A stretch of 64,000 nucleotides of DNA from Rebecca billardiae RCC1528. Lineage: Eukaryota; Protista; Haptophyta. The stretch spans positions 682,001 through 746,000 of the forward strand of contig OZ251230.1 in NCBI GenBank assembly GCA_965240325.2. The letters are read 5' to 3'. Shown one piece after another: positions 1-64,000 of this stretch (within the stretch, counting starts at the first letter, position 1; the number at the start of each line of letters is the position of its first letter). Made by a program: the position numbers and the translations under genes. The notes under the pieces are model-generated. The model had not been told where the DNA came from and made no database searches. It saw nothing but the letters and a program-made list of their open reading frames with translations.

Positions 1-150
1 GGCGCGCGCGCATGATCGGCGCAAGATGACCGGCGCGCGCGCATGATGATCGGCGCGCGCGCATGATGATCGGCGTGCGCGCGTGATGATCGGCGCGCGC
101 GCATGATGCTCGGCGCATGTTGACCGGCGCGCGCGCATGATGAGCGGCGC
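1..150. repeat. 20-bp minisatellite (CGGCGCGCGCGCATGATGAT)n, about 7 copies, runs off the window
   Basis: Full units start at 31, 51, 71, 91 and 125, with partial or degenerate units around them. Confidence 0.9.
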
Positions 151-543
151 GGACGGTGGCGCGCGGCGCCGCCACCCGCCGCCGCGGCGTCGAAGGCAGC
201 AGCAGCGAACGCCGGCGAGCCGCGCGCGCACAAACTCGGGCTGCGCCAGCGAGGAACGGTGGTTGGGACGGAACCGCGACACGCGCGCGCCGCGGTAGAG
301 CAGATCGACGCCGTCACGCAGCTCCACGGACAGGTCAACGCCGGTGAAGGCATGGATGACGGACGCCAGCGCCACGTAGTTGCGCTGCATGGCGTTGGGC
401 ACGAGACTGTGTGCGAGGTCAGCGCGCAGGCCGGTGCGCGCGACCATCTCGGCGGAGGTGATGGGCGGGCGAGTCATAGCGAGCGGCGCGCCGCGGAACG
501 CGGCGGGCACCGACAGGGGATCTCGTCGCGCGCCCACCGCCTC
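150..543 (-). pseudogene. Truncated 5' part of pol (pre-RT region) of a DIRS/Ngaro-like tyrosine-recombinase retrotransposon
   Basis: Manual translation from ATG 477 gives MTRPPITSAEMVARTGLRADLAHSLVPNAMQRNYVALASVIHAFTGVDLSVELRDGVDLLYRGARVSRFRPNHRSSLAQPEFVRARL. The 'L..G..l.y.G...NH.S...e.V...L' pattern resembles the region just before DIRS/Ngaro RT. Similarity then breaks into the minisatellite. Same frame as gag. Confidence 0.55.
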
Positions 544-2541
544 CTAGACGCGGCCCACGCCCGTGTGCTGCTGCACGTGCGCTGTCTCGGCGTGCGCGCC
601 GGCCAAGTGGCCAAGGCTCCCGCACAGAGCGCACTTGGTGGCGTGCGCGAGCGTGAAGTTGTGCTGCATCTGCGCAGACGGTTGGCCGCCGGCCGACCGG
701 TACGCGGCGAACAGCGGGCACGCCGCCGCGGAGCAGTCGCCGAATAGCTGGTGCCGTAGGCAGCCGTGCGCGCGGAAGACGCGGTGGTTGGCCTCCGAGA
801 GCAGGGGCCGCCCGCTCGCGTCGCACACACCCCCGTACCGCGCCAGCTCGCGCGCCAGCGTCAGCGGCGGCACGCCCCCCGCAGAGGCGGCGCCCGGGAA
901 CGGTTGCGGCAGCGTCCGCGGCGGCCCGCCTGGCGGCGGGGGCGGCGGGCCGGGAGGCGGCGCCTGCGGCCCCGGCGGGTACGGCGCCGGTGTGTACGGC
1001 GCCGGCCCGGGCGCCCAGGCCGAACCCGCCGGCGGCACGTACGTGAGCGCGAGCGGCGCGGGCCCGGGCTGCGCCCCCTGTACCGGCGGCGCCGGCGGGG
1101 CCGGCGCTGCCGCCTGCAGCCCCTGCGGGTACGGCGCCGGCGGGCACAGCGCCGGGCGGGGCGCCCAGGACGATCCTGCCGGGGGTGCGCACGTGAACGA
1201 GAGCGGCACGGGCCCGTGCGGCGCCACCTGCATCGGCGCCGACCACGACCAGCAGCCCCACTCCGCTGCGCCGGGCGCCGCCCCGCCAAAGCCGGGCGAC
1301 AGGTCCTGCACCATCAGCGACGGCGGCGGCGGCGGAATCGGCATGCTCCCACCGTAGACGCGCATCAGCGGGCGCATGGCAAACTTGTCATGGAAGGGGT
1401 TGTCGTTCTTGTAGCAGTCGAAGAACGGCTCCCGCCCGCCACCGATGCTCGCCACCAGCGCCGCCACGCCCGAGCGCGCGTCGAGCACCCGCCCGAGGCT
1501 CTCCGAGAATTCAGAGTGGAACTGTGCCGCCGCCCGCCAGTCGCGCGCCTCAGCGAGCTGCATCACGAAGCCCCTGTACTCGCGCAGCACCTCGGCGTCA
1601 CCCGCGCGCGTGCAGAAGCCCTCGGCCTGCTCGACGAGCAGTATGAAGTGGAGCTGGCTGAGGAGCTGGTAGGCCTCGCGCAGCTCGCCCTTCGTGTTGA
1701 AGTAGACGCTTCGATCGACCTGCGCGTGCGGCACCTCAGCCATGTTGAAGGACTCCCAGACGACCGAACCCGCCGCGTTCGCCGGCACGCCCAAGCCGCG
1801 CCGCATGGACGAAAACGCCCCGCGAGCCGGGAAGCTCGGCCTCCCCCCCCCGGTCCCACGGAGTTGGCCGCCCGCGCCGCCCGCGAGCGCGCAAGCGTTC
1901 GCGAACTCGTGCGCGGCCCCCGCAAGGAAGCCAGCCCCACCGAAGGGGACGGGATGCGGCACGAGCGAGCTGGGCGGGGCGAGGGGCGCCGCCGCGTCCG
2001 GCGCCGGCCGGACGCCCCAGGGCGGCGGCCGCGGCGGCGGGACAGAGGTGGGCCCCGTCGGTGCGCCGTCGGCGGGCGGCGCGCCCGAGTGGCCACCGAC
2101 CGCCCCATCACCCGCACCGTTGCCGTGGACGCCGCGAAGGAAGTCAGTGAGGCTGTTCGCGAGGTCGGGTGGTAGGCCAGTCGGAATGCCCGGCTGGCCA
2201 GCGGGCGCGGCCGGGGGGGCGGGTGCCTGCGGCTGCGCAGCAGCCGCCGTCGTCGCGGCGCCGGCCGCTCGCCCGGGCGCGGGCGCGGGAGCAGCCCCCG
2301 CCGGCGTCCTGGCACCGGCCGCCGGCGCGGTCGCGGGCGGCGGCTGGACCGGCAGCGGGCCGAGCTGCTGCACCGGCGCGGCAGGCGGCAGGGTACTTGC
2401 TTGGCGGCCACCCGCGCGCCCACCCCGGCCCCGACCGCGGCCCCCGCCGCCGCGCCCACGAGCGCCGAGGACCTGCTGGTTGACGACGGCCGCTGCCGCC
2501 GCGCGGCGCCGCGACACGCGTTGGACTGCAGGCACCGCCAT
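544..2541 (-). mobile_element. Gag-like ORF of a DIRS/Ngaro-like retrotransposon
   Basis: Intronless Pro/Ala-rich ORF. EYRGFVMQLAEARDWRAAAQFHSEF resembles the DIRS gag 'Y..i..LA...W.....yd..F' helix. C-terminal zinc-knuckle-like CALCGSLGHLAGAH (C-x2-C-x4-H-x4-H). First ATG at 2541; the ORF is open to 2739. Confidence 0.6.
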
Positions 2542-3180
2542 GTCGGGACGGCGGGAGGCGGAGGAGCGCAGCTGGTTGTCCGTGCGGCTGCTCGGCGCCA
2601 AGCGTGGCCCGTCGGCTGGGTTTGGTAGTCGGGCGGCGGTCCGGTCGGCGGTCGGGCAGGGCGAGGTGCGCCGTGCGGTCGGGCGGGAAAGCGGACGGCT
2701 GCTGGGCGAAACTCGCTCCTGTTCGCCAAAGCCGGTCACTGCCCGTCAACTCCCGGCGCGCGCTCACTTTTCTGCGGTCCGCGCCAAAAGCGAGCTGCCA
2801 CACGCTCGGAACGCTGTCCGGGGGCGCGCTGCGAGCTCCGAGCTCCGAGCCCGTCCGGGCGGGGGTGCGGTCGGAGGGGCGCTGGAGGAGGGTATCGGGC
2901 GGCGGCGAAGCGGCGCCGGCAGTCATAACGCGATAACCGCCGCAGACTGCCAAACCCGCCACTCCCGTCGCGTCGGCCATCGCCCCATGTGTCGTCGATC
3001 GAGGCATGACGGGATAAGGCGGCACGATGTGGTAGCAGCAAACGCCCATGGCCAAGTGCCTACAGTAAACTTATAAGTTGGACGTGAAGGTCAGCACCCT
3101 ACCTTGCGCATGTGCATGCTGTCGTCCATGCCCGTCCTGGTGGCTGCTCACAGCGTCTGCTGGCCTCGCCACCAGCGTCC

Positions 3181-4962
3181 AGCGCCGGCGGCGGCGGGTG
3201 CAAGCATATTGATTTGACGGGCGGGCGGAAGGGCTGCTGGCGGCCCTTCTGCAAGCGCCAGCTGCGGGCCGACGGCGTATTTGTCGCCGGGCTCGAGAGG
3301 GGCTGCCAGCGGGCCTTGCCGCACGACTCCACGAGCGCCGCCAGCGGCGGGTGCAAGCATATTGATTTGACGGGGCGGGAGGGCCGCTGGCGGCCTTTCT
3401 GAATTCTGCAAGCGCCAGCTACGGGCGGGCGGCGTATTAGTGTCGCCAGGCGCGAGAGGGGCTGCCAGCGGGCCTCGCCACGAGCGCCGCCAGCGGCGGG
3501 TGCAAGCATATTGATTTGACGGGGCGGGAGGGCCGCTGGCGGCCTTTCTGCAAGCGCCAGCTACGCGGGCGGGCGGCGTATGTGTCGCCGGGCTCGAGCG
3601 AGAGGGGCTGCCAGCGGGCCTCGCCACGAGCGCCGCCAGCGGCGGGTGCAAGCATATTGATTTGACGGGGCGGGAGGGCCGCTGGCGGCCCTTCTGCAAG
3701 CGCCAGCTGCAGGCGGGCGGCGTATTTGTCGCCAGGCGCGAGAGGGGCTGCCAGCGGGCCTTGCCACGAGCGCCGCCAGCGGCGGGTGCAAGCATATTGA
3801 TTTGACGGGGCGGGAGGGCCGCTGGCGGCCCTTCTGCAAGCGCCACTTACGTTACGGGCGGGCGGCGTATTATTTTGTCGCCAGGCGCGAGAGGGGCTGC
3901 CAGCGGGCCTTGCCACGAGCACCTGCCAGCGGCGGGTGCAAGCATATTGATTTGACGGGGCGGGAGGGCCGCTGGCGGCCCTAGTCTGCAAGCGCCAGCT
4001 ACGGGCGGGCGGCGTATTTGTCGCCAGGCGCGAGAGGGGCTGCCAGCGGGCCTTGCCACGAGCGCCGCCAGCGGCGGGTGCAAGCATATTGATTTGACGG
4101 GGCGGGAAGGCCGCTGGCGGCCCTTCTGCAAGCGCCAGCTACGGGCGGGCGGCGTATTTGTCGCCAGGCGCGAGAGGGGCTGCCAGCGGGCCTTGCCACG
4201 AGCGCCGCCAGCGGCGGGTGCAAGCATATTGATTTGACGGGGCGGGAAGGCCGCTGGCGGCCCTTCTGCAAGCGCCAGCTGCGGGCGGGCGGCGTATTTG
4301 TCGCCAGGCGCGAGAGGGGCTGCCAGCGGGCCTTGCTACGAGCGCCGCCAGCGGCGGGTGCAAGCATATTGATTTGACGGGGCGGGAGGGCCGCTGGCGG
4401 CCCTTCTGCAAGCGCCAGCTACGGGCGGGCGGCGTATTTGTCGCCAGGCGCGAGAGGGGCTGCCAGCGGGCCTTGCTACGAGCGCCGCCAGCGGCGCGGG
4501 TGCAAGCATATTGATTTGACGGGGCGGGAGGGCCGCTGGCGGCCCTTCTGCAAGCGCCAGCTGCGGGCGGGCGGCGTATTTGTCGCCAGGCGCGAGAGGG
4601 GCTGCCAGCGGGCCTTGCCACGAGCGCCGCCAGCGGCGGGTGCAAGCATATTGATTTGACGGGGCGGGAGGGCCGCTGGCGGCCCTTCTGCAAGCGCCAG
4701 CTACGGGCGGGCGGCGTATTTGTCGCCAGGCGCGAGAGGGGCTGCCAGCGGGCCTTGCCACGAGCGCCGCCAGCGGCGGGTGCAAGCATATTGATTTGAC
4801 GGGGCGGGAAGGCCGCTGGCGGCCCTTCTGCAAGCGCCAGCTACGGGCGGGCGGCGTATTTGTCGCCAGGCGCGAGAGGGGCTGCCAGCGGGCCTTGCTA
4901 CGAGCGCCGCCAGCGGCGGGTGCAAGCAGTATTGATAGGGCGGGGCGGGAGGGCTGCTGGCG
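3181..4962. repeat. 140-bp tandem satellite, about 13 copies
   Basis: Anchor TGCAAGCA(T/G)ATTGAT at 3199, 3352, 3501, 3647, 3787, 3937, 4079, 4219, 4359, 4501, 4641, 4781 and 4921. Confidence 0.97.
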
Positions 4963-5109
4963 GACCAAGTTTGTTCCCGGGAAGCAGCCGCCAGCAGCCC
5001 TTTCTGGTGTAGACCCTTCTGCGCAGCAGCGTTCCCGCGCGAAGACTGCCCGGAGTGACCGAAATCGGAGGAGACCGACCGAAATCCGCCGGCCGATCGT
5101 AGTGGGGCA

Positions 5110-7206
5110 ATGGTCGACGGTGGCGCTGCCATCACCAATGCGCTGGCGTGCACGCACATCGCATCGCCGTTCAGCGGTGGTTGGTGGACTGCGCCATGGC
5201 TCGCATGGGCTCTGGTAGCCCTGGGCGCAGCTGTGTGCGTCGTGCTCGTCGCGCTCTTTTTTGTCCACGGCGTGTCGCTGCGCGTGCGCGGCGCAGCGCT
5301 CAGCCTGACGCTCTGCTGCACGCTCACCGTGCTCGCCATCGTCCTGATCGTCCCACGCGCGTCCAACCCCGGGCGAGCGACGCCCACATCCAAAACCCTC
5401 CGCGAGCTCGACGGCTTCAACAACCTGGGCATCGCCTTCTCGGGCGGCTCGCTGTCGGGCGGGCTCGACTGCGTGTGCTTCCTCCACCAGCTGGACAAGC
5501 TGGTCGACGGCAAGCTGAGCAGCTCCAGGTCGACGCGCATCGCGATCTCTAGCGTGTCGGCAGGCGGGCTCGGCTACTTGGCCTGGCGCAACCTGAACAT
5601 TGCCTTCCCCGAGCTCACGCCAAACTGGACGGCGCCCGAGCTGCAGGCATGGCCGCCGGCCGAGAGCATGCCTCCAGGCAGGCGGCCCTTCTCCGCGATC
5701 CCGCTGCTGGTGGCAGCCCTGCCCGAGCTGGTCGAGACGGCGCGCAAGTGCCTGGGTGGCGACGTGGACGCGTGCAACGACATTCTGGGTGAGGCGGACG
5801 ACGAGGACAGGGCCGGTGCCGCCGCGCAGGCGCTTGCGTCCGCCTTTGGCTCGGCGGCAGCCTCTCCAGCCGTCACGGCGCGCGAGGTGGTGAGGACGAT
5901 CAAGGCTCTGCTCGAGTGCCTGGACAACGAGGCCCCGTGGCCGTGCGCCGCGGCCGCCCTCTGCGTCGTCCAGGGCGTGAAGGACCCCAAGACCGCACCG
6001 CCCGGCCCCGTGCGCTGGCTGGTGCAGTTCTCGATTCTGAACGCGTTCTCTGGCCCGTTCGGAGGAGCGGGCGTGCCGCTGCCCCTCGAGGGCTTCGAGT
6101 GGGACGCCGCGCTCGGCACGCTGGACAACGATCCGGAGCGGGACGAGCCGACGCTCTCGAGCACGCCGGCTTTCTTGCCCGAGGGCCGGCGCCTGCACGC
6201 CGGCCTCTCGGGCGTGGCCGAGCGTTGGGTCCTGCCGGCGCTGGACAGCGCGGAGCCGGTCGACCTGTTCAGCGCCCTTGGCTACTCCTCAGACTTCCTC
6301 TCCATGTTCACGCCGTTCGTCGACGCGTCGACCGGGGCGACGTGCCCGTTCCGCATGATCGACGACGTCATCCTCTCCACGATTGGCGAGGAGGCGACTC
6401 CAGAGGAGCAGTGCGAGATGCGCTCCAGGTGGCGGCAGCAGTACACGGCCTCACAGTCGCTGCTCGGCAGTTGGCCGGCGCGGCCTGCGAGGGGCGGGCT
6501 GGCTGCTGACGGCGGCACGCTCGAGGTCCAGGGGCTGGTGTCGCTGCTGCGCGTGAAAGCGCGCAACGTGATCGCCTTCTACGAGCTCGCAGTGCCGTTC
6601 ACGCAGAACCCTCGGCTCGGCCTGCTCTTTGGGCAGCGGGCGGTGCTGCGCGACCTGTGCCACTCCGGGCTGCCGGGTGCGCGCCTGCTGCGCCAAGTCC
6701 TGCCCCGCGGGCGGCGCGAGCGTCGGCGCGCGCGCTGCGGGCGCGAGAGCCGAGCGCCGTGCCCCACGCCCTCGCGATCCGCGTGCCGCGCAGCCATGGG
6801 CCCGGAGCTGCAGCAGGTCTTCGATGCGTCGCTCTGGCCGAGGGTGCGCACGGCGCTCTTCGACCGAGCCGGCCCCAACTCGGTGGTCCTCAAGAACGTG
6901 CGCGTGCGCAGGAACACGTTCTGGGGCGTGGAGGCGTACACGATCCGCACGCTGCTGATCGTGAGCAACGGGCCCAGCGCGCAGTTCAACGCGTACATGG
7001 AGGGCGCCGACGGCGAGCAGCCGGACGCCTCCTCGCCGCCGCCGATCGCGCCGCCTGCCTGGGCCCCATTCTTGCCGCCCACCTTTCCATCCATCTTAGG
7101 CTTTGGGATCACGCCCTTCCAAGCAAACGCCAAGTGCCTGCTCGCGCAGTGGAAGGTGCAGCACCAGGCGGAGCTCATCAAGCGCCTGCTCGAGGGCGTG
7201 CTTTGA
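5110..7206 (+). CDS. Membrane-anchored patatin/cPLA2-like (lyso)phospholipase; in-frame intron 6677-6793
   Basis: Two N-terminal TM segments; GIAFSGG loop; SSVSAGG nucleophile-like motif; LAADGG acid motif. A 117-bp GT..AG intron explains the Arg-rich insert. Confidence 0.7.
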   Translation: MVDGGAAITNALACTHIASPFSGGWWTAPWLAWALVALGAAVCVVLVALFFVHGVSLRVRGAALSLTLCCTLTVLAIVLIVPRASNPGRATPTSKTLRELDGFNNLGIAFSGGSLSGGLDCVCFLHQLDKLVDGKLSSSRSTRIAISSVSAGGLGYLAWRNLNIAFPELTPNWTAPELQAWPPAESMPPGRRPFSAIPLLVAALPELVETARKCLGGDVDACNDILGEADDEDRAGAAAQALASAFGSAAASPAVTAREVVRTIKALLECLDNEAPWPCAAAALCVVQGVKDPKTAPPGPVRWLVQFSILNAFSGPFGGAGVPLPLEGFEWDAALGTLDNDPERDEPTLSSTPAFLPEGRRLHAGLSGVAERWVLPALDSAEPVDLFSALGYSSDFLSMFTPFVDASTGATCPFRMIDDVILSTIGEEATPEEQCEMRSRWRQQYTASQSLLGSWPARPARGGLAADGGTLEVQGLVSLLRVKARNVIAFYELAVPFTQNPRLGLLFGQRAVLRDLCHSGLPGARLLRQVLPRGRRERRRARCGRESRAPCPTPSRSACRAAMGPELQQVFDASLWPRVRTALFDRAGPNSVVLKNVRVRRNTFWGVEAYTIRTLLIVSNGPSAQFNAYMEGADGEQPDASSPPPIAPPAWAPFLPPTFPSILGFGITPFQANAKCLLAQWKVQHQAELIKRLLEGVL

Positions 7207-7401
7207 CGAGCGCAGCCTCATCAGCAGTGCTAAAGCTGGCGCGGCGCTTATCGAGTCGTCGGACAGCAGGCGAGATGATAATTTATGCGCGCTCTACCCT
7301 ACGTCCCTACGTGTCCGGGAGAGTGTCCGGCTGTGACAGGCTGAGGCTGTGACATCGCGGGCGCCTTTATTATTTTTGAGGATGAATAATAATGGCGGAT
7401 G

Positions 7402-7402
<1 letters not shown>

Positions 7403-7432
<30 letters not shown>
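7403..7432. repeat. (TA)n microsatellite
   Basis: Direct reading. Confidence 0.95.
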
Positions 7433-7433
<1 letters not shown>

Positions 7434-7689
7434 GCGCGCGGAAGGATGCCGGACTAGTGACTATACCGCGATATTCTGCGCTGCGCTGTCACATACTACA
7501 GTAGCAGCCGTATACATATATGACCGCGTTCCGCGGTCCTTTTCCGTAGAACGAACGTAGTTCGGGGCCCGCGGTGGCGGTGCACCCTCCGTCGCAGTCG
7601 TCCCGTACACGTGTAACTAGACTCCATCCAGCGGCGCGCCGCCCCAGCGCCGCGCCGCCGCCGGCGTGCGCCGAGTGTGGATGTCGGTC

Positions 7690-8300
7690 GTCGGCCGAGC
7701 TGCCCTCATCACAGACGGCCCTTACCTGACCCCCTGCGCGTGCGCGACGGCCGACAGGCGGATGCGACTCGGCGTGATCGACGCACGAGCGCGACTGTTG
7801 CACGCCAGGCCACCGGCGGAGCTGACTGACAGCCAGGGAGCCGGACGGCGCGGGACCGCGCGGATTCGACCGTTCGTTCGGGCCTGCCGCTGACCGTCGT
7901 CGCCGCGACGCCAGCAGCGCAGGAGTAGATGATCTGCAGGTCAGTAGGGTTCGACCTGCGCGCCTGCGCGACGGCCGACAGGCGGGCGCGAGGCGTGAGC
8001 GACGCATGAGCGCGACTCTACGTGCACACCAGGCACCACGCGGCCGAGCTGACTGACCGCGAGCCAGGGAGCACGGTGCGAGCAGCCATGCAGCACCGGT
8101 GCTTGCGCGCGCCGCGCGTGCACGGGGTGACACACCTCGGTCAGGCTCGGCACGCGTCGCAGAGGCACGGCCAGCTCTGGGCACGCCAGGCGCCCAGGCC
8201 ACGCGGAGCTGACAGCCACGGGGAGCCGACGGCGCGCGGGGCCGCGGCCAGTTCCGAGTTCGACTTGCGCCTGCTCTGAAGAAGAGTTCTGGGAGACCCT
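7690..8300 (-). pseudogene. Degenerate repeats, possibly a decayed cysteine-containing LRR gene
   Basis: GAGCTGAC..AGCCA.GG(G)AGC blocks at 7819, 8046 and 8206 (spacings near multiples of 78 bp). Minus-strand fragments such as APRGCQLR and SLARG. Frameshifted. Confidence 0.3.
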
Positions 8301-9191
8301 GGCGGAGAGGCATGGCAAGGGGGGCGTGTGGTGAAGTCGGAGACTCAGAGATCGATCAGTCCGGCATCATGCGCCGCTGCCCCCGAGCTTGCGAGAGCCC
8401 GAACACAGGGCGGCGGCTGCGGCGGCGGCGGCGCGGCCGCGCGCCGGCCGGCCGCGCAGGCATCGACAGGGCGCGGCAGGGGCGTGCGGAGTGACTAGTG
8501 AGCGGGCACGAACGCGATGTCGACGGCCGTCGGGACCCGCCGCAGACGCGCGCTCCAGGCGCCACTCGGCACTTGCCACGCGCACCTGCCCATCGAGCGC
8601 CCCCTTGGAGGCTTGGACCAAGAGTCGTCGCGGCTCGCTCGCCACCCCGAAGGAACCTGCGCGTCACGTGCTTGCGACGGCGGCAGGTTTTGAGCTCGCC
8701 AGCTCGGTAAGTCAGTGACTATGGAATGGGCTGGCAACGAATAGCTGCGCGGGTATTTTCAATAAGGCTTGCGGGTTTTAGACTCTAGATACCAACCGCC
8801 GCGAAGCCAAGTTCATATTCATCAAGGCGGAGGCAAACTATCACACATGAACGAGAGTCTACCCACAAAATCGCGCTCGTAACGAACCGTTACACTAATG
8901 TCACGTCCAGCTGACGTCCAGATCGCACTTTACTTAAGGGAATCAGCTGGGCGCGGATATTTTCGGCCTAATAGACCTCTCTATGCGATCTCAAAAACTC
9001 GAAACTCGGTCTCCGCCAGCCCTAAAAATCGCCCCCCGTCCCTTTTTTCTTGATCAAAGATCTTTTTGAAACGTGGTTCGGGCCCGCTGGTGCGGGCTCC
9101 ACGCTGCGCGCTCCGCCCTGCACCGCGGGCCATAATATATATATATAGCTACTTATTTGATCAGTAGCATTATTGCGCATGATGATGTAGC

Positions 9192-11714
9192 TTAATTATA
9201 AAATACACGCTCGTCGATGTCTGCGAGCAGCTCGTCGTCTGCGTCCCCGTCCACGTCGACGGCAAAGATGCCTTCGCGCCACGTCGGGTCGTGTTCCGTC
9301 TGCAGCCGCTCTGCTGCGCGCGCCGCGAGGGCGGACGCGTCGGCTCGGCGCGCGAGGCTCGCAAGGCTGGTGTTGAGCATCCCCAGCATCGGCTCCCACG
9401 GGCGGCGCCACGCGCGTCCCGCCAGGTCGACGTGTGCGGGCACGTCAAAGAGCAGGTCGTACTGCACGGTCGCGTGCGGCTCGAGGTCCCGAGGGACGTG
9501 CACGCAGCACCACGCGTGCGTCCATCGGCTCGCACCCGCGACGAAGGCATCGGCGGCGGCGGCGAGCCGCGCGAGCGCGTCATCCAGCGCAAGGGCGTCC
9601 GCGCCGTCCCCGTCGCGCCGCGCGGCGCCCGCGCTCGGCCCCTCGGCCCACGCCGCGCCGCGCGCGAGCGCGAGCACGTCAGGTGGCTCCCGCAGCTCGA
9701 GCACGAGGGCGTCGTGCGCGCCCGCCGCGGCGAGCAGCGCGCGCGCCGAGCTGAAGTTGGCCGCGTCCAGCCGCGCGCGCCGCGCGTACACCCCCGCGTC
9801 GAAGCGCGGGTGTGCGAAGAAGCTCGACTCGCGCGGCCGCCACTCCTCCGGGATGGCGCCGAGCTCGAGCACGTGGTCAGCCGGACAGCCGCGCACGGGG
9901 AGGCGGACGCGCGAGCGCGGGATGGTGCCGAGGTGCGGCTTGAACCACGTGTCGAGCGCGCAGACGAAGCGCGGGAGGACCAGGCGGCGCCCGAGCGCGC
10001 GCGCGAGCAGCATCGCCGAGCGCAGCCGGCGCAGCTGCCAGTGCGCCAGCCGCATGTGCCCGGGCACCGTGCGGTTCAAAGGCCGCAGCAGGCGGTCGTC
10101 GGCGCGCGGCGGCACGAGCAGCGCTCGCGGCGGCGGCGTGGGCGCGAGCGCGAGGAAGCCCGCCGGCTCGGCCGAGCCCGCGCGGTAGTACGCGTCGTCG
10201 TCGAGCCACAGCTGGCGCTCGCGCAGCCGGTGCACCTTGCCCGGCACTCCGGAGAAGGTGCACGCCGTGTGGTACCCCAGCACCGGCGGCGGCGCCGGAC
10301 GGCCCGCTCGGCGCGCCGCGGCGGCGGCGCGCTCGGGCAAGCGCGCAACGTCGCACGAGCAGCCGTCGCAGAAGGCGGCGATGGGCAGAGCGCCGAAGAC
10401 GAGTGGCTCGAAGCGCGCGCTCGCGCTGCGCCACAGCCTCCGCGGCCACAGGGCCGCGTCCGCGCGCGCGCCCGCAAGGCTGACATTCTCCCTAAGCAGC
10501 TCGTTGAATACGCGCTGGTCCCAGACGGGCCGCCCACCGGCCGCCGCGGCGCGCGCGTTGCCAGCCTCGATGGCCTCGCGCCAGCTGCGCGCGAACGAGC
10601 CGAGGGCGGGCGCGCGCGCGACGAGAATGCCGATATTGATCGCGTTGCTCACCGTCTGCTGCGTCAGCTCGCACGCCTCCAGCCCCCAGTCCGCCACCCC
10701 CGGCCCGACCGCATCCGTTGCCACCAGCAGGTCTGCGCACCCGCACCCCGCGCGCGCCCGGAGCGGCCAGCCCTCGGCCGCGCCCTCGGCATCGGCGGCT
10801 GGCAGCGGCGGCGCGGCGCACGCCGCGGAGCGCCCGGCGGCGGGCGCGAGGTGCCGCGCGAAGAACGGCAGCGGGTCCGAGACGAACGGCGCGTCTGCGT
10901 CCGCGAGGACGACGGTGGGCGCGCCTGCCCCGAGCAGCGCTTGCAGGAAGCTCACCTTGGCCGCACCCATCAGCTTGAAGCGCTCCGTGCCCCAGCCGTA
11001 GTCGGCCGCGGCGCCGCCACCCGCGAGCGGGGTCATCGGCAGCCCGGCGCGCCTGCCCTCGCGCAGCGCGTCCTCGTCGAGCGCGCCCACCACGAAGTGC
11101 GGCAGCCCGACGCGGCAGAGGTGTGCGCCAAACATGCGCGCGAACGGCACGCGCGCGCGGTTCACAAACGTCGCGATGATGAGGCGGCCGAGCGCGTCCA
11201 CTGCGTCCGCCTCCGCGGCGATGCCCGCTGCCACGCCGGCTGGCGCGGTGGCTGCACCGGGCCGGCGCGCGTAGCGCGCGACGAGCTCGGGCAGCGCGGT
11301 GGTGTTTGGCAGCGGCGCGACGCAGGCGAGTGAGCCTGCGCTCCCCACGCGTGGCCACGCCGCCATCGCCGCAGCTAACGCCTCGCGACGCGCGCGTGGC
11401 ACGGGCTTGGGGCTAGGTGGCGATGGGCGGCTGGAGGCCTGTGGGACTGCCGCGTCGACGCCACGCCTGGGGCCCAAGGCCCCGGCGTGATCCGAGGGCG
11501 GCGTCATGTCGTGCGTGCGCGGCCGAGCCGACGCGAGGAACGGCGGCAGAGCTGCGGCGGCTGCCTTCGCTCGCGCCCCGGCGATGCCCATCGGGCGCCT
11601 TGACGAGACGATTCGGCGTGTCTGTAGGATAAGCACGGCGCAGCTCACGAGCACCATGCTCGCCAAGCCACAGGAGAAGAGCAGCCGGCCGCGCCGGCGC
11701 GACGCCGCCGCCAT
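9192..11714 (-). CDS. GT77 nucleotide-diphospho-sugar transferase, XEG113-like arabinosyltransferase (type II membrane protein)
   Basis: N-terminal TM; IIATFVN; VVGALD; DAD (DxD) then DPLPFF; NIGIL; WDQRVFN; GKVHRLRERQLW.D...YY; LARALGRRLVLP; CPADHV; RESSF. Confidence 0.85.
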   Translation of the reverse strand: MAAASRRRGRLLFSCGLASMVLVSCAVLILQTRRIVSSRRPMGIAGARAKAAAAALPPFLASARPRTHDMTPPSDHAGALGPRRGVDAAVPQASSRPSPPSPKPVPRARREALAAAMAAWPRVGSAGSLACVAPLPNTTALPELVARYARRPGAATAPAGVAAGIAAEADAVDALGRLIIATFVNRARVPFARMFGAHLCRVGLPHFVVGALDEDALREGRRAGLPMTPLAGGGAAADYGWGTERFKLMGAAKVSFLQALLGAGAPTVVLADADAPFVSDPLPFFARHLAPAAGRSAACAAPPLPAADAEGAAEGWPLRARAGCGCADLLVATDAVGPGVADWGLEACELTQQTVSNAINIGILVARAPALGSFARSWREAIEAGNARAAAAGGRPVWDQRVFNELLRENVSLAGARADAALWPRRLWRSASARFEPLVFGALPIAAFCDGCSCDVARLPERAAAAARRAGRPAPPPVLGYHTACTFSGVPGKVHRLRERQLWLDDDAYYRAGSAEPAGFLALAPTPPPRALLVPPRADDRLLRPLNRTVPGHMRLAHWQLRRLRSAMLLARALGRRLVLPRFVCALDTWFKPHLGTIPRSRVRLPVRGCPADHVLELGAIPEEWRPRESSFFAHPRFDAGVYARRARLDAANFSSARALLAAAGAHDALVLELREPPDVLALARGAAWAEGPSAGAARRDGDGADALALDDALARLAAAADAFVAGASRWTHAWCCVHVPRDLEPHATVQYDLLFDVPAHVDLAGRAWRRPWEPMLGMLNTSLASLARRADASALAARAAERLQTEHDPTWREGIFAVDVDGDADDELLADIDERVFYN

Positions 11715-12028
11715 CGTTATTGCTCATCATTCGGTCAGGATCATGATAGGCCGCTTACTGTGCACGTTAAAACATAGTAAACTGTACCGTACAGCGGTAC
11801 AGTACGTATGCGAGCAGCAGTGTACAGTAGTACAAGTATAGTGACTGTACGGCGCACTGTACAGCAGCTACCGGCCCTCCAACAGTCGCCAGCCTAGCCC
11901 TTCCAGCTGCGTCGCCGGGTAGCTTACGAAACGGTGATGATGCCAGAGACACTGTGGAGTGCAGCGCGTTCGGATTCATGCAGTCTGACAGCTGCGGACA
12001 GCATTGGCGGCGGCTTGTCGGGTCGTCG

Positions 12029-15000
12029 TCAGACGCGCGCCGTCGTCAGGAACGGGTGCGCGAGCAGCTGGCTCGCGGAGGGCCTCTCCGACGCGTCGCG
12101 CTCGAAGCAGCTGAGCAAGAAGTCGCGCGCGAGCTCGTCCAGGTCGTCCGGCAGCGGCGGCGGCGCGGCCGAGGTGACGATGCGGCACATGACGGTGAAG
12201 GCGTTCATCTCGTGGCCCGGCCGCTCGGGGGTCGCCCACGGGGGCTGGCCGGTGAGCATCTCGAGCACCACGCAGCCCACGCTCCACACGTCGGCCTTGC
12301 GGCCGTACGACGAGCCCGCGATCACCTCCGGCGCCATCCAGAAGGGCGTGCCGTGCAGCGAGTGCAGCGACGAGCGCTCGAGCGAGCGCAGCGACGTGGA
12401 CGAGCCCAGGTCGCCCAGCATGAGCTGTGTGCGCGCGGCCGTGCGGAAGAGGAGGTTGCCTGACTTGATGTCGCGGTGCACGATCTGGTGTGCGTGCAGG
12501 TAGACGACGCCGCTGAGCACCTGCCGCGCGAGCTCGCGCGCGAGCTCGAGGGGCAGCCCGCCCCAGCTGCGCCCGCGCGCGTCGGCGGCGCTCGCGGCGC
12601 GGCCGCCGAGCGCGGGCACGGCGTCTGCCGCGTGCGCGCCGCCCGCCACCTCGTCGAGCAGCTGGCGCAGCGTGCCGCCCTCGGCCAGCTCCATCAGCAC
12701 GTAACGCTCCTCCGCGCGCTCGGCGGGGCCGAGGTAGCGCAGCACGTTCGGGTGCTCGAGCGCGTGCGCCAGCTGCGCCTCCGCCGCGAGCGAGAGCCAC
12801 GCCTGCTCGTTGCTCACGCCGCCCAGCAGCATCTTGGCCGCGGCCGTGCGCCCGTCCGGGTAACACGCCTCGCGCACCACCGAGGAGGCGCCGTGCCCGA
12901 TCACGCGGCCGAGGCGGAGCAGAACGCCGTCGAAGAGGAGGGAGTCGGGCGGGCGCGCGGAGCCTCGCTGCCGCGCTCGGCGCTGCTTCCGCTGCCTCGA
13001 CGGCGGCTGCTGCGCCGGCTGCGTCTGCCTGAGCGCGGAGTGCGCGCCGTGCGCGGCCGCGCTCTGCCCGTCGCCCTCGGCGTCCGAGTCTGTGTCTGCG
13101 TCTGTGTCTGCGTCTGCGCGCTCACGCTCCCAGCGCTCCGCCTCCGCCTCCGCCTCCTCGTCGTCGTCGTCGTCGTCGTGGTCCAGGTCGGTGTCGTCGT
13201 CGATCTCCGCCGTGGCCGGGTCGGACGCGCGCGCGATCTGCCCGCCGAGCGTGCTCACCAGCGACGCGCTCTCGGACCACGCCTCGGTGACGGCGCGCGG
13301 CGGCGTCGGCATCGCGCCGTCGTCGATGCAGTCGCCCAACCCAAAGCAGATCGGGCTGAGGTCCATGCCCTCCAGGTCGCGCTGCCACGCGGCCATGTCG
13401 TCGAGGGCCACGGACTCGAGGTCGTCGGGCAGGCTGACCAGCTCGAACGCCTCGAGCGCGTCGCGCGAGCCCGCCGGGAGCGACTCGTCCACGCTCGCGC
13501 CGCCCGCGGAGCCCGGCGCGCCCGCGCCCGCGCCCGCGCCCGCGCGCGCGCCCGCGCCCGCGCCGCCGGCCGCCGCCTCCGAGTCCAGCACCGAGCTGGC
13601 TGCCGAGCTGGGCGGGCGGCGTGGCGCGGCGCTGCCGACGAGCACGGGGCGGTGGTCGTGCTCGCGCGCGCGGGGCAGCGGGCTCTCGCGCTGGCTCCGC
13701 GCCTGCTGCCCGTCCGCCCTGCCGCCCGGCAGCGACGCGGCGCGCGCACACATCATCACGTGAAACGTCCGGAAGTCTCCGACCGCGTGCACGCGCTGCA
13801 GCACGCGCCACCGCAGCGCGTGGCACTGCTCGTCGGAGGCGACGCAGATCATCGCGCGGGAGAAGACGCGCCACGGCACGCGCACCGCGCGCAGGTGCGC
13901 CTCGAGCAGCTCCGACGCCAGCGCGCCGTACGCCGCGTGCAGCGCGTGCTGCTCGGCGGTGTACTCCACCCCGCTCGTGGCGGCGGCGGCGGCGGCCGGC
14001 CCGCGGAACGGCGCCAAATTGCTTGGGGCGTGCTCAAACGCGCTCAGCGTCTCGTCGTGCTCGAGGAAGTCGAGCGCGGCGCGCAGCGCGTGCACGCGCA
14101 CCTCGAGCACGGCGAGCGCCGCCTCGGCGTGCGCGGCCGCCGTCCGCGCCTCCACCGCCGCCGCGTCCGCCGCGTCCGCGCCCGCCGCGCCGGGCGATGG
14201 CGCGTGCAGTGGCAGCGGCAGCGGCAGCGGCAGCGGCAGCGACAGCGGAGGCGCGGGTGGCGCGTCGGCGTTGGCGCCGTCACCCGCCGCGGCCGCGGCC
14301 GCGGCCGGGGCTGCCTCCCCGGCCTGCTCCGCAAGCAACAGGTCGTCTGCCCCGCCCGGCCGCTCCTCCGCCGCCGGTGCCGCCTCGGCGCTCGGCGGCG
14401 GCGCTGCCTTGTGCGATCGGATCACGCGCTCCGCAACCGAGCGCGCGCGCCTGCGCTCGTTGGCGAGCGTGGCGGGCGAGCCCGGGATGTGGAGCTTGCC
14501 ACCCGCGCGCAGGCGGAAGCTCTTGGACGCGGTGGTCGCGCGCGACGCAGGGCCCGGCGGCACGTCGCCACCGCCGCCACTGCCGCCGCCCTCACCCTCG
14601 CCGCCCTCGCCGCCGTCGCCGCCGTCGCCGCCGCCCTTGCCGTCTGCCGCCGCCGCCGCCGCCGCGACGCCCGCGCGGTTCGGGTAGGCGGGCGCGCGCG
14701 CTGGGGCGAGTGGGCGGCGCGAGCTCAGGTTGGTCACGAGCGGCGGCGGCGAGGACGGCGTGCCCGACACCGACACGCCGCCCGCCCCGCCGGCCGTCGG
14801 CGCAGCTTCAGCAGCGCTGGCCGGGGCCACGGGTGTGGCGGCGGCGCGCGCGCCGTGCGCGCTGCCTCCGAGCGAGACGCGCGCGCGCATGGGCCGCGGC
14901 GGCTGCGCGCCGCGCGGCGGCGAGCGCGTGGGCTGCGCGTGCGCCGCGAGCACCTCGAGCACGCGCCGCCGGTGCAGCCGCTTCGCCAGCGCCCACACGT

Positions 15001-15619
15001 CCTCGCCGCGCACGTCGCACAGCGTCGCGTCCGCGCCCGCCGCAAGCAGCTGCTCGGCAAACTCGGCGGCGCGCGCGGGCGCGGCGTTGCACACGTGGTG
15101 GAGCGGCGTGCGGCCGTCCGAGGAGGGGATGTTGGGGTCGCACTTCGCCCCGATCAGCACCTTGAAGACGCCCAGATGGCCCTCGCGGCACGCCCAGTGC
15201 AGCGCCGTGCGGCCCGCGTTCCTGTCGCGCGCGTCGATCGCCGCGCCGAGCTGGATCAGCTTGGCGGCGGCGCGGCGCGCGCCGGCGAAGGCGGCGCGGT
15301 GGAGCGGCGTCGAGTCGGACAGGTCGCGCGCGTCGAGGTCCGCGCCCGCGCCCACGAGCGCGTCGATGATCTCCACGTGGTCCTCGTACGCAGCCTTGTG
15401 CAGGCAGGTCGTGCAGCTGAGGTCGGCCGCCGCCGGCGACACGCCGCGCTCGAGGTGCTCCTGGACGGTGCGCGCGTCGCCGAGCTCGCACGCGAGGAGG
15501 AGGAGGTACTCGTCCGTCGTGCCATTCGCGCGGGCGCGTGGAGGGCGGGCAGCCTTGACCGCCCGCTCCAGCTGCTGCAACGTGTCCGCGTTGGATGGTA
15601 AACCAAGGGCCATCGTCAT
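12029..15619 (-). CDS. Ankyrin-repeat + BART-like + C-terminal STE11/MAP3K-like Ser/Thr kinase
   Basis: TPLH/TALH ankyrin repeats; EYTAEQHALHAAYGALASELLEAHL (BART/ARL2-binding-like); kinase motifs IGHGASSVV, AAAK, HRDIKSGNLL, DLG, GTPFWMAPEV, ADVWSVGC..LEMLTGQPPW. Confidence 0.85.
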   Translation of the reverse strand: MTMALGLPSNADTLQQLERAVKAARPPRARANGTTDEYLLLLACELGDARTVQEHLERGVSPAAADLSCTTCLHKAAYEDHVEIIDALVGAGADLDARDLSDSTPLHRAAFAGARRAAAKLIQLGAAIDARDRNAGRTALHWACREGHLGVFKVLIGAKCDPNIPSSDGRTPLHHVCNAAPARAAEFAEQLLAAGADATLCDVRGEDVWALAKRLHRRRVLEVLAAHAQPTRSPPRGAQPPRPMRARVSLGGSAHGARAAATPVAPASAAEAAPTAGGAGGVSVSGTPSSPPPLVTNLSSRRPLAPARAPAYPNRAGVAAAAAAADGKGGGDGGDGGEGGEGEGGGSGGGGDVPPGPASRATTASKSFRLRAGGKLHIPGSPATLANERRRARSVAERVIRSHKAAPPPSAEAAPAAEERPGGADDLLLAEQAGEAAPAAAAAAAGDGANADAPPAPPLSLPLPLPLPLPLHAPSPGAAGADAADAAAVEARTAAAHAEAALAVLEVRVHALRAALDFLEHDETLSAFEHAPSNLAPFRGPAAAAAATSGVEYTAEQHALHAAYGALASELLEAHLRAVRVPWRVFSRAMICVASDEQCHALRWRVLQRVHAVGDFRTFHVMMCARAASLPGGRADGQQARSQRESPLPRAREHDHRPVLVGSAAPRRPPSSAASSVLDSEAAAGGAGAGARAGAGAGAGAPGSAGGASVDESLPAGSRDALEAFELVSLPDDLESVALDDMAAWQRDLEGMDLSPICFGLGDCIDDGAMPTPPRAVTEAWSESASLVSTLGGQIARASDPATAEIDDDTDLDHDDDDDDEEAEAEAERWERERADADTDADTDSDAEGDGQSAAAHGAHSALRQTQPAQQPPSRQRKQRRARQRGSARPPDSLLFDGVLLRLGRVIGHGASSVVREACYPDGRTAAAKMLLGGVSNEQAWLSLAAEAQLAHALEHPNVLRYLGPAERAEERYVLMELAEGGTLRQLLDEVAGGAHAADAVPALGGRAASAADARGRSWGGLPLELARELARQVLSGVVYLHAHQIVHRDIKSGNLLFRTAARTQLMLGDLGSSTSLRSLERSSLHSLHGTPFWMAPEVIAGSSYGRKADVWSVGCVVLEMLTGQPPWATPERPGHEMNAFTVMCRIVTSAAPPPLPDDLDELARDFLLSCFERDASERPSASQLLAHPFLTTARV

Positions 15620-15975
15620 GGCTCTCCCCCGTCCGGCGGCGCGCGAAAAAATCGAGCTCACAGGACATGTCCTCGCTCGCGAGCGGCCATGAAGAGGGCT
15701 TAAACAGCCAAATAAAGTCCAAAACCGAATTCAATATTGGCCTCTAGCGGCTAAACCGGTCGTCGTCGTACGATAAACCTGCATGCGCATCAATTCCGGT
15801 CGGAGGTGAGGCCGGCACGAATTCATCATGGAAAGCTCTCCCGACGGTGCCTCCCGACTAGTGGTCCTGTGTTTAAATCATAGAATTGATTGGTCCGTGC
15901 CTCTCCGACCTCTGGCTGATGAACACCCCGCCCCCCCCCCAAATTTGGCAAAAAGTACTCCGCTCGGGTATGGGC

Positions 15976-16054
15976 GGCGTCTCTTATTATTAATAAACTG
16001 TATTGGCGTACTAGCTGTAGTGTGCGTCTCTGCTTATATTCTTAGTAAACTGTA
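15976..16054. mobile_element. Two degenerate copies of the Tc1-type TIR
   Basis: GCGTCTCTTATTATTAATAAACTGTA and GCTGTAGTGTGCGTCTCTGCTTATATTCTTAGTAAACTGTA match the TIR at 16938/18190. Confidence 0.7.
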
Positions 16055-16283
16055 TATGGCCGGGTACTGACGGGCAGGCAGGGCCCTTGGCCTTGTCAAC
16101 ACTCAACAGGCGACCAGGCGTCAGCATCGGGCTCGGCCTCACGGCAGGGCCGCGCGCGCGGCGCGCGTCGCCCTCGGCCCTGCCAGCCCGTAACAGTCTA
16201 ACTGACGCTAACGGCAACGCGGGCGGCGCCCGCCGGTTGAATCGGCCGAGTGAGAGTGCAGCATATCATTCATAAGCATCAAA

Positions 16284-16286
<3 letters not shown>

Positions 16287-16338
<52 letters not shown>
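16287..16338. repeat. (TA)n microsatellite
   Basis: Direct reading. Confidence 0.95.
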
Positions 16339-16364
<26 letters not shown>

Positions 16365-16474
16365 GATGCTGATGATGATGACTGCGCACGAGCAGAAGCA
16401 GTACGATCTGCTTAGCAGGATCAGGATGATAGGACTACACGACAGCGGGTGCAGCTCGGCGGCAGCTAGCCCGG

Positions 16475-16895
16475 CTAGGCTTCACCTGCTGCCTGTGCGC
16501 ACCACTCGTTGCAGTGGGGCTTGTGCGCCTTCCACGAGCTGCGCAGGTGCTCACGCGAGCAGAAGACCGCCACGTGGCACCGCTCGCACTTCTTCAGACC
16601 AGGGCCTGTCCGTCCGCAGGTGGTGCAGCATTGGGAGGCCACCTCTCGAATGCCAGCTGCCGCCGCCAGCCCAGCGCACACTACATCTCTGAGGTCGGGA
16701 TCGAGCTCTTGCCCACGGCGCACCAGCCGCGCGCCCTCCTCCACGTCACGCTCCACTCCCACACCCACCAGCGTCATCGACCCCAGCATGATGTGTGCAA
16801 GTGCAATCCCGCCATCAGCAGCCAGGCGGTACCAGCGCACCGCCTCGCCAGGATCCTGTGCCACGCCCTGGCCTTGCGCGTAGCACACGCCCAGA
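16475..16895 (-). pseudogene. 5'-truncated SEL1-repeat + MYND zinc finger gene
   Basis: LGVCYAQGQGVAQDPGEAVRWYRLAADGG (SEL1); CTTCG..LKKCERCHVAVFCSREHLRSSWKAHKPHC (MYND). Begins mid-repeat at a TIR junction. Confidence 0.75.
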
Positions 16896-16937
16896 ACTAA
16901 GAATAAGAGACGCACACAGCTCAGGCAGGCGAGATTA

Positions 16938-18190
16938 CAGTTTACTAAGAATAAGAGACGCACACAGCTCAGGCAGGCGAAGTGAGGTCATGGGTTCAAA
17001 CCAGTTTCCAAGGTCTCTCTTCGGAGAGCTAGCGTGCGATGAAGGATGGCGCGGCAACCTGCCACAGTGAGCCTTACGCACGTTAAAACAAATAAACTGC
17101 ATGTACTAATAAAATACTGATGGATACAGTTTACACCTCACAATGCTACGAACTTCCGAGTTTTTGAGAATTTCTCAAAGAAGCGCAGATCGGAGGTGAT
17201 CACAATGTCAGATCGTGCGAGATTGCGTGCAGCATCCAATGAACAACCTCAGGCAATGCTCGTAAGGACTAATGACAACTTAATGGTCATTAAAAAAGCA
17301 AGAATTCTCACAAGAAAAACTATAGCTGTAATCCACACAGTCTTCGCGCCACCGCTTCTACTTAATCACAATATGCAACATCTATGCACAACTATAGCTG
17401 TGATCCACACGATCTTCGCGCCACCGTTTCTTCCTATTTACAATATGCAACATGTATGCACATTCGAAAAGAACACATATAATAACAATACAACACAACA
17501 ATCAGGGACGCTGGGGCTGCACAGATATTGTAAGGTAGAGGAAGAATCTAAGCAATCAGCAGCCTTGTAACGCATTAAGAAAAACGGGTGTTACTTCGTC
17601 CGAACACCTAGCAGATAACTAAAATTCACCGCCATATCAGCAGTATCATCATACCTGGCGGAACAACACGCTCCTCGCGAATCTTCCGAGGGTCTACTTG
17701 TTAATGACAGATTCACGTGAACCCTCTCGCCCTCATCAAACCATTCACCATAAACCGATTCACAGCTACACTTCATGCACAACTAATAACGCTGAGGAGC
17801 AGGTTCGGTAGGCCACGCACCCAGTCGCCCGATGCAGGCAAGCCCGGGTGGTCCAGACACGCCGCTGAGATAACCTGCGATCATGCACGAAGACGTGTGC
17901 ATCGCGGCGCCGAACGCCGGTCGAAGGGGAGCAGCACAACCGGCTCTCTCGATCGGCGCACCACCAACGCAAGGCTCGTCAGGGCCAACGCCGCCACCGT
18001 CTGACGACCCGGACCCATCAATCACACACGCCCTCGGTCTGTGACTTGTGATCCTTACGCACGTTAAAACAAATAAATAACTCGCGGCATCATGTATTGA
18101 TAACATACTGGAGGATACATAGTTTATATTACCTCGCCTGCCTGACTGTGTCACCTGTGTGCGTCTCTTATTCTTACTACTAGTAAACTG
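16938..18190. mobile_element. Non-autonomous Tc1/mariner-type element with TIRs of about 43 bp, TA flanks and internal cargo
   Basis: TA|CAGTTTACTAAGAATAAGAGACGCACACAGCTCAGGCAGGCGA... at left; inverted copy ...GTAAACTG|TA at right. No transposase ORF. Confidence 0.75.
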
Positions 18191-18467
18191 TACTAAGAAT
18201 AAGAGACGCACACAGCTCAGGCAGGCGAGATTGACGCCCGCCAACTGTCACCCCCATGAACTATGAAGCCGTCGCCGATGCCAACGGACACGGTCGCAAG
18301 CGAGATTGACCCCCGCCAACTGTCACCGCATCGGCGCATGAAGCCGTCGCCGACGGTCCTAGCGCCGTCGGAAGATTCATTCAGCCGTCCGCCTGCGACG
18401 CCCTGCGAGGCCTGGAAGAGGGCACAGTAGCAGTGCCTTCGAGCGCGCAGTTGCATCGGCATCCTCG

Positions 18468-19582
18468 TCATTTGCAATCGGTGCACTTCCAGAGCTCACC
18501 CGCCATCCGGAACTCGATGCCAAGAAGAAGCCGCACGAGATCGAGCATGATGAGCACGAGCATGCCTGAGCCGAGGGCCTCCATGCACGTCTGGTAGAGC
18601 GAGTACTTGCTCCCGCCCTCGTCGAGCCGGAAGAAGACCTGAGGGTGGGCGGCCGGTGCGCGCGGCACTCAGCAGGGAGCGCTGAGGCAAGGGGAGGGAA
18701 GGGAGGGGCGGCGAGCCCAGAGCCCGGCGCGGGCGAAGCGCGCACCGGGAAGCTCACGATGAAGTAGATGCCGTAGAACGCCGAGCCGACCGTGTACGCC
18801 ATGTACCGGTCCTCGAACGAGTAATCCGGGTACGCGGAGATGGTGAACGTCTCCATGAACGCGGTGAAGTACGAGAACGCGAGGATGGCCGCCGCGACGA
18901 ACACGCGTCGCGCGAGCGTCGGGCGGAAGTGCGTGGTGATCTTGCGCAGCATCATGTTCGAGAGCGTGTGGTACGTCGTGAAGTAGAAGTGCGTCGCGAA
19001 CGTCATGGCGATGGGCACGTCGTTGAGCCGCCACGACGGCATCGTGTACTTGGCGCGCAGCACCGTGTAGAAGTAGTGCGTGTACCTGCACGCGTGAGAG
19101 CGGGCGGGGCGGGAGCGCGGGCGCGGTGTCGGGACAGAGCTCCGAGCGCACACGCCCTCGCGCGGCCCGCTTGGCCCCACGGCGCCGCCGTACCAGTAGT
19201 TGCCAATGTGCGAGAAGATGAGGATCCACACGTTTGCTTTGAAGCTGTACCGCTCTGCGAGCGGCGCATTCGGCTCCTTGGTGCCAAGCGGCGCGACGAG
19301 AGGCTGAAGCAGCAGAGGCAGCGCGAGGCCGCCACAGACGACGATGTACCCCACCTGGTCCATCGTCTCGTACACCTTGAAGCCGACGATCATCGCGAAG
19401 CAGCCGATCCAGAACGCCGAGTAGCCAAGCGACCAGACCTCGTACCGGTACTTGGACTCGTTGCCTTTTGGCTCGGGCAGCCAGTTGCCGGGGGCGCTGT
19501 ACGGCGAGAGCGCGAAGCTCAGCGCGTACAGCGCGCCAAGTTGCGCGAAGAAGATGAGCACCATCACGATGACGATGTCCAT
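18468..19582 (-). CDS. CPI1: Cycloeucalenol cycloisomerase (cyclopropyl sterol isomerase); introns 19086-19193 and 18639-18745
   Basis: KANVWILIFSHIGNYW|YTHYFY.VL.A.YT.PSWRLNDVPI; AFMET.TI..YP.YSFEDR.MAY.VGSAFYGIYFIVSFP|VFFRLDE; LDLVRL. Confidence 0.92.
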
Positions 19583-19719
19583 GGCCACCGTCACGATGGA
19601 TGGCGAGCAGCGAGCTTTGCCCGTTGTTCCGCTGCAGAAGATTCGTCGTTCCAGCAGTGGTCCGGCTCAGGGACTCGCCGGACGTGCAATTCCCACCCTG
19701 TGTCGACGCTGTTGGGCTG

Positions 19720-20241
19720 ATGATGACGACGTCCACGCCGCGCGCGGCGCTCTCCGCGCTGGTTCTCCTCGCTTGCATGCAGGCGGGCAGGGCCTTCAGC
19801 GCCCCGCTTCGCGCCGATGTGCGCGTTCGCGGCGCTCGGAGCGCGAGTTCGGTTTCGATGCTCTTCGGCAAGGCCTTTGCTAATGATCCGAACGTTCAGA
19901 AGGGTGGGGCATCAGCTGGCCTGAGCAAGAAGCCGGACGCCGTGGAGGTGAGCTTCTCGAACGGGCGCACGGTCAGCGCTATCCCCGGCCAGAAGCTATC
20001 CGATGTCGCGCGTGCCGCCGGAGCACGCATCCGATACGACTGCAAGAACGGCGAGTGCGGCACGTGCACGGTGAAGCTCAACGGGCGGAACGTGCGCACG
20101 TGCGTGACGAAACTGCCCAAGGGCGGGCCATTCACGGTGCAGGTGGGCGATGTTAAGGGATCGGCGGCGGAAGCCAAGACAAAGAGCCTGCAGGACCAGC
20201 TGAAAGCGGAGAACTCCAAGAAGAAGAAGGGCTGGTTCTAA
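19720..20241 (+). CDS. Plastid-targeted 2Fe-2S ferredoxin-like protein
   Basis: Signal peptide ending ..GRAF plus transit-like region; YDCKNGECGTC...C cluster motif. Confidence 0.85.
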   Translation: MMTTSTPRAALSALVLLACMQAGRAFSAPLRADVRVRGARSASSVSMLFGKAFANDPNVQKGGASAGLSKKPDAVEVSFSNGRTVSAIPGQKLSDVARAAGARIRYDCKNGECGTCTVKLNGRNVRTCVTKLPKGGPFTVQVGDVKGSAAEAKTKSLQDQLKAENSKKKKGWF

Positions 20242-20327
20242 TCGGGCATCGTCCACAGCCACCGCCACTCGCACGGCTCTAGCTGAGGCTCTGGGCTGCG
20301 GGGAGCGGGGGCCGGCTCTCGATGAAG

Positions 20328-20991
20328 TCAGAGGTACCCAAGCCGCACTTGCTGCGCGACGCGCACACATGGTAAGCACTGCATGCTGTGCTCATGACGA
20401 CTGTCTTCCATGCGCATCGGGCTACTCCGGCCGCGTTCAGAACTGGCAATGCGCCATGCGGCGCTGATCTCGCAGGCTGTGCGCCCGCCAGCCCGCCTGC
20501 GATGATCATCGGACGGACATCGTTCAGATGTTGAAGCCGCTCGCGGCTCGGCTTGCAAGGGGTCGCGGGCCAAGCTGAGCTAGTGAAGCTGGCGGAATTG
20601 GTCGTCCGAGTCGTAGTAGTATTATAACGCGCCCGATCACACTTCACGTAGCAGGTCACCATATCGGTCTGTCTCGTTGCGCGTGCCATCCGCGCCCGAG
20701 GGCATGGACACGCCCGCAAAGTCGGCCAGTAGGTGGGTACTGCTGGGTGCACGCGCAGGTCAACGCATGCCATCTGACAGCTCCAGATCCGAGTGACGAG
20801 TGTGCAAAGAATCCCTCTAATAGCGCCGGCACAGCCACAGGTCGGCCAGGCACGCGCGCCGTGGTGCACGTCTCCGGTGCTTGCTCGCCACGCCGAGAGA
20901 GGTTGACCGCGCTGCCGAGCATCTCGGTGGCCAGCCAGGAGTCATGAGGGCGCTGGATGTTCGCCTGCATCTCCTGCTTCATCGCTGCCAT
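20328..20991 (-). CDS. Possible multi-exon hypothetical protein
   Basis: Successive non-low-complexity ORF pieces (MAAMKQEMQ.., DMVTCYVKCDRARYNTT..). Exon structure not resolved. Confidence 0.25.
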
Positions 20992-21098
20992 GTGCAGGGG
21001 TAGCCGCCACAGCTTGTCAGGGGGTTGGACCGGAGCCGGAGAAGCAGTCCATAATTATCATCAAGAATGCACGAGGACCATGTCCGATCCTCCGAGAA

Positions 21099-21737
21099 TC
21101 ACGCCGATGTGGCTGCATTGCCGAGCCGCACTCCAGCACCATCTCCGATGATGCCCCCGTCACGACCACGACGCCAAGCGCGCGTGTGCCGCGGCAGCGG
21201 CAAGGGTCCGCATGCCTGCCTGCACCGCCATTGCGTTTCCCAGTACACAAGGAGGAGGACAGCGTAGATTCCTCCGTACCATCGCCACTCGGCCATCACC
21301 CATGCGTCGATTCGCCTGCCTAGAACCAGCTCGACGAGGCGGTCGACGATTCCGCCCACAAAGAGTGCAGCTGTGGACGCAAAGATGAGCAGCGCCGCAG
21401 CCGCCGGCGCTATGTGTCCCACCGCGATGCGGGCACATGCGAGGTACGTCGAGAGGGTAACCCTGCTGAAGCGAGCTCGCGCGTGCGCGTAGCAGACGAC
21501 GAAGAAGGCGCAGTTCATGACGATATTCGCGCCGACAGGTCCCAGGCGTGCATGCAGCCTGACTGCCTCGATCGGTATGGAGAGAGCGCGCAGGACAAAG
21601 CTCTCGCCAAACTTTGCGAAGACGCACGCGCACAGGGCAGAGCCGGCGAGTTTGGAGCGGCTCGCCAAGGTCTCTTGTCCCGACAGCGTTTCTGAGAGTC
21701 CCCACGCGAAAGCTAGGGTTGATACCAAGAGCAGCAT
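21099..21737 (-). CDS. Hypothetical multi-pass membrane protein
   Basis: ATG-started 212-aa ORF with several hydrophobic segments; divergent from MOG1. Confidence 0.55.
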   Translation of the reverse strand: MLLLVSTLAFAWGLSETLSGQETLASRSKLAGSALCACVFAKFGESFVLRALSIPIEAVRLHARLGPVGANIVMNCAFFVVCYAHARARFSRVTLSTYLACARIAVGHIAPAAAALLIFASTAALFVGGIVDRLVELVLGRRIDAWVMAEWRWYGGIYAVLLLVYWETQWRCRQACGPLPLPRHTRAWRRGRDGGIIGDGAGVRLGNAATSA

Positions 21738-21839
21738 GCCTCGCCGCGCCTACAGGACGCCGGCCGCCATCGTTGCGTGACGAGGAATAAGTCGTTTGCG
21801 CCGAGATTCCGGGAAGCACTGCCCAACTTGCTCGGCAGC

Positions 21840-22382
21840 ATGGCGCCCGCTCCTGCTCCGGGCGCGCGCAAGCTCTTTGGAGGCGCCATCGAGGTGGCGG
21901 GAGTGCCGAGCACGTGGCTTGGCACGGACGAGTACATGGACATTGCCCGACAGCCCGTGCCAGACAACCAGGAGGTGCTCATCGAACCGCCCAGCGCCGA
22001 GGCACCCGCCAGGCCAGCGACGCTCTTCATAGACCTCACTGAGCCGGCCGGCGCAGACGCCACGAGCGCAGTCCTGGAGCACCTCAAGGACATACTCGAT
22101 CGGATGGAAGCGGGCGAGCCACCAGCGGGCTTGGAGCCATCTCGGCTCACTCCACCTCCCCGTGTTCTGCAGGACGATCCCAGCGCAGTCGCGTCGGTCG
22201 TAGACATTGACCTGGCACCGACTGGCCCTCAGCTCACCATCTGCGTTGTGCACGTGCCTCGGGCACAGGTGGACGTGGTTCTCACCGCTATCGGCGCCCC
22301 GCCGACGCGTGGCGGTGTACTCGATGCGCGGACAGTGTGCGCGTCCCTGTACATCGCCGATTGGGGGCTCTTTGAACAGTGA
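21840..22382 (+). CDS. MOG1: MOG1-like Ran-binding protein (Mog1p/PsbP fold)
   Basis: RKLFGGAI...RQPVPDNQEV signature. Confidence 0.75.
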   Translation: MAPAPAPGARKLFGGAIEVAGVPSTWLGTDEYMDIARQPVPDNQEVLIEPPSAEAPARPATLFIDLTEPAGADATSAVLEHLKDILDRMEAGEPPAGLEPSRLTPPPRVLQDDPSAVASVVDIDLAPTGPQLTICVVHVPRAQVDVVLTAIGAPPTRGGVLDARTVCASLYIADWGLFEQ

Positions 22383-22862
22383 CTGACCGGCTGCCGCTGA
22401 CCGGGGTGGCGGGTCTCGTCGACTCGGGCGGGGCCGCGCCGGGCACGGGCGATCCGCTAGATGCGGGACCTCTCCAACTGGCATCAGCAATTAACTGCCT
22501 CGAGCATCGTCATGGAGTCGCACCGGCACTGCTGACGAGTCTGATCGATCAGATCGGCGCGTAGTTATTACGCGCGCAGTATATATATATATATAGTGAT
22601 GCCCGAGTGGCCCACACTCCACAGAGTACGGATCACGGATGGCTGCGTCAGACCGAGCCCGCGGGCGCTGCAACAGTGCGGCCCGGCGTCGGACCGCGTC
22701 CGCAACCGGGTCGTAAGCAATAACCGTCAACGTCGTCGACGACTCGACGACAGATAGCGCGCTGATGACGACGAGATTTTTATAGCGCATATTGATGACG
22801 ACCGCATGTACTTTGTAGTTACGCGGTTTCCATCAATGAATGAAGGACGTCAGCGAGTTGAA

Positions 22863-25800
22863 TCAGGAGAGCGTGGACAGCGCGATGGCCACGCGGCACT
22901 GCTCGTCGCGCACGCCCACGTACATGCGGTGCGCGCAGCACTCCGCGCCGGACAGTGGGCCGGCGTCGAGCGGGCGGCACGCCTCGGAGCGCAGCACGTA
23001 CTCCTGCATGTCCGGCTCCGGCAGCTCGAGCGGCGGGCGCGGCGCGTGCGGCCGAGGCTCTGCCGCCGACGGGTCGGCCCCTCCCGCGCACGCGAAGCGC
23101 GCGAGCACGCGGCGCTCCGCGTCGTCGTGCACGTCGACGGCGAGGCCGCGCGCGAGCCCGTCCATCACGCTCGCGTTGCGCGCGAGCGTCGGCGGCAGCT
23201 TCGCCTCGAGCGACGCGGCCGTCGCCGCGCTCAGCTCGGCGCGCGCGAGCGCGTCGCAGGCGCGCGCCCACGCGCGGCCGCCGTCGCCGGCGAGCTCGGC
23301 GTCCGCCCCGCCGGAGGTGAGGCCCTCGGCGCGGCCCGCGGCGAGGGCGGCCTCGTCCGCCGCGGCGCGCACGCACGCCGCCGCGCGCGCGCACGGCAGC
23401 GCGCGCAGCGCGTGCGCGCCGCTCAGCACCAGCCCGCACAGCAGCTGCTGCAGCGCGCACGTGGGCGCAAGTGTCTCGAGCCAGTGCAGCAAGATCTCAG
23501 CCTCGCGCGGCGCGTGGAAGAGGGCGCGCTGGCGCGCGGCGGGGACGGGCAGCGTGGTGGACCACAGCTGCTGCCACAGGTTGCCGCCGTCGCGGAAGCG
23601 CGACGAGAGCGCGCCGCGACGGTCGCGCGCCAGCGCCGCCGCCGCCTCGGCGCTCGCGCTCGCGGGCGGCGCGGGCCACTCGCGCGGCGCGGCGGGCGGG
23701 GCGTCGGCGGCGGGCGCCGACGCGTCGGCGTCGGCGTCGGCGTCGGCGCCGCGCTCGGCGGGCCCGTCGTCGATGACCCAGTCGCGCGGCGAGTGCCAGC
23801 GCACAAAGTCGGCGAGCTCGCACCGCGGGTTGGCCGCCTTGAACGCCTGCATGTCCGAGCGGAGCTGGGACGACTGCAGCCGCGCGCGCAGTAGCTGCGG
23901 GTCAGAGCCGCCCGCGCCCTCGCCGCCCACGCCCTGCAGCGCGTCGATGCGCTCGAGCAGCTGGTCCTCCGTCATCGGCACGGCCGGCTGCGTGTGCGGC
24001 TCGTACAGCTGCCGCCCGTCGGCGAGCGCGAGCAGCAATGGCAGCGCCGCCGCGCGGCCCTCGCCCTCCTCCTCCTCCTCCTCCTCCTCCTCCCCCTCGC
24101 CGTCGCCGCTGCCGCCGCCGTCGGCGTCGGCGTCGGCGGTGGCGCCCGCCGCGCCCGCGCGCCCCGAGCGGCCAGCGCTCGCGCCGTGCGGCTCGTGCGG
24201 CGGCGCGTCGTCCGCGTCGCGCTCGAGCCTGCGCGCCTGCTCGACGCAGCAGTTGAGCATCTGCAGCTTCTGGTGCAGCAGCAGCGTGCCCGCACGCGGC
24301 AGCGCGCCCGGCGCTCCGAGGGCTGGCAGCCGCTCGCGCGCCTCCCAGCACGCGCGCGCGCGCCCGATGAACGCACGCCAGGTGTGCGCGAGGGCGACGA
24401 GCGAGGCCTCCGACGCGAGCGCGCGCATCAGGCGGGCGGTGAGCGAGCCCGGCGGGACCAGCTCGTACCCGCCCTCGCCGCGCGCGCCCCCGCCCGCGGC
24501 CGCGCCCGCCGGCGCGGGCGCGCCGGCGTCGGCCGCGCGCGCCGCTGCGTCCGCCGCGTCCGCGGCGGCAGCCTCGGCGAAGATGGCGTCGAGGAGGTCG
24601 GCGACGGCGTGCGGCGCGGGCACGCGCAGCGCCTGGCGCGGGTTCAGCCCGAGCGCGCTCGGCAGCGACGCCCGCGCGACCAGCGTCTCGAGCGTCTCCG
24701 CCGAGCCCACCGCCTGCTGCCACACGGTCGCGAGCGCGCGCATGCGGTTGGCAAGCCGAGCGCCGTGCGCGGGCGCTGGCAGGGTGTCTGCCGGCGCGAA
24801 GGGCGCGTCGGCGAGGGCGCCCGCCGCGCTCGGCGGGGTCTCCTCGTCCGTGTCGTCCGGCGGCACCACGCCGAGCACCCAGCGCGGCGCGAGCGGCGCC
24901 GCCAGCTCGTGCCCGCCCCACTCGAGCTGTGAGGCACTCAGCCGCTCCCAGCCGCACGCGAGGTGCAGCTCTGCGAGCGGGTCGTCCGCGATGCCGAGCC
25001 AGGCGGAGGCGTCGCGCCCGTCGACGAGGAGGTCGCACCACTCGGCCGCGGCGGTCGGCCCGCCGCCGCCGCCGCCGCCGCCACCCGCCGCCTCCGCGCC
25101 ACCATCCTCGTCGCCGTCGGCCGCGCCGTCGCCGCGCGCCGCGCCAGCGGCCGAGCTCGAGCGCGCCCTGCCCCAGCCTGCGATCACGTGGGTGTGCCAC
25201 ACGTCGCAGCTGAAGGCGCGGCCCTCGTCCTCCTCGTCCGCGGCGGTGTGCGCGCCGATCTTGGTGCGGAAGAGCGCCGCCATCACCGACGGCTCGCGCG
25301 TGCGCACGCGCTCCGGCTCGTCGAGCGAGTCGAAGCAGTCCACGTCGAAGCGCGTGCTCACGCGCCCGACGCACGCCCAGCCGCAGAACGCGCCGCGCTC
25401 GGCGCTGTGGCAGACGAGGCCGGGGATGGCGCGCCCGCTCTGCGCGAGGGCGACGTTCAGCGCGCCCTGCGCCAGCGCGATCTCCGACGAGTCGAGGTCC
25501 GCGCCGTCCGCCGGCGAGAGCACGGCATAGTCGCCGAGACCGAACCAGCGCCGGATGCGCTCGGTGCCGAACCGGCCGTCGAGGCGCACCGTGCCGTCGC
25601 CGCGCGATACCATCTGCTCGGTGTACGGCGTGGCGCCAATCCCCTGCCCGCGCGCGCCGCCCGCGCGCGCCGCGCGGTGGATGACGAGCGAGAAGGAGCC
25701 GATGCTCGGCTCGCGCACCGCGGCCTCGGCGCGCGCGTGCGGGCTGTCGGCGCGCACGGCCTCCTCGAGCGCGCTGATGAACTCCTCCCACGGGGAGGCA

Positions 25801-25898
25801 CGCGTGAAGTCGAGAAGCTCGCCCAGGTCCTCCTCGACCTCGTCGACCGTCTCCCCCACATCCTTGGGGCGAACGCCGCCCGCGCTGATCGTCGTCAT
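22863..25898 (-). CDS. RAB3GAP1: Rab3 GTPase-activating protein catalytic subunit
   Basis: DFTRASPWEEFIS; LLHQKLQMLNCC; YEPHTQ..PMTED; LRSDMQAFKAANP...DFVRWHSPRDW. Confidence 0.93.
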   Translation of the reverse strand: MTTISAGGVRPKDVGETVDEVEEDLGELLDFTRASPWEEFISALEEAVRADSPHARAEAAVREPSIGSFSLVIHRAARAGGARGQGIGATPYTEQMVSRGDGTVRLDGRFGTERIRRWFGLGDYAVLSPADGADLDSSEIALAQGALNVALAQSGRAIPGLVCHSAERGAFCGWACVGRVSTRFDVDCFDSLDEPERVRTREPSVMAALFRTKIGAHTAADEEDEGRAFSCDVWHTHVIAGWGRARSSSAAGAARGDGAADGDEDGGAEAAGGGGGGGGGPTAAAEWCDLLVDGRDASAWLGIADDPLAELHLACGWERLSASQLEWGGHELAAPLAPRWVLGVVPPDDTDEETPPSAAGALADAPFAPADTLPAPAHGARLANRMRALATVWQQAVGSAETLETLVARASLPSALGLNPRQALRVPAPHAVADLLDAIFAEAAAADAADAAARAADAGAPAPAGAAAGGGARGEGGYELVPPGSLTARLMRALASEASLVALAHTWRAFIGRARACWEARERLPALGAPGALPRAGTLLLHQKLQMLNCCVEQARRLERDADDAPPHEPHGASAGRSGRAGAAGATADADADGGGSGDGEGEEEEEEEEEGEGRAAALPLLLALADGRQLYEPHTQPAVPMTEDQLLERIDALQGVGGEGAGGSDPQLLRARLQSSQLRSDMQAFKAANPRCELADFVRWHSPRDWVIDDGPAERGADADADADASAPAADAPPAAPREWPAPPASASAEAAAALARDRRGALSSRFRDGGNLWQQLWSTTLPVPAARQRALFHAPREAEILLHWLETLAPTCALQQLLCGLVLSGAHALRALPCARAAACVRAAADEAALAAGRAEGLTSGGADAELAGDGGRAWARACDALARAELSAATAASLEAKLPPTLARNASVMDGLARGLAVDVHDDAERRVLARFACAGGADPSAAEPRPHAPRPPLELPEPDMQEYVLRSEACRPLDAGPLSGAECCAHRMYVGVRDEQCRVAIALSTLS

Positions 25899-26584
25899 GG
25901 CGGTGGGCAGGCGTGCAGGCACCGCGACCTCCCGCGACGACGACTCCGTGTGCGATGCGCGAGCGGGAGGCACCAGAAAATCGGCGCGCGGAATGATGAG
26001 GTCAAGAGGTCGCCTGAAGGCGCCAGCAGCCACTGCAGCCAGCAGGCTGAGCTAGCCGACGCGACACCGGCCGACGGCGACAGGCTCCGCGCGCAGCGCC
26101 AGCGGCGGCTGCCGGCCCGGCCGGCGCGACCCGCGCCGTCTAAGTAAGCTATAACTATCCCGATGCAGCATGGGAGCACGGGCCCATGGCTGCATGTCAC
26201 AGCTTGAGCATACCGCTGCGCGGCCGCGGGGCCCCGCGGACTTAAGGCTAAGCTGATGCTATGCTTAAAGTTAAAGTTAAACTGTCCGAGTCCGCTCCGC
26301 CCCGGGCCCGAATTGCTACTCGTCTGCCATTCACCCGCGCCGACCGAGATGTTCAACGACCCATAACCATGTCCTTCAGACTGCCACACAACAGTAAACA
26401 GCTTACTGGCATGTCGCTTTCACCCGCACTGTCGGTGCCACTGTGACCCGTGACACGCGCGCCCGCGTGCAGGTCAACACGGCTGGCAAACGAAGACCAG
26501 CGTCCACATGAAGTACAGCATGCCTGCAGCACCCCGCTCAACACGATCACACTTCTCCCCCACAGCAGTCACCCGCGCCCGCGC

Positions 26585-27352
26585 TCAGCGCCTTGCGTGC
26601 GTCGGCGCGGCCGCGGCCGCCCCGACGAGGTCGTTGATGGCCTTGCGCTTGTCCTCGGCCGAGAACACGCTGCCGCCCGCGACGAGCGCGTTCGCCCCCG
26701 CCTCGATGAGGCCCTTGGCGTTGCTGCTCGAGACGCCGCCGTCCACCTCGATCCACGGGTCCACGCCCGCCGCGGCGCACATCGCCCGCAGCTTCTCGAT
26801 CTTCTTCGCCGCCTCCGCCAGGTACTTTGGGCCGCCGTACCCCGGGCTGACGAGCATGACCACGATCACGTCGAGCTGCTCGAGCAGGTGCTCGGCGGTG
26901 GTGAGCGGCGTGCCGGGGTTGAGCACGAGGCCGGGCGCGCAGCCCGCCTTGGCGATCGAGTGCACCACCGCCGCGGGCTGCAGCGTCGCCTCCGGGTGGA
27001 AGGAGAGGATGTCTGCGCCCGCCTTCACAAACTCCGGCACGCGGTCCTCGGGGCGCACGCAGCCGAGCTTCACGTCGAAGACGGTGTTCGGGAGCTCGGG
27101 CCGGAGGGCGGAGATGACTGGCGAGCCGAAGCTGACCTTGGGCACCATCTGCCCGTCCTGAACCGAGAAGTGCAGCCACGGCGCCCCAGCCTCCACCGCG
27201 GCTTTGCACTCGTCGCCCAGCTTGAGCAGGTTGCACTTTGCGACACTCGGCGAGACGATGACCTGGCCGGCTGGCCTCGGGGAGCGGAGCGCCGAGACGC
27301 GCGGGTTGACCTCCGACGAGAGCGTCGCTGCGATCACGGCCGTGGCGAGCAT
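26585..27352 (-). CDS. RPE: Ribulose-phosphate 3-epimerase-like protein, probably plastid-targeted, with a divergent active site
   Basis: VSPS; KAGAD..SFHPE; LNPGTP; MLVSPGYGG; WIEVDGGV; AGANALVAG.SVF; N-terminal signal-like peptide. Confidence 0.88.
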   Translation of the reverse strand: MLATAVIAATLSSEVNPRVSALRSPRPAGQVIVSPSVAKCNLLKLGDECKAAVEAGAPWLHFSVQDGQMVPKVSFGSPVISALRPELPNTVFDVKLGCVRPEDRVPEFVKAGADILSFHPEATLQPAAVVHSIAKAGCAPGLVLNPGTPLTTAEHLLEQLDVIVVMLVSPGYGGPKYLAEAAKKIEKLRAMCAAAGVDPWIEVDGGVSSSNAKGLIEAGANALVAGGSVFSAEDKRKAINDLVGAAAAAPTHARR

Positions 27353-27976
27353 GGTGTGAGCGTGCGGGTGTGCGCGGCGCGTGGGCGGCGGGCAGCGGTC
27401 CAAGCCTGAAACGCGGTGGACGGCCACTGGGATGCACGACCGTCCCGGTCGAAGTCGCGGTGAGAGAACGCATGCGATTCGTAAAGTGGCAGGTCTTGAG
27501 CCGAGACTCACTTTTCGCGTCCAGACTTTTCGCGGCCCGCGACGAACTACCCGACGAACTATGGGGGTACTTGACGGCTAATAAGCTGCTACGAATTCCG
27601 TCGAACATTTGCTACGATGCTGTGCGGTGAACTTGCATCCAGTCACCAGCGGAGCGGCGGCCAGCGAGCGGGAGGAAGATTGCGCTGAAGATTCTCGATG
27701 TCGACTCCGTGTGAAAACTGAAAACTAAGTAAATAAAACTTCCGGGCACGATGGAGCCTCCGCGGCGAGGGGTGGAGTACGGGGCTGCCGGAGTCGACTC
27801 GGGAGGGGCGATGAGCCCCCGGCCTTTAGCAAGCGCCGCCCCCTTCAGTCCGCCTGCTCTCCGCGTCGCGCGCATCGTCGGCGCGCGGTTGCTCAGTCGA
27901 GCCGGCGGCTTGTGCCAACCTAGGCCGCAGAGTGGGCAGTCTCAGAGTATGGCCACCAGCTGCCGGCCAGTGAGGG

Positions 27977-29453
27977 TTATCGCAGCGCCATCCAGAAGGC
28001 CAGCGCAAGGCCCAGGCCTTCGCGCATGCCCAGCATCGCGCAGACCAGTGTGATCGCGCACACCTGAGCGTGCTGCGAGCGGCTGAGCTGCGCTCGCGAC
28101 TCCCACAGGCTCTCGCGCAGCACGACCACGCCCAGGTGGAGCGCCATCGCGCCGGGCAAGCAGCTGCGGGCGCGCGGAGGCGCGCGCGGGGGATGGGCGT
28201 GCCGCGATGAGCGCCGCCGCCGCGCGCGCTGCGCGCTGCGCGGTGTGGCGGCGCTGCGCAGCGCAGCCGCACCGCGGGATGAGCTGCACGAGTGAGGGGC
28301 CGACCAGCAGCAGCGCCGCAAAGGCCGGCGCGAGCAGCGCGCGGGAGAGGGTGCCGCCGCCGCCCGCGTAGTAGTACACCGCCGAGTTGGCGTACGTCAG
28401 GTAGTTCGGCGGCGCGCCGAGGCAGCCCGCGAGCAGGTTGGAGAGCGCGTGCGCGCGCAGCTCGGCGCTCACGTCCGCCTTCTCGCGCGTGGTCGCGCTC
28501 AGCGCGGGCACGTTCAGCGGCACATGGAGCACGCCGAAGGCGGTGAGCGCGGCGAGGGTGGGCAGCTGCGAGGGGAGCACGTCCCACGCCACGGCGCGCA
28601 TGTCGAGCGTGCGCCACAGCACCAGCACGTCCCGAGACCCCTCGCCGTCCCCCGCAGCGTACACGAGCCCGAGCCGCCGCGCCTCGCCCAGCCCCACGCC
28701 CGCGGCCGCACGCGCCGCGTGGAAGGCGAGGGGCAGCGCGGAGTAGTACAGCGAGAAGAGCACGGGCGCGCGCACGCGGCGCGCGATCAGGAAGTACAGC
28801 AGCACCACCGCCGCCGAGAGGCCCCACAGCGGCAGCAGCGGCGGCGAGAGCAGTGCGCGCACGCCATCGAGTGAGAGCAGCCTCAGCTCGGCGCCCGTGG
28901 ACGCGTCCACGCCCACGCGGAGGACGAAGACACCGATGCCGCCCATGCAGCCGGTGACGAGGTGCGGTGGGATCGCGCTGATCGCGTCGCTCCACCCGAG
29001 CAGCCACAGCGCGTAGAAGGCTGCACCGATCAGCACGGAGCTCGCCGCGTGGATCGCGAGGATGGTCGGCAGCACCGCCTGCCCCCGCCCGGCGGGCTCG
29101 AGCTGGCCGAGCACCTCGGTGGCAATCAGCTGCATGAAGGGGAGGTTTTCCACCATCATCAGCCCCGTCGCGCAGCTCAGCGTCGACATCCGCGCAAGGA
29201 CGGCCTGGCAGGTCGCCGTGGAGGCGACGAACATCTGAATGCCGAGCGCTTGCGGCACGGCCATGCCGGGCGGGAAGAAGGCGAGTCCGTACGCTACCGA
29301 GCACACCTGCGCGTACAGCGTGCACAGGCCGAGGGCGAGCGTGCGGCGCAGCACGAGGCTGGACGATGCGGCCTCGTCTGCCTGCGGCGCCTGCTGCGAC
29401 TGGATCAGAGCCACCGTCTCCAGCTCATCGTCGTGGTGTTCGTCGGACTCCAT
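27977..29453 (-). CDS. SulP/SLC26-family anion transporter without a STAS domain; intron 28164-28272
   Basis: MMVENLPF; GCMGGIGVF; FGVLHVPLNVPAL; ELRAHALSNLLAG.LG..NYL.Y.NS..YY..GG. The spliced product stops right after the last TM segments. Confidence 0.82.
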
Positions 29454-29651
29454 GGATTCTTGCAATGTTGCCGCTGGCAGTGGTCAGGCAGTGTTTCGTC
29501 CGGCCAGCTGCAGGACCGCCGTCGCCGGCGACCGGAAACCACGTCGACAGACCTGGACCGCGCGGGCGGGCGCGCGGCGGCGGAGTTCGAACTTCGGCGA
29601 CGAAGACAGTCGTCGAAAAAAGTCAAAAACACAAACAGCTTCTCAACAACC

Positions 29652-30048
29652 ATGGCGACGGCTGCACATGGCCCATCAGCGGAGGATGAGCTCCCCGCGC
29701 CCCTGCAAGGGATCATCTCCCTCCTTGAGCCGGGCACGCGGCCCATCGTCTTCACCTTCTTCAAGGCCGTGACGGTCGCGCTCGTGCTCTGCGTCGCAGG
29801 CATGCTCGCCACGCTGGACGTCGGACCGGATGTGGCGATTCACCTGAAGGTCTTCCTCGGGCTGTCGGTCGTGCTGATGGTGATCACAATCTGGTGCGCG
29901 CGCGCGCGCGTGCGCATGCGGCGTTGTGCCGTCCCTCCTGAGCCCGTGCCTCGTTGGCGCTGCGTGCGGCAGGTTCTTCGGCGAGCTGCAAAATGCACAG
30001 GCGGCGCAGGCTGCGGAGAAGGCGGGGGACAGCAAGAAGGACAAGTGA
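29652..30048 (+). CDS. PKR1-like ER V-ATPase assembly factor; intron 29894-29972
   Basis: LLEPGTRP-TM-IH-TM-W|FFGEL pattern; C-terminal KKDK (KKxx ER retrieval signal). Confidence 0.7.
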
Positions 30049-32329
30049 CGCGGCGCGATGCCTGCGCCCAGGCTTCGCGCCGCGTTCGACGACGTGCCGT
30101 GTCGCATGCGCAGTCGTGCGCTGGCTGTGAGCCAGGGGCCTTGTGGATGCCACCCGCAGCAGCTTTGGCCGCCTCCTGCTCTGGCGGCTGATCGGGCCGC
30201 GGAGACTACGGGAGAGTCGGAGACTCTGCTCTCGTCGTGACTGGTCTGTCTTGGCGTCACGGCTGATCCTTGGGCGCCTGCCGATGCTGCCCGGCGACGG
30301 CAATGCGTCGGTGGAATGGCTCAGTGCTCATGAGACAGCGAGTAGTGCCGCGCAGCCGTGCAGGCCCGCGGCCAGCCGGGCCCGCAGCGGGCGGCACGCC
30401 GGCCTCGGGACTCTGCATCAGTGGCAGTGCCAGTGGCCTACCGCCACACGCTTGTGACAGTTACAGCCACGCGGGCCGCGGCCGGCCGGGAGCCAGTCGG
30501 CGGCTCCTGGGAATGGGATTGATCTGAACCACTAGTGTCTTTGACATGCCGTGTCACACCGATCGCGATGTGATGCCGACATGCCGGCCCGGCGACTGTT
30601 ATTCATCGATTTCAGGGAATGACCCGTTGCACGCGTGAGCGCCGAAAAAACGACACTTTGGCAGTGATAGTCATCACCGTCGCCGCATCGTGGGCATGCC
30701 GCTGCCGCCGCCGGCGGCGGCAGCGGGAGCGTGGCAGCAGATCTACCACCTTCCGCGTTACGCGCTGCGTCGTGCGCGCCAGGTGGCAGGTTTCCCAGGT
30801 CCGCCGCGCGGAAGGCAGCGTGAGCGGTCGGCGAGCGCACGGAGGTGAGAAGTAAGCGCGCATCGTGAGAGCTTCAGCAGCTTGCCCACGCGCTTCACGA
30901 AGGCGGTGCGGTTGCGTGCGCACGCCTTCTGTACCCGTACACGCGATCAAAGCGTGAGCCACTCCCTAGGTCTTGCCTGCGCATCGCGGGCCGCGCCTCG
31001 TCTCCTGAATCCTCGTTCACGAGGACAGCACGTGTATCCGTGTACGCGCTCGCGGCCGATGGCGGCTCCCCGCGTCGAGAGCCGTTTGGCTGGAGCCGCA
31101 TCCAAGGGCATATATCGTCACGGCCCCACCCGATGCTGACGCTGAGGTGGCGTGCTTGCCGAAGGTAGCCGCATTGGCTGATCTCTCTGCCTTTGGGCAA
31201 CCCTTTGCAACCGCGCCGGCTCACGCTGCCAGCGCGCGCGCGGCGTGGCTTCGTGGTGGACACCTGCCCTGGGTTTTGTCGTTCGTTCTCAGCGACGGTT
31301 GGGTCGATTGACATGCGGATTGGATTGGTGCATTGCGAATCGGCTTCGCAATGCACCATTGCGCTCGGATCGGCGCGGACGTCAGCCATGCGGCAGCGCG
31401 AGCGACAAAACCGCGAGATTTCATACGCTTGTCGTTTTTTCATACGCTCACGGTTACTCACCCGTGCAACGGGTCGAATCGTGAACTCGGAATCAGGGCC
31501 GCCGCCCGTGCCCGCCATCATATTCATGAATCATGATCAGCCCATCACGGCCCCGAGATTAGGCACTCAATCAGATCCGACGCCGCGGCCCGGCTGCCGA
31601 CGCCGGACCCGGTCCAGCGTGACTGTGGCTGTGCCATGTGCGTCACTGCGTGACTGACAGACGGTGAGCGGACCATCGACGACGACCAGCCCGCGGCCGC
31701 GCTGACGCGGAGTGCCGTCTTATGACGCGGCACTGAAGACTGAAGTCAGACTGCGAGGCTGGCTAAGTGATGAACCGGTTTGGCGGTTGAGTCATTCAAT
31801 CTCATTCTACAATGATTTGACGACACAGGTAGGACGACGCGGGTCTCCTGATTCGTCGGTGGCAGTGCCCGATCGTCGACTCACTGTGACGCGGTTGAGC
31901 CGTGAGCCGGAGCGGGCCCGGCAGTGCTGAGTGCAACTGCAGACCGGACCGGAATGCAGAGTCGTTGCAGCCTCCGCCATGTTAATGTACTTGTCAATCC
32001 GTGCGGGCGTGAGTCACGTGAGCTGACACTCAGCAGTTAGCTGCCGGAGAAGGTGACGCCGCGGCCACGACGCAGCACTGACGCCGTGTCCGACGATCCA
32101 GGCTGACTGAGTGAGTGACCAGTTGTGAACTGTGAGTGACTGGCTGAGCCACTTTTTAGCCCGATTCCGGGAACGCGGGTGGAAGTCCTCAAAGCCGGAC
32201 TCGTGCTCGCCGTTGGCAATTTATGTCTCCGCGACCAACGGCCTGCTCCCGTACCGTACGCTTTTCGGCCGCGAGGGGCGCAGTGCGCCAGTGCCGCAGT
32301 CACCGGTAGGGTTGGCCACGGCCGATGTC

Positions 32330-34455
32330 ATGACGACAACGGTGGTGCGAGGCGTCCACGAGTTCCGCCCGGAGGGCCAGCGGGAGGCGTTCACGTGCAC
32401 GCACGTCGCCATCGTGCAATATGGTTCGCGCGCGTCGCGCCGCGCCTGCAGCACCAAGAGAAGTTGCCTAAGCTGATTCGCGCGCCCACCCGCCCGCCCT
32501 GCCGCACAGGCCAGTCGCCATGCCTCATGTATGTCGGCAGCCCGCTGCCGGCGGCGGGCGACCGGCGCGCGAAGGTGCAGCCACGCGCGCGAGCCGCTGC
32601 CCCCCCTCCGTGCCTCTCCACCCCGCAGCCGTGCTGGTGACTGCGACGCACGTGGGTGCCGCGTGCCAGACGCCGCCTGACGCGGCGCGCACCGCCGCCC
32701 GCGCACGCGCCGTCGCCCGAGCAGCGAGCGTCCGCCGAGCCCGCGCAGGCTGCCATCTTCGCGCCGATCAAGGACACCATCTTCTACGGCGAGAACCGCG
32801 GGGACGGCAGGCTCAACCTGATCTCGGCCGGCCACGGCAAGCTGAGCCTGCGGCCCGAGCTGAGCGATGAGGACTCGCTGCGTGCACTGGGCACGATCGC
32901 TGAGGCGGTGCAGAACGGCGAGCACTCGCTCGCCCTGGCAAGCGAGCTGCCGACCAAGCAGCAGCTCGAGCAGCTCCTGCGCGAGCGCGGGGAGCTGCGC
33001 GCCGCTGCGGACGGGAGCGCCAAGAAGCGCAAGGTGGGGGGACCGTCGGCCGTCGCGCCACGCAACTCGCTCTCGGGCGTGAGAGCGGGCGCTGCGCGGC
33101 GCGGGGGCGCCTTCGGCATCGAGCTGGGCCTGTCAGCCGACGACAAGGCGTGGCGGCCGAGCGCTGGCGTGGGCGCGCACGGCGAGACGGGCGGCCGGCG
33201 CGCGCCGCTCGACGCTGGCGCTGCCCGCGCCGCCCCGGCCGCGGCGGCCCCGCCGCGCGCTCCCGGCGCCGGCGCGCCGCCGCGGCAGGCCCAGCACGGC
33301 GCCGAGGCGCCCGCGCCCGCGCAGGCCCGCCCGCCGCAGCCGCACCCGTGCGAAGCGGTCAGCAGGCCGCCTCCGCCGCCCCCCGCCGCCACGCGGCGGG
33401 AGGGGTCGGGAGGCGGCGCGCTGGGCGCGTCGCACAGGTACGGCTGCGGCGGCCGCGGCCAGCTGCTCGAGCACCGGCGCGGCTTCCACAACCCCGGGAC
33501 GCTGTGCTACGTGAACGCCACGATCGTCGCGCTCTTCCAGGCGCGCGCCTTCGTCGACGCGCTCTGCGCCGACGTGGCTGCCGCAGAGGCGGCGGCGAAG
33601 GCGCGCGGCGCGGCGGGCGCGCGCGGCGCGTCGCCTCCGGTCTCGACCGAGCTCGCGCGGCTGGGCCGCGAGTTCCTCGCGCGGGAGCGGCGCGTGCGCG
33701 TGCGCGGGAGCGCGGGCACTGGCGGCTCGCGCGCGCCCGTCGCCGCCGCGATCGGCTCCGCCGTCGCCGAGCGGCCGATGAGCGCCCTCGAGCTCAAGGC
33801 GCGCGTGGGCGCGCTGCGCCGCCAGTTTGCGCCCAACGCGCAGCAGGACGCCCACGAGCTGCTCTTCGACCTGCTCGACGTGGTGCACGGCGAGCTCGAC
33901 GGGGCGCGGGGCGCGGCGGGGGGCGGCGGGAAGGGCGCGCCGGGCGCGCAAGCCGACGGCGGCGCGCGGAGCACGGCGCGCGCGCCGCCGGGCGGCGCGA
34001 GCGGCGCAGCGGCGGAGCCGACGCCGACGGCGGCGGCCGGCGCCCCCGCCGCCTCCGACGGTGCGGGCGCAGCCGCGGCGGCGGCTGGTGGCGCGCCCAC
34101 GCCGCCGCCCGTCGCCACGTCGTCGACGGCAGCCGCTGCGGCGACGTGCGCCACGCCCGCGGCGCTCGCCGCGCTCGAGCACACCCCCGACGAGCCGCCC
34201 GCCGCCGGCGCCGCCAACGCTGCGGGGGGCGTGGGCGGCGCGGCGGGCGGCGGCGCGGCGCGTGTGTGCACGGCGGCGGGCCCAGCCAAGCCGGGTTGCA
34301 CGGCCGTGTCCATGCACTTCCATGCCGAGATCTCGCGCAAGTTCGAGTGCTCGCGCTGCCGGCGCACGTGGACGGCGGCGGCGCCGGAGCTCAGCTCGAT
34401 CATCTCGCTCGATCTGCCGCCCAAGCCGCACAGCGGCGGCGGCGGGGCGCAGGCA

Positions 34456-34503
<48 letters not shown>

Positions 34504-36354
34504 CATGGCGGCAGCGGCGCGCCCCCACCGGCTGGCCGCCATCCGAGCGCGAGCGCTTCGCCCGCCTCCTTGCAGGCGCTGCTTGAGACGTACTTCACGC
34601 CGTTCGACGTGGAGGTCCGGTGCGAGACGTGCGCGCACTCGAGCGCGCGCGTCACCCCGGTCCTCGCCTCCCTCCCCGCGTCGCTCGCGCTGCACCTGAA
34701 GCGATTTGAGATCGAGCCGCGCACAGGCCAGAGCGCCAAGCGCTCAGACCCGGTGCGGCTGCAGCCGCTCATCGACCTGTCGTTCGCGTGCACCAAGGCG
34801 ACGCGGCTGCCGCCGCCGAGCGCGCGGGGCGGCGGGGAGCGCGCCGCCGCGCCCTCGCCGCCGCGCGAGCACCTGCCGGCTGCCGCCCCCGCGGCGGGCG
34901 CGCCCCCGCCGCCGCCGCCGCCGCCACCCTCGTGTGCCCCGGAGCCTCGGCGGCAGCTGCAGTACCCGGGGCAGCAGGAGGGCGCGCCGCCGGAGCCGCG
35001 GCGCGCGGCCGCGCCAAGGGCGGGGGCGTGCGCGGCGGGTGGCCCCGCGTGCGCGCTCGGCGCGAGCGCCAACGGGCGCGGCGCGGCGATGCAGCGCACC
35101 GCCGCCGCGCGCGGGCCGCAAGGCCCGGCGGCGCGCGCTTGCGCGGGCCCGCGCCCCGCGGCACAGCCGGCCGTCCCGCCGCGCGGCGACGTCGGCGGCG
35201 GCGGCGGCGGCGGGCGCGGCTCGATGGCCAGCCGAGTGGGCAGCGGCGAGCGGCGCAAGCAGCAGGAGGACAACGAGCTCGTGCGCGCGCTCGAGGCGTC
35301 GCAGCTCTCGTGGGCGCTGGAGCAGTCAGTCAAGCAGTCAGTCAAGCAGTCAGTCAAGCGGTCAGTCAAGCAGTCAGGCGAGCAGTCAGCCAACCTCTCG
35401 CTGGGGCAGTCGCTGGAGCCGGGGCAGCGGGCGGAGGCGGCGCAGACCGCGCGGCCGGCGGGCGCGCGCGGTGCGGGCGCGGGGTCTGGCGCGCCCGCGG
35501 CGGTGATCGACCTGTGCGACGCGGCCGCGCACGACGAGGGCGGAAGCGACGGCGGCGGCGGCGACGGCGGCGACGGCGGCGGCGACGACCGCGGCACCGG
35601 CGGCGCCGGCGGCGGCCACAGCGCCGAGCCCGGCGATGGTGGCAGTGCCTTGGCTGCGGGGCTGCCGCCGCGCGCCGCTGCGTTGGCGCCGGAGGCCACG
35701 AGAGGCGGCGCGCCTCTCGGCCCGCCGCCCCAGCACGCCGCCATCGACCTCTCCATCCCGAGCCCGCGGCAGCAGACTCACGCCGACGACGGCGCAACCC
35801 CGGGCTCCGGAGCGCTGTGCGGCGGCACGGCCGGTGCGGCGGTGCGCGGCGACAAGGAGAACCGCAGGCCGGACGGCTCGACGGGCCAGAGCCCGGAGCG
35901 CACGCCCGTGCGCGCGCAGTACGCGCTGCAGGTGCGTGCGCGCATGCTCGCGCCCCCCGTGCCGACGCGACGCGACGCGACGCGACGCGCGCTCAACTCC
36001 CGCGCCGGCGCGGCGCGCTGGGCGCGCGCAGGGCGTCGTGCAGCACATCGGCCCGAGCGCGCAGTATGGGCACTACGTCGCCGCGACACGCGACGCGGCG
36101 TCAGGGCTGTGGACGCATCACGACGATGTCCACGTCACGCAGGTGTGCGTCCGCTCGCCGCGCCTGCGCACTCCCCTTCCCACGCGCGGCGCGATGCCGC
36201 AGCCGCTCACGCCGTGCCGCTCCGGCCGGCCGGCCGGCCGCGCTCGCGTGCGTGCGCATCGGATGCTCGCCTGCAGGGCGGCGGCGACCAGGTCCTCGAC
36301 GACGCGCGCATGCTCACACAGGCGTACCTGATGATCTTCACGCTCGTGCCTTGA
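32330..36354 (+). CDS. USP37-like ubiquitin-specific protease, multi-exon (introns include 35932-36031 and 36143-36276; 5' exons approximate)
   Basis: Cys box GFHNPGTLCYVNA; QQDAHE; two CxxC pairs; LHLKRF; UIM-like EDNELVRALEAS; spliced His box GVVQHIG..YGHY...W..HDD; AYLMIF; probable N-terminal PH-like domain. Confidence 0.85.
35323..35389 (+). repeat. 12-bp coding tandem repeat CAGTCAGTCAAG (QSVK)
   Basis: Direct reading, inside the USP gene. Confidence 0.85.
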
Positions 36355-36708
36355 GCCCGCGCCGCCCCGCTTGCCGTGGAGCGGCATTTCTTACGGAGCG
36401 CCAGGCCCAGGTGGGCGGTGTGCCCGTTCACGAAGGGGGCCTGTTCATGAGGAGTGCTGAAGGTAGATAGATACGCCGTGAGGTTCGTTACGAGTACCGT
36501 ACCGATGTACCCGTCCTGGGTACTCCATTCTGTAGGTGCGATTAGGGGAAATCGCGGTGCAGTCAAGCCTCCCCAGCACGGGAGCTGTTCAGCGCCCAGC
36601 TGTTCACGGGCGGCCTGGGGGCGCAAGCCGTGCGAACACACTCCGGCTTGGCGGCGCCGGCTGCCGAGCCTCGCCGGCCGCGGCGGTCCGCGCGGCCGGA
36701 TCGCGCAG

Positions 36709-38077
36709 ATGGTGGACGTGAGCCAGGGGGAGATCCAGACTCTCCTCGATGAGGTCTGGTCCACCGACACGATGGTGCGCCAGAACGCGGCCGCGACGCT
36801 CTCAAAGGTTGCGGCCAAGGCGAGCGACCCGATGCTCGAGGAGCTGAGTGCGCACTCGCCGATCTTCGTGGAGCTCCTGATGGAGGTGCGCGGAGCGCGT
36901 TGCACACGCGCACGCTCGCCGCGCCTCGCCGCGCCCCCACCTCCCGCCTGCCCCGCGCGCAGACGCGCGCACGACGGCCGCCGGTTACTGCTGGGCTCAT
37001 CACGCGCTCGCCGCCGCCGCGCGCGCGCGGCGTGCGCCAACCCGCGCAGGACGAGCCTCTGCTGCGCGCGTACACAGCGTGCATCATCGCCAACGTGGCC
37101 TTCCTCGAGGTCGGGCAGAAGCGGGTGATGGAGGCGGGCGGCGTGCCGCTGATTGTGCGGCTGCTGCGGCAGCGCGACCGCAAGGTGCAGCTGCACTCGT
37201 CCGCGGCGGTGCAGAACCTCACGTACAAGAACCCGCTGTGCTGCGCGGCTGTGCTTGAGGAGGGCGGCGAGAAGTGGCTGAACAAGCTGCTCCGCCATAA
37301 GTCCGAGGACATCCAGCAGTTCGCCGCGGGCGCGCTCGCCAACCTGCAGCTGTACCGGCGCTCGCTCGAGCAGGACCGGGCGGGCAAGGGCGGCAAGGGC
37401 GCGTCGTCGAAGCGCTCGTCTGCGCGGTCGACGCAGGCAGCGACGCAGATCCAGGCGGCCGTGCGCGGCCACCTCGCGCGCGTGCGGTACGAGGAGCTCC
37501 TGCGCGACCTGCACGGCCCGAACGCCGAGCGCAGCAGAGCAAGCGGCATGGGCAACGGCTTTGGCAGGCGGCAGGCCGCGGGCACCACCGACCTGGTGGG
37601 CAGCAATCGGTACGACGTCTTCCGCGTGAAGGACGTGCGCACACAGCTCGACATCCTGCCGCCGTCGCTGCCGCCCATCGGCGGCGGCGGCGCCCCGCCC
37701 GCCCAGCGCTCCGCCGCCATCCGCAACGTGGGCGCGCTGCAGCCGGCCGTCCCCGGCGCCTCGACCAAGGGCGGGCCGCGCCGGCTCGAGCCGCTGTCCA
37801 AGCCACCGCCTCCACGTGCGCGCAGCGCGCCGCGCGGCCGGGCGCGCGCGAGCAGCGGGGGCGAGGGCCGGCGTGCCGACCCGCGCGTGTGCTCACGCCC
37901 CCCGCGCGCGCCCGCGCCGTGCCGCCCCGCGCAGTGAACTCGATGAGCCTTCTGAACGGCGGGGGCGCGGGCGGCGCAGGGCCCGCGGCTGCGAGCGCGC
38001 CGCCCATAGCCTCGGTGGGCCAGCAGCGTGGCGGGGGCAGCAAGGCGCTGCCTATGCTCACCGGGCGGAGGCAGTGA
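36709..38077 (+). CDS. Armadillo-repeat + IQ-motif protein; introns 36886-37049 and 37816-37934
   Basis: EAGGVPLIVRLL; AAGALANL; IQ motif AATQIQAAVRGHLAR. Splice phases are consistent. Confidence 0.8.
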
Positions 38078-38703
38078 GGCCGGCATGCGGCGCGGCGGGT
38101 GTGCCGCCGCGCCGCGCGGCTCCTGGCCGCCGCTCGCGCTCGCCAACCTTCGCGAGCCCGTTTGTGTGCGCTTCGATCCTCACGACGGACCACCCGGCGA
38201 ACACCCGCCGGCGGTCTCGGTCGCGTGTGCCGGCGGGTGCCACCGGCCATCGCTGCGCACGCACCCGGCAGTGGGCGCTTGCCGGGCGACGCCTGTGTCT
38301 TGCCACCCATGGCGCTGAGGATCACTCGCGAGCCCTGCGCAACGCTGCTCGGGTCACGGCTCATGCCGGTGAGTCGTGACGGCGCCATGACCCTCACTCA
38401 CCCAGCGGCCAGCAGGCGCAGTGCCACTGCCAGGCCCAGGACCCGGATGGCGATAGCCTCAAGCCCTGGGCTCACGGCGGCGTCCGACTGTCCGAGAAGT
38501 CGGCACTCGGCCACTCGCCGGATACGACGGCGGAGTTGCTGCGGCGCGCGCGCTTGCGGGCGGAGTTGCGACTACGACGATATTCATTATTCTGCTGATG
38601 TAAGTCGGATGACGGGTGTCACGACTGACTCACGACGAGTGTACAGTCACGACACTGACTCACGTATAACATGCAATTATTATTGATTGACGCGGACATA
38701 TCG

Positions 38704-38719
38704 ATATATATATATATTG

Positions 38720-38751
<32 letters not shown>
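38704..38751. repeat. (TA)n tract flanking the foldback element
   Basis: Direct reading. Confidence 0.9.
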
Positions 38752-39723
<972 letters not shown>

Positions 39724-39910
39724 CGATGATGTCGACGACGGCGTATGAAGCCTATGATGCCGCGCCGACGATGGCGGCGACCAAGTTACTGCTGAAAGTG
39801 AGTAAATAAACTATCGTCGCACGGTGCCTGCGTCGCCGTCAGCCGATCACACGTCACCACGGGCACGGCGTGGCGGCGTGCTCCTCACTGACAGGCCTCA
39901 CGGCCACGCC

Positions 39911-42747
39911 TCACGTGTGCAGCAGGACGCGTCTCGTGCGAGGCACCGGGTCCGTGTCACGCATGAGCAGCTCCAGGTCCGCGTCGCTCGGGCGCGCGGC
40001 CAGAAGCGTGGCGCCGCCGAGCGGCGTGCCAAACACTGGCGTGCGCGCGCCGTCGGCGTCAGCGTGCAGCGCCGGGGCGGCTGCGGACGCGCCCCGCTGC
40101 GGCCGCGGCGTGAGCGCCTCGCCGTCGACGCTCGCGCGCGGGGTGGGCTGCTGCGCGTCCGCGCGCCGGCGCTCGGCGCGCGCGAGGTCGCCCTCCGCCT
40201 CCTCGAGCTCCGCCGCGAGCACGTGCGCCTCCACGATGGCCGCCTGCGCGGACGCGGCCGCGCGCGAGCCCTGCGCGTGCAGCTCAGCGGCCAGCTGTGA
40301 CAGCAGCTGCTGGGAGGAGGCGTGTCGCGCCTGGCCCGGCGGCGTGGGGGCGGGGCGGGCGGGCGGGCGGGCGAGCGGCGGGGAGTCGGGGAGGGGCGTC
40401 ACCGGCAGCCGAGCGCAAGCGGGTGGGCCCGTGCGCAGCCGCGCGCGGCGCGACACATCACATCAGCGGGGCGGCGCGCGCGCTCACCGCGGCCGCCTCC
40501 GCCTCCGCGTGCGAGCGCTGCAGCTGCGCGCGCAGTGCCTCGGCCTCGGCCGCGCTCGCCTGCCCCGCGGCGTGCTGCTGCGCAAGGGCCGCCTGCAGCT
40601 GTGCCTGCGCCTGCCCGAGGCTGAGCACCTCGGCTCTCAGCGCGTCACACGCGCGCGCGCTCTCCGCCGCGCGCTCGGCGCTGCGGCCCGCCTCGGCGGT
40701 GGCGGCCGCACCGTCCGCGCGCGCGCGCGACAAAGCGTCCTCGCAGCCGCGCAGCGCGCGCTCCGCCTCCTCGCGCCGCGCCTCGGCGCGCGCGACGGCG
40801 CGCTCGGCGCGGAAGCCCGGCGCGCCTCCCACCGCGCCACGCCTCGGCACCCCGTCCGCGCCGCTCGGCCGTCGGCCGCCATCCGAGCCGCCGCCCACGC
40901 TGCCGCCAGCCGGCGCGCGCGCGCGCTCAGCGCCCGACTGCTGTGGGCCGCTGTTGCCCTGCGCTGCGGAGGCGGGCGCGCTCGGCCTGGGCGCGCGCTC
41001 TGCGGCGTGCCTCGCGCGCTCCGCGTCCCGCTCGGCGCGCTCCGCCGCCACCTGCTCGGTCAGGCCCTGCGCACGCGGCGCGCAGGCGTCGAGCCGCGCG
41101 CGGGCGATGAGCGAGCGTCAGCGGCGCGCGTCAGCGGCGGCACACGGCCACAGCCGCTGCGCTGTGTGGCGCAGCCGGCGGCGGACAGCGCGGCGCGGCG
41201 CAGCGGCGCCGCGGCATGCGCGCGCGCGCGGCGCGCGCGGCGCGCGCGGTGCGCACTGGGCGCGCGAGCTCGGGCGTGCAGCGCACCTTGAGCGCTTGCA
41301 CGAGCACGCCCTTGTCCGCGCGCGCCCGCGCCGCCTCCTCCTCCGCCCTGCGCAGCCGCGCCTCCGTCCGGCTCAGCTTGGCGACGAGGGCGGAGGCGGC
41401 GTCGTGACCGTCTGCTGCCACCGCGCCGACGGTGGCGTGCGCGTACTGCGCGTCGCGCTGCAGCCGCTCGCGCTCCTTGTGCGCGGCGGCGAGCTGGCGC
41501 TCGAGCTCGGCGGCGCGCGCCTCGGCGGTAGCCTGCGCCTGCGCCGCCGCCTTCTGCCCCGCCACCGCCGCGCTGCGCTCGCGCTCGAGCACCCGCCGGT
41601 CGGCGCGCGTCGAGGCGGCCGCCGCCTCGAGCTGCGAGCGCGCGCCGTGCGCGTCCGCGCGCGCGGCCTGCAGCGCGGCGGCGTGCTCGTCGTCGGCGCG
41701 CGTGGCGGCGTGCCGCTCGTGCGCGAGGCGCCGGCTCGCGCCCGCGTGCGCGCGCTCCAGCCGCGCGATCTCCGCGCCGAGCTCCGCCTGCGCCACGGCC
41801 GCCTCCGCGTGCGCGCGCTGCGCCGCCCCTCGCTGGAAGGCCGCCTCGGCGCGCGCGGCGGAGAGCTCGGCCGCGCGCGCGTCCGCGGCGTCGTTCGCGC
41901 GCGCGAGCGCGTCGGCGAGCTGCTCGCGCGCGGCGTGCTCGTCGCGCAGGCTCTTGCGCGCCGCGAGCAGCTCGTCGCGCACCTCGCGCTCGCGCTGCTG
42001 CGCCGCGTGCTTGGGCGTCGCGGCGCGCGGCACGCCCGCGCCCGCGCCGCGCGCCGCCGGCCGCGCCGCGGGCGCGGGCTCGTAAGCGGCCGGCGTGGGC
42101 ACGGGGTCGGGGGCGGGCGCGAGGCGCGCGGCGCGGCCGGCGGGGCTCGAGCGCCGCCTGAGCTCCGCGCCCGCCTGCTGCGCGCCCGCCAGCGCGCTGC
42201 TCAGCCGCTCCACCTCCGCGCGCAGCTTGCGCCGCTCGCCGCCCGCCAGCAGCAGCGCCCTCCCCGTCGTGGCTAGCGAGCGCTCCATCGCGCGCAGCTC
42301 GGCGCAGAGCGAGGCGGTGTGCGCCTCCGCGCAGAGGAAGTCGAGCTCGGCGCGCCGCGCCATGTTGGACAGTAGGTAGCGCTGCGCGCGCGCCGCCTCG
42401 CGCCGCTCCTCCAGCTCCGCCTCGTCCGCAGAGTCGACGTCGTGCGCGCCGCCGCCGCACGAATCGACCAAAGCCGGGCGGGCAGCGCTTCGAGGCGAGG
42501 CGGCGGCGCGCGGCGAGGAGCCGACGTACCCGCTCGGTGCTGGCGCGTTGTCCACGCCCATCAGCACGGCTGCGTCGTGGCGCATGGGCGAGAGGCTGTT
42601 TGCGCGGCTCGAGATCGCGCCCACGGGCGCGCACGCCGCGAGCGCGGCCGTGTCGCGCGACGGGGACAGCGACCGCACGTACGGGGCGGCGCCCATCGGG
42701 CTCATCCGCTTCGATGCGGCGCCGGTGCCGGTGACGGCGAGGAGCAT
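39911..42747 (-). CDS. Hypothetical long coiled-coil protein, multi-exon (intron 41067-41286 and one near 40330-40487)
   Basis: Ala/Glu/Arg heptad-rich frames linked by GT..AG introns. Confidence 0.65.
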
Positions 42748-42935
42748 CGCGCCTGCTCTGTACGCGCGAGACGAGCGCTCACAAGCCGCTCAGCTCAGTC
42801 GCCTTGGGCGGCGTCCGCCATTGCCGCTGTTTAGCCGGTTTGAACTCCCAAAGTCCGGAAGCCACGAACGAGCGAGTCCGGTAGCGGCGGATTTGAATGG
42901 GCCTTGGTTTTTGGGTTGACTCTCCGCTCTCCGCC

Positions 42936-44886
42936 ATGGCGCTGCCGGCGGTGGAGTCGCGGCGGTCCCACGTCGTGCGCCGCAAGGTGCGCCGGAGGCA
43001 TGCGCGGCCACGCGTGCCGTAGCGCATGCCGAGACGCGTGCTCAATCGCGCCCCGCCGCCGTGCCGCCTGCCGCGCGCGCTCCGCAGGGCACCGGCCGCG
43101 AGACGACGCGGCGGCCGATCGTGTTTGCGTCGCGCTTCAGCAAGCGCGTGCTGCCGGCTGGCCCGCAGGATGAGTACGGCATGGACGACCTCGACGCGTT
43201 CTGGAAGGACGACTGTCCCGATGCGCCGGATGCCAAGCCCGCCGCCAGCCCGCCGCTGCCCGCGGGCGCCGCTGCCAGCCTCGCGACGGCGGCGAGCACG
43301 CCGGCGCTCGCCGCCGGCGTCGAGCCGAGCCCGATGCTGAAGAAGCCGCCTGGCGGCCTCCTCCTCGCCCGCACGCCCGTGGCCAAGCCGCCTGAGGACG
43401 CTGCGCCCGCGCTGCCCGCGCCGACCAGCGGCGGCAGCTCCGGCCGCCGCCTGTCCGCGCGGCAGGCCGCTCGCAGGTCGCCGCGCGAGGAGAGCGCAGA
43501 GGACCCCGACGTGCCGCACCGGCCTCCGGGCGGCTACCTGCTGGCGCGCACGCCGGTGCACAAGCCAGACGACGCGGCTGCTGCTACCGAGCGCGCCGCG
43601 CTCGACGCGGGCGCCAGCGCCGTCGCGCAGATGCTCGACTCCGCCGCGGACGAGGCCGACGGCGGCGCGCCCGAAGCCGAGCCTTCCGTGCACGGCGGCG
43701 CGAGCGAGGCTGGCGATGAGCCCGAGGGCGCAGACGCTGGCGCGCACGTGGACGGGCTTGAGGAGGACGCGATGGACGCAGCAGCCGACGTTGACGCCGG
43801 GCGCGAGGACGAGCACGGCGGCTTCGACGACGCCGCCTCGAGCGACCGCGACGACGACAGCCACGAGGAGGGCGACGCGGCGGACGAGGACGAGGACGAC
43901 GACGACGACGACGATGATGGCGAGTTTGGCGCTGGCACGCTGGAGGACGCCGAGGCTGCGCTCGACGAGAGCGAGCCCACGCTCATCGGCGAGAGCGCCA
44001 AGCCGCCGCACCGCATGTCCGTCGACGCGGCCGAGGCGGCCAAGGCCAAGCGCAAGGCGGACCGCAAGAGGCGGCGCGGCCCGGACGCGTCGTGCATCCA
44101 CCCGTCGCTGGAGGAGCTCGAGCGACGCGCGCGCGAGCGTGCGGACGAGGACCACGGGCTGCGGCGCACGCGGCGGAAGCGGATGTCGCCGCTCAAGTTC
44201 TGGAAGAACGAGCGGCCGGTCTACGGCCGGCGGCAGTCGGTGCGCGCGCCGCGCCGCCCCCGTCGCGCGCGCGCCGCCGCGTGCGCCCATGTCCCCGCGC
44301 TCAGCGCGTCGGCTCCGTCCCGCGGTGCGCGCGCGCCTCTCTCTGCGCCGCGCGGCTCCGTGCGCAGGCCAAGTTTGCCGCCATCGTCGACGTGCTCAAG
44401 AGCGACGTGGCCGAGCCGCCGCCGCCCTCGCTGGCGGTCGAGCGCGCGCGCACCGCGCCGAGCGCGCACCCCAAGGGCAGCGCGAAGCCCGCCAAGCCCG
44501 CGCCTTCCGCGGCCTCCAAGCAGGCGGGCAAGCGCGGTGCGGCCGGCGGCGGCGCGGCTGCCACGGCGAGCGGCAGCGCTGCCGGGCCGTCCGCGCCGAG
44601 CGCCGCCGCGGAGCCGAAGAAGATGAGCGGCTTCATGGTCTTCGCGAACGAGCAGCGCCCGATCATCAAGGCTGCAGAGCCGTCCATCCCCTTCGGCGAG
44701 CTGGGGAAGCGCATCGGCGAGCGCTGGCGCGCGCTGGCGGACGCGGAGCGCGCAGAGTACACGCAGCGCGGCGCGGGCAGCGCGCCCGCGCCGCCCAAGG
44801 CGGGCACGGCGCACTCCGCGACGCCAGACGGGTCGGAGGGCGAGGAGGAGGAGCTGCCGCTCGCCAAGCGCGTGGCGCTGCGTTGA
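42936..44886 (+). CDS. CENPC: CENP-C/Mif2-like kinetochore protein with a C-terminal HMG box; introns 42987-43087 and 44240-44367
   Basis: Mif2 N-terminal-like GTGRET and DEYGMDDLDAFW; acidic tract; CENP-C motif GLRRTRRKRMSPLKFWKNERPVY; HMG box PKKMSGFMVFANEQR..IK....PFGELGKRIGERWRAL..AERAEY. Confidence 0.82.
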
Positions 44887-45559
44887 GGTGCACGCGGTCG
44901 TCGCACACCGGGCGACGGTCCGCTGAGCACGGTGCGCGCGCGCGCCTGCGCGTGCTGTGCGCTCGCACCCATCCTGCCTGCTCCCTCTGCCTGCGTGCTG
45001 GGTGTGTGTGCCCGCGCAGCTGAGGATGCCGCCACGCGCCGCGCGCCTGCGCAGGGCCAGCGTCATGCCGATCCCGCCAGCCGAGCGCGCCGGATGGCTG
45101 CTCGGTTCGGCCCCGTCCCCGCCGTGGGTGAGATCGCGCTTATCTATTCGAGCTGCTCAGCTCCTGCCAAGTGTCGCTCGCGGACGCTCTCCTCGTCGCG
45201 CTCGTTTGGCGACGCATTCGGCATTGCACCTCCTCATGAGTCATGCTGGACGTGGCTGCGTCGGGTGTCGCCGCAAACCCCGGCGCTCGGGTAGTGTCAG
45301 TGCCAGGAGTGTCATCAGACAGCTCGCCGCTTTAGTTAGCGCTTACTAGTTATTATACTGCCGCGCCGTTACTTCGCGTACAGACTACAGTCACGTCGCT
45401 ACTCACTGGACAACGCCAAGGTTGCTGGCGCCATCCGCCCATCGCCATCGGACAAAATGTCAAATAGCGGGCGCGGCTAGCTAATCGTCGGCGTCGTCAT
45501 CATATGATCGTATAGTCATCAATCGTCATATCATCATCATATATATCATATCGTCTGAG

Positions 45560-47200
45560 CACAAACTACAGGGTCTCCAACATTAAACTGGACACTTTGG
45601 GCAGCAGCTCAGCGTACGGCCTGTGGCTGCCTCGCGCGGGGTCAGGAGCGGCCAGCTCGGCTCGTGTGCACCCCACTAGGTCTGTCTGCGACCGCGCATA
45701 GCCGGGCAGCCCGCGTGGAGCACCCCTCTGGGTCATGCGGACAGTCGGCACAAGGCTGGTCGTGAGGGCCGTGAAGCAGCAGTGTGGCTTCTGCGCATGT
45801 CTGTAGCCAGCAAGCCCGCTCAAGGCCGCGCAGATATTATTACGTGGCATGGTCGATGACTATGCGGCATGCGCTCGACAGCCCTGGGCAAGCCCGGACG
45901 TAGCGCTACACCAGGAGTATATACGGCCCGATCGGACCAGCCTACCAGAACTTTGCGCACCTCGCTTGCACAGCTGCTGCACAGCCCATCGATCGGCTCT
46001 GGCCGTGCAGGCAAGGGCTACAGTCGGCGCCACTACCCGCAGCGAACGCTGGAGACCCACCAGTGCGCGCACCAACCCGCCCGCCGCCAAATGCAACCGG
46101 GTGGAATTCCCATTTTCTGGCGCACTTCCGCACTGGGGAGGCGGAAAAGCGTCATTTAATACGCGAATAAGGAATAAATATAATAAAGGGAATAAAGCGC
46201 ACGCAGTGCGAAGAATCAAGAAATTTTTCCGGCTGTATCCGCGTAGTTATTATGCGAAGCACCCGATCTGCTGCGAGGCGGCCTGCTTGCGCACGCGGCG
46301 TCCCGAGCACCCTCGGGGCTCAGCTGCGGCTCGGCCTGCGCACGCTTAGCAAGCTCGCGTGCGGCCTGCACCTTGCCCGCCGCCTCGACTCTCGAGCAAG
46401 AGGATCGACGTATGAGTGAGCGTGTGCCGCCGAGCTGCTGTCCGGCAGCCACCCGCGACTGCAGCCGCTGGCCGCGGTGCCTGGCCTCGGCGCGGCCCCA
46501 CAGGCTCAGCGCTGTGAGCTCCTCCTCCTTCTGCGCTCCTCCTCCAGGCGTTTGGGCCGCCGCCGCCTTGGCCGCCTCGTCCTCGTCGATCAGCTGAACG
46601 GCGGGAGTGATGTCTCTGCTCAGCTGAGTGTGACGTGACAAGCGAGGCGACGAGCGACGGCAGCCCGGTGACCAAGCCGATGAGCTCATCGTACGAGCCG
46701 TCACGCGTGCGCTCGTGCCGTGTCTGAGCTGGCTCGCGCTCGTACGTCGACCAGGCTTTGCTCGGACTGAACGCGTCTGCTCTGGCGTCCTTGCGTGTGC
46801 GCTTGGACGGCCGCGGGCCGTCATCTGGTCCGACCGCGCGCAGCTCGATCTCGGAAGCGTTGAGCTGCTCCGCGGTTGACTCGCCCTCTGCCTCAGGCTC
46901 GACCACGGCAGCAGGCCCCGCAGCAGCCGCCAGATAGCATCGGCAGGGGCCCCTGCGCCACCCGCCGCCGTCCGCACATCGGCCAGCTTGCCGCACACGC
47001 GCTGGACCACGGCCTCGCCGCGCTTGACGCGGATGTGGTGCCAGGTCGTCGTGCCAATTGCTTGGCTATCGACAACGGGCACGGGCACCTCGATCACGAC
47101 AACGCCTGTCGCGTAGGCTGTGTAGCGATGTCCGTCCACGACTCCGTCGTGGGTGGACGGCGCACGCCATCGCGGCCGTGGGCGCAAGTGTCTCGTGAAT
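45560..47200. pseudogene. Decayed, frameshifted coding-like or transposon-derived region
   Basis: Broken protein-like frames on the minus strand at 46346-47187; adjoins a dispersed repeat; no family recognised. Confidence 0.3.
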
Positions 47201-47236
47201 CATTGTTTTTTTATTATTCACTAATTCTCCAGCCGC

Positions 47237-47439
47237 TACATCGAACTCGACAACGGTTGCTTTTACACCCGCGATCTTTTGACTGTGCAAATGGGGCGCC
47301 GCCCCATGCTCAAATCCGAAGAGAACGAAGATGTAAAAGTGTCTGGTCCCTAGATACTGTGCTGTCCGGGTCCCGGTCCGGTCAGATCTGAGCAGCCGGA
47401 TTTTCCGCCCGGACAGGCCAGAAAATGGGATTTTCACCC
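47237..47439 (+). repeat. Dispersed direct repeat, copy 1 (203 bp)
   Basis: TACATCGAACTCGACAACGG...GGGATTTTCACCC, matches 52074-52297. Confidence 0.92.
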
Positions 47440-48168
47440 AACCGTGCGCCAGATACGAATTTTAGCAGGCATGCCACCCGCGGGGGCTCCGTGGACCTGT
47501 TCAGAGCCAACCGCTAGTCGGTTGAGCTGTACATCCAAGCCAGCCCTGGCCACACGCTGAGCGCGCCGCTCGCTGCACCCACACCCTGTCGTCATCCGAG
47601 GAGTAAGGTCCATGGCGCACATGTGAGCCTCTGGCCCATCTCATCGTTAGCAGCCGTAGTCAGCAAAAATCAGTGTCCGAACAATTGTTGGGGACCCTGT
47701 ACTATGCACAATAAATTATTTGCGCCATAATAAGCCATTCCGCATTCGGGCATTCGGTAGTATAGCAGTTACGTTTATATATATATAAATTTTAATTATT
47801 ATTTAATTTTAAGTCATATAATATATATACGTGAATAAGCAGACTACTACTACTATATTTACAATGGCGTCATAATTCATAAACGTGCATGTTCGTTAGT
47901 ATGTAGAGAGTATATTTCGGACGCATTCTATGTCATATGACATATGCATCTATTCTGATCTAACTATGTGCATTTCAGTCGTGCTAATATAGGCACTGCT
48001 AATGTCAATGTGCATGCATGTCTGCTGCACTCTGAGTCTGACTAGTCTCGGAGGCACTGAGTCACTGACTGAGCCTTCGCGTACACGTACAGTATTATTT
48101 CAGTTTTTGAAATCCGATTCGCATGCCGAGCTGGCTGAGCACAGTTTATGGGAAGGGCTCGGGAGTAG

Positions 48169-48224
48169 CTACTGTAATCTCGCCTGCCTGAGCTGTGTGC
48201 GTCTCTTATTCTTAGTAAACTGTA
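48169..48224 (-). mobile_element. Solo Tc1-type TIR with an adjacent TACTGTA footprint
   Basis: TACTGTA-ATCTCGCCTGCCTGAGCTGTGTGCGTCTCTTATTCTTAGTAAACTG-TA. Confidence 0.8.
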
Positions 48225-48982
48225 GTAGGGCCCCAGTTGAAGTTCTATAAAACATATTTCGAGTTTTGGCATGCCGCGTATAGCCTACTTCAGGGCGCCG
48301 GGGAGTGGGGACGCTGCGCACGCGCGGTGACTTCCGTAGGGCCCCAAGCAGACTGTTCCAGCGACATACACAGGCCAAGCCCATATCGCTGACCTCGGTG
48401 TGGTTAGTAGCGTACGCTGAGAGCGTTCCCTGCCGTCATGGGGCCATGTACATCTCGCCCGAATGCTGCCCGCCGTGGCTTCTGTGGCCCCACGGGCTGC
48501 CCAAGGAGTGCCGCCGACATCCGCGAGTAGGTGCACACCCCCAAAACAGCCTCGGCGCACAGTTCAAACGGCTAGGCGCGCGTGTGCACGTCCGCCCCCG
48601 TACGCCCTGACCATCTGGGCGGCCAGTGGCGCACATACCATGCAGCGCATCCACCGCGTCTGCAGCTCGCCAGCCGACCCGCACGTGTGCAGGCTGGTCC
48701 ACGGCTGGAGCGTGAGGAGAGACACGACGGGCTCATCAGAGGGCGGGCCAGGAGGCCGAAGCACGTGCTTTGACCACCCGGCATGCGCTCCGGACCGTGC
48801 CGTACGCGGTCGGCGTGCACGAGCCTCGAACCGGCGCGCGCAAGCGGCAGCCATGGCTGTTACGTCGCAGTCCCGCCGGTCCAGGCGATTTCCTGCTGCC
48901 GTGCCACCTTCCGGCTCTGAACGAGTACGGTACTGTCACTGTAACGATGACGACGATTCATGATTGCGCATCGCGGCCGCCC

Positions 48983-50806
48983 ATGGCTGCCGCAAGGCGC
49001 ATGTTGCTCTTCATCTCCACGTTGGTGACTGCATCCGCCGTGGAGGTCGGCCTCGATACCGTCACCGCTTGGCCCCAGCCTTTCCCCACGAACGCAACAC
49101 TCGCAGGTGGCGCCCCGCCGCTGTACGACCCGAAGCGTCGGCACCGCCTGTTTGCACTCGTCCTGCACGGTCGGGTTGGTATGCTGCTTGGCCCGTCACA
49201 CTTCGTGTCGGACGCGTGCCTGCCGTCCAAGCTCGCCCTCACCGTCGCCTCGGCGTCGCACATGGAGCACGCCGTGCGTGCCAACGCGCACGAAGGCGGC
49301 GTGGACGTGTTCATCCACTCATGGAACTACGGCCTCGCCACGGCGTTCATCGACAGCCTGTACGGCGACGCACTCGTCGCGAGTGTGCACGAGCCGACAG
49401 AGCACGTGGACGCGGGTGCATCGCAGGCGCTCTCCCTCGGCCGTGGCGTGCTGCTCGTCCGCGCGCACGAGCGCGCGCGCGGGTCAGCGTACGCGCTCGT
49501 GCTCGCCGCGCGCATCGACCTGGTCTTTGCCGCGCCCGTGCCCGTGCGCGCGCTCGCGCCTGATGCCATCTGGCTGCCGATGGAGTGCTGCATGCGCTGG
49601 CCGAGGGACGAGCTCCAGCGCCGCACGGCGGAGCAGGCGTGCGGCCACAGGTGGGGCCGCGTCGTCGGGCCGTGCCTCGTCTCCACCTACGCAAAGGGCA
49701 CGCGAGATGCAGCGACCGATCTTTCGTACTTTGTCCTCGACTGGTGGGTTGCGGCGGACTCGGGCACGCTGCAGACGTGGCTGGATATCGGCGAGCACTG
49801 GGCATCGTACAAGTGCCAGCTCCAGGCGCGTGGCATCGAGAATCGGATGGGCCACTACGTGTGGTCTGTGCACATCCACGACGCGCTCAACGCGACCGCG
49901 CGCGTGCGCTTCACTCACCGCGTGCCCACTGACTTGGCGCGCAAGGTGCTGCAGTTCGGCTATGTGGTGCCGCCCCGCTGCATGGCGATCCGAGGGGACC
50001 CACTCGCGCGAACGGGCAGCGAGCTCGTTCGCGAGCTCGCCGCAAAGACGGATCAAGAGCTCGCCGCGCTTCTGGGGCTGCCCGACACCACGTTTGCCCG
50101 GATGGCGACTATGTGCCCGCTGCTGCCCGCCATCGCCGAGGCGCTGAGGCCAGGGCACGCGCCGCCCGTGTGCTGCGATAACAGGCGGCGGGACCTGTGC
50201 ACGCTTGAAGGGCTGCCTCCGCTGCCGAATGCCACGGCATGCACGCAGAAGGCGTCGGAGCGCGTGCTCGCTTTCGTGCCGAGCAAAGCGAGAGGGAACA
50301 TGTCAGAAAACGACCAGCTCGCCCGCGCGGCACGCTCGCGTGACGATGAGGCTCGTGAGGCTTGGATCCGCACGGCGCGGCGCAGGGGAGGCATGTCCGT
50401 TTCGGATGCGTTCTGGCGTGGGCGGGCAGCCATGGATGCGCTCCGCGGAGAAGTGAACACCACCGATCCTAGCCATCCCGCTTTGGCGCGCCGACTCGCC
50501 CCTCTGCTCCGCTTCAACGCCACGTGTGCAGCTGTGAGCGGCCGTGGTGACGCCGAGGCAGGGATGCCACCGCCATACGAGGCGGGCGACCTCACACAGG
50601 GAACAGCGCGCTGCACGATGCAGCCGCGCGATCGCGCGGCTATTGTCGTGGCTGCAAGGAAGAGGGAAATGGCGGCGAACAAGGCGGCACGAATTGCTGC
50701 GAAAAAGAGGAACAGGGAAAAGGCAGCGATCATCCAGGCAAGGAAGAGTCTGAAGAAGGCGGCGACGAGGCGCAGCGAAGGCTGCCAAGGTGACTGCTAT
50801 CAATGA
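48983..50806 (+). CDS. Secreted hypothetical protein, possibly a glycosyltransferase-like fold; intronless
   Basis: Signal peptide; ALVLHGRVG, VDVFIHSW and YALVLAARIDL pattern; Lys-rich C-terminus. Confidence 0.6.
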   Translation: MAAARRMLLFISTLVTASAVEVGLDTVTAWPQPFPTNATLAGGAPPLYDPKRRHRLFALVLHGRVGMLLGPSHFVSDACLPSKLALTVASASHMEHAVRANAHEGGVDVFIHSWNYGLATAFIDSLYGDALVASVHEPTEHVDAGASQALSLGRGVLLVRAHERARGSAYALVLAARIDLVFAAPVPVRALAPDAIWLPMECCMRWPRDELQRRTAEQACGHRWGRVVGPCLVSTYAKGTRDAATDLSYFVLDWWVAADSGTLQTWLDIGEHWASYKCQLQARGIENRMGHYVWSVHIHDALNATARVRFTHRVPTDLARKVLQFGYVVPPRCMAIRGDPLARTGSELVRELAAKTDQELAALLGLPDTTFARMATMCPLLPAIAEALRPGHAPPVCCDNRRRDLCTLEGLPPLPNATACTQKASERVLAFVPSKARGNMSENDQLARAARSRDDEAREAWIRTARRRGGMSVSDAFWRGRAAMDALRGEVNTTDPSHPALARRLAPLLRFNATCAAVSGRGDAEAGMPPPYEAGDLTQGTARCTMQPRDRAAIVVAARKREMAANKAARIAAKKRNREKAAIIQARKSLKKAATRRSEGCQGDCYQ

Positions 50807-51000
50807 TGAATATTGTAACTTTGAAACTCGATCGTCGGTACGGCGCCTGTGGGAGTGTGGCGCGGTCGGACCGGCGGTCCGAGGTGCGACTGGCAAGATG
50901 AAGACAGCCAGCTTCAAACAATAAATAAACAATAATAAATAAGGGCGCATCTGGCCTGACGATGGCTGATGAATTGATGACGATCGATGAGTATATATAG

Positions 51001-51460
51001 GTGGACCTCACCCTCAAGAAGATCGCCAAGATGGGGCGGGACACGTGGCGCGCGCGCCTCAGCGCGCCCTCGCGCCCCGCCGCCGAGCGCGCGCTGCTCG
51101 GCACCATGCGGCGCGAGCTGGGCATGCGCTGCCTGCGTGGCCAGGCCAAGATGCTCATCGCCCGCGCGCGCATGGCGCACGTGCGCCCGGGGGCACGCGC
51201 CCGCGGGGGCGCTGCGTACGACGACTACTTCGAGACGACGGCTGACGACGCGTGGCACCGCGACCACCGCGGTGGCGCGCGCGCGTCGACGCCAGACGGT
51301 GCGTCGAGCTTCCGCTCGGCGATGGAGTGATGGGCGACTACGAGGGGGGGGGGGACGACGGCGAGGAGCGCTGATCCTGGTGTTTGTCTCTGCTGCTCGA
51401 TCTGCTGCTACAGCTTGCTGACTCTGACGCCTGCCCGTTGCATGCCACGCCGTTAATATA
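51001..51460 (+). mobile_element. 5'-truncated non-LTR retrotransposon (CRE/RLE-type) 3' end
   Basis: No start codon; RRELGMRCLRGQAKMLIAR resembles the terminal helix of RLE-type LINE ORFs; stop at 51330; short 3' UTR; TATATATAG on both sides (50992-51000 and 51461-51469). Confidence 0.55.
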
Positions 51461-52073
51461 TATATATAGTTATACGGCAGGCAATCGGCGCAAATAATCG
51501 CGACGGCGCGCAATAATATAAGGAGTGCAGCTGGAATCACGTTATATATATATATATAATATTAAGAAACTGGGGCTTGCTATATCTGCGGATCTGGCCT
51601 AGCTGAGATCAACTGAGACTAGCTTAGCGATTGGCTGGTTCGCTATACGCATAGTCACACTAAGAAACTACCGGGCCCATGTCGTCGCGGCTGACAGTGG
51701 TCCGCCGAGGCGCACGGTGCCAGTGGGACGCGGCGCGCGGCCCGACTACGAGTACAGGCCAAGTCCCGACTTCTTCTGATTGATGACTGACTCCTGGCCA
51801 GTGCACCGCAGCATCCATGCAACATCATGCCAGATTTATTGCTCCAAAATGGCCCAAAATTTTCTCCGGCCTCGCCGGCCGGGCCTAAACTGTAATACTC
51901 TTAGACTCTAAAGACTCAGCGGGGGGCTCTGCCCCTGACTGCGGCCCCCGCGCCTGCGCGGCGGGCGGACCTAGCTAAGAAACTGAGACTCCGTAGGCGC
52001 TCGGGCTACCGAACGGCTAAGAAACCGAGACTAGCAGTGAGATCTCTGACTTCTTATTGCCCGCGATTGCCTG

Positions 52074-52297
52074 TACATCGAACTCGACAACGGTTGCTTT
52101 TACACCCGCGATCTTTTGACGCTGTGCAAATGGGGCGCCGCCCCATCACCATGCTCAAATCCGAAGAGAACGAAGATGTAAAATAAGTGTCTGGTCCCTA
52201 ACTATAGATACTGTGCTGTCCGGGTCCCGGTCCGGTCAGATCTGAGCAGCAGGATTTTCCGCGCCCGGACAGGCCAGAAAATATGGGATTTTCACCC
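52074..52297 (+). repeat. Dispersed direct repeat, copy 2 (224 bp, with micro-insertions)
   Basis: Matches 47237-47439. Confidence 0.92.
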
Positions 52298-52334
52298 GAG
52301 CTAATGAGAGATTTATTATAAATAGCAATGTATA

Positions 52335-52337
<3 letters not shown>

Positions 52338-52377
<40 letters not shown>
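52338..52377. repeat. (TA)n microsatellite
   Basis: Direct reading. Confidence 0.95.
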
Positions 52378-52380
<3 letters not shown>

Positions 52381-52422
52381 ACAGTCATATACATCAGCAG
52401 ATAATACGGCAAAGCTAGACTA

Positions 52423-52991
52423 AAGGGCCGCCCCACTATAACTGTCAGGTTACCCAGAGCGCGCGGAGCAGTTGAAGATTCATCGTTTTTGTGATTTGTC
52501 AAAACTGGGCGCAAGTCATCAGGTCTTCCTGCCGGCGGATCGCGTGATGGCAGAAGGAGCGCTGCAGCGGCGCCTTCTCCCCCGGGCGAGCCCGGCGCCA
52601 GCGGCGCGGCGCGCGCGCGGCTGCGACTCGGCGCTCGCGCTCGGCCTGTCTGCAGCCGCTCCGGCCTCGCTGCGCCTCTTGGCTCGCTTGCCCACAGGGC
52701 GCCGCTGGACAGGCCCTGTCATGCGAGTGCCGCCGGGCCAGTGCACGGGGCTCGAATCACAATCTGTTGCAACATTCAAGGCGGCGAGGCCGGCGCCGTC
52801 GGCGAGTAGGATGACGATGGGTTCTTAGGGTGCTGAGGGCCTGCGCGGACCCCAAGAGGGCGTCGGAGCGGCTGGGGACGGGCGGGACGGCGACCCCGTC
52901 GCCGGGGGAATGTCGCAACGCGCTCGCGCACGTGGGCCGTGGGCACGTCGGCACGATGGCGCTGCCTGACAGTTATAGTGGGTTGACCCTT
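52423..52991. mobile_element. MITE, about 570 bp, with 27-bp TIRs and TA flanks
   Basis: TA|AAGGGCCGCCCCACTATAACTGTCAGG ... CCTGACAGTTATAGTGGGTTGACCCTT|TA (3 mismatches). Confidence 0.8.
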
Positions 52992-53078
52992 TACAGTACT
53001 CTGCATGCTACTAAGTAACTCTAGCTCACTGACTATTATTTAATAGAGACTGTCTGAGGGCCACTCTGAGGCCATTGA

Positions 53079-53620
53079 TTATTTAGATCGTGAATGTTCA
53101 TCATAATATGGCATGGGATCGGTGCCCTTGATGCGCCAGTCGTGCAGCGCGCCGGTCGGCCCGCCCGCCCGCGCGTTCATGCTTGCGTCAACAATCGGCC
53201 GCACGCTCGCATTGTAGCCGTTCTCGTTCACCTGCGTCTCAATCACTTTGACGCCCGACGTGGCGCCCTGCGCATTGGGCGCGGGCGGCACCCCGCGACG
53301 TAGGAGGCCCGGAGCGGGCGGGCCGGAGGGCGGGGGGCGGCGCGGTTTCAGGCGTGTGCACGCACACGCCTGTGGTAGTGCGGTCTCCCGTGCGCTGCCC
53401 CAGCGCGCACCCCCGCGTTGAACGTCCACCTGACCGTCATCGGGTAGGACACCGGCGTGGCCGCCTGCACCACATAATTGGCCACGCCGCCCGGACTGAG
53501 CGGGTCGAAGACCACCGGCATGCACTGGAAGGTGATGCACTCCTGCTCAGCGAGGAACAGCTTCTTGTCCGTCATTGCATTCGTGAACGAGCCGGCCAGC
53601 ACAGGGACGAAGGAGGTCAT
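53079..53620 (-). CDS. Small hypothetical protein; intron 53268-53410
   Basis: Two non-low-complexity exons joined in phase (MTSFVPVLAG...WTFNAG|GATSGVKV...). Confidence 0.65.
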
Positions 53621-53720
53621 GACGAACGGAAGCGCGAACTTGTCTGCGCGGAACGCCTCCACCCCCGGCCGGCCGGTCGTCGACGCGCGTCCTCCGATTT
53701 GGACGATTTCGTATCGTCGG

Positions 53721-53738
53721 AATATTTCGCGAAATATT
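53721..53738. promoter_or_regulatory. 18-bp perfect palindrome with an E2F-like core in a bidirectional promoter
   Basis: AATATTTCGCGAAATATT, ending 33 bp before the FANCJ ATG. Confidence 0.5.
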
Positions 53739-53771
53739 GGGCGGGCCCGCCGTTCGAACGCGGGCGGGATC

Positions 53772-56700
53772 ATGGCGGAGGCCGGGCGGACGGCGTGCAC
53801 GTACACGATCGGGGGCGTGCGGGTCGAGTTCCCCCGGCGCGCCTACTCGACGCAGCTCGCGATGATGAACCATATCGTCCGTGCGCTGTCGCACCGCGAG
53901 CACGGCCTGCTCGAGCTCCCGACGGGCTCGGGCAAGTCGCTCGCGCTCGTGTGCTCGGCGCTCGCGTGGCAGCGGCACGAGGCCGCAGCGGCGCTGGCGC
54001 GCGACGGCGAGGAGGGGCGCAAGGCGCGGCGCGGCCCGCGGGTGGTGATTGCGAGCCGCACGCACAGCCAGCTCAAGCAGCTCGTCCGCGAGCTGCGCCG
54101 GACGGCGTACCGGCCGCGCGTGGTGGTCCTTGGCTCGCGCGAGCAGCTGTGCACGAGCAAGGCGGCGCGCGCGGCGGCGAGGGGGCCGAGCTGCGGGCTG
54201 AAGGAGGCGTGCGAGCGCGCGCTGCACGATGGCAGCTGCTCGCAGTTCCGCGCAGCCGGCCGCCTCCGCCACGCCCCCGCGCTCGAGCCCGAGCACGTGC
54301 CGGACATCGAGGACGTGGTGGCGGCCGCGCAGCGCGCGCGCGCATGCGCCTACTTTGGCACGCGGCTGCGCATGCACGACGCGGAGGTGCTGCTGTGCCC
54401 GTACAACTACATCTTCGACCCGAGCGTGCGCGCCGCCTCCGAGCTCGACGCGTGGCTCAAGGACGCCGCCATCCTGATCGACGAGGCGCACAACGTCGAG
54501 GACGTGTGCCGAGAGGCGGCGAGCGCCGAGCTGAGCGCGCGCGCGCTGCGCGACGCTGCGGTCGGGCTGCAGGCCGCGCGCGAGCGCGAGGGGGACGAGG
54601 GCGGCGGCGCGGCGGGGCCCGAGCTGCTCGAGGCCATCGAGGCCGTCCAGCTCGTCGTCGAAGGCCTCACCCACTGGCTCGCCGCCGCCGAGCCCAAGCT
54701 GCGCCCGAGCGGGTACGAGCGCGAGGCGCACGTGTGCACGGGCGGGGAGCTGGTGCGCGGGCTGGCGGAGGCGGGGCTGCGCGTCGAGAGCTGGGCGCTC
54801 GTGCGCGAGAGCTGGGCGCGCGTGCGCGCTCGCGCGGCCGAGAGCGGCGCCGGCCCGAGCGCCGCCGACGCCGACGGCTCGGACGGCGAGGGCGAGCCGA
54901 GCGGCGCGGGCGCGGGGCGAGCGCGCGCCGGCAGGCCGGGCGGCGCGGCGCAGGCCGAGGGCAGCGCGGAGCTGCTGCCGCGCGGTGTGCTCGCGACACT
55001 CTCGTCGCTGTTCACCGTGCTCGGCTTCATGCTCGCCGCGCCCGAGTCCGACGCCGCGCGTGCGGACGCGGCCGGCGGCAAGTGGGCGGCGCCCGCCTCC
55101 CTCAGCCACTACGCGTGCGCCTTTGTGCGGGAGCTCGGCGCGCCGCCGCCGGGGGCGGGCGGGCGGGCGGGCGGCGGCGGCGGCGGCGGCGGCGGCGCGG
55201 GCGAGCTCACGCTGGCGTTCTGGTGCCAGCACGCCGCCGTCGCCTTTGCGCCCGTGCGCGCGCTCGCGCGCTCGATCGTGCTCACCTCGGGCACGCTCTC
55301 CCCGCTGCCCTCTCTGGGCTCGGAGCTGGGCACGCACTTTGGCAGCACGCTGCAGGCGGGGCACGTGGTCCCGGCGGACGCGGTGTGCGCGCTCACGCTC
55401 GCGCACGGGCCCGGGGGCGGTGACGGCGCGCCCGACGTGCGGCTCACGGCGGACTACCAGCACGCCGAGTCGGCGGAATTCCAGGACGCGCTCGGCCGGC
55501 TGCTGCTCGGCCTTGTGCTGGTTGTGCCCGGGAACCTCCTCGTGTTCCTGCCCTCGTACGCGCTGCTGCACAAGCTGTGGGCGCGCTGGGGGGACACAGG
55601 CGTGCGCGGCGCGATCGGCCAGCACAAGCAGATGCTGCGCGAGCCGCGCCGCGCGGACGAGCTCGGCGCCGTGCTGCAGCGCTTCCGCGACGCGCCCGAG
55701 GCGACGTCCGTCGTGCGCGGCGCGCGCGGCGCGTCGTCGCGCGCGGGCGGCGCGGGCGCCATGCTGCTCGCCGTGTACCGGGGCAAGGTGGCGGAGGGCA
55801 TCGACTTCTCGGACGAGCTGTGCCGCGCGGTGGTCGCGGTCGGGCTGCCCTTCCCGCACGCGAGGGAGCTGCGCGTGCAGCTCAAGCGGCAGCACGCAGA
55901 CGCGCGGCGCGCGGCGCACGGCACAAGGCCGACCGCGGCGGCCGGCGGCGCGAGCACCGGCTCGTGCGCGCCGCCCGCGCTGGCCGGCGGCTTCGTGCCC
56001 GCGCCGACAACGGGCGCGGCTGCGCTGGCGCCCTCAGCCGCGGGCGGCGCGGCGCGGGCCGCCAGGCTGGGCGCCGCTCCTCCAGCCGCGGCGGCGCCGC
56101 TCGGCGGCGGCGCGTGGTATGCTCAGCAGGCCCACCGCGCGCTCAACCAGGCAGTGGGCCGCGTCGTGCGGCACGTCGCGGACGTTGGCGCGCTGCTGCT
56201 CGTCGACGCGCGGCACCAGCAAGGCGACGCGTCCGCGGTGCGCGCGCTCTCCAAGTGGCTGCAGCCGCGCGTGCGCCACGCGCGCTCCTCCGCGGACGCG
56301 CTCGAGCGCGTACGCGCCTTCTTCGAAGCGATGGAGGCGCGGGGCGAGGGCGCGGCGCAGCAGCGGCTGCGGGCGCCCCCTGCTTGCGTGGCAGCCGCGA
56401 CGAGCTCCGTCGCGCCCACCGCCGCGCTGCGCGAGGTGCAGCCGGCGGTGGCTGCCGTCAGGCCGCCGCCCGGCGCTGCCGAGGACGCGTGCGCACCCGC
56501 GCCGCGCGTCGCGCCTCGCGCGCACATCGAGCCGGCTGCAGAGGTGACAGCGGCGACAGCGCGAGCGCCGCCCTTCTGTCCGACCACCGCCGACACCGCC
56601 ACGGCCATGGCGCCGGCCTCGGGTGCACGCACGCTCGTGGAGCAGCGAGCGGGCGTGCCAACGAGGCCGCCGCCCGGCACGGAGTGCTGCAGCAAGTCGG

Positions 56701-56825
56701 ACAGCGACGATGACTTCCAGCGCACGCCCAGCTTTGCGGCGCCGACCGCGCGTGCCTCGCGCGGCGGCACGCAGCCGACACAGCAGCAGCCCCGGGCGAA
56801 GAAGGCGCGCAGGTCGCAGTCGTGA
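53772..56825 (+). CDS. BRIP1: FANCJ/BRIP1-like Fe-S DEAH helicase (XPD family)
   Basis: YTIGGVRVEFP..AY.TQLAMM; LELPTGSGKSLAL; ASRTHSQL; Fe-S cysteines; CPYNY; DEAHN; LTSGTLSP; RGKVAEGIDFSD; RALNQAVGRVVRH. An RTEL1 identity is not fully excluded. Confidence 0.88.
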   Translation: MAEAGRTACTYTIGGVRVEFPRRAYSTQLAMMNHIVRALSHREHGLLELPTGSGKSLALVCSALAWQRHEAAAALARDGEEGRKARRGPRVVIASRTHSQLKQLVRELRRTAYRPRVVVLGSREQLCTSKAARAAARGPSCGLKEACERALHDGSCSQFRAAGRLRHAPALEPEHVPDIEDVVAAAQRARACAYFGTRLRMHDAEVLLCPYNYIFDPSVRAASELDAWLKDAAILIDEAHNVEDVCREAASAELSARALRDAAVGLQAAREREGDEGGGAAGPELLEAIEAVQLVVEGLTHWLAAAEPKLRPSGYEREAHVCTGGELVRGLAEAGLRVESWALVRESWARVRARAAESGAGPSAADADGSDGEGEPSGAGAGRARAGRPGGAAQAEGSAELLPRGVLATLSSLFTVLGFMLAAPESDAARADAAGGKWAAPASLSHYACAFVRELGAPPPGAGGRAGGGGGGGGGAGELTLAFWCQHAAVAFAPVRALARSIVLTSGTLSPLPSLGSELGTHFGSTLQAGHVVPADAVCALTLAHGPGGGDGAPDVRLTADYQHAESAEFQDALGRLLLGLVLVVPGNLLVFLPSYALLHKLWARWGDTGVRGAIGQHKQMLREPRRADELGAVLQRFRDAPEATSVVRGARGASSRAGGAGAMLLAVYRGKVAEGIDFSDELCRAVVAVGLPFPHARELRVQLKRQHADARRAAHGTRPTAAAGGASTGSCAPPALAGGFVPAPTTGAAALAPSAAGGAARAARLGAAPPAAAAPLGGGAWYAQQAHRALNQAVGRVVRHVADVGALLLVDARHQQGDASAVRALSKWLQPRVRHARSSADALERVRAFFEAMEARGEGAAQQRLRAPPACVAAATSSVAPTAALREVQPAVAAVRPPPGAAEDACAPAPRVAPRAHIEPAAEVTAATARAPPFCPTTADTATAMAPASGARTLVEQRAGVPTRPPPGTECCSKSDSDDDFQRTPSFAAPTARASRGGTQPTQQQPRAKKARRSQS

Positions 56826-56957
56826 CGGGGCGCGTGGGTGGGCGGGGCCAAGGCGGCCCGGCGCCTCCATCGTGCAAGCATTTGTTGTGAACGTGATCGC
56901 GTCGCAAAATACGACGACGTTAATTACAATCCATTAAACTCGCGGCATACTTGCAGC

Positions 56958-57818
56958 ATGGCGGCGCGCTCGCGTCTCGGCGCGATCGCCCTGCTGGCGC
57001 TCGCGCAGCTGTCGGTCGGCGCCGTGCGGCCGGAGCTCCGCCTCTCGCGTCGCGCGTGGTCCGCCTCCCTCGGCGCCTGCTACTTCGCCTCCGCCTCGCC
57101 GGTCGCCGCGCGAGAGCGCGCGCAGAACGCCAAGTCGTTTGGCATCGTGACGTGGGGCGGCTCCGAGCGGTGCGACCCGACCGATGCGGCGTGCAGGCAG
57201 GGCGGCCGCGTCGTCGAGGCGGGCGAGATCGCCCTCCGCGTGCCCGAGCCCCGCGCCGCCGTGACCGACCGCGCAATGCTCGACCTCTCGCTCGACCGCA
57301 AGCCGGCGGGCACCTTCGCCCTCGGCCTGTACGGCGCCGAGTGCCCGCGCTCGGTCGAGACGTTCCTCTCGCTGTGCCGCGGCGACCTCGCCACGCGCGT
57401 GGGCGAGGCGCCGGCCGGGTACGCCGGGTCCTCGATCGTGCGGATCGACCGTGGCAAGTCCGCCGTGGGCGGCGGCCTCACGCAGGCGGGCGGCATGGCC
57501 GAGCTGGTCCTCGGCGAGACGAAGCCTCGGTTCCAGCCCGTCGTGCCGGCGCCCAACGACGAGCCGGGCGTGGGCGGCCACGACGCGCCGGGCCTGCTCT
57601 CGATGCGGCGCGGCGGGGGCGCCGTCGAGTACATGCTCACGCTGGGGCCCGGGCCCAGCCGTGACCTCGACCGCGAGTGGATCGTGATCGGGCAGGTGCT
57701 CGACAGCGCATCCCTCGAGCTGCTCGCGCGCCTCAACCTGCTTCCGGTCAACAGGTACGGCGCCAACCCGCTGGTCAAGACGAGCATCACCGCGTGCCGC
57801 GTGCAGCCGGGCAGCTGA
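56958..57818 (+). CDS. Divergent cyclophilin-type PPIase, probably thylakoid-lumenal
   Basis: Signal peptide plus twin-Arg SRR; VTDRAMLDL; GLYGAECPRSVETFLSLC; HDAPGLLSM; VIGQVL. Confidence 0.8.
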   Translation: MAARSRLGAIALLALAQLSVGAVRPELRLSRRAWSASLGACYFASASPVAARERAQNAKSFGIVTWGGSERCDPTDAACRQGGRVVEAGEIALRVPEPRAAVTDRAMLDLSLDRKPAGTFALGLYGAECPRSVETFLSLCRGDLATRVGEAPAGYAGSSIVRIDRGKSAVGGGLTQAGGMAELVLGETKPRFQPVVPAPNDEPGVGGHDAPGLLSMRRGGGAVEYMLTLGPGPSRDLDREWIVIGQVLDSASLELLARLNLLPVNRYGANPLVKTSITACRVQPGS

Positions 57819-58266
57819 GCCGTGCCCGCGGCGGCATGATGGTGCGTGGCCGGGGCAGGGGGGGTCATCACCAGCGCGGTCAAACTCATACCGAGCAGTA
57901 CCGTCGGTTCCGTCGACGGCATGGAGCAGAGACTACAGTACACAGACGACAGGCGTCTCACGTGACACGTCCGTGAGTGACGGCGCTCGCGCGCCAGTCG
58001 GGCTCGGCGACACTCAGTCTCAGTCGTCGTCGCTCTGGCGTCCGGACAGCATATTTAGTCTTACGACGATGACCGAGCGACTGCTACGGCTGCTGCTAAG
58101 ACTGCTGCGCGCCGTAGTCAGCACTGCGCTACCGCCACTAACACTTGACGACCGGTCAGCCGCCATCACGGCCGCCTGGTTGGACTTGGAGCAGCCGAGC
58201 CGGCGCTCGCGGCCTGGCCTGGAGAGTGGAGGCCTGGAGGCCTGGACTGCCCGCCGCTCACTGCGC

Positions 58267-61200
58267 TCAAACGCGCATGAATTTCGCGTGCTCCTCGCCG
58301 CGCGTAAGCAGCTTCTCCGAGTCGTCCTTCTTGGCGACGGTGCTCACGTTGTAAATGGACGTGCGCTGCCACGACGCGGCGCCGCACTCGCGGCAGCCCT
58401 GTGTCGGGAAGACGGCCCCGAGCGTGTGCGTGCGCACATTGGGGCAGTTGGCGCAGCGGAACTTGCGCTTGGTCACCTGCTGCTGGCTCAGCGTGTGCCC
58501 GCGCTGCACGCACGGCTCGCGCAGGCCCTCGCACACGTTGCTGCACTCCTTGCAGTGCAGCGCGCTCACCGTCATCTCCTTCACCTTCTCCTGCCTGCCC
58601 GCGGCCGCCTCCTTCTTCTCGAGCACGCCCAGCCGGCGGTCAAAGCGTGCGCGCTCCTCCCAGTCCGCCTCCGCCGCGTGCATCGAGCGCGTGCCGAGCA
58701 CGTCCGCGAGCGAGTCCTCGGTCAGGGCGCCGAACAGCCCGCCGCGCGCTGGCTCGGGCTGGGCGCCCGGCTTGGGCGCGGGCTTGGGCGCGGGCGGGTG
58801 CGGCGCCGGAGCACCGCTCGGCCGGGCGGGCGCGGCGGCGCTCGGCTGCTCGCGGCCGGGTGCGCGGCCGCCGGGCGGCGGCTGCGGCGCGGCCTGCGGC
58901 GCGGCCATGCGCGCCAGCTTGGCGCCCCGCTGACCGCCCCCCGCGCTTCCGTTGGGGAGCAGGCTCATCGGCGTCGGCGGGCGCTCCCGCTTGCGCTCCT
59001 GCGAGGCTGCCCCGGCCCCCTGCGCGCCCTGGCCGCCCTGCAGCGCGCGCGCACGGCCATCCGCAGGGCGCCCCGGCTGCGCCGCGCGCCCGGCGCCGCC
59101 GCCGAGCTGCGCGTCCTGCGCAATCCGGACCCTGCCCTCACGCACGGCGGCGGCGGCGGCGCTCGCAGCCTGCTGCGCCCGGGCGCGATTGGGCGAGAGC
59201 GTCTCGGCCCCACGGCTGCCACCAGACCCGCCGGCCGGCGCCGGCGGTGCGCTCAGGCCGAGCCCAGCTGCGCCCGCGCTCGCGTCGTCCAGTGGCCTGG
59301 GCACTCGCGGCGCCGACGGCTGCGCGGAGGCCGCGGGCGCGCGCGGCGCGCCGTGGGCCGTGGGCGCGCGCGGCGGCCGTGGGGCGTGCGCGGGCCTCGG
59401 CGCCTCGGCTGGCGCCCCCGTGCGCTCCGCGAGCCCCGGGGTCGCCAAGCCGACGCCCGCGGCGGCGGCAGCCTGCACGTCGGCCCCCGAGGCGCGCGGC
59501 GGCACCTTGGCCTGTGCAAACGAGGCGGCGCTGGGCTTGCGCAGCGCCGCGCCATCCGTCGGGCGCGCGCTGCCGTGGCGCGCGCCGCCGCCAACGCCGG
59601 CCGCGGCCGACGGCGCAGCCGATGCTGCCCGTGCTGCGCCACCCGCGCCGCCGGATGCGGGGCGCTCGGCCTTGGCCGCAGCGTGCGGGCGATCAGCCGC
59701 CGAATGCCCGGCGCCGCCGGTGCCGCCGCTCGCGCGCGCGCGCGCCGCCGCCGCCGCGGCGGATCGCGAGTCGGCTGCGGGCCGAGCGCCCGCGCCCACG
59801 CGCTCGGAGGCGGGCAAGGGCGGCGCCACCGGCTCGTACGCGCCCAGATCGAAGCCCCTCTGCTTGAGCTGCGTCTTCAGCACGCCCAGCTGGCGGCGCA
59901 GGTCCGCATTTTCAAACAGGAGCGCTTTGACCTGCTTGTGCAGAGAGATGATCGTCTCGTTCGAGCCCGCGGGCGGGCGCGGGCCCGCGCCGCCCGCGGC
60001 GGCGGAGGCACCACTCGCGCCGCGGGCGCCGCCGTGGGCGCCCGTGCTCCAGCTGGGGTTGGCCATAGCCGCGCCAGGCGTGCCCGCGCCCGCGCCGCGC
60101 CCGGCCGCGGGCAGCGAGCTCGAGCGCTTGTTCGCCGCCGAGGTGCCGCCCGCCGCCCGGATCTCCTGCGAGAGATGGTAGTGGCAGAACTGCCCCTCGC
60201 TCTTGTTGATGGCCACCCCGCACGGCTTGCCGTCCTTGCGCATCCCCCTGCACTGCCCAAAGTGCACCGCCTCGCCCAGCTGCACGAGCTGCGTCCGCTT
60301 CGAGATGGAGAGCGTGCAGCGCTTGCCCGCCTTCGACGGCAGCCGCAGGTCCGCTCCGACGATCGCGATCACGGGACCGGGCTCCAGCCGCCAGTACGAC
60401 TCGCACGCGTCGCCGAAGAGCATGAGCAGGAGCCCGGGGCAGTGGCCGCGCAGCGAGCTCACGCTGCACTTCACCATCTTGCCCCCGTTCTGCGTCGTCT
60501 CCGTCATGCCGCGCTCGGTGAGCACGCCGAGCGTCAGCCAGCCGTCAGCGGGCGGGCGCGAGCTGGGCCCGAGGTCGGCGAGATCGTCGAGGCGGATGTA
60601 CTCGTGCCCGCGCACGAGGGCGTCGACCTCGGCGGCGGAGATCTTGCGGCTGCGCAGCTCGAGCTTCGTGTACTTCTCGACCATGAGCTGCGACGTGAGC
60701 GCAGGCCGAGCGAGGCCGCCCGCGCGCGCCGGGGCCGGGGGAGGCGCGGCGCGCGCGGGCGGCGCGCTGGCCTCGCGCGCCGCGCGCTCGGCACTTCCCG
60801 CGCCCGCGGGCACGCCCTGCCGAGGCGGCGGGGGCTGCCCGGCGGGGGCTGCGCGCGGAGCGGGCTCGGCTGCGCCCCGTGGCTCGTCGTGTGCGACGAC
60901 GAGCTCCTCCTCCTCGTCGCTCGCCGCCTCGAGCGCGTCCAGCAGGTCGTCGTCGCTGTCGTCGAGCCGCGCGGCCGCCGCCGACGCGCCTTCCTCGGCG
61001 TCGTCGCCGTGCGCGAGTGCGTCCAGGAGCGCCTCCTCGTCCTCGCTGGCACCGTCGCCCTCGCCAACCACCGCGGCATGGCCGTCATCCCGATCGGCGG
61101 GCGCGAGGATCGGCGGCTCGGAGTCGAGCTGGTCCACCTCGCCAGCGTGCCACGCGGGCGCGCAGCCCTCGCCATCGAGGACGTGCTCGCCATCGTCCTC

Positions 61201-61443
61201 CTCCTCCTCCTCGCGTGCGAGGACCTCGAGCATCGCTTCGTCGTCATCCTCGTCCTCGTCCCACGGCTCCTCGCCCTTCCGCTCGTGCGGCTGCGGCACG
61301 TCCCCGCTTGCTGCCGCTGCGGCCGCTTCGAAGTCGTGCTGCTCGTCGGCCGCCTCTACGCATGCGAGCGCCTCGAGCATCGCGGCCTCGTCCTCCTCGT
61401 CGACACCGCGCGGCTCATCCTTCCGCTCGTGCGGCTGCGCCAT
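58267..61443 (-). CDS. MCM10: MCM10 replication initiation factor with a C-terminal zinc domain
   Basis: EKYTKLELRSRKIS; WLTLGVL; LMLFGDA; FGQCRGMRKDGKPC..INKSEGQFCHYH (CCCH); C-terminal LEKKE, CKEC..C..GH..KRKFRCANC..CRECG..W.R. Confidence 0.92.
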   Translation of the reverse strand: MAQPHERKDEPRGVDEEDEAAMLEALACVEAADEQHDFEAAAAAASGDVPQPHERKGEEPWDEDEDDDEAMLEVLAREEEEEDDGEHVLDGEGCAPAWHAGEVDQLDSEPPILAPADRDDGHAAVVGEGDGASEDEEALLDALAHGDDAEEGASAAAARLDDSDDDLLDALEAASDEEEELVVAHDEPRGAAEPAPRAAPAGQPPPPRQGVPAGAGSAERAAREASAPPARAAPPPAPARAGGLARPALTSQLMVEKYTKLELRSRKISAAEVDALVRGHEYIRLDDLADLGPSSRPPADGWLTLGVLTERGMTETTQNGGKMVKCSVSSLRGHCPGLLLMLFGDACESYWRLEPGPVIAIVGADLRLPSKAGKRCTLSISKRTQLVQLGEAVHFGQCRGMRKDGKPCGVAINKSEGQFCHYHLSQEIRAAGGTSAANKRSSSLPAAGRGAGAGTPGAAMANPSWSTGAHGGARGASGASAAAGGAGPRPPAGSNETIISLHKQVKALLFENADLRRQLGVLKTQLKQRGFDLGAYEPVAPPLPASERVGAGARPAADSRSAAAAAARARASGGTGGAGHSAADRPHAAAKAERPASGGAGGAARAASAAPSAAAGVGGGARHGSARPTDGAALRKPSAASFAQAKVPPRASGADVQAAAAAGVGLATPGLAERTGAPAEAPRPAHAPRPPRAPTAHGAPRAPAASAQPSAPRVPRPLDDASAGAAGLGLSAPPAPAGGSGGSRGAETLSPNRARAQQAASAAAAAVREGRVRIAQDAQLGGGAGRAAQPGRPADGRARALQGGQGAQGAGAASQERKRERPPTPMSLLPNGSAGGGQRGAKLARMAAPQAAPQPPPGGRAPGREQPSAAAPARPSGAPAPHPPAPKPAPKPGAQPEPARGGLFGALTEDSLADVLGTRSMHAAEADWEERARFDRRLGVLEKKEAAAGRQEKVKEMTVSALHCKECSNVCEGLREPCVQRGHTLSQQQVTKRKFRCANCPNVRTHTLGAVFPTQGCRECGAASWQRTSIYNVSTVAKKDDSEKLLTRGEEHAKFMRV

Positions 61444-61722
61444 ATGCCACCAGCTCCGCTCCCGCAACTCCTACACCCTCACCTCGCCAAGCGCGCCCAC
61501 CGCCTTCGTGTTGAACGATGAGCCCCAAAACGAGACGAGCGCCGAGCGGCCAACGGTCAGCCTTGATCAAGCCGCTAATGTGGATCCGGATCCACATGTT
61601 TACAGCCCGGACACCAGAATTCAGAATGGAGAATGGAATGCATCGCGCAGCAAATTGCGCCGCGACGGCCGCGTTGTTCGACAGCGCTGTCTCGTCGCTG
61701 GCCGGCGGCGCCAGGCGGCGCG

Positions 61723-62833
61723 ATGCGCACCACGAGCGCGCCGGTGGCGGGCGTGGCGGCGTCGATGCTCCTTGCCTGCCTCGTGGGCACGATCCGTGGC
61801 GCCAACATCCACGAGCCGCACCCGCATACGGGCGTGCTCACGCCGTACGTGAACGGGCCGATGAAAATCGACCTGAGCAGCGCCGACTTGAAACGTGCGG
61901 CCGCTCCCAGCCCTGAGTGCGCGCGCGCTCGGTGCCCGCCCTGACGGCACGTCCGCGCGTTCCCACCCATCCCCACCAGAGCTCGAGACGGGCAAGGCGG
62001 TGATGCGCATGAACGCGGCCAAGACGTCCGGCGTGGCCGTGCAGGACGTGGACGCGCCGGTCGACGTTGTGCTCGCGCAGATCAACGACGTGGAGGCGTA
62101 CGTGGGCAAGGTGCAGAACTTGGCGTCCACGAAGAACTACGCGAAGAAGACGCGCGGGGACGGCTCGCTCGAGATCCGCAGCACGTACGTGCTCAACATC
62201 GCGATGGGCTACAAGCTCGAGTACTTCATCCTGCACACGTACGTGCCCAAGCAACGGTGCGTCACCTGGACGCTCGACTACGCGCGGCACAGCGACCTGC
62301 ACGACTCGGTGGGGTACTGGCGCGCAGACCCGCACCCGGACGACCCCGCGCGCACGCGGCTGTTCTACTCGTCCTCCTCGCTGGTGAACGGCATGCCGCA
62401 GTTCGTCATGGACCTGCTCACGTCGCACGCGCTCAAGGCGTCCACCGCGTGGGTCAAGAAGCACTCGGAGCTCGCGGCCGGCGGCGGGGGCGCCAAGCCG
62501 CGCGCCGCGGCACCGGCGGCGCCCGCCGCCACGCCCGCGGTGCCGTCGGCCGTGCTCTCGTGGCGCTGCGCCTTCGCCCTCGACAACGAGGACGTCACCG
62601 ACCCGAGCGTCGTCGACGAATGTCGCGCCAACGGGAGCTCGACCGCGGCGGCAGGCGCGCAGCCGCTGCCCGCAGGGACCGGCTCTGCGACGCCGCGCGC
62701 GGCGAGCGGCGCGCAGTCCCTGCCGTTCAGCGCCGATAGCCCCAACTCGTGGCTGACCGTCCTCATGATCAGCTCGATGATCGTGCTGTACGCCACATCG
62801 CCCTACCAGCAGTTCCTCGTCGTCGCCTGCTGA
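61723..62833 (+). CDS. Secreted or membrane-anchored SRPBCC/START-like (cyclase/dehydrase fold) protein; intron 61895-61979
   Basis: Signal peptide; PHPHTG; WTLDYARHSDLHDSVGYW; AWVKKHSE; C-terminal hydrophobic segment. Confidence 0.65.
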
Positions 62834-63272
62834 AAGGCGCTGCCGCTGGCCAGCTGCCGCCGCCAGGCCGCTTGGGTGCTCGGGCTCGTGCAGCTTGCGC
62901 CGTTGCGTGGGTGGTCGATCGCGGGTTGTGCTTCCCACGCGGTGAGTCGAAGCTCCAGCGCGGGGTGTTGGGTTCGTCGCGTGCGCGTGCTCCGCTCAGG
63001 CCAGCGGCAGCGGCATCCGCCGCGCGGCGACGCCGTCCGGCCCAGCATCAATCGGCGGCGTGCGAACTGCGGTGCGACGCAACTACGCTGGCGCCGTGCC
63101 GCGTGTCACGAGTCAGAGCAGTGTGCGACGATCACAGAGTCACTGCGGCATGCAGGCACTCGCCACAGGTACGTATCGTGAGCAGCATTCATTAGCTATA
63201 GATAGGCGTCGTATTTTGCTGCTACTGCTACGATATATGCTCCAGCAGCACGATGTCATCAGCAGCAGCTCG

Positions 63273-63935
63273 TCAGTTGTCGCATTCAGCTGCTCGTGCC
63301 GTCCAGGAGGCAGCGAGCGCGCCACCGTCGGCCATCTTATTGTCCGCGAGAGCCGCCGCCTTGCGCGCCACCTTTGCGGTCGGGCGGAGCTCAAAGGCGG
63401 CCGTGTAATACCGCAGAGCATCGTCGACGCTCGCCTGCGGGGGCTCGCCAAAAAGTGCAGACGCAATTTTGCGCTCGATGAAGCTGATCTTCGCGACCTT
63501 GGCGCACCAATCGCCCAGCGCGTGCTGCACTGACGCGTCGGCTGGCAGCAGCTCAGCCGCGCGCTCCAGTGAACGGCGCACGGTGAAGGAGTTGGCGACC
63601 TTCTCCTTCGTGCTGACGAAATCGCTCAGCTTGCCGAGGAGGATCCCCGCCCACTTGTGCGCGTACCCGCTCGACGCGCCCACGGCGACCGCAGCGTCGG
63701 CGAGCTCGATCCCCGACCGGATCAGCTCCTCGCGCCGCGCCGCGTCATCGGCCGCCTGCTCGGACAGCTCGTAGCGCGCGCGCGCACGCCGCCAGAGGAG
63801 CTCGACGTCGTCAGCCGCGGGTGCAGCGGAGGCCTCCTGCTCGAGTAGTGCGTACAGCGCTTCGTATTCGCCCGCAGCGTGCATCTCGTCCGCGCGCGAG
63901 AAGCGCGCTGGGCTCTCTTCGAGGGGCGGTGCCAT
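63273..63935 (-). CDS. Regulator of microtubule dynamics (RMDN1/FAM82-like) TPR protein
   Basis: DVELLWRRARA; AHKWAGI; KEKVANSF; LGDWCAKVAKISFIERKIASALFGEPP.AS.DDAL. Confidence 0.88.
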   Translation of the reverse strand: MAPPLEESPARFSRADEMHAAGEYEALYALLEQEASAAPAADDVELLWRRARARYELSEQAADDAARREELIRSGIELADAAVAVGASSGYAHKWAGILLGKLSDFVSTKEKVANSFTVRRSLERAAELLPADASVQHALGDWCAKVAKISFIERKIASALFGEPPQASVDDALRYYTAAFELRPTAKVARKAAALADNKMADGGALAASWTARAAECDN

Positions 63936-64000
63936 CTGCCCACTCGGCCTCTCGAGGCTGGTCGCACTTCTGGCGTCAGGTGAGGCCGAGCCGTCCAGTG

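Follow-up and report, generated by a model that had tools for sequence, protein, structure and literature searches.

A probable CENP-C orthologue with a spliced-on HMGB-like module and without a cupin in the pavlovophyte-type haptophyte Rebecca billardiae

Introduction

CENP-C is the hub through which the remainder of the kinetochore is connected to centromeric chromatin. It is debated whether its stable and specific binding to chromatin occurs via the CENP-C motif alone, via the motif together with DNA contacts, or via dimerisation. The motif of Mif2 acts within a DNA- and histone-binding domain that includes an AT hook and RK clusters (PMC5710141). The plant CENPC motif alone fails to target centromeres, and adjacent sequence-independent DNA-binding regions are required; these regions can be replaced by the DNA-binding domain of bacterial H-NS (PMC11879092). 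Plant CENP-Cs reach their C-terminus about 80 aa after the motif region begins, and show no similarity to the Mif2 block (Talbert 2004, PMC549713).

Here we describe a gene of Rebecca billardiae, a haptophyte of pavlovophyte type, that probably encodes its orthologue of CENP-C (Mif2). The C-terminus of the protein is unusual, with a spliced-on HMGB-like module that we infer to be a DNA anchor, and without a cupin. Coordinates are those of the window, the 64,000-nt stretch of genomic DNA that was analysed.

Gene structure

The gene occupies positions 42936-44886 of the + strand and has three exons. Each element of the exon and intron layout proposed in the initial annotation was recovered in place, and both introns are GT..AG and phase 0. 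Searches and structure models took the exons one at a time. In the list of features below, L002 is an orthologous metagenome contig and CCMP2436 is the sister species Pavlovales sp. CCMP2436; slashes mark exon boundaries.

42936-42986, + strand: exon 1 (17 aa, MALPAVES..VVRRK)
42987-43087, + strand: intron 1 (101 nt, GT..AG, phase 0; AAG/GTGCGC..CCGCAG/GGC)
43088-44239, + strand: exon 2 (384 aa), the CENP-C body; orthologues P0001 and P0002
43088-43213, + strand: N-terminal conserved block, Mif2_N-like (GTGRETT.RP.VF..SKRV ... DEYGMDDLDAFWKDD), by BLASTP to P0026
43346-43381, + strand: repeat motif copy 1, PPGGLLLARTPV, with a TP site; kept in L002
43523-43558, + strand: repeat motif copy 2, PPGGYLLARTPV, with a TP site; kept in L002 and in CCMP2436 genomic DNA (L024:6442)
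43640-43990, + strand: acidic low-complexity region (41% D+E), containing a conserved GEFGAG(L/T)LE block
44039-44080, + strand: basic R/K cluster, AKAKRKADRKRRRG, just 5' of the CENP-C motif; an invariant DASCIHPSL block follows it
44156-44239, + strand: CENP-C motif, GLRRTRRKRMSPLKFWKNERPVYGRRQS (PDB peptide matches, pattern, hhalign)
44240-44367, + strand: intron 2 (128 nt, GT..AG, phase 0; TCG/GTGCGCGC..GCGCAG/GCC)
44368-44886, + strand: exon 3 (172 aa and stop)
44368-44406, + strand: start of exon 3, AKFAAIVDVLKSD, a conserved hydrophobic extension of the CENP-C motif
44407-44613, + strand: A/P/K-rich disordered linker, net basic (69 aa; 8 K+R vs 3 D+E; pLDDT <50)
44614-44775, + strand: HMG box of the HMGB/NHP6A type (Pfam PF00505), whose short helix 3 has a conserved Y..RGA at its end
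44830-44886, + strand: acidic patch, conserved C-terminal motif (EEE-LPLAKRVALR) and stop codon; kept in L002 and CCMP2436

An alternative start is provided by an in-frame ATG at 42897, which would add 13 aa to the N-terminus. The pattern of exon 1 (MA.., a V.RR basic run, then GTGR.TT) recurs in the relatives P0026 and P0037 as a single uninterrupted ORF, and the counterpart of the exon 1 end in L002 reads ..HVVLRE/GTGCGA. Because intron 2 is 128 nt long, its retention would shift the frame and the HMG box would be lost. The host genome comprises 72 Mb with a GC content of about 70%.

CENP-C motif and N-terminal region

The CENP-C motif was recognised as a basic run followed by [FYW]-W-x-x-E-[RK]-x-x-Y. 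Its best PDB sequence matches are CENP-C motif peptides (7bxt_K, E 0.057; 6qld_C, which is Mif2, 0.41; and 4x23_V, 0.99), and such weak E-values are expected because the motif has about 25 residues. Alignment by hhalign to a yeast Mif2-type protein gave 93% probability. The strict degenerate pattern for the motif core has two sites in the 72-Mb genome, the locus at 44156-44239 and one without a basic run, and a reversed-pattern control over the same 72 Mb gave 0 matches. The second site (LQYWRMENLSY, on C16) lies inside an unrelated ORF and was rejected as a chance match. The locus at 44156-44239 is the sole CENP-C motif recognised in the host genome.

A profile built from three sequences (exon 2, P0001 and P0002) retrieved 44 proteins, all but two of which (42) carry the CENP-C motif by the strict pattern. 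Among these relatives are six that bear cupins, and some whose names are 'centromere protein C' or 'Mif2/CENP-C like'. Also identified in the host genome were a candidate cenH3 gene (G000:C20:1256771-1257237) and a Mis12 homologue (58.7 bits; G000:C13:655246-655674).

The N-terminal block (exon 2 aa 1-43) aligns with aa 25-78 of P0026 (BLASTP, E 3e-6), a protein that exceeds the Pfam cut-off for Mif2_N (PF15624; 24.8 bits vs 23.5). Direct Pfam scans of exon 2 and its sub-pieces returned no match, Mif2_N included, and the Mif2_N-type assignment is thus transitive, via P0026. A search of the whole genome for Mif2_N found none, which is a weak negative, as the control genomes were those of prokaryotes. 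Judging from its similarity to Mif2_N, the block is presumed to be the region that binds the Mis12 complex. The CENP-C-type identity initially given to this gene is supported by the motif, the Mif2-like N-terminus and the presence of a single locus in the genome.

Also confirmed was the duplicated PPGG(L/Y)LLARTPV motif, with both copies (43346-43381 and 43523-43558) kept in L002 and one present in CCMP2436 genomic DNA. The TP sites that had been described in it as CDK-type are there, but they are minimal S/T-P sites with K at +4.

Junction of exons 2 and 3

The initial annotation placed the HMG exon in the same transcript as the CENP-C motif exon. This is supported by spliced cDNA-like contigs of CCMP2436, by the intron and exon arrangement of L002 and by the homology of the start of exon 3. 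The cDNA-like contigs L006 and L007 match genomic exons of CCMP2436 at 100%, and in them a single reading frame leads from the motif exon into the HMG exons and on to the stop; an intron at the point of intron 2 is implied in CCMP2436 as well. This transcript evidence comes from the relative, the host gene being known from genomic DNA. In L002 the position of intron 2, its donor and acceptor, and the HMG exon are the same as here. Stretches equivalent to the start of exon 3 directly follow YGRR.S in other CENP-Cs (SAKFEAIIDVV in P0037 and ..PVIVDVVR in P0007), and the CENP-C gene calls of other lineages cross this post-motif stretch, which exon 3 continues, without a break.

A second CCMP2436 locus (L001) was set aside as evidence for the HMG exons, because the assembly has a gap downstream of it and the expected donor lacks a GT; the sister locus L024 settled the join that L001 left gapped, although its own gap at L024:10464-11613 leaves that gene incomplete. 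At least three pavlovophyte genomes or transcriptomes share this architecture.

The HMG box and the C-terminus

The HMG box (PF00505) was identified by Pfam with E 7.2e-14 and 52.4 bits (cut-off 25.4), over profile positions 2-52 of 69, and the boxes of the orthologues score 49.1 and 37.9 bits. PDB sequence matches are to NHP6A (E 2.6e-11) and to HMGB1 box B. In the HMMER alignment, Met90 and Phe109 of the query stand opposite Met29 and Phe48 of NHP6A, which we take to be its two DNA-wedging residues. The dN/dS of the box is 0.35-0.38, below that of its flanks.

An AF2 model of the box that relied on full-length paralogues in the alignment (pLDDT 84) has three helices, the third of 13 residues, and its top Foldseek matches are all HMG boxes (TM 0.66-0.73 over 50-61 columns), including NHP6A (TM 0.66, rmsd 2.1 A). 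The first AF2 model, of the whole of exon 3 with a 4-sequence alignment, reached pLDDT 59 with helices 2 and 3 merged and no L shape, and gave Foldseek E-values of 0.06 or worse.

The single HMG box reported initially is significant in Pfam, but its truncation in helix 3 had gone unremarked. Given that about 50 of the 69 profile positions are covered and that helix 3 has about 13 residues, the L-shaped fold may lack its long arm. Helix 3 is short, at about half the usual length, in all three pavlovophyte sequences. A hidden intron that would restore a full helix 3 was rejected for the pavlovophytes, where the spliced cDNA is short too and the terminal motif is in frame in all three. The C-terminal motif reads ..VLPLSKRMAMRT in L002 and ..VLPAASKRMSMRS in the CCMP2436 cDNA, each followed by the stop codon, and a helix is weakly predicted at exon-3 residues 165-171.

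The missing cupin

The protein ends about 37 aa past the HMG box, without a cupin. A six-frame search of the 72-Mb genome with the cupin profile PF11699 (E<=10) gave 0 matches, a result that a very divergent or intron-fragmented cupin could escape. With a cupin-bearing CENP-C as the genome query, the sole match was the locus at 44156-44239, via the motif and with no cupin. The search for a cupin-bearing CENP-C elsewhere in the genome, proposed in the initial annotation, therefore found none by profile, pattern or protein query.

A terminal cupin, taken in the initial annotation to be normal for CENP-C, is the rule in animals and fungi only; plants lack it (PMC549713), as do several algal relatives, which stop 55-80 aa past the motif with a basic tail. 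That the HMG box stands in place of a cupin is consequently not established; an origin of the HMG module as an elaboration of a short basic tail is equally possible. Because cupin-less CENP-Cs were already known in plants, the new feature is the HMG box rather than the absence of the cupin.

Distribution

The description of this architecture as lineage-specific was too narrow, since a cryptophyte-like protein (P0025), encoded by a single ORF, likewise has both a CENP-C motif and an HMG box. Homologue searches by word index, with P0004 and P0025 as queries, added one sequence, Rhodomonas P0051. Two metagenome scans, with the exon-3 alignment and with the CENP-C alignment, found nothing, and none of the papers searched describes a CENP-C combined with an HMG box. 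The haptophytes in which the fusion was recognised are pavlovophytes; no prymnesiophyte CENP-C (Emiliania and others) was identifiable among the profile matches.

Alternative explanations

Public gene callers split or truncated the orthologues exactly at the end of the motif exon (P0001, P0002 and P0003, with a separate 246-aa call in L002), as would be the case if the HMG exon were a separate small downstream HMGB gene and CENP-C ended in or near 'intron' 2. Although the transcripts come from CCMP2436 and not from the host, such an artefact of the gene model is barely credible: the spliced contigs join both parts, the intron position and splice sites are conserved, the conserved first part of exon 3, which opens with the CENP-C motif extension, contains no separate start codon, and read-through of intron 2 yields an unconserved Arg/Pro-rich tail. 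It is a little easier to imagine, but still unlikely, that the box is a decaying remnant without a DNA-binding role and that the terminal motif or the linker is what matters. The truncation of helix 3 in all three pavlovophytes, a dN/dS that indicates moderate constraint only, and the failure of the first AF2 model to form the canonical fold are consistent with decay. Against this, substitutions at the core residues (W, Y, the wedge positions F/M, and P) are absent or conservative, all three pavlovophytes score well over the Pfam cut-off, the truncation point (Y..RGA) is itself conserved and the box evolves more slowly than its flanks. Furthermore, this span is also aligned, with a score below cut-off, by the Pfam WDHD1 HMG-box model, which is just 51 positions long.

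The protein could also be a KNL2/M18BP1-like cenH3-loading factor with a CENPC-k motif, the true CENP-C having been lost or become unrecognisable. CENPC-k motifs closely resemble CENP-C motifs and also lie near DNA-binding regions (PMC11879092), and no cupin was found in the gene or the genome. The SANTA domain (PF09133) expected of such a factor is absent from the protein by Pfam, and was not detected in the genome search either, a weak negative in that the control genomes were prokaryotic and silent. The N-terminus is of the Mif2_N type via P0026, every relative that has a name or a detected additional domain is a CENP-C/Mif2, and the post-motif stretch agrees with that of CENP-Cs. A KNL2-like identity is thus very unlikely, and we retain the reading of the gene as CENP-C with an HMGB-like module.

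Proposed mechanism and implications

By analogy with Mif2 and plant CENP-C, we infer that the HMG module functions as a folded, sequence-independent DNA anchor beside the CENP-A-binding motif. The N-terminus would recruit the Mis12 complex and the CENP-C motif would engage centromeric nucleosomes at their acidic patch and at the cenH3 tail, while the HMG box and basic clusters would bind nucleosomal or linker DNA in the minor groove, independently of sequence. The box may in this way provide the additional hold on DNA on which the CENP-C motif is known to depend, as a folded-domain counterpart of Mif2's AT hook together with its RK clusters and of the basic regions flanking the motif in plants. 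Like the acidic tails of HMGB proteins, the acidic stretches may have a damping effect on the HMG box, and dimerisation, if any, would be by something other than a cupin. Reading of DNA structure (cruciform, satellite) by the protein, put forward in the initial annotation, is conjectural.

A wider proposal, possible but on the whole doubtful, is that the fusion of CENP-C with an HMGB box is an old or recurrent design of the inner kinetochore (in pavlovophytes and the P0025 lineage), in which the box, bending DNA, would hold the loosely wound entry/exit or linker DNA of cenH3 nucleosomes and replace dimerisation by the cupin, and LP..KR..R would be a new site for a partner or for self-association. 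If true, these algae would be a natural test of whether a CENP-C motif plus any non-specific DNA binder is sufficient to mark the centromere. A natural cupin-less CENP-C with a predicted folded DNA-binding domain would parallel both the engineered fusion of the motif with H-NS and the yeast AT hook. ChIP of the CENP-C-HMG protein would provide a handle for locating the centromeres of these GC-rich algae. The analysis also corrects truncated gene models in the public annotation of Pavlovales sp. CCMP2436.

Comparison with known systems

Shared with the CENP-C/Mif2 of animals and fungi are the N-terminal block, Mif2-like by way of P0026, an acidic, PEST-like middle, a basic cluster, the canonical motif with its hydrophobic extension, and the single copy. 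Those proteins combine a Mis12-binding N-terminus and the motif with a C-terminal cupin dimer, whereas here the motif is followed by an HMG box with an acidic patch and by a terminal motif that is both new and conserved.

Like the HMGB/NHP6A proteins (plant HMGB layout: a basic N-terminal region, one box and an acidic tail), the module has a single box of the non-sequence-specific type with basic and acidic flanks, and Met and Phe at the positions aligned with the NHP6A wedge residues; NHP6A and HMGB1 box B are its closest matches. It differs in its helix 3, which has about half the normal length, and in its location at the C-terminal end of a kinetochore protein. KNL2/M18BP1 (SANTA plus CENPC-k) similarly has a CENP-C-like motif flanked by DNA-binding regions, which are predicted here, but SANTA is absent from our protein, and its N-terminus is, via P0026, of the Mif2 type.

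S. cerevisiae Mif2 (PMC5710141) likewise has a minor-groove DNA-binding element (a predicted one here) just C-terminal to the motif and a basic cluster before it, and the RK clusters of its DNA- and histone-binding domain resemble the basic R/K cluster in position. The Mif2 AT hook is a 9-residue peptide that prefers AT-rich DNA, whereas a box of the HMGB type introduces bends and favours distorted DNA; Mif2 also keeps the cupin, while the protein described here has none and is encoded in a genome of about 70% GC. Plant (and apparently green-algal-type) CENP-C resembles it in being cupin-less, with the motif near the C-terminus (PMC549713, PMC11879092). The DNA-binding element in plants is a short basic patch, whereas here it is predicted to be a folded HMG-box domain that follows a 69-aa linker.

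Gene structure, CENP-C motif and N-terminus

At a single locus of the 72-Mb G000 genome of the same alga we identified a CENP-C that carries an HMG box, an architecture that is conserved in relatives and spliced as one transcript in a sister species. The gene has three exons, which were searched and modelled one by one:

42936-42986, forward strand, exon 1 (17 aa)
43088-44239, forward strand, exon 2 (384 aa)
44368-44886, forward strand, exon 3 (172 aa and stop)

Both introns are GT..AG and phase 0, in a window of ~70-80% GC. Retention of intron 2 (128 nt) leads to a frameshift and an unconserved Arg/Pro-rich tail lacking the HMG box. The protein would be 13 residues longer if translation began at an upstream in-frame ATG (42897), but homology to the related proteins P0026 and P0037 favours 42936 as the probable start. 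Only 188 bp separate this start codon from that of a divergent 538-aa ORF (41131-42747, reverse strand), which is Ala/Arg/Glu-rich, coiled-coil in appearance and without a Pfam match.

The Pfam scan matched nothing in exon 2. The final 28 residues of this exon form a canonical CENP-C motif. Among PDB sequences, its best matches are CENP-C motif peptides from structures with CENP-A nucleosomes: chicken (7bxt_K, E 0.057), yeast Mif2 (6qld_C, 0.41) and rat (4x23_V, 0.99). These E-values are weak, as expected of a query of ~25 residues; hhalign to a yeast Mif2-type protein gave 93% probability. The Mif2-type N-terminal motifs of the initial annotation are recovered transitively rather than directly: exon 2 residues 1-43 align with P0026 residues 25-78 (E 3e-6), and P0026 lies above the Pfam Mif2_N cut-off (24.8 vs 23.5 bits). 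The PPGG(L/Y)LLARTPV pair is kept in L002 (an orthologous metagenome contig), and one of the copies occurs in genomic DNA of Pavlovales sp. CCMP2436. Its TP sites, previously read as CDK-type, are present, but match the minimal CDK type only.

Orthologues and the exon 2-exon 3 junction

Two orthologues came out of a word-index search: P0001, on the JGI metagenome contig L002, and P0002, from CCMP2436. By these matches the alga is a haptophyte of pavlovophyte type. Both gene calls run into the intron directly past ..YGRRQS, and the architecture is therefore absent from public annotation. The L002 intron has the same donor (TCG followed by GTGCGCGCGCC) and acceptor (GCGCAG followed by GCCAAGTT), and the exon after it codes for AKFEAIIDV.. 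and an HMG box (49.1 bits), followed by ..VLPLSKRMAMRT*. From a set of 1.84 billion representatives, a profile of the three sequences retrieved 44 proteins. All 42 pattern-checked matches have the CENP-C motif (the other two missed the strict pattern), and those with names are 'centromere protein C' or 'Mif2/CENP-C like-domain-containing'. Six of the retrieved proteins have a cupin, and several algal relatives end 55-80 aa past the motif in a basic tail.

P0004 and P0045 are unbroken ORFs on 1.36-kb contigs (JGI sample 3300017275). The DNA of these contigs aligns to the CCMP2436 genomic locus L024 (MU631393.1) as a series of separate blocks:

8794-8883, motif exon (contig-genome block match)
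9489-9568, 9727-9801, 9913-9991 and 10253-10324, further blocks past the motif exon
11824-12198, 3' end, after an assembly gap

One of the two cDNA-like contigs, L007, is 100% identical to L024 from block 8150-8253 on, and differs from the other, L006, by a 15-nt alternative acceptor (3' splice site). Given the separate blocks, the contigs are spliced mRNAs. In a single frame they read ..FWRNERVVYGRRQS-AKFEAIVDV.., HMG box (37.9 bits), ..EEEEVLPAASKRMSMRS*. Thus the HMG exon belongs to the CENP-C transcript, as initially proposed, and not to a separate one, but the splice is that of the sister species.

In unbroken gene calls of CENP-Cs from other lineages the motif is followed by YGRR.S, ~3 residues and a hydrophobic V-I-V-D-V-[LV]-[KR] (e.g., P0005, P0007, P0015, P0016, and P0037 with 'SAKFEAIIDVV'). 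Exon 3 starts with this same stretch (AKFAAIVDVLKSD), and is therefore a homologous continuation of exon 2 rather than part of a neighbouring gene.

In CCMP2436 (GCA_026770615.1), the public models T492DRAFT_527843 and T492DRAFT_905403 stop short or are wrongly spliced past the motif (L024:6001-12198 and L001:8001-12793). The HMG module of L024 comprises at least four more small exons (L006, L007). L001 has no GT where the donor is expected, and could represent either a degenerate second copy or an error of assembly.

The HMG box

Exon 3 encodes one HMG box (PF00505, E 7.2e-14, 52.4 bits vs cut-off 25.4), closest to NHP6A (E 2.6e-11) and HMGB1 box B, with a net-basic A/P/K-rich linker before it and an acidic patch and short terminal motif after it. 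In all three pavlovophyte boxes the profile match stops at ~position 52 of 69 with a conserved Y..RGA end; thus, helix 3 is short. A hidden intron restoring it is unlikely, as the short form occurs in spliced cDNA and the terminal motif is in frame. AF2 modelled the whole exon poorly (pLDDT 59, helices 2 and 3 merged). The box with an 8-sequence alignment reached pLDDT 84 (helices 11-26, 32-45, 48-60), in a model that leans on the full-length same-genome paralogues included. Its top Foldseek matches are all HMG boxes (NHP6A TM 0.66, rmsd 2.1 A). The HMMER alignment places Met90 and Phe109 opposite Met29 and Phe48, the DNA-wedging residues of NHP6A.

We identified ~10 other HMG-box loci in G000, the nearest 50% identical. 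At one (L015:1459-1659; G000:C21:1090446-1090592, reverse strand) the box likewise seems to break off within helix 3 (..EERTAYIERSQREGTGSG..), which may mean that an exon ends there or that this is another box with a short helix 3.

The HMG join could be a gene-model artefact, but the probability is low given the spliced CCMP2436 contigs and the post-motif stretch that opens exon 3. Decay of the box is also improbable: dN/dS is 0.35-0.38 in the box vs mostly 0.5-0.8 (range 0.38-0.80) in the flanks. We also assign a low probability to a KNL2-like factor in place of a CENP-C.

A cryptophyte-like protein, P0025 (Logan assembly of ERR9769281, 48% GC; nearest named relative a Rhodomonas salina fragment), is a single unbroken 539-aa ORF with a weak Mif2_N-like N-terminus, a CENP-C motif and, at the C-terminus, an HMG box (30.1 bits, over cut-off; 28% identical to the pavlovophyte box). 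The ORF ends ..ERATYV*, with a possible GTACGT donor there. Two near-duplicate segments starting ..ADKQ.. lie 3' of it (L010:2891-3170), the second resembling the half of helix 3 that the HMG box lacks (FADKQCERYLTHFKIYN).

Uniqueness and candidate kinetochore partners

Within G000, a query with the motif piece matched its own locus only. The strict pattern L-x-[FY]-W-x-x-E-x-x-x-[FY] occurs at the CENP-C site and one other, which has no basic run and is a chance match; the reversed control pattern gave zero sites. In the genome check proposed in the initial annotation, no cupin-bearing CENP-C was found: PF11699 (CENP-C cupin) found nothing at E<=10, and the cupin-bearing CENP-C P0027 hit only this locus, via the motif (E 7e-5), with no match to its cupin.

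A Mis12 homologue (PF05859, 58.7 bits; G000:C13:655246-655674, L022) is encoded on the same contig as the CENP-C gene, ~70 kb upstream of it. Compared with the canonical H3 copies, a two-exon H3 variant (G000:C20:1256771-1257237, reverse strand; L029/L037) has ~4-5 additional residues in loop 1; its N-tail is divergent and its C-terminal tail extended (..IRGTHGGRIESLR). From these sequence features it is a plausible candidate cenH3.

The N-terminus would recruit Mis12 and the motif would bind cenH3 nucleosomes, with the HMG box as a possible non-specific DNA anchor, perhaps modulated by the acidic stretches. Recognition of cruciform DNA or the 140-bp satellite by the box is not supported. The satellite (window:3181-4963; tandem, 11.5 copies, 94% matches; 422-bp higher-order period, 4.1 copies) sits in gene-dense GC-rich DNA with no link to the CENP-C gene. 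The window also has microsatellites of pure (TA)n, 20-73 units long (window:16287-16363, 39575-39721, 52337-52377), which fall at local GC dips in ~70% GC surroundings.

Comparison with known CENP-Cs

The canonical layout, derived from animals and fungi, starts with a Mis12-binding N-terminus and a CCAN-binding middle; the motif that binds CENP-A and, at the C-terminus, a cupin dimer follow (PMC9252888). In plants, CENP-C terminates ~80 residues after the motif region begins and has no other similarity to the Mif2 C-terminus (PMC549713). As these and several algal CENP-Cs are short after the motif, cupin absence is not new; the initial annotation was right that this gene has none, but not that CENP-C generally ends in one. 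No record of a CENP-C bearing an HMG box emerged from a full-text literature search, which returned three unrelated papers. In plants the CENPC motif cannot target centromeres by itself: it requires neighbouring regions that bind DNA independently of sequence, and the H-NS DNA-binding domain can replace them (PMC11879092). In yeast, the Mif2 motif is part of a domain that binds DNA and histones and includes RK clusters and an AT hook (PMC5710141). The CENP-C/HMG fusion fits both of these results.
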